From: Octopus sinensis
Lineage: Eukaryota
Direction: 5' to 3'
NCBI RefSeq assembly: GCF_006345805.1
Contig: NW_021836957.1
Coordinates: 1-22,325 of the forward strand
Length of the DNA: 22,325 nt
Part shown: positions 1-22,325 of the stretch, in pieces
How the letters are laid out: each line of letters opens with the position of its first letter
How positions within the stretch are numbered: position 1 is the first letter of the stretch
The notes under the pieces: model-generated
Database searches by the model: none
Told to the model about the DNA's origin: nothing
What the model saw: only the letters and a program-made list of their open reading frames with translations
Position numbers and translations under genes: made by a program

Positions 1-242
1 ACAACCGCACAGCATGCTGGTTCGCCACGTGTTTGCGGTTTGTCTAGTGGTGCCAAACCCAGCCAACTTAAGTCACTTAATGCTAACAGGGTGTCGTCTC
101 CTGGGCCCGCTCCGGTGGGTCCGGCAGGAAATAAGGTTCCCCCCGAGGACGGTTGGCACACGGTGGGGAAGCCGAAACGTGTTGCTGGCCGTCCAACCCC
201 TAATGTTTTAGGTACTGGGTGTGCGTCCGCTCAGGTGGATGC
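1..242 (+). mobile_element. LINE family A, ORF1 5' fragment (diverged variant)
   Basis: Homologous to ~1180-1420 (NRVSS..GNKV..DGW.TVGKPKR) but with many substitutions. Ends at GGATGC, where an inverted segment begins. Confidence 0.85.
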
Positions 243-818
243 TTTAGAAGACCGGGACTGACCAGAGCAAGCCCTAGCCAGTCACGTCCTCCCCTCGCGT
301 CGACGTGGTTTGGCTCGCTCGAAGTCCGGATTTCCAGCCCGAGGTCTTCAACCAGCGTCTTCAGAGCCAAACCATGCGAGTTGGTTACCCTGAAACCAAG
401 ATCTTGATGCTTGGCATTCAGGTCCCCAACAACCATGGCCTTCGGATGCTTTTCAAAGAACTCCCGTACGTGCCAGGAGCACGCCGTAAAGTTCTTCGAG
501 TACATCCCACCTAGGTAAAATGTTAACTCGCCTATGCGAATTCTCACTTGGAGGAATTCACACAATCTACATGAACATATACCTGGACTCTGCAAGGCAA
601 GGTAGGGCTTGTAGAAGAGGCTAGTTCCTGTGCCACATATTGACCCCTGTTTCCAGGGTATGTGACGACAGTTGTAGCCATCAACTACGTACGGACCCCC
701 CTTTACCTTCGTTTCGTTGACCACCAGAATGTCCGCACTCGTGGTGGCCAACATCCTCTGAACGGCGTCCCTTTTTCCTTCCAAGGAACGCGCGTTCACC
801 GATATGATGTTGAGCATC
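243..818 (-). mobile_element. LINE family A, inverted ORF2 fragment covering the APE endonuclease domain
   Basis: Minus-strand translation MLNIISVNARSL..NETK..GDLNAKH..DWLGLALVSPGLL. Near-identical to 4911-5485. Starts at the ORF2 ATG. Confidence 0.9.
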
Positions 819-1159
819 CAAACCTTCCAAACCCGCTAGTGTGGCGAAGCCAGTGGAACCTGTGAGCCATGCTGCGTGTGGGTCGGTGCAGCCTTCGCCG
901 ACAAAGTTGACAAAGCAGGCGAAAGCTTCCGAGTCCGCTTGGTTGCCTAAGCCGGCAATGCCTTCCGAGGCGGCTAACGGCGGCACCGTCTGGCACAACC
1001 TGGGGCTGAAAAGGCGTCCTCCATACGTGGAGATGCCATTGCACTCAGCCCCTGGCGAGCGTGTACCGCAGGACAGTATTAGTCCTGCGGTGCAATTATG
1101 CGTTTCCCTATTAAAATTTTGTAGGGAGATGAATTGCAGTGTAGATGAAATGCTACACT
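819..1159 (+). mobile_element. LINE family A, ORF1 3' fragment (diverged variant)
   Basis: Homologous to ~2230-2570 (AKPVEPVSHA..KRRPPYVEMPLH..CREMNCSVDEML). Confidence 0.85.
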
Positions 1160-2624
1160 TCTGATCGTTTAATATCCACCACAACCGCACAGCATGCTGG
1201 TTCGCCACGTGTTTGCGGTTTGTCTAGTGGTACCAAACCCAGCCTAGGTAAGTCAATTAATGCCAACAGGGTGTCGTCTCCTGAGGCCGTCCCGGTGGGT
1301 ACGGCAGGAAATAAGGTTGCCCTTGAGGACGGTTGGTACACGGTGGGGAAACCCAAACGTGCGGCTGGCCGTCCAACCCCCCCTAATGTTTTAGGTACTG
1401 GGTGTGTGTCCGATCAGGCGGATGCACACCCAAAGAAGACCACTGGCGATGGGGGCAGAATTACCTTCGGTGCTGTGGCACGACTTGAGGTCCTCCCTAC
1501 AAGTGGGAAGGCCTCGGTCATAAAGATCTTAGGTACGTTAGACTCTATCCAGCCTTCAAAGCTGTATAGAGTCCTGAAGAGGGAGCCCACCCAATTCCTG
1601 CTTGGGTGGGAGAAGGAGGATGACTTCTCCAACTTCAAAGGGGAGCTGGAGAAGTCAAATCCGTTCGGTCCTGGCATGCATCGCCTTGTCAGGATCGAAC
1701 GTAAGGTAAGTAAGGTAAGTGTCCTCCTCCTCGGGGTTCCTCGGGACTTCGAGGATAATGACCTCCTAGGTCATCTGCAGCAGGAGTACCCCAGTGCCTC
1801 TGCCATTGCACGCTTCAAGCAGGGTAATCGCCCTCTTGAAGTGGTGGAGATTACACTGGGATCTCCTGCAGAAGCTGAGCGCCTGGTACTTCTTGGTACC
1901 AGGATCGGCTACATTAGGATGAGAGCTGCCTGGCCCCGCCCGAAAGCCACCCAATGCTTTCGGTGTCAGGGGTTCGGGCACATCTCCACAAAGTGCCCGG
2001 ATAAGGCGAAGTGCCTTATTTGCGGTGGGGAGCATGGTCGCAAGACGTGCCCCTCACCATCCAAGGAGAGGCAGTGTGTCAACTGTGGTAAGTTGGGACA
2101 CACTGCCAACTTCAGAGGTTGCCCCAAGTTCAAGGAGGCAACCCGAAAGGTAGGTGGGGATGTAATCCCAACAGTAAGTCGCCCGCGTCGCGCGCCCTGC
2201 GCCAAAACCTGGCAAGCAGGCGATACTGGCCAAACCTTCCAAATCCGTTTGGGTGGCGAAGACAGTGGAACCTGTGAGCCATGCTGCGTATGGGTCGGTG
2301 CAGCCTTCGCCGACAAAGTTGGCAAAGCAGGCGAAAGCTTCCGAGTCCGCTTGGTTGCCTAAGCCGGCAATGCCTTCCGAGGCGGCTAACGGCGGCACCG
2401 TCCGGCACAACGTGGGGCTGAAAAGGCGTCCTCCATACGTGGAGATGCCATTGCACTCAGCCCCTGGCGAGCGTGTACCGCAGGACAGTATTAGTCCTGC
2501 GGTGCAACTATGCGTTTCCCTATTAAAATTTTGTAGGGAGATGAATTGCAGTGTAGATGAAATGCTACACTGCAACGTTGCCGAGGCCAAGAAGATCCTT
2601 GGCGAAGAACGATGCAGCGATTAG
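1160..2624 (+). CDS. LINE ORF1p (gag-like nucleic-acid chaperone), 5'-truncated, one frameshift near 2190
   Basis: Three knuckles CFRCQGFGHISTKC, CLICGGEHGRKTC and CVNCGKLGHTANFRGC, as in I/Jockey/R1-type ORF1. The repeat copy at 6589-7860 reads through this frameshift. Confidence 0.85.
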
Positions 2625-3043
2625 GCGCGTTGCGTGCTTTCCACTTGAGGAGAGGTGCCTGGTTCCGTGTGTTCAACGCCATGGTGTTACCCGTGTTACC
2701 TATGGCGTGCACGCTTGGCACTTCTGCGAGGACAGGGAAAAGCACGTTGACGCGCTTAAGAAAGTAAGAAGACGAGCCATCCGGCTAGCCTATGGCTTAG
2801 GATGGCGTGATGAGCTCTCCAACGCCCAGGAATTGTCCCTCAAAGGCCTCCCTGAGGTCCTAGAGAAGATAATGACTGGGTGGCAGGTAAGACGGTAAGT
2901 CCTAACCTGTTTGTTGTAGAGAGGCGAGCGTGTGTGCTGGACCGAAAAGGCAGGAATGCCGAAGGTCTCCTTATGTTACCTCACTAACAGCCTCTCTAAT
3001 TAATTATTAAATAAAAAATTTCCATTTAAAAAAAAAAAAAAAA
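1160..3043 (+). mobile_element. LINE family A, ORF2-deleted derivative: ORF1, last ~95 codons of ORF2, 3' UTR, poly(A)
   Basis: ORF1 end (GAAGAAC) is joined at ~2610 to the ORF2 C-terminus (ATGCAGCGATTAGG). The 3' UTR matches 16832-16956. AATAAA at 3010-3015 and A16 at 3028-3043. Confidence 0.9.
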
Positions 3044-3081
3044 CTTGCAAATTTTGTGGATAATGGCACCTAAAGTTAGCA
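3044..3081 (+). pseudogene. H2B: Histone H2B 5' fragment (19-nt leader + MAPKVS)
   Basis: CTTGCAAATTTTGTGGATAATGGCACCTAAAGTTAGCA is identical to the reverse complement of the H2B start at 9552/15581. Confidence 0.9.
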
Positions 3082-3183
3082 AAAAATAATAAAATATGGC
3101 TAGAACAAAACAAACGGCTCGAAAATCTACTGGTGCAAAAGTACCAAGGACAGTTGTCTGCAAAATCTGCTCGCAAGCTGTCT
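3082..3183 (+). pseudogene. H3: Histone H3 5' fragment (leader + N-terminal tail to about K27)
   Basis: ATG at 3096 gives [25 protein letters not shown]. Three bases are missing relative to the copy at 8413. Confidence 0.9.
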
Positions 3184-3215
3184 GCCTAAGAAGACTATGC
3201 AGAAGTGGAGGTGTT
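3184..3215 (+). pseudogene. H4: Histone H4 internal fragment (RRLCRSGGV)
   Basis: TAAGAAGACTATGCAGAAGTGGAGGTGTT resembles local H4 ATAAGAAGACTATGTCGAAGAGGGGGTGTT ([10 protein letters not shown]). It appears to come from a different paralogue. Confidence 0.7.
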
Positions 3216-3263
3216 CCCGCCTCGCTCTCCCAGAAGGACAAGACGGTTCACTGTGCCACTACG

Positions 3264-4911
3264 ATGAATTGCCGGAGCCGTGGTTCACCGCCACGCGCTT
3301 CCGGCTATTCTAGTGGTGTCTTTAATTTTCTAGGCGAAAGCAGGAAGGAGAAGTCGAAGCCTGGACCCTCCCAGGTGGTTCAGCACTCACTGGAGACACT
3401 TCTTTCTCTGCTCCCCCTATGGCTGGTGTCGGGGAGCTGCAGGTGCAACTGGTTCTGATCGTTGGTATCCACCACAACCGCACAGCATGCTGGTTCGCCA
3501 CGTGTTTGCGGTTTGTCTAGTGGTACCAAACCCAGCCTAGGTAAGTCAATTAATGCCAACAGGGTTCGTCTCCTGAGGCCGTCCCGGTGGGTACGGCAGG
3601 AAATAAGGTTGCCCTTGAGGACGGTTGGTACACGGTGGGGAAACCCAAACGTGCGGCTGGCCGTCCAACCCCCCCTAATGTTTTAGGTACTGGGTGTGTG
3701 TCCGATCAGGCGGATGCACACCCAAAGAAGACCACTGGCGCCGGGGGCAGAATTACCTTCGGTGCTGTGGCACGACTTGAGGTCCTCCCTACAAGTGGGA
3801 AGGCCTCGGTCATAAAGATCTTAGGTACGTTAGACTCTATCCAGCCTTCAAAGCTGTATAGAGTCCTGAAGAGGGAGCCCACCCAATTCCTGCTTGGGTG
3901 GGAGAAGGAGGATGACTTCTCCAACTTCAAAGGGGAGCTGGAGAAGTCAAATCCGTTCGGTCCTGGCATGCATCGCCTTGTCAGGATCGAACGTAAGGTA
4001 AGTAAGGTAAGTTCCTCCTCCTCGGGGTTCCTCGGGACTTCGAGGATAATGACCTCCTAGGTCATCTGCAGCAGGAGTACCCCAGTGCCTCTGCCATTGC
4101 ACGCTTCAAGCAGGGTAATCGCCCTCTTGAAGTGGTGGAGATTACACTGGGATCTCCTGCAAAGCTGAGCGCCTGGTACTTCTTGGTACCAGGATCGGCT
4201 ACATTAGGATGAGAGCTGCCTGGCCCCGCCCGAAAGCCACCCAATGCTTTCGGTGTCAGGGGTTCGGGCACATCTCCACAAAGTGCCCGGATAAGGCGAA
4301 GTGCCTTATTTGCGGTGGAGAGCATGGTCGCAAGACGTGCCCCTCACCATCCAAGGAGAGGCAGTGTGTCAACTGTGGTAAGTTGGGACACACTGCCAAC
4401 TTCAGAGGTTGCCCCAAGTTCAAGGAGGCAACCCGAAAGGTAGGTGGGGATGTAATCCCAACAGTAAGTCGCCCGCGTCGCGTCGCGCGCCCTGCGCCAA
4501 AACCTGGCAAGCAGGCGATACTGGCCAAACCTTCCAATCCGTTTGGGTGGCGAAGACAGTGGAACCTGTGAGCCATGCTACGTGTGGGTCGGTGCAGCCT
4601 TCGCCGACAAAGTTGGCAAAGCAGGTGAAAGCTTCCGAGTCCGCTTGGTTGCCTAAGCCGGCAATGCCTTCTGAGGCGGCTAACGGCGGCGCCGTCCGGC
4701 ACAACCTGGGGCTGAAAAGGCGTCCTCCATACGTGGAGATGCCATTGCACCAGCCCCTGGCGAGCGTGTACCGCAGGACAGTATTAGTCCTGCGGTGCAA
4801 TTATGCGTTTCCCTATTAAAATTTTGTAGGGAGATGAATTGCAGTGTAGAGGAAATGCTACACTGCAACGTTGCCGAGGCCAAGAAGATCCTTGGCGAAG
4901 AACCGATATGA
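3264..4911 (+). CDS. LINE ORF1p, putative full length, several single-base indels
   Basis: Candidate start MNCRSRG at 3264. Contains the zinc knuckles and ends ..KKILGEEPI* (TGA 4909-4911). The start is inferred and the frame is open upstream of it. Confidence 0.7.
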
Positions 4912-6545
4912 TGCTCAACATCATATCGGTGAACGCGCGTTCCTTGGAAGGAAAAAGGGACGCCGTTCAGAGGATGTTGGCCACCACGAGTGCGGACATT
5001 CTGGTGGTCAACGAAACGAAGGTAAAGGGGGGTCCGTACGTAGTTGATGGCTACAACTGTCGTCACATACCCTGGAAACAGGGGTCAATATGTGGCACAG
5101 GAAACTAGCCTCTTCTACAAGCCCTACCTTGCCTTGCAGAGTCCAGGTATATGTTCATGTAGCTTGTGTGAATTCCTCCAAGTGAGAATTCGCATAGGCG
5201 AGTTAACATTTTACCTAGGTGGGATGTACTCGAAGAACTTTACGGCGTGCTCCTGGCACGTACGGGAGTTCTTTGAAAAGCATCCGAAGGCCATGGTTGT
5301 TGGGGACCTGAATGCCAAGCATCAAGATCTTGGTTTCAGGGTAACCAACTCGCATGGTTTGGCTCTGAAGACGCTGGTTGAAGACCTCGGGCTGGAAATC
5401 CGGACTTCGAGCGAGCCAAACCACGTCGACGCGAGGGGGACGTGACTGGCTAGGGCTTGCTCTGTGGTCAGTCCCGGTCTTCTAAATTGGGTTAGTAAAA
5501 CTATTTTATTGTCCGATATTGGGAGCGACCATCTGCCTCTATTGCACGAACTCCGTGAGCAGTTCCTCAAAGGGTCCCAGGATACTTTGACCTCCGGGTG
5601 GGTTCCTGGGCTAACCTGGAGAGTTTCATGGCCAGCAGGTTGCCCTCACTTCTGGTGGGGAATACCTGCGCCAACATACGTGAGTTGGAGGCGCTTGATA
5701 ATGGAATCAATGCTGCCCTGACTGATTACATGCGAGATAATTTCAAACAAAACTCAGTGCAGGGTCAGGCACATTCCACGCTCCCTCACCGGATCTTAAA
5801 TAAAATTAGGTTCAAGCGCCGGCTATCCAGACTACGGGACAAATGCGTTTACGAGGAGAACCGTGTTTGGTTTCGTGGCTGGATTAGCCGGCTTCAGAGG
5901 GAGATCCGAAGAGAAATCCGCGAACTCGAAAGTTCGCGGTGGGAGAGGGCCTGCCGAAGGGTGGACCCTCGCTTTCCGGACTTCTGGAAGCAGTTGAAGA
6001 GCCTGTCGGGGAGAAGGGGGCTAAGTCAGTGCGCCTTAAACGCTCTGATGGAACCCTCGCTTCGGACCCGGTTGAGGTGGTTGAAATACTTTCACCCCAT
6101 CTCAATGGCATCTCGGGAACTGACGGAAGTCAGTTCGTAGAGACATCGTCCTTTGATACTGTCCAGCAGATATTGTCGTGGGACAAGCGCTGCCAGCTGG
6201 GCATATCAAGGAACGATGCAGGCGAAATTACTGAAGCGGAGATTCTGGCAGCAATCTCCCGAAGTAAGAACACCGCGGCGGGTTTGGATCGGATCCCGAT
6301 GGCCATCTTTAAGAAGGCCCCGCCGCGGTTAATCACTGCACTAAAGGTTTTATTTAACGGGAGCTTGCGACTTGGGATAATTCCCTCCAGGTGGAAAGTG
6401 GCTGAGGTAATCCTTATCGGAAAGCCCGGGAAGCCACATGATGTCCCCGGGGGATATAGGCCCATTTCCTTGCTCCCCGCGGTATCTAAAATCCTAGAAA
6501 GAATTATGCACCAAAGGCTCCTGGAGGAGCTGATGGTTGCAGACG
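4908..6545 (+). CDS. LINE ORF2p, endonuclease + linker + N-terminal RT, truncated and with indels
   Basis: APE motifs VNARSL, NETK, GDLNAKH, SDHLP, then KNTAAGLDRIP, WKVAEVILIGKPGK, YRPISLL. Confidence 0.9.
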
Positions 6546-8360
6546 TGGTACCAAACCCAGCCTAGGTAAGTCAATTAATGCCAACAGGGTGTCGTCTCCT
6601 GAGGCCGTCCCGGTGGGTACGGCAGGAAATAAGGTTGCCCTTGAGGACGGTTGGTACACGGTGGGGAAACCCAAACGTGCGGCTGGCCGTCCAACCCCCC
6701 CTAATGTTTTAGGTACTGGGTGTGTGTCCGATCAGGCGGATGCACACCCAAAGAAGACCACTGGCGATGGGGGCAGAATTACCTTCGGTGCTGTGGCACG
6801 ACTTGAGGTCCTCCCTACAAGTGGGAAGGCCTCGGTCATAAAGATCTTAGGTACGTTAGACTCTATCCAGCCTTCAAAGCTGTATAGAGTCCTGAAGAGG
6901 GAGCCCACCCAATTCCTGCTTGGGTGGGAGAAGGAGGATGACTTCTCCAACTTCAAAGGGGAGCTGGAGAAGTCAAATCCGTTCGGTCCTGGCATGCATC
7001 GCCTTGTCAGGATCGAACGTAAGGTAAGTAAGGTAAGTGTCCTCCTCCTCGGGGTTCCTCGGGACTTCGAGGATAATGACCTCCTAGGTCATCTGCAGCA
7101 GGAGTACCCCAGTGCCTCTGCCATTGCACGCTTCAAGCAGGGTAATCGCCCTCTTGAAGTGGTGGAGATTACACTGGGATCTCCTGCAGAAGCTGAGCGC
7201 CTGGTACTTCTTGGTACCAGGATCGGCTACATTAGGATGAGAGCTGCCTGGCCCCGCCCGAAAGCCACCCAATGCTTTCGGTGTCAGGGGTTCGGGCACA
7301 TCTCCACAAAGTGCCCGGATAAGGCGAAGTGCCTTATTTGCGGTGGGGAGCATGGTCGCAAGACGTGCCCCTCACCATCCAAGGAGAGGCAGTGTGTCAA
7401 CTGTGGTAAGTTGGGACACACTGCCAACTTCAGAGGTTGCCCCAAGTTCAAGGAGGCAACCCGAAAGGTAGGTGGGGATGTAATCCCAACAGTAAGTCGC
7501 CCGCGTCGCGCGCCCTGCGCAAAACCTGGCAAGCAGGCGATACTGGCCAAACCTTCCAAATCCGTTTGGGTGGCGAAGACAGTGGAACCTGTGAGCCATG
7601 CTGCGTATGGGTCGGTGCAGCCTTCGCCGACAAAGTTGGCAAAGCAGGCGAAAGCTTCCGAGTCCGCTTGGTTGCCTAAGCCGGCAATGCCTTCCGAGGC
7701 GGCTAACGGCGGCACCGTCCGGCACAACGTGGGGCTGAAAAGGCGTCCTCCATACGTGGAGATGCCATTGCACTCAGCCCCTGGCGAGCGTGTACCGCAG
7801 GACAGTATTAGTCCTGCGGTGCAACTATGCGTTTCCCTATTAAATTTTGTAGGGAGATGAATTGCAGTGTAGATGAAATGCTACACTGCAACGTTGCCGA
7901 GGCCAAGAAGATCCTTGGCGAAGAACGATGCAGCGATTAGGCGCGTTGCGTGCTTTCCACTTGAGGAGAGGTGCCTGGTTCCGTGTGTTCAACGCCATGG
8001 TGTTACCCGTGTTAACCTATGGCGTGCACGCTTGGCACTTCTGCGAGGACAGGGAAAAGCACGTTGACGCGCTTAAGAAAGTAAGAACGAGCCATCCGGC
8101 TAGCCTATGGCTTAGGATGGCGTGATGAGCTCTCCAACGCCCAGGAATTGTCCCTCAAAGGCCTCCCTGAGGTCCTAGAGAAGATAATGACTGGGTGGCA
8201 GGTAAGACGGTAAGTCCTAACCTGTGGTTGTGTAGAGAGGCGAGCGTGTGTGCTGGACCGAAAAGGCAGGAATGCCGAAGGTCTCCTTATGTTACCTCTC
8301 ACTAACAGCCTCTCTAATTAATTATTAAATAAAATTTCCATTTAAAAAAAAAAAAAAAAA
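6546..8360 (+). mobile_element. Second copy of the ORF2-deleted family A derivative
   Basis: ORF1 frame 6589-7860, deletion junction at ~7925, 3' UTR, A17 at 8344-8360. Confidence 0.9.
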
Positions 8361-8535
8361 CTTGCAAATTTTGTGGATAATGGCACCTAAAGTTAGCAAA
8401 AAATAATAAAATATGGCTAGAACAAAACAAACGGCTCGAAAATCTACTGGTGCAAAAGTACCAAGGAAACAGTTGTCTGCAAAATCTGCTCGCAAGCTGT
8501 CTGCACTAAGAAGACTATGCAGAAGTGGAGGTGTT
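8361..8535 (+). pseudogene. Second copy of the H2B/H3/H4 fragment chimera
   Basis: H2B ATG 8380 (MAPKVSKK*). H3 ATG 8413 reads [41 protein letters not shown]. Confidence 0.9.
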
Positions 8536-9266
8536 CCCGCCTCGCTCTCCCAGAAGGACAAGACGGTTCAGTGTGCCACTACGATGAATTGCCGGAGCCG
8601 TGGTTCACCGCCACGCGCTTCCGGCTATTCTAGTGGTGTCTTTAATTTTCTAGGCGAAAGCAGGAAGGAGAAGTCGAAGCCTGGACCCTCCCAGGTGGGT
8701 TCAGCACTCACTGGAGACACTTCTTTCTCTGCTCCCCTATGGCTGGTGTCGGGGAGCTGCAGGTGCAACTGGTTCTGATCGTTTGGTATCCACCACAACC
8801 GCACAGCATGCTGGTTCGCCACGTGTTTGCGGTTTGTCTAGTGTACCAAACCCAGCCTAGGTAAGTCAATTAATGCCAACAGGGTGTCGTCTCCTGAGGC
8901 CGTCCCGGTGGGTACGGCAGGAAATAAGGTTGCCCTTGGACGGCGTTGGTACACGGTGGGGAAACCCAAACGTGCGGCTGGCCGTCCAACCCCCCCTAAT
9001 GTTTTAGGTACTGGGTGTGTGTCCGATCAGGCGGATGCACACCCAAAGAAGACCACTGGCGCCGGGGGCAGAATTACCTTCGGTGCTGTGGCACGACTTG
9101 AGGTCCTCCCTACAAGTGGGAAGGCCTCGGTCATAAAGATCTTAGGTACGTTAGACTCTATCCAGCCTTCAAAGCTGTATAGAGTCCTGAAGAGGGAGCC
9201 CACCCAATTCCTGCTTGGGTGGGAGAAGGAGGATGACTTCTCCAACTTCAAAGGGGAGCTGGAGAA
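8536..9266 (+). mobile_element. LINE family A 5' part, truncated in ORF1
   Basis: Matches 3216-3945. Joins antisense H2B at a shared AGAA (9263-9266). Confidence 0.9.
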
Positions 9267-9552
9267 TCAGACGAACTGCAGTCTGTATTTCACGTGAGGT
9301 AATGGTAGCCTTCGAATTCTGATAGACTAGATTTGATGCCTCGGTTTTTATTTTGTCATAAACATCAAATGTGAAACTGTCCATAGCCATCATAGCCTTC
9401 TTTGACATCCCAAGTTGATTATGTACTGTCTTTAAAATTTTCATAAGATATATGGAAAAAGTTTTCCTTTTCTTTTTTTTTTGTAGCAACAGAACATTTT
9501 TGCTTTTTATAGGAGCTCTTTTTTGTCCCTTTGTGCTAACTTTAGGTGCCAT
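9263..9552 (-). pseudogene. H2B: Histone H2B, 3'-truncated at the LINE junction
   Basis: [53 protein letters not shown]. The last ~25 codons are missing compared with 15217-15581. Confidence 0.9.
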
Positions 9553-9598
9553 TATCCACAAAATTTGCAAGTTTTGAAGTGAAAAAATCTCATATAAT

Positions 9599-9660
9599 AA
9601 AAAAGTATCATTCCGAAATTTTGTTGAGTAATTCAAAAAAAGTATAATTCCAAAATTTTT
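9599..9660. promoter_or_regulatory. Two copies of a candidate histone promoter motif upstream of H2B
   Basis: AAAAAGTATCATTCCGAAATTTT (~9600-9622) and AAAAAGTATAATTCCAAAATTTT (~9637-9659). A TATA-like TTATTATAT lies on the minus strand at ~9592-9600. Confidence 0.65.
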
Positions 9661-9666
9661 GAAGTT

Positions 9667-9837
9667 GACGGGATGACCCTTTTCCCATTTGAAAGAGGAA
9701 AAGGCCTCGTATGGCATGCAAGCTGCTGGGATACTTTCTCTGTTTCACATCTAACCTCGTGTGCTCTGGAGGCTAAATCAGCTACTAAAAAGCCTGAAGA
9801 TTTAAAGCTTTCCAAATATTCTGCCCTTTTGGAATAA
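9667..9837 (+). mobile_element. Relic of a CRE/NeSL-like non-LTR element, restriction-like endonuclease (N-terminal part)
   Basis: My translation DGMTLFPFERGKGLVWHASCWDTFSVSHL..LKLSKYSAL resembles the PDGxTLxPWxRGKxLxWDxTCxDT..K..KY signature. Recognised by eye, not searched. Confidence 0.65.
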
Positions 9838-9929
9838 AATATCAAGAGGAATTCTGCAAGGGGACTCTTTGTCTCCACAGCTATTTGTTTTGGTGATGGA
9901 TACTTTGAGTAGGATGTATTGATGTTTTA

Positions 9930-10214
9930 GTTATTATAACACATTCCGTGGGAACATAAACAAAGTTATAATCCCACACGTGTCACAAGCGAAACAATCT
10001 TCTGGACCATCCTTGTCCATGCCCTTCTGTTGCGGGCGAGATCCCGTAAAGATTCTAGGTCGTCCCAGTTTTTGAAACTTTTGTCATGAAGTTTGAGATC
10101 CCTTTCAAGAACTGTCGGAAGAGTGGATCTAGGTCTTCCACGATATTTGTCTCCATGTTCGGAGAAATAATCGTCCATTGCCCGATTGGCCGGAGCTCTG
10201 GGGTCCACTCGCAA
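9930..10214 (-). mobile_element. 3' end of an RTE-like LINE, 5'-truncated
   Basis: PANRAMDDYF..YRGRPRSTL..LRDLARNRRAWTRMV is typical of an RTE-clade C-terminus and is homologous to 14560-14794. The 3' boundary is approximate. Confidence 0.75.
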
Positions 10215-10478
10215 ATAATTCTCTAAATAAACATAATTATAAACAGATGCAAAAAAATAAAATATTAGAAAAAAATAAATTTTTCAAACGATATAACTCT
10301 AATTTATTGTATAAATATACTTTTTGTTATTTCAACAAGATTTCTTACCAATTAAAAAAGCAATCGTAGTATTTCACCGTCGTTTGGTAGCTAGTTAGTA
10401 TATTTATGAAATTGCTAATTTTTATCTGGTTAATTTGTAAGGAATATCAATGTATTTTATTAAAAAAATTATGTATAA

Positions 10479-10786
10479 TTATCCACCAAATCCGTAAATT
10501 GTCCTACCTTGACGTTTCAAGGCATTAACAACCATTGCGATAACAGTTTTTCTTTTGGCATGTTCAGTATAGGAAATACAATCACGAACAGTTTGCTCAA
10601 TAAAAATCTTAAGGACAGAACGTGTCTCCTCGTAAATTTTTCCAGAAATTCTTCGAACACCCCCCCTCTTCGACATAGTCTTCTTATTGCTGGCTTAGTA
10701 ATTCCTTGTATATTGTCAATTAATATCTTTCGAAATCGTTTTGCACCACTCTTTCCTCCTTTGCCACCTTTACCACGTCCAGACAT
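10479..10786 (-). CDS. H4: Histone H4 (indels here; intact copy at 16505-16813)
   Basis: [51 protein letters not shown]. One indel lies in a C-homopolymer near 10660. Confidence 0.92.
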
Positions 10787-10941
10787 TGAAAAATTCTCTA
10801 AATGAACACTATTTTCAACCTATGCACAAAAAGTATCATTGCCAAATTTTTTCAAAAGGACCATTCCGAAAAAAATTTTCAACTAAATTTCGGAATGCCA
10901 TTTTTTTTATTATGTAAATAAAAAATAGTTAGCAGAGTATA
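10787..10941. promoter_or_regulatory. 155-bp bidirectional H4/H2A promoter with three motif copies
   Basis: AAAAAGTATCATTGCCAAATTTT (~10828), CCATTCCGAAAAAAATTTT (10861), and an inverted AAATTTCGGAATGCCATTTTTT (~10886). Initiator-like TCATTT on the minus strand near 10803. Confidence 0.7.
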
Positions 10942-11300
10942 ATGTCTTCAAGAGGAAAAGGAGGAAAAGTACGGTCAAAGGCTAAAAGCAAATCCGTTCG
11001 GGCCGGGTTACAGTTTCCAGTTGGACGCATTCACCGGTGTCTCCGTCATGAAACCCGAATGCGAGTAGGAATTCCTGCCGCAGTATATATGTGCGCAGTA
11101 TTGGAATATGCTGTGGCTGAAATGCTTGAACTTGCTGGAAATACAGCAGTAAAATGTGGAAAAGAAGAATTAAACCACGTCACATTGTCGTTGCAATTGG
11201 AAATGACGACGAATTAAAAGAATTAACTCAGAAAGCTATTATTTCATCTGGTGGATTTATGATTCGCAAAACTGCAGAAACTCCTAAAACAACTTCCTAA
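10942..11300 (+). CDS. H2A: Histone H2A, divergent, one frameshift at ~11163
   Basis: [35 protein letters not shown]. After a one-base correction in an A-run it reads [44 protein letters not shown]. Confidence 0.9.
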
Positions 11301-11552
11301 CTTTAAATTAATTATTTGAATAATGCCACTGTTATTTTGTAATATTGTTTTCGAAATACAATAGATCAACCAGTTAAGTTTTTTTAACGAATTTCAAAAA
11401 AATTTCAAAAACAATCAACGAATAAACATTTAGAAGTAATTATAGATAAAATATCGCAATACTGTGTTATTTTATCATTGGCGAAATATTTTTTTAGTCC
11501 AATATAATTTATTTACTTAGGCTAAATTATCCCAAAAAATAGTAAATATATA

Positions 11553-13018
11553 CAGTGAACAAAAATAAAAACTGAAAAAGCATTTTCTCATGAATTTACT
11601 ATGAAAACAAATTTAAAAAATAACTTCTATTGATTTAAAAAAATTAAATAAAGTTTTGCTTATTTTTGTCTAAAAAATATTATATTTATACAGTTTTCCA
11701 TTCATTCATAATTCAGAACCCAAAAAATGAACAAATTTATTTAATATCTATTATGTCCTCCATTAGCTCTAATTACATCTAGTATTCGGCCTGGCATGCT
11801 ATTAATAAGACTTTTTGCGTATTCTATTTTGAGTTAATTCAAATGGATGATATTTTGCAAATAAATGTTCCTTTTTCAAAAATTCTCTTCCTTTGATTTT
11901 TCTTTAATAAAGGCCCAAACATTCTCTATAGGGTTTAAATCTGGGTTGTGTTGGCCATAGTAGTAATTCGATATTATTTACTTGAAAAAAGCTCTTTGCT
12001 ATTGCCGAAGTATGTTTCAGATCATTGTCTTGTTGGAAACTAGGATCTTTATGTTCGATTTTGTTCAGAAATGAGATCATATTATTCGTTAATATGTTAA
12101 CATACAAAGCTCCACAATCTCTCTTTTATCAAAACCAAATTAATGAATCCAATATTGATTATGGCATGATAGTTCATGATAGTTCCTTTACCGATTTTAT
12201 TGTTTTTGTAAGATTGCTTGTTAAATATTTTCCTTGCGATTTCTCCATACTAAAGTTCTTACATCACTATTTTACATATTAAATTTACTTTCATCACTTA
12301 AAATAACTCGCTCCCGAAATATTTTGAGAGCATATTGCATGTTTGGCATAGCTTTAATCATTGAAGTTTAGGGTTTTTGGTAAGAAGTGGTCTTTTCGTG
12401 GGCGGATATGCATTCAGACCAATTTTTTCGTGGTATTTCTTATTGTTTGAGCTGTTACTGATTTCCCTTTTTTCTGTAAATGTTTTAGTAAATTAAAAAC
12501 AGTTGAAATTGACATCCACTTTTCAAGCCTCTTTAATTTAAAATATTTTTGACGATTGAGCAATGAATGGTCAACCAGACCCAACTTTTTTGTCCGTCAA
12601 GCACTTATTTGAATAGCTTTTGATAATTTGCAATATCGTGCCAAGCATACTTTTTCGTGATTGATATCTTGTTTTCTGTATGTTTTTCCAGATTTATACA
12701 TGCCAATTATTCTGCCTTTTTCTTCAAATGTTCAATGATTGGCTATGTAGAGAGGTTACAAATGATTGAATTTGAACGAATTTTAAAAAATAAAACCTTT
12801 TTTTTGATATATATAAGTAATTTAAATTTGTTCAGTATTTTTTTGGTTTTAAATTTTCGATATCATAAAAACGGGCATAAATATATATTTATTAAAAAAA
12901 ACTAAAAAATGTAAAATACTTTAATCTATGTTAAAAATAAATTTGAGACATATTTGCAATATTGTCCAATTGTAAATTTATAAGAAAAAGCATGTTCAGT
13001 TTTTATTTTTGTTCACTA
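11553..13018 (-). mobile_element. Degenerate Tc1/mariner DNA transposon with TIRs and TA duplication
   Basis: TA|CAGTGAACAAAAATAAAAACTGAA at 11551-11576 and TTCAGTTTTTATTTTTGTTCACTA|TA at 12995-13020. Minus-strand remnant FQQDNDLKHTS..LLLWPTQ (11904-12107) matches the Tc1 DDE region. Confidence 0.88.
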
Positions 13019-13243
13019 TAGCTTGTTCATGGTTATAGTTTTTGTTGTTTTCCTGCTATATATTAATTATCCAACAAATCCGTATTAAACAATTTTTAAT
13101 TATATATTTTCTAAAATACACAAATAGTATCCTCTTTTTATCTAAACGAGGTGCAACATTACATTTCTACAAACTTCAACAAAAAATTTAAAAATTGTCT
13201 CAGAATTATCCAAACAATAAATCATTTTTTATTAAAATACAAA

Positions 13244-13660
13244 TTATGTTTTTTCACCTCGAATTCTTCTCGATAAATGCATATCGTTTGGCATTATAGT
13301 TACTCTTTTTCCGTGAATTGCACACAAATTACTATCTTCAAAAATTCCACAATAGGTAACTCTCTGCCGCTTCTTGGAGAGCAACAATCGCTGACGATTG
13401 AAAACGCAAATCAGTTTTGATAAACTGAGCGGTTTCTCTCACGAGTCTCTGGAATGGAAGTTTTCGTAGTAACAAATCAGTGCTCTTTTGATACGTCTGT
13501 CTCGATTTCTCGCATTGCAACAACTCCAGGTCGAAATCGATGAGGTTTCTTTACCCCTCCAAATTGTGAAACAGACTTGCGAGCAGATTTTGCAGACAAT
13601 TGTTTCTTTGGAACTTTTGCTCCAGTAGAATTTTCGAGCAGTTTGTTTAGTTCTAGCCAT
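13244..13660 (-). CDS. H3: Histone H3, full length, ~3 frame disruptions (pseudogene or read error)
   Basis: [77 protein letters not shown]. Confidence 0.88.
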
Positions 13661-13688
13661 ATTTTTTTATTTCAGACCTAGTTTTTTG

Positions 13689-13754
13689 TATTATATAGTT
13701 AAACAACATTATTCCGAATTTTTTCGAGAAAAAGTATCATTCCGAAAATTTTTT
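13689..13754. promoter_or_regulatory. H3 promoter: TATA box plus two motif copies
   Basis: Minus-strand TATATAA near 13690-13697. CATTATTCCGAATTTTTT (~13707) and AAAAAGTATCATTCCGAAAATTTT (~13729). Confidence 0.65.
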
Positions 13755-13793
13755 GCTCATCATTTTAAAATTAAAAAATTAAATATTTTTAAA

Positions 13794-14833
13794 TACTGGA
13801 ACAATTCCTGGACCCTGACTCTGTCAATATGATAAGAGTACTACTATCGAACACAAAGCTCAAGGTGCGGGTCGGCACGGCGTTTTCCCGTGAATTCACG
13901 TGCAACCTCGGTACCCCTCAGGGAGACGCCCTCTCGCCGTTGCTATTCGTGATCTATCTGGAGACGGCACTACGAGACCTTCGAAAATTCTATGCTGGCA
14001 ATATCGTCGAAATTGTATATGCAGATGACGTCGACTTCGTGTCAGACTACAAATCGTCCTTACTTCGACTCCTTGAAGTGGCACCTGCTGAGCTGAACAG
14101 ATGGTTCCTTAAAATGAACGTTGGAAAAAACGACATCGTTGAAATCATGAGGATGGAGAGCAGCTCAAGTGAAGCCTGGCGCAAAACGAACAAACTCGGT
14201 TCTCTACTTGGGGACGGCCATGAATTGTCAGAAGAAAGGCTCTCGCTGGGCCACGATGAACAAGATAAAGAAAGAGTGGATCGGCAAACGACGACTCTGT
14301 ACGTCACTTCGTCTGAGGATGTATGAAGCCTTGTCAAACCAATCCTGACATATAATTCGGCGACCTGGGGAATGTCTAGTACTGAACAACGTGGACTCGA
14401 TTCTTTTCACCGCAGGCAACTTAGATCCCTACTGGGATTGAACTGGCCTATAAGAATCAACCAGGAATCGCTATACAATAGATGCAGAACTGGCCCTCTG
14501 AGTGTGGAAATCGTCAATATGCGGTGGAGGTTATTTGGCCATATTCTACGAATGGACATGCTTGCCCCAGCTAATATAGCAATGGAGGGCTACTTCCTGA
14601 AAGAGGGATCGAGCTTCCGTGGACGTCCACGTGTTACGCTGCCGGAAACACTTGACGGAGACCTGAAATGTGTGAAGAAAAGGCTAAGGAGTGGTGAGGA
14701 TCTGGACGAGCTGAGGAAAGTCGCTCACGACAGAGGAGGTTGGAGGAGGCTGGTTCAAAAGATTGTTTTTAATGCTGCACGAGTAAAATTATAACTAATA
14801 TGATTCTACGTATGTTGCAAATAATAATAATAA
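13794..14833 (+). mobile_element. 5'-truncated RTE-like LINE with (AAT)n tail and 14-bp target-site duplication
   Basis: RT motifs GTPQGDALSPLLF and YADDVDF, C-terminal RWRLFGHILRM..GRPRVTL. AAT repeats at ~14819-14836. TAAATATTTTTAAA occurs at both 13780-13793 and 14834-14847. Confidence 0.9.
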
Positions 14834-14960
14834 TAAATATTTTTAAAATAATATTTTATCAGCACCATCAAATAATTGTAACTATTGCTTAAATTGATGA
14901 ATTTTTCGAGATTACAGACTAAATTACTAGTGAACTAATTAAAGAAAAAACAGAGAACGA

Positions 14961-15158
14961 TCAGATCCCGGTCAAAAGAATAGCTTGCGTGTTGCCGCGC
15001 ATGATTGTACCAGAGATCCTCTGTCTTAGCCAAGAAGATTCGCTTGCATCCATGTTTCTCCGAGCGATAAGGAGGCAGACGTGTTTTAAGAACTTGGATG
15101 TTTGCGGGACAAAGGCTGCGGAGATCTCGAATGCCAAAGGGACAATTACTAGTTGCAT
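14961..15158 (-). mobile_element. C-terminus of a CRE/NeSL-like restriction-like endonuclease ORF
   Basis: PLAFEISAAFVPQTSKFLKHV..ESSWLRQRISGTIMRGNTQAILLTG* resembles PxAxETxGxxGP..SWLxQRxSxAxQRGNA. Recognised by eye. Confidence 0.7.
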
Positions 15159-15216
15159 TTGGATTGTTGAAATAGTTATTTAAGAACAAATAAATAAAAC
15201 AATTATTTTTAAAGTG

Positions 15217-15581
15217 TTATTTTGTATTCGTGTACTTAGTAACTGCCTTTGCACCCTCTGTAATAGCATGTTTTGCCAATTCACCGGGAAGAATCAGACG
15301 AACTGCAGTCTGTATTTCACGTGAGGTAATGGTAGCCTTCGAATTCTGATAGACTAGATTTGATGCCTCGGTTTTTATTTTGTCATAAACATCAAATGTG
15401 AAACTGTCCATAGCCATCATAGCCTTCTTTGACATCCCAAGTTGATTATGTACTGTCTTTAAAATTTTCATAAGATATATGGAAAAAGTTTTCCTTTTCT
15501 TTTTTTCTTTGTAGCAACAGAAACATTTTTGCTTTTTATAGGAGCTCTTTTTTGTCCCTTTGTGCTAACTTTAGGTGCCAT
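15217..15581 (-). CDS. H2B: Histone H2B, full length, one indel in the A-rich K-run
   Basis: [41 protein letters not shown]. Confidence 0.92.
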
Positions 15582-15626
15582 TATCCACAAAATTTGCAAG
15601 TTTGAAGTGAAAAAATCTCATATAAT

Positions 15627-15688
15627 AAAAAAGTATCATTCCGAAATTTTGTTGAGTAATTCAAAAAAAGTATAATTCCAAAATTTTT
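15627..15688. promoter_or_regulatory. H2B promoter motif pair (duplicate)
   Basis: Same sequence as 9599-9660. Confidence 0.65.
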
Positions 15689-15694
15689 GAAGTT

Positions 15695-15867
15695 GACGGG
15701 ATGACCCTTTCCCATTTGAAAGAGGAAAAGGCCTCCTCGTATGGCATGCAAGCTGCTGGGATACTTTCTCTGTTTCACATCTAACCTCGTGTGCTCTGGA
15801 GGCTAAATCAGCTACTAAAAAGCCTGAAGATTTAAAGCTTTCCAAATATTCTGCCCTTTTGGAATAA
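15695..15867 (+). mobile_element. Duplicate CRE-like endonuclease relic
   Basis: Near-identical to 9667-9837. Confidence 0.65.
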
Positions 15868-15959
15868 AATATCAAGAGGAATTCTGCAAGGACTCTTTGT
15901 CTCCACAGCTATTTGTTTTGGTGATGGATACTTTGAGTAGGATGTATTGATGTTTTAGT

Positions 15960-16240
15960 TATTATAACACATTCCGTGGGAACATAAACAAAGTTATAAT
16001 CCCACACGTGTCACAAGCGAAACAATCTTCTGGACCATCCTTGTCCATGCCCTTGTTTGCGGGCGAGATCCCGTAAAGATTCTAGGTCGTCCCAGTTTTT
16101 GAAACTTTTGTCATGAAGTTTGAGATCCTTTCAAGAACTGTCGGAAGAGTGGATCTAGGTCTTCCACGATATTTGTCTCCATGTTCGGAGAAATAATCGT
16201 CCATTGCCCGATTGGCCGGAGCTCTGGGGTCCACTCGCAA
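15960..16240 (-). mobile_element. Duplicate RTE-like 3' fragment
   Basis: Near-identical to 9930-10214. Confidence 0.75.
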
Positions 16241-16504
16241 ATAATTCTCTAAATAAACATAATTATAAACAGATGCAAAAAAATAAAATATTAGAAAAAA
16301 ATAAATTTTTCAAACGATATAACTCTAATTTATGTATAAATATACTTTTTGTTATTTCAACAAGATTTCTTACCAATTAAAAAAGCAATCGTAGTATTTC
16401 ACCGTCGTTTGGTAGCTAGTTAGTATATTTATGAAATTGCTAATTTTTATCTGGTTAATTTGTAAGGAATATCAATGTATTTTATTAAAAAAATTATGTA
16501 TAAT

Positions 16505-16813
16505 TTATCCACCAAATCCGTAAATTGTCCTACCTTGACGTTTCAAGGCATTAACAACGTCCATTGCGATAACAGTTTTTCTTTTGGCATGTTCAGTATA
16601 GGAAATACAATCACGAACAGTTTGCTCAATAAAAATCTTAAGGACAGAACGTGTCTCCTCGTAAATTTTTCCAGAAATTCTTCGAACACCCCCTCTTCGA
16701 CATAGTCTTCTTATTGCTGGCTTAGTAATTCCTTGTATATTGTCAATTAATATCTTTCGAAATCGTTTTGCACCACTCTTTCCTCCTTTGCCACCTTTAC
16801 CACGTCCAGACAT
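16505..16813 (-). CDS. H4: Histone H4, intact ORF (102 codons), upstream promoter replaced by a LINE
   Basis: Uninterrupted [20 protein letters not shown]. Confidence 0.96.
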
Positions 16814-16956
16814 TGAAAAATTCTCTAAATGGAAATTTTTTATTTAATAATTAATTAGAGAGGCTGTTAGTGAGGTAACATAAGGAGACCTTCGGCATTC
16901 CTGCCTTTTCGGCCCAGCACACACGCTCGCCTCTCTACACAACCACAGGTTAGGAC

Positions 16957-19564
16957 TTACCGTCTTACCTGCCACCCAGTCATTATCTTCTCTAGGACCT
17001 CAGGGAGGCCTTTGAGGGACAATTCCTGGGCGTTGGAGAGCTCATCACGCCATCCTAAGCCATAGGCTAGCCGGATGGCTCGTCTTCTTACTTTCTTAAG
17101 CGCGTCAACGTACTTCTCCCTGTCCTCGCAGAAGTGCCAAGCGTGCACGCCATAGGTTAACACGGGTAACACCATGGCGTTGAACACACGGAACCAGGCA
17201 CCTCTCCTCAAGTGGAAAGCACGCAACGCGCCTAATCGCTGCATTGCACGCATTTTAGTGCGTGCAATGTGATCATCGAACTTACCTGACTGCTTGAAGA
17301 CCACGCCCAAGTAGGTCGTCCGATCAACTATAGCGATTGCTGACCCGTCCAGCGATAACCTAGGGATAAAATTAGTGTAACCCCTCGTCCTTTTACAGAC
17401 TTTAAGGACACTGCACTTGTCCGCACACATCTTTAGACCCCTACTCCCACACCAGTGTACAAGTTCATCCACAGCAACCTGTAGCCTACGACACGCACAC
17501 TCAGGTTTCATCGACTGATCCCAGAGGATAATGTCGTCTGCATAGATCACCATTTCAGTACGAGCATTGACTGGCATAGGCGCAGAGGCCATAAAGATAT
17601 TAAACAGTGTGGGACTCAGCACAGAACCCTGAGGGACCCCGCGAAGGACTGTTCCGACTTTAGAAAAGACCCCTGGTGTCGCACGACCGATGACCGCGAG
17701 ATTCGAGGAACCCCACAGCCAGCGCCTTAGACACGGAGAAACCCCACACGTGGCGAGGGAACTCCGCAGGCCGTCGTGCCACACCGAGTCGAAGGCCTTT
17801 TCTATGTCAAGACTAACTAACATACCAAACTCACTTTTCTGGAGGGCGTTTTTCATTTCGGAAGACACCTTCCACAAGCAGTCTCCACATGAACGACCCT
17901 CCCTGAAGCCCCATTGGAACTCCGGGAGGGCGTCAACCACCGTCAGCTCCTCCAGGAGCCTTCGGTGCATGATTTTTTCTAGGATTTTAGATATAGCGGG
18001 AAGCAAGGAAATGGGCCTATATCCCCCGGGGACATCATGAGGCTTCCCAGGTTTTCCAATGAGGATTACCTCAGCCACTTTCCACCTGGAAGGAATCATC
18101 CCAAGTCGCAAGCTCCCGCTAAACAAAACCTGTAAGGCCGTGATCAACAACGGCGGGGCCTTTTTGAAGATGGACATAGGGATCCGATCTAGCCCCGCCG
18201 CGGTGTTCTTACTTCGGGAGATCGCTTCCAGGATCTCCCTTTCGGAAACTTCGCCTGCATCGCCCCTTGTTATGTCCAGCTGGCAGCGCTTGTCCCAAGA
18301 CAATACCTCCTGGATAGTAACAAAAGACGACGTCTCTACGAACTGACTTCCGTCAGTTCCCGAGATGTTGTTGAGGTGGGTTGAAAATATATCAGCCACC
18401 TCAACCGGGTCCGAGGCGAGGGTTCCATCAGAGCGCTTAAGGCGCACTGACTTTGCCTCCCCTCTCCCCGACAGGCTCTTCAGTTGTTTCCAGAAGTCCG
18501 GAAAGCGCGGGTCCACTCTTTGACAGGCCCGCTCCCACCGTGAACTTTCGTGTTCACGGATTTCCCTCCGGATCTCCCTCTGAAGCCGGCTGATCCAGCC
18601 GCGAAACCAGACACGGTTCTCCTGGTACACGCATTTGTCCCGCAGTCTGGACAGCCGGCGCTTGAATCTAATTTTATTTAGCACCCGGTACGGGAGCGTG
18701 GAATGTGCCTGGCCCTGTACTGGGTTCTGTTTGAAATTATCTCGCATTAATCAGACAGGGCAGCATTGATTCCATTATCTAACGCCTCCAACTCTCGTAT
18801 GTTGGCGCAGGTTTTCCCCACCAGAAGTGAGGGCAACCTGCTGGCCATGAAACTCTCCAGGTTAGCCAGGAACCCACCCGGAGGTCAAAGTATCCTGGGA
18901 CCCTTGAGGAACTGGCTCACGAAGTTCGTGCAATAGAGGCAGATGGTCGCTCCCAATATCGGGCAATAAAATAGTTTTACTAACCCAATTTAGAGAGACC
19001 GGGACTGACCAGAGCAAGCCCTAGCCAGTCACGTCCTCCCCTAGTGTCGACGTGGTTTGGCTCGCTCGAAGTCCGGATTTCCAGCCCGAGGTCTTCAACC
19101 AGCGTCTTCAGAGCCAAACCATGCGAGTTGGTTACCCTGAAACCAAGATCTTGATGCTTGGCATTCAGGTCCCCAACAACCATGGCTTCGGATGCTTTTC
19201 AAAGAACTCCCGTACGTGCCAGGAGCACGCCGTAAAGTTCTTCGAGTACATCCCACCTAGGTAAAATGTTAACTCGCCTATGCGAATTCTCACTTGGAGG
19301 AATTCACACAAGCTACATGAACATATACCTGGACTCTGCAAGGCAAGGTAGGGCTTGTAGAAGAGGCTAGTTCCTGTGCCACATATTGACCCCTGTTTCC
19401 AGGGTATGTGACGACAGTTGTAGCCATCAACTACGTACGGACCCCCCCTTACCTTCGTTTCGTTGACCACCAGAATGTCCGCACTCGTGGTGGCAACATC
19501 CTCTGAACGGCGTCCCTTTTTCCTTCCAGGAACGCGCGTTCACCGATATGATGTTGAGCATCAT
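16957..19564 (-). CDS. LINE ORF2p (APE endonuclease + reverse transcriptase, no RNase H seen)
   Basis: 596 codons are open (16957-18747) with QWGFREGRS, SLDIEKAFDSVWH, GVPQGSVLSPTLFNIF, YADD and YLGV. The endonuclease part has single-base indels. Confidence 0.93.
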
Positions 19565-20098
19565 ATCGGTTCTTCGCCAAGGATCTTCTTGGCCTCGGCA
19601 ACGTTGCAGTGTAGCATTTCCTCTACACTGCAATTCATCTCCCTACAAAATTTTAATAGGGAAACGCATAATTGCACCGCAGGACTAATACTGTCCTGCG
19701 GTACACGCTCGCCAGGGGCTGAGTGCAATGGCATCTCCACGTATGGAGGACGCCTTTTCAGCCCCAGGTTGTGCCGGACGGCGCCGCCGTTAGCCGCCTC
19801 AGAAGGCATTGCCGGCTTAGGCAACCAAGCGGACTCGGAAGCTTTCACCTGCTTTGCCAACTTTGTCGGCGAAGGCTGCACCGACCCACACGTAGCATGG
19901 CTCACAGGTTCCACTGTCTTCGCCACCCAAACGGATTTGGAAGGTTTGGCCAGTATCGCCTGCTTGCCAGGTTTTGGCGCAGGGCGCGCGACGCGACGCG
20001 GGCGACTTACTGTTGGGATTACATCCCCACCTACCTTTCGGGTTGCCTCCTTGAACTTGGGGCAACCTCTGAAGTTGGCAGTGTGTCCCAACTTACCA
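19561..20098 (-). CDS. LINE ORF1p C-terminal part
   Basis: GKLGHTANFRGCPKFKEA..KKILGEEPI*, open frame. Confidence 0.88.
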
Positions 20099-21200
20099 TA
20101 GATTCCGAGCACATTGGTAATGAGCTAAGATTGTCTTCCAACTCTTTTTCCATATCAAACAAAGCTGAATCAGATAGATTTGTATCCGGATTGACTTCTT
20201 GTATTCTTTGAGACTATCAGCAAATATGTTCGGGATTTCTTCATGAGATGCAGGGGATCCATCTTGTTTTAGCAGTTTAGGTATAGTTTTCTCAGACGTC
20301 GAGGTTAATTTCGAGTAGACCTTCCAAAAATTTGGACTTCCTTATGTAGCTTTTTGCACTCAGTATTCCATTTTTTATCCTTCGCCACCTTCGCCGATTT
20401 TCTTATTTCTTCCGTAATGGTGAAGATTTCACTTTCCAAAACGGACCGGTCACGAAAATCTGCGCAGCGCCGGAGTTTGTTCCTTAGACATTGTTTTTTC
20501 CTTAGTAGGATTTCAACATTCATGTTTGGCATGTGAGTTTTCCTATTGTTTGAGACGATTTTTGTAGAATATGTTTCCAGATAAGACTTTATGTATCCAA
20601 TAAGGGAATTGCTAGACTTCTCGAGGTCCTCAGATGAAGAATTTTCGTCAAGTTTAGGAGCGAAATTGCTCAGATAAAGTGTAAAACATTTTCGGTAGTG
20701 TTCCCAGTTTATAGTCGAGAGGTTATATCGTATAAAAGTTGGTTTACCCTTAAAGGTCCAAGGTTGAGTTTGTATTAAAATTGGTAGATGGTCACTTCAA
20801 TATCATTTAAGGTGTACGGTTGTTCCATAAATTGAAGAGTAGACATAGAGACCAATGCTACGCCCAAATAGTCCCACCCTCCTGGTGAGTAATGATTTGG
20901 GGTTTTTGATGTGATGACCGAGAAACTGAGAGATTCTGAAAGCTTCTTAAGAATGATGCCATCCCTGTTGGTTCTCAGACAGCCAAAAGATGTGCATTTG
21001 GCATTTAGATCCCCGAGGAGTATTGACAAATGATTGTGTTTATCGGCAAAAAAGTCCTTGATAAGCGATGAATAATTGGAAAGGGATTTTGAGTATGTTC
21101 CTAAAAAAAAACATTTGTATGTTGGAATGGAATGGAAAGTTTTATTGTAAGCAAATCAGAGACTTAGTGTAAAGGTTGGACGAGGTTAAACGAGACGACT
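20099..21200 (-). mobile_element. LINE family B (more AT-rich relative of A): degenerate endonuclease + linker, truncated at both ends
   Basis: LLGDLNAK..TPNHYSPGGWDYLGVALVS..(frameshift)SDHLP, then KCLRNKLRR..EEIRKSAKVAKDKKWNTEC, collinear with family A. The 5' boundary is approximate. Confidence 0.8.
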
Positions 21201-21289
21201 GCAAGGACAGTCGAGCTCTACCGAGATTCGTCCTAAGAGAGTATACGAGCCGTCCTTTGATTAGAGTCACTCTCTGATTGAGTTACATG

Positions 21290-21607
21290 AGCCTGAATGC
21301 TTCTGAGCCTGTATGCTTCTGAGCCTGTATGCTTCTGAGCTTTCTGGGCTTCTGAGCCTGTATGCTTCTGAGCCTGTATGCTTCTGAGCTTTCTGGGCTT
21401 CTGAGCCTGTATGCTTCTGAGCTTTCTGGGCTTCTGAGCCTGTATGCTTCTGAGCCTGTATGCTTCTGAGCTTTCTGGGCTTCTGAGCCTGTATGCTTCT
21501 GAGCTTTCTGGGCTTCTGAGCCTGTATGCTTCTGAGCCTGTATGCTTCTGAGCCTGTATGCTTCTGAGCTTTCTGGGCTTCTGAGCTTTCTGGGCTTCTG
21601 AGCTTTC
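21290..21607. repeat. Two-unit minisatellite (16-bp A, 17-bp B)
   Basis: A=GCTTCTGAGCCTGTAT, B=GCTTCTGAGCTTTCTGG. Order from 21299: AABAABABAABABAAABB plus a partial unit. Confidence 0.95.
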
Positions 21608-21866
21608 TTTCCTGACGTTTAGTCAGCAAGAGGCGCTAGACTGCACCTTCTCGAAGGTCTACAGTGCCAGAGAAGAAGAAGAAAAGGAAGAAAAGAGGAG
21701 GTGCGTGGGTGCCACCTTCTGCTCACTTCGAAGGCTCTGGACTTAGTAAAATTACTTAGTTTCTTTTTTTAATAAAGCTAGTTAGTATATTTATGAAATT
21801 GCTAATTTTTATCTGGTTAATTTGTAAGGAATATCAATGTATTTTATTAAAAAAATTATGTATAAT

Positions 21867-22175
21867 TTATCCACCAAATCCGTAAATGTCCTACCTTGAC
21901 GTTTCAAGGCATTAACAACGTCCATTGCGATAACAGTTTTTTCTTTTGGCATGCTCAGTGTAAGAAATACAATCACGAACAGTTTGCTCAATAAAAATCT
22001 TAAGGACAGAACGTGTCTCCTCGTAAATTTTTCCAGAAATTCTTCGAACACCCCCTCTTCGACATAGTCTTCTTATTGCTGGCTTAGTAATTCCTTGTAT
22101 ATTGTCAATTAATATCTTTCGAAATCGTTTTGCACCACTCTTTCCTCCTTTGCCACCTTTACCACGTCCAGACAT
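21867..22175 (-). CDS. H4: Histone H4, third copy (slightly different paralogue, 1-2 indels)
   Basis: Same protein start. Substitutions near 21955-21965 and leader ATTTAGAGAATTTTTCCTA. Similarity to the other copies spans 21776-22194 only. Confidence 0.88.
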
Positions 22176-22194
22176 TAGGAAAAATTCTCTAAAT

Positions 22195-22304
22195 CCTTTT
22201 CTTTTTTTTCCTTTGTAGCAACAGAAACATTTTTGCTTTTTATAGGAGCTCTTTTTTGTCCCTTTGTGCTAACTTTAGGTGCCATTATCCACAAAATTTG
22301 CAAG
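22195..22304 (-). pseudogene. H2B: Histone H2B 5' fragment (19-nt leader + ~30 codons) fused head-to-tail to the H4 leader
   Basis: ATG at 22285. Identity to native H2B stops at 22304 upstream and at ..AAAAGG (22195) downstream. Confidence 0.9.
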
Positions 22305-22325
22305 GTCTTTCCGGGGGGAAAAACA

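Follow-up and report, generated by a model that had tools for sequence, protein, structure and literature searches.

LINE copies in the window

The window that we analyzed comprises 22,325 nucleotides of the Octopus sinensis genome (contig NW_021836957.1) and contains three copies of one LINE, family A, together with part of a second, family B. The first family A copy (A1) carries the APE-type endonuclease (EN) domain of ORF2 on the plus strand at 4908-5560, which we delimited from translations, an alignment of the three copies and matches to PF14529 and PF03372. A linker follows the domain, and then a partial reverse transcriptase (RT) that extends up to 6537. The second copy (A2; 243-818, minus strand) is an EN fragment that ends just past the glycine codon discussed below. 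The third (A3; 16826-20098, minus strand) is the most complete; it is 5′-truncated within ORF1 and keeps its 3′ end. The EN of A3 (19564 down to about 18910, with the SDH motif at 18938-18951) is followed by an open RT ORF of 596 amino acids (16957-18747, minus strand), which matches RVT_1 at 1e-36 and, as originally predicted, has an intact YADD. ORF1 is separate. It is 405 amino acids long at 1145-2362 on the plus strand, gives weak matches to CCHC zinc knuckles, and recurs at about 3453-4907 and 6545-7929. This is the architecture of a LINE, and the same order is found in another O. sinensis copy, L001.

Family B is represented by the decayed C-terminal half of an EN (20782-21014, minus strand) that resembles the O. 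sinensis family P0005. It retains GDLNAK (20997-21014), P-N-H (20892-20900), a GGC glycine codon (20862-20864) and, past a frameshift, SDHLP (20782-20796). The family A consensus scored 39.6 bits with PF14529 (cut-off 27.4) and 35.8 bits with PF03372 (cut-off 24.5), and family B scored 42.4 bits with PF14529 (cut-off 27.4), whilst a search of NCBIfam gave only weak matches to ExoIII and group II intron RTs. Judged by its sequence, this octopus element is one of the Jockey-like LINEs, with an EN of the APE type. No full-length, intact family A ORF2 was found among the copies examined and, since the ENs of A1, A2, and A3 are all frameshifted pseudogenes with a mutual identity of 98-99%, we count them as a single observation.

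A glycine at the position of the canonical aspartate

In canonical members of this fold, the Asp that holds and polarizes the catalytic His is itself held by a Thr (D283 and H309 in APE1, whose T265 we take to be the equivalent of L1 T192). The original prediction was that families A and B have a Gly at the L1 D205 position, which is that of this His-orienting Asp (APE1 D283), and the codons bear it out: GGG at 5453-5455 (plus strand) in A1, at 272-274 (minus strand) in A2 and at 19019-19021 (minus strand) in A3, and the GGC of family B. The sequence D-W-L-G-L-A-L-V-S, which had been claimed for all three family A copies, is read directly in A2 and A3 (R-D-W-L-G-L-A-L-V-S). In A1, however, it requires a frame correction, as there is a 2-bp deletion just upstream, and a 2-bp insertion after CTG shifts the frame following D-W-L-G-L-A-L-W. 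Family B reads G-G-W-D-Y-L-G-V-A-L-V-S.

The remaining APE residues are present, as had also been claimed (SVNARS, VNETK, MYSK with its Tyr, GDLN, and GSDH). In A1, they include V-N-E-T with the catalytic Glu equivalent to L1 E43 (5007-5018), G-D-L-N with the equivalents of L1 D145 and N147 (5302-5313), and S-D-H (5524-5532), in which the His codon at 5530-5532 corresponds to L1 H230. The predicted spacing of 25 residues between the Gly and this His was likewise recovered (Gly183 to His208). Two further residues matter for the argument below. One is Asn171, in a P-N-H motif, which is equivalent to L1 T192, is encoded by AAC at 5419-5421 in A1 (308-310 in A2 and 19055-19057 in A3, both on the minus strand), and co-varies with the Gly. 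The other is an Asp three residues upstream of the Gly, equivalent to L1 S202 and encoded in A1 by GAC at 5444-5446.

Alignment to TRAS1 and to closer relatives confirmed that the Gly occupies the canonical Asp column. In a HMMER profile alignment, its counterpart is an Asp in TRAS1 (SRVDVTF), in an ExoIII homologue (IDYF), and in Arabidopsis ARP (LDYF), and the alignments to the D-x-L-D of close relatives are free of gaps. The profile used against the PDB was built from six sequences; a phmmer search of the PDB with the EN consensus as a single sequence gave one spurious match only. Pseudogene decay, or an artifact of a shifted alignment, can be ruled out as the source of the Gly, given that the same state occurs in uninterrupted ORFs of many families and that there are no indels relative to the D-x-L-D relatives.

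Loss of the aspartate is paired with a threonine-to-asparagine change

At least six O. sinensis families have Gly, Cys, or Ser in the L1 D205 column of their uninterrupted (though truncated) gene models: P0001-3, P0005, P0006, and P0009 have Gly, P0007 has Cys, and two more copies in O. sinensis flanks have Ser and Gly. Their identity to family A is 35-43%, and in a neighbor-joining (NJ) tree of the EN they cluster as one group. Throughout this octopus clade, the Thr site is Asn and the position three residues before the Asp site (position -3) is Asp. The clade was found by an exhaustive search of representatives, word-indexed homologue searches having returned only 4 and 10 matches. A scan of metagenome loci with the octopus profile gave a single weak match, which did not include the Asp site.

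Among 105 other Jockey-like ENs, the Asp column is 98% Asp and the Thr column 100% Thr, and in our first sequence set the Asn-bearing domains lacked the Asp in eight of eight cases. On these alignments, the loss of the Asp goes specifically with a change in the "PT" motif, whose Thr (L1 T192) is replaced by Asn; this change was overlooked in the original prediction. In L1, T192, D205, and H230 form a chain of hydrogen bonds (PMC1950540). We base the equivalence of the Asn and the Thr upon the alignments of closer relatives and not upon TRAS1, because in the HMMER alignment the Asn and the TRAS1 Thr are offset by one column.

The same replacement occurs in a second, metagenomic clade of seven families (P0040 and P0159-P0164; 41-72% identity), five of which have a complete ORF2 of ~900 amino acids and one of which has an ORF1 on its scaffold as well. 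All seven have Asn at the Thr site. Their Asp site is Gln in five, Gly in one and Asp in one (P0162, in which Asn and Asp occur together), and position -3 is acidic (Glu or Asp) throughout. In bootstrapped NJ trees of the RT, this clade was monophyletic in 100 of 100 replicates and grouped with the octopus clade in 0 of 100. Apparently, then, the two clades acquired the Asn independently, as far as NJ trees at such high divergence can be trusted. Thr-bearing sequences in which the Asp site is Gly, Ser, Glu, or Asn do occur sporadically, but these are singletons that may be dead copies, and the only Asp-less clades that have diversified are those that carry the Asn.

Constraint and fold of the octopus endonuclease

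The EN of the octopus elements evolved under purifying selection. Comparison of the window consensus with the L001 copy gave a dN/dS of 0.16 (36.5 synonymous and 22.5 non-synonymous differences; Fisher p = 4e-11). Across six sequences of the octopus clade, 40 columns are invariant, including E36, Y107, D133, N135, D207, and H208 of the catalytic set that binds metal and phosphate, and N9 of the same set is kept in all four of the sequences that include the N-terminus. Consequently, the domain is neither decaying nor relaxed in the manner of endonuclease-independent elements; what the clade does lack is a His-orienting Asp held by a Thr, in place of which it has Gly, Cys, or Ser together with Asn.

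An AlphaFold (AF2) model of the EN (pLDDT 87, pTM 0.87) has the endonuclease/exonuclease/phosphatase (EEP) fold, a four-layer α/β sandwich, of solved LINE endonucleases. The best Foldseek matches of the model were L1-EN (TM 0.79) and TRAS1-EN (TM 0.77), at E = 1e-12. In the model, Gly183 begins a core strand (183-187), and residues 179-180 form a hairpin bridge outside that strand.

An asparagine-based relay as the favored reading

The original prediction had offered two readings of the missing Asp, namely a lineage that mobilizes without making its own nick or, more softly, an altered active site. The softer option is the one favored by the Thr-to-Asn co-variation, by the invariance of the other catalytic residues and by the dN/dS. 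To us, the EN looks rebuilt and not dead, because in the lineages that proliferate the loss of the Asp is always paired with the change of Thr to Asn. On balance, we think that the octopus EN is probably a working nuclease in which Asn has become the center of a rebuilt Thr-Asp-His relay, and we infer that it still nicks its target. In such an enzyme, the replacement of Thr by Asn would accompany that of Asp by a small residue, and the longer side chain of the Asn would fill the space vacated by the Asp and orient the His, either directly or via water. From simple geometry, the Asn may need a water molecule or a shift of the backbone to reach the His, and the acidic residue at position -3 may assist. 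Insertion would then follow the ordinary course of target-primed reverse transcription, starting from a nick made by the element itself.

The best-surviving alternative, which we nevertheless regard as rather unlikely, is that the upstream Asp180 took over the orientation of the His, so that the catalytic Asp would have shifted its place in the sequence, with the Asn as a secondary change. The original prediction had raised the same possibility, in that it named the upstream Asp as a candidate for the true catalytic residue. This residue is indeed invariant in the octopus clade, an acidic residue is found at position -3 in every member of the P0040 clade, and the sporadic Asp-less P0090 and P0109 have an Asp there too. 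However, an Asp at position -3 is not specific to Asp-less domains, as it is shared by 71 of ~130 domains that retain the canonical Asp; it aligns with the Ser of the TRAS1 SRVD, and in the AF2 model it belongs to the hairpin bridge and not to the core strand. The L1 residue that we take to correspond, S202, is a moderately conserved, non-catalytic surface residue that anchors a β-hairpin, and the S202A mutant has ~30% activity (PMC1950540). We infer that the Asn, rather than the Asp at position -3, compensates for the lost Asp.

It is also conceivable, though in our judgment improbable, that the His works unassisted, in which case the Asp would be dispensable, the Asn would be a stabilizing change or a neutral hitch-hiker, and the nuclease would be weaker but sufficient. 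The APE1 variant D283G is listed as reduced in function and not as a null (PMC3679070), the Asp site varies within the clades (Gly, Cys, Ser, Gln, and Asp), and the sporadic Thr-bearing sequences have other residues there. Against this, neither clade departs from Asn in a column that is otherwise 100% Thr, and the Thr-bearing sequences that lack the Asp, in contrast to the Asn-bearing clades, have not diversified.

The least probable reading, and one to which we give little credence, is the main inference of the original prediction, according to which the EN is crippled and the element inserts at existing nicks, breaks, or chromosome ends, like endonuclease-deficient L1. L1 D205A, together with H230A, is a standard endonuclease-dead control, and both residues are reported to be critical to EN function (PMC4837594). 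Moreover, no convincing target site duplications (TSDs) were found at the L001, L002, and L003 junctions, and the window contains scrambled head-to-tail arrangements. However, the TSD search was limited to two usable old copies with approximate, BLAST-defined junctions. The concatemers had been taken as a sign of nick-free insertion, and whilst the head-to-tail arrangement is real, it is at least partly a segmental duplication, in that the 2.7-kb repeat of the window is a duplicated segment of 99% identity. The 3′ terminus is kept in five of the six family A copies examined, with 5′ truncation points that differ, and one deletion derivative carries an A16 tail. Endonuclease-independent L1 insertions are often 3′-truncated, and the complete 3′ ends of the octopus copies therefore count against a crippled EN. 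So do the low dN/dS, the invariance at 35-43% identity of catalytic residues that a mere scaffold would not need, the recurrence of the Thr-to-Asn change in an apparently independent clade, and the retention by that clade of complete EN and RT ORFs despite its divergence.

Implications of the proposed rewiring of the relay

We consider it possible, and put it forward tentatively, that two apparently independent LINE lineages have exchanged the Thr-Asp-His charge relay, which is nearly universal in the EEP fold, for one based upon Asn, and that the resulting enzyme is active with changed properties, such as its pH or metal optimum, a slower release of product, or its choice of target. The Thr-Asp-His relay is shared by enzymes as distant as bacterial ExoIII and human APE1, and in LINE-1, D205 is the textbook site for an "endonuclease-dead" mutation. 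Natural lineages that proliferate without this Asp, always with the change of Thr to Asn, would offer a ready-made case of active-site rewiring, and a prediction that can be tested in L1, in APE1, and in engineered retrotransposon nucleases. If the relay has been rewired in this way, T192N should rescue the dead D205G mutant of human L1. Automated annotation that relies upon this one residue to call an EN "inactive" would get these families wrong. The two-residue signature also gives octopus genomics a means of recognizing a cephalopod LINE clade.

Comparison with known systems

Human L1-EN (PDB 1VYB) is the best structural match to the octopus model. The octopus EN has equivalents of L1 N14, E43, Y115, D145, N147, D229, and H230, the two enzymes share the 25-residue spacing of Asp site and His, and in both the EN is N-terminal in an EN-RT ORF2. 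It differs in having Asn at T192, Gly, Cys, or Ser at D205, and Asp at S202; the identity between the two domains is only about 15%, and the octopus ORF1 is of the CCHC zinc-knuckle type and not of the L1 type. TRAS1 EN (PDB 1WDU) was the sole LINE EN found in the profile search of the PDB (E = 5e-4). Unlike the octopus EN, it keeps both the Thr and the Asp (VPTF and SRVDVTF), is specific for telomere repeats and has a longer hairpin loop.

Nearest in sequence are ENs that their sources name X-element-, jockey-, and BS-like and that would belong to the Jockey clade (Drosophila jockey, X-element, BS, and arthropod relatives). They share with octopus the D-x-L-(D) context, GDLNAKH, P-T/N-H, and GSDHLP, and the combination of a CCHC ORF1 with an EN-RT ORF2. 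These relatives read P-T-H followed by D-x-L-D, whereas octopus reads P-N-H followed by D-x-L-G/C/S and has residues of its own in W56, in GTGTS where the relatives have GGGVA, and in YSK where they have YxPP. The P0040 clade (ENA scaffold WANG22-1...scaffold_15822 and the P0159-P0164 families) resembles octopus in its Thr-to-Asn change with loss of the Asp and in its acidic position -3, but mostly has Gln at the Asp site where octopus has Gly, and is not the sister of octopus in the RT tree. Finally, APE1 D283G and L1 D205A and D205G, which are variants from the laboratory or from populations, replace the same residue, in two cases by Gly; however, these are single changes in a Thr background by which function is reduced or abolished, whereas the octopus change is fixed, together with the change of Thr to Asn, in lineages that proliferate.

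The glycine at the catalytic Asp position

The family A LINE set is GC-rich (~54%) and is embedded in AT-rich surroundings. It has a 405 aa ORF1 with weak CCHC knuckle matches, an N-terminal, APE-type endonuclease (EN) that matches Pfam PF14529 and PF03372 (both above cut-off), and a reverse transcriptase (RT) which, in the minus-strand copy, is open over 596 aa and contains YADD (RVT_1, 1e-36). The three EN copies in the window, A1 (4908-5560, plus strand), A2 (243-818, minus strand), and A3 (about 18910-19564, minus strand), are 98-99% identical to one another and each carries a frameshift; a complete full-length family A ORF2 was found in none of the copies examined. Octopus sinensis LOC115231178 (P0001) shares 92% identity with the reconstructed EN consensus. 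Family B, an older, AT-rich relative of family A at about 20780-21015 (minus strand), falls in the P0005 family of O. sinensis, with 79% identity across 77 residues. A short tandem repeat at 21288-21603, with a minus-strand translation of repeated KHTGSEAQKAQ-like units, lies directly upstream of the 5′-truncated family B EN.

The original prediction was that both families had naturally lost the catalytic EN Asp (the position of L1 D205 and APE1 D283, here termed the Asp site). Gly codons are indeed located where it placed them, as GGG at 5453-5455 (plus strand), 272-274 and 19019-19021 (both minus strand) in family A, and as GGC at 20862-20864 (minus strand) in family B, which reads GGWDYLGVALVS. 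The single reading proposed for family A holds for A2 and A3 (RDWLGLALVS), but not for A1, where DWLGLALW is followed by a 2-bp insertion that shifts the frame. In the family A consensus, Gly183 and His208 show the expected 25-residue spacing, and the remaining EN motifs are all found (SVNARS, VNETK, MYSK, GDLN, and GSDH). As the three family A copies are near-identical, we counted them as one observation and therefore drew independent support from other families.

Profile alignment, gap-free relatives, an AlphaFold2 model and structural matches all place the Gly at the canonical Asp position. When a profile of six ENs of the octopus clade (families A and B plus their O. sinensis relatives) was searched against the PDB, the Gly fell opposite the Asp of TRAS1 (SRVDVTF), an ExoIII homologue (IDYF), and Arabidopsis ARP (LDYF). 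In alignments to the nearest relatives, D-x-L-G is opposite D-x-L-D with no gaps in the stretch. Gly183 begins core strand 183-187 of the AlphaFold2 model (pLDDT 87, pTM 0.87), in which the hairpin bridge is made up of residues 172-173 and 179-180, and the top structural matches of the model are human L1-EN (TM 0.79) and TRAS1-EN (TM 0.77).

Loss of the Asp is accompanied by a Thr-to-Asn change

Of the 697 hits from an exhaustive HMMER search against 1.84 billion representative proteins, the five most closely related to family A come from O. sinensis without exception, and none of the five has the Asp. The residue at the Asp site is Gly in P0005 (GWDYLGLALVS), P0006 (GEDCIGVFLVS), and P0009 (RADRLGLFLCS), and Cys in P0007 (GWDNLCVALST), whilst two copies in O. 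sinensis locus flanks have Ser (GEDNLSLCICS) and Gly (GDRLGLFIMP), respectively. The O. sinensis proteins derive from truncated gene models (359-466 aa) that span the EN and linker. The octopus families share just 35-43% identity with family A, and an EN neighbour-joining tree groups them together. Asp occupies this column in 98% of the remaining 105 EN domains, which belong to Jockey-, X-element-, and BS-like elements, mostly from arthropods (Jockey-clade membership being by source-given names, not by reference phylogeny). These sequences indicate that loss of the Asp is a feature of the clade, not decay.

Upstream of the Asp site, all 105 other ENs (100%) carry the Thr of the "PT" motif (L1 T192), and Asn takes its place in every octopus-clade member (P/R/L/I-N-H). 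In the HMMER alignment to TRAS1, this Asn is offset by one column from the TRAS1 Thr, owing to a difference in hairpin loop length. All eight Asn-bearing domains in our first alignment lacked the Asp, and the eighth, P0040, is not from octopus. P0040 comes from a 5.3 kb metagenome scaffold (L004) on which a 466-aa ORF1 overlaps the complete EN-RT ORF2 of 912 aa by 4 bp. This complete LINE, an Asn+Gln active-site variant, spans 510-4645. Its relatives P0159-P0164 (41-72% identical; four of the six are complete ~900-aa ORF2s) have Asn at the Thr site throughout, as does P0040; the Asp site of this P0040 clade is Gln in five (P0040, P0159, P0160, P0163, and P0164), Gly in P0161, and Asp in P0162. 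In RT neighbour-joining bootstraps, the clade was monophyletic in 100/100 replicates and grouped with octopus family A in 0/100. Thr-to-Asn with Asp loss thus seems to have two separate origins, or a single, very deep one with many Thr+Asp lineages between, the independence of the two Asn clades being judged from distance-based trees of highly diverged sequences. The Thr is retained without the Asp in P0048 (Gly), P0109 (Ser), P0090 (Glu), P0154 (Asn), and P0076 (Tyr), which are scattered singletons, some of them clearly damaged copies.

The two co-changing residues hydrogen-bond directly to each other within the relay that holds the catalytic His in position, and mutation of the relay residues destabilises the protein (Repanas et al., PMC1950540). 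A third column, EN residue 56 (W of I-P-W, window about 5073-5075), also follows the Asn/Gly state, with Trp in all octopus-clade ENs, Asn in 7/7 P0040-clade ENs, and Asp in 75% of the 105 other relatives ("DR" motif).

Structure and insertion of the copies

Of the six family A copies examined, five (three from the window, together with those at O. sinensis loci L001 and L003) retain the 3′ terminus, and their 5′ truncation points differ. Only two O. sinensis copies had usable ends, and target-site duplications were seen at neither; their junctions are defined by BLAST only, and the copies are 7-14% diverged. The "concatemer" originally proposed is at least partly segmental duplication, since 1227-3949 matches 6545-9269 at 99%. 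Internally deleted derivatives at 1159-3028 and 6545-8344 fuse ORF1 straight to the terminal ~417 bp of the element; the junction coincides exactly with the ORF1/ORF2 boundary, and the 3′ end is followed by an A16 tail. A ~245-bp segment recurs five times (1-242, 1181-1425, 3474-3717, 6545-6743, and 8795-9038) at 87-90% identity, lower than the 98-99% of the surrounding family A units, and may represent an older repeat, internal to the element or 5′.

About 12 bp past the 3′ terminus of the family A copy on the minus strand, a divergent histone H4-like ORF begins (102 aa, 16505-16813, minus strand). The ORF is part of a 0.4-1.5 kb repeat (further copies at 10389-10803 and 21776-22194; spacing about 5.4-6 kb); one copy has it open, and the other two have it frameshifted. 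A 165-aa ORF in the AT-rich middle of the window (13829-14326, plus strand) matches the C-terminal part of RVT_1 (2e-14) and is a fragment of another retroelement.

Selection and the predicted activity of the endonuclease

Between the window family A consensus and the L001 copy, the EN shows 36.5 synonymous and 22.5 non-synonymous changes (dS 0.29, dN 0.046; Fisher p = 4e-11 against neutrality), and the dN/dS of 0.16 is an upper bound for the active lineage, because both copies have decayed since. Forty columns are invariant across six octopus-clade sequences, including E36, Y107, D133, N135, D207, and H208, and N9 is conserved in all four of those that include the N-terminus. The Asp site alternates between the small residues Gly, Cys, and Ser, whilst the Asn is fixed. 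For the same family A pair (16831-20097, minus strand, versus L001 9468-12740), the EN dS of 0.29 far exceeds the RT dS of 0.034, which suggests a mosaic or recombinant element with an EN swap between subfamilies.

From these patterns we predict, with somewhat better than even confidence, that the EN is a working nuclease in which the Thr-Asp-His relay has been rebuilt around Asn. The likely arrangement in the P0040 clade would be a neutral Asn-Gln-His chain. The His of the octopus clade may be held by Asn, possibly via a water molecule, or by the neighbouring Asp180. D205A is used in L1 as the standard dead control (PMC4837594), and APE1 D283G is a reduced-function variant (PMC3679070). We argue that a change at the Asp site alone would be costly, so that a paired change would be expected in surviving lineages.

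It is unlikely, by our estimate, that the true substitute is instead the Asp three residues upstream (-3), as originally raised. This residue is invariant in the octopus clade, and the position is acidic (Glu or Asp) throughout the P0040 clade. However, among the relatives examined, 71 of the ~130 domains with the canonical Asp already have an Asp here as well, which is thus not specific to Asp loss; its L1 counterpart, S202, is a moderately conserved, non-catalytic hairpin anchor, and S202A keeps about 30% activity (PMC1950540). We give still less credence to an unassisted His with a merely stabilising Asn. Least probable is a dead EN with insertion through pre-existing breaks, as a scaffold-only or unneeded domain would not be expected to preserve the metal- and phosphate-binding residues.

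Natural LINE lineages without this Asp were not reported in the literature we searched, although its coverage was limited and this is not proof of novelty. The octopus elements share the ordinary ORF1 plus EN-RT layout of Jockey-like elements, their nearest relatives, and their EN is an APE-type LINE endonuclease in profile, fold, and catalytic core. It differs from that family in one conserved feature, the absent Thr-held, His-orienting Asp, and so offers a clean, testable active-site rewiring at the very residue that serves as the field's "dead" control.

Follow-up and report, generated by a model that had tools for sequence, protein, structure and literature searches.

Histone RNA 5' ends as probable heads of LINE-derived segments in a divergent histone gene array

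Introduction

Why do junctions between histone genes and retrotransposon fragments fall repeatedly on the same nucleotide shortly before a histone start codon? This question is raised by a stretch of 22.3 kb, here called the window (positions 1 to 22,325, forward strand, of contig NW_021836957.1 in an Octopus sinensis assembly), which is an AT-rich histone gene array broken up by a GC-rich non-LTR retrotransposon, family A, and which also contains remnants of LINEs other than family A. Site-specific non-LTR elements reside in several multicopy genes, namely R1/R2 in rDNA, Utopia/Keno in U2 and Mutsu in 5S. An initial annotation of the window had offered two options: either family A inserts at histone transcription starts, or it copies histone mRNAs to their 5' ends and then jumps to another RNA.

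Materials and Methods

Comparison contigs (L001 to L010) were collected by look-ups starting from the window. An exact-protein look-up matched the window H4 on two unplaced contigs of GCA_006345805.1, and further look-ups yielded four more contigs bearing family A and one more with histones. All compared loci belong to this single assembly, and the sequence is error-rich, with many 1-nt indels. The GC content of L001-L007 ranges from 33 to 49%, and that of the mixed contigs L003-L005 and L007 from 36 to 39%. The 3' ends of family A were assembled into a catalogue of 12 tails. Repeats within the window were located by self-BLAST, protein domains and RNA families were assigned with Pfam and Rfam, and printed junctions were inspected by eye for target-site duplications.

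Results and Discussion

The native part of the array comprises H2B (ATG at 9549-9551, minus strand), H4 (10490-10786, minus strand), H2A (from 10942, plus strand) and H3 (ending at 13660, minus strand), and a second histone unit is present at 15290-16831 as a copy of 9263-10804 with 98.8% identity. AATAAA follows the histone stop codons in the window, and the Rfam scan of the window returned no RNA family, the histone 3' stem-loop in particular not being detected. Family A is an APE-endonuclease/reverse transcriptase LINE: its ORF2 matches the Pfam families RVT_1 (1.3e-36), Exo_endo_phos_2 (1.1e-07) and Exo_endo_phos (5.3e-07), and the ORF2 homologues carry PF03372, PF14529 and PF00078. Three CX2CX4HX4C motifs, candidates for the zinc knuckles of a Jockey/I/CR1-like gag, are readable in ORF1, with a Pfam zf-CCHC score of 18 bits, under the cut-off of 20.8. 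Close relatives of ORF2 are limited to three proteins annotated in the Octopus sinensis assembly; beyond these, the best matches are about 31% identical and mostly from insects. The ORF1 homology search gave a single match, which led to contig L006.

As had been claimed initially, the junctions recur at one nucleotide upstream of histone start codons, and every junction quoted in support was present at its coordinates. For H4, the native leader (10787-10803, minus strand) reads gtgttc|ATTTAGAGAATTTTTCA-ATG with +1 at 10803, and the same nucleotide forms the non-native boundaries at 16830 and 22194. At 16830, the leader (16814-16830, minus strand) directly follows a family A tail as ...aaaaaatttcc|ATTTAGAGAATTTTTCA-ATG. 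This tail ends in ...TTTCCATTTA, so that 6 nt, CATTTA (16826-16831), are common to tail and leader and the breakpoint cannot be fixed within them; since CATTTA occurs five times per native 5.1-kb unit, this junction taken alone is weak evidence. At 22194, the H4 leader stands downstream of position +110 of an H2B segment (...gaaaagg|ATTTAGAGAATTTTTCCTA-ATG). The native H2B leader (9552-9570, minus strand) reads cacttcaaaa|CTTGCAAATTTTGTGGATA-ATG with +1 at 9570 and, in the second unit, at 15600. Its non-native boundaries are 3044, equivalent to 8361, where the leader follows a run of 15-16 A and the breakpoint is ambiguous by 4 nt, and 22304, where it follows ...tgtttttccccccggaaagac and the boundary is fixed on the C of CTTGC.

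Two details of the initial description had to be corrected. The junctions at 3044 and 8361 had been listed side by side; they represent one event, as 1227-3949 and 6545-9269 are the same sequence at 99.0% identity, with differences that are mostly 1-nt indels. Furthermore, the sequence ahead of 22304 had been called unrelated, yet the 21 nt at 22305-22325 (minus strand), with which the window ends, consist of TGTTTTTCCCCCCGG plus 6 extra nucleotides, AAAGAC, and match the tail type made of a T-run, a C-run and GG that is found at L002:7640 and L006:3956. Judged by this resemblance, they are probably the tail of a second subfamily of family A, and the 22304 junction is probably another case of a tail joined to H2B +1.

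A third type of boundary was found for H3, the leader of which starts directly after H2B +38 at about 3082-3084 and again at 8399-8401, that is 12-14 nt before the H3 ATG (3096 and 8413), and which continues for 28 codons before GC-rich sequence leads into ORF1 of family A. The boundaries of H4, H2B and H3 sit 12-19 nt upstream of their ATGs. The H2B boundary lies 28 nt downstream of the start of a TATA-like box, TATTATAT, and that of H4 coincides with an initiator-like TCATTT (TTCA+1TTT), in agreement with the initial proposal that it fits the initiator consensus. By chance, two independent non-native boundaries would agree within 0-4 nt in a unit of about 5 kb with a probability of around 1e-3 per gene; such agreement was found for H2B and for H4. 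Trans-splicing was considered as the origin of the common boundary and was ruled out, there being no AG before the boundaries.

Two further sequence features were observed. Each of the four histone genes has the motif TTCGGAATGATAC, in either orientation, at a distance of 28-47 nt upstream of its inferred start (9600-9625, 10815-10835, 10870-10900 and 13700-13725 in the window), and the motif is a candidate for a common promoter element. Between H4 and H2B, at 10228-10239 on the minus strand, ATTTAGAGAATT, identical to the first 12 nt of the H4 leader and expected by chance in the window about 0.02 times, precedes a 5'-truncated LINE remnant termed family D (ORF 9966-10214), a further LINE fragment with an H4-start head that lies inside the "native" unit.

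The junctions combine into two chains, in each of which the partners are joined directly and in one orientation and each histone segment begins at its +1. On the plus strand, the chain starts with the 3' end of an internally deleted family A copy, copy 1 (2941-3028, ending ...AAATTTCCATTTA; 2612-3028 aligns with 17244-16826 in the self-BLAST). This is followed by a 15-nt poly(A) (3029-3043) and, immediately after it, by H2B +1 to +38 (3044-3081), i.e., the 19-nt leader and 19 nt of coding sequence, identical to native 9570-9533 and 15600-15563. The H3 head comes next (3082-3177, +1 to about +97), derived from an H3 variant of which the full gene is present in L007, and then family A copy 2 (3178-6537), whose putative 5'UTR reaches up to about 3452 and is followed by ORF1, with the putative CCHC knuckles, and by ORF2, with the endonuclease and the first half of the reverse transcriptase. 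Copy 2 breaks at 6537 and is 96.7% identical to L006 8492-5035. The part 3029-3177 is repeated at 8345-8496 (plus strand), again with poly(A), an H2B head from 8361 and an H3 head with its ATG at 8413. On the minus strand, the probable subfamily 2 tail is followed by H2B +1 to +110 (22195-22304) and H4 +1 to +419 (21776-22194), the 3' end of which is joined to a sequence Y (21100-21775) leading into a second, AT-rich LINE (family C); then come a family A copy that is 5'-truncated in ORF1 (16826-20098), with a 596-aa reverse transcriptase open reading frame and no poly(A), and finally the H4 gene at 16830. Within Y, 21288-21608 is a tandem repeat with units of 16-17 nt (GAGCCTGTATGCTTCT / GAGCTTTCTGGGCTTCT) located between the H4 +419 joint and family C, and is probably a repetitive LINE 5'UTR.

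In both chains, every histone segment keeps its transcribed side, in sense, while the 3' ends are arbitrary: +38, about +97, +110 and +419. Moreover, neither H2B|H4 (22194) nor H2B|H3 (3082) contains any family A sequence, an observation that ties the boundary to the 5' end of the histone RNA. We consider it probable that the recurring breakpoints are the transcription starts of H4, H2B and H3, retained as the 5' ends of reverse-transcribed segments, and that they are not a DNA target of family A. The assignment of these putative starts is based on the TATA-like box and on initiator spacing, and the RNA intermediate of the histone-headed segments is likewise a putative one.

Rearrangement without any RNA intermediate, by unequal crossing-over, microhomology joining and fold-back duplication in a decaying array of histones and LINEs, could in principle have produced the same joints. 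Signs of such processes are clearly present. A direct duplication with a period of 5318 occupies 1227-9269; an inverted endonuclease segment (243-818, minus strand) is embedded among sense family A pieces; at 9269, ORF1 of family A (plus strand) is fused to the interior of H2B (minus strand) with a 3-nt overlap; and L007 holds an inverted H3-H3 pair. In addition, junction types recombine between contigs, and several joints show short microhomologies. However, rearrangement at the DNA level gives no reason why breaks should occur repeatedly 12-19 nt before the ATG of three genes, nor why the transcribed side should always be kept in sense relative to a LINE, and we regard it as quite unlikely to be the sole source of the junctions. 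The inversion at 243-818 and the fusion at 9269 are also consistent with twin priming or fold-back repair. The joint at 6537/6545 in the direct duplication connects the middle of the reverse transcriptase to the 5' region of family A, where the corresponding copy in L006 continues uninterrupted; it is therefore a rearrangement private to the window or else a misjoin made during assembly.

Comparison with the other contigs bears on the reality of the junctions. Confinement to one read had been named beforehand as an outcome that would speak against them, but the family A tail joined to H4, which had been described, and the H3 head joined to family A recur in other contigs of the assembly, and the junctions are accordingly no artefacts of a single read. 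The tail|H4 junction of the 16830 type is found again at L006:18070, and in a rearranged form with a tail of only 28 nt at L001:12593-12620. The H3|CTGTCTGCAC junction is common to the window, L006 and L007, the copies there being about 97% identical to that of the window, and the junction of H4 +419 with Y is present twice in L006 and twice in L007. These recurring junctions, which are genuine paralogues in the genome, differ by 2-4% between contigs. H2B|H3, H2B|H4 and tail|H2B were found in the window only, a restriction that would fit chimeric long reads, repeat misjoins or poor polishing of unplaced contigs, as would the many 1-nt indels in the window and the possibility that 1227-3949 and 6545-9269 are one locus assembled twice. 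Nevertheless, random chimeras would not be expected to break at leader starts, and the recurrence of three junction types with 2-4% divergence in two or three other contigs makes it very improbable that the junctions as a whole are artefacts of sequencing or assembly; those confined to the window may be.

The other contigs also contain loci that resemble sources of the heads. At L006 (minus strand, 8480) and L007 (plus strand, 15741), histone-promoter DNA carrying the motif TTCGGAATG, which is shared by all four promoters, is followed by 28 codons of H3 and then by family A, with no H2B ahead. Similarly, at L006:9078-9544 and L007:6350-6818 a native H4 promoter is followed by H4 and then by Y. 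Transcripts from the H3 start in the former loci would have exactly the H3 head of the window at their 5' ends, as in 5' transduction, and the head of copy 2 in the window likewise begins at the H3 leader. Complete 5' ends of family A subfamily 1 carry the H3 head in four of four cases, in three different upstream contexts. L006 and L007 have different promoter DNA ahead of the H3 head, that of L007 lying within the inverted H3-H3 duplication, and these loci may be recombinants rather than the original sources. No donor of the form H2B promoter-H2B(+38)-H3-family A, nor any other donor for the H2B heads, was found in the compared contigs. Exchange of junction types at the DNA level is evident from the H4 behind the tail, which has its native 3' flank at 16830 (the array continues for 1.5 kb, 15290-16831 corresponding to 9263-10804) versus Y at L006:18070. 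With its native flank, the H4 at 16830 fits a plain insertion at the H4 leader equally well as an RNA origin followed by gene conversion.

Where family A tails land bears on the first of the two original options, insertion of the element at histone starts. The 12 tails represent eight to nine junction types, four of them at non-histone sites and the others at H4 +1, H2B +1 (in two forms of tail), H4 -123 and H3 -87. On the histone side, every tail is oriented like the histone gene downstream of it and lies 0-123 nt from the ATG of that gene. Three of the six contigs bearing family A are histone arrays; one of the four that were reached via LINE proteins alone is such an array, with four copies. 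Within this sample, family A is genuinely associated with histone loci, in the form of an enrichment in these arrays, but it is not site-specific: four of the 12 tails (in L004 and L005 and at L002:7640 and L006:3956) lie away from histones. In L003-L005, tblastn detected no histones within 10 kb. The sequence caatttgga after the tail at L006:3956 was examined as a possible rest of H3 and turned out to be part of the zinc knuckle of a truncated LINE ORF1.

A LINE directed to histone start regions by an endonuclease nick or by RNA pairing, with the junctions as its DNA insertion sites, would account for the three kinds of tail at +1 (16830 on H4, 3044 on H2B and, probably, 22304 on H2B), for the orientation and proximity of the histone-side tails, for the histone array among the contigs reached through LINE proteins and for the 1.5 kb of native DNA beyond 16830. 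It leaves unexplained, however, the two boundaries free of family A, and it is difficult to reconcile with tails in promoter DNA 123 nt before the H4 ATG (L002:632) and 87 nt before the H3 ATG (L006:13500), i.e., not at +1, besides those distant from histones. The H2B sequence following the tails at 3044 and 22304 lasts for only 38 and 110 nt, and the 16830 junction could have been guided by the CATTTA microhomology alone. Furthermore, no copy was found with both flanks from one interrupted target: upstream stands an H3 head or another LINE, downstream a different histone gene, so that no 5'-side histone promoter matches the gene on the 3' side. Inspection of the printed junctions revealed no target-site duplication at any copy, which is explained by the fact that each chimeric copy is broken by further rearrangement. 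The headed copies are all interrupted short of their 3' end or adjoin another LINE, and rearrangement or the limit of the window has removed the ends of the chains. Taken together, insertion at histone starts by a target-specific LINE is an unlikely origin of the junctions.

For the origin of the junctions from histone RNA 5' ends we propose the following sequence of events. LINE copies are present in sense inside or just behind histone genes of the array, family A after H3 codon 28 and the second LINE with its leader Y after H4 +419, and histone promoters would give rise to chimeric RNAs running from the histone +1 into the LINE. The LINE reverse transcriptase would copy these RNAs as far as their 5' ends and might additionally jump, either to short 5' fragments from different histone RNAs or to a second LINE RNA at its 3' end; fresh copies would therefore begin exactly at a histone +1. 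The new copies would land again in the LINE-dense array, often beside a family A tail already in place or within the initial ~100 nt of H2B. Reverse transcription of family A is envisaged to start with the nicked target paired to the element's own 3' end, ...TTTCC(ATTTA), a pairing that would account for the usual absence of poly(A) and for the CATTTA overlap at 16830. Indeed, the tails mostly lack poly(A), and the first target bases tend to duplicate those at the end of the element (TTCC|TTCC, TCC|TCC, CCATTT|CCATT), a pattern suggestive of priming in which the nicked target pairs with the 3' end of the RNA. Subsequently, tandem duplication and homologous exchange between histone copies would have multiplied and recombined the junctions.

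The second original option, copying of histone mRNAs to their 5' ends followed by a jump, is therefore retained in part: the boundaries do behave as RNA 5' ends, but a simpler route than the jump is visible in the read-through loci of L006 and L007. For the H3 and H4 heads, these donor-like loci make read-through the preferred route. The H2B heads, for which no donor was found and where two different LINE tails adjoin +1, may have arisen more easily from jumps or from insertion next to existing tails. The best reading is that the heads arose by 5' transduction and/or template jumping.

L1 provides precedents for both processes, in heads mapping to host transcript starts (PMC11838501) and in double template jumps (PMC2104539). 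The LINE-1 5' transductions and chimeric insertions (PMC11838501) resemble the present case in having a sense host head, beginning at the transcript start (here a putative one), on a near full-length LINE, and in that the captured promoter region may drive further copies. In contrast, family A is not an L1, its nearest ORF2 relatives being insect elements of about 31% identity, the histone donors are intronless, the head is seemingly fixed in a whole subfamily and the copies stay in the donor array. The template-switch chimeras U6/L1 and MGL/WEIRD/Mg-SINE (PMC2104539, PMC4476161) likewise unite two or three RNA copies, head to tail and all oriented alike, with the 5' partner copied to its own 5' end and with double jumps on record. 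Known chimeras of this kind, however, combine a truncated LINE with a full-length partner, whereas here a full-length LINE is joined to short histone 5' pieces, with no flanking direct repeats found.

With R1/R2, Utopia/Keno and Mutsu, family A shares sense residence in tandem multicopy genes, likely co-transcription from the host promoter, and host sequence at the 5' end of the element RNA that could help 5' joining by homology. It differs in that there is no single insertion nucleotide, in that copies also occur outside histone arrays, and in that the gene family concerned is protein-coding and transcribed by polymerase II. The class of mechanism is already known; unusual are the histone donors, the H3 head seemingly fixed in a subfamily and the build-up in the donor array, always oriented with the next histone gene. 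Full-text literature searches did not find a histone-targeting or histone-headed LINE. If our reading is right, the junctions give the transcription starts of three histone genes at nucleotide level from DNA alone, and a LINE lineage exists that uses the 5' end of a host gene as its own head and lives mainly in the array of that gene family. The locus would further be a natural system for studying the borrowing of a polymerase II promoter by a LINE and a possible steering of 5' joining by host sequence on the element RNA, as has been proposed for R2.

A more far-reaching interpretation, which we put forward as speculative and on balance doubtful, is that family A subfamily 1 is a LINE resident in histone arrays, possibly of a dicyemid host, which has fixed the H3 leader and 28 codons as its own 5' end and depends on the histone promoter, with the H3 head of its cDNA guiding 5' joining to H3 genes through homology and the tail priming in histone promoter or leader DNA. 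Subfamily 1 would then be the counterpart of R1/R2 in rDNA for a polymerase II-transcribed, protein-coding gene, and ORF1 might be translated from the H3 ATG as a fusion to the H3 tail. In the consensus of three copies (window 3096-3560 and 8413-8880; L006:8480-7900, minus strand), the frame of the H3 ATG is open for 149 codons through the putative 5'UTR and is offset from ORF1, 1-nt indel errors being present. ORF1 of subfamily 1 is without an in-frame ATG of its own, whereas ORF1 of the L005 subfamily has one. An exact look-up of the 121-aa ORF containing the H3 head returned nothing on record.

Further observations concern other forms and neighbours of family A. An internally deleted variant, in which ORF1 is joined to the last 417 nt, is present in the window (2613 and 7929) and at L002:1-632. 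It seems to have spread as a non-autonomous derivative, since it has at least two different 3' flanks, poly(A) and H2B in the window versus H4 promoter DNA in L002. In L003, a doubly truncated copy of family A has a tRNA gene (8600-8671) and a U2 snRNA gene (14162-14351) as its neighbours within 5 kb, and family A may sit near other multicopy RNA genes too. Two isolated 78-nt matches (83-85%) to the family A 3'UTR, located away from any LINE body at L005:2660-2735 and L005:15038-15113, may be tails of a SINE-like partner. The segment L005:7844-8417 comprises diverged 18S rRNA sequence from the 3' part (Rfam model positions 1169-1823) together with some 170 nt of spacer. It immediately precedes, on the 5' side, a diverged family A copy of like orientation, without 5.8S after the element; this arrangement suggests that 5' capture of RNAs by family A extends beyond histones.

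Finally, the origin of the contigs themselves deserves comment. The four core histones are unusually divergent (window; L001, L007 and L008-L010): in our own comparison, H4 was about 80% identical to canonical animal H4, with F18, I23 and C38. Within the protein collection, this histone set is confined to unplaced O. sinensis contigs, one scaffold of 2.2 kb from the ant Vollenhovia emeryi and two Logan runs; the literature gave no match for run ERR12408770. The 18S fragment in L005 also looks divergent, departing from the consensus at a normally invariant stretch. The contigs match the GC content, the abundance of LINEs and the low gene density of the Dicyema japonicum genome. This kidney parasite was collected from O. 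sinensis, and its genome has 36.7% GC, 49% repeats, many LINE ORF2 copies and one gene per ~13 kb (PMC6736024). On the basis of the divergent histones and of this match, it is plausible that the contigs belong not to the octopus but to one of its dicyemid parasites, in which case DNA of a parasite carries octopus gene annotations in a public assembly.
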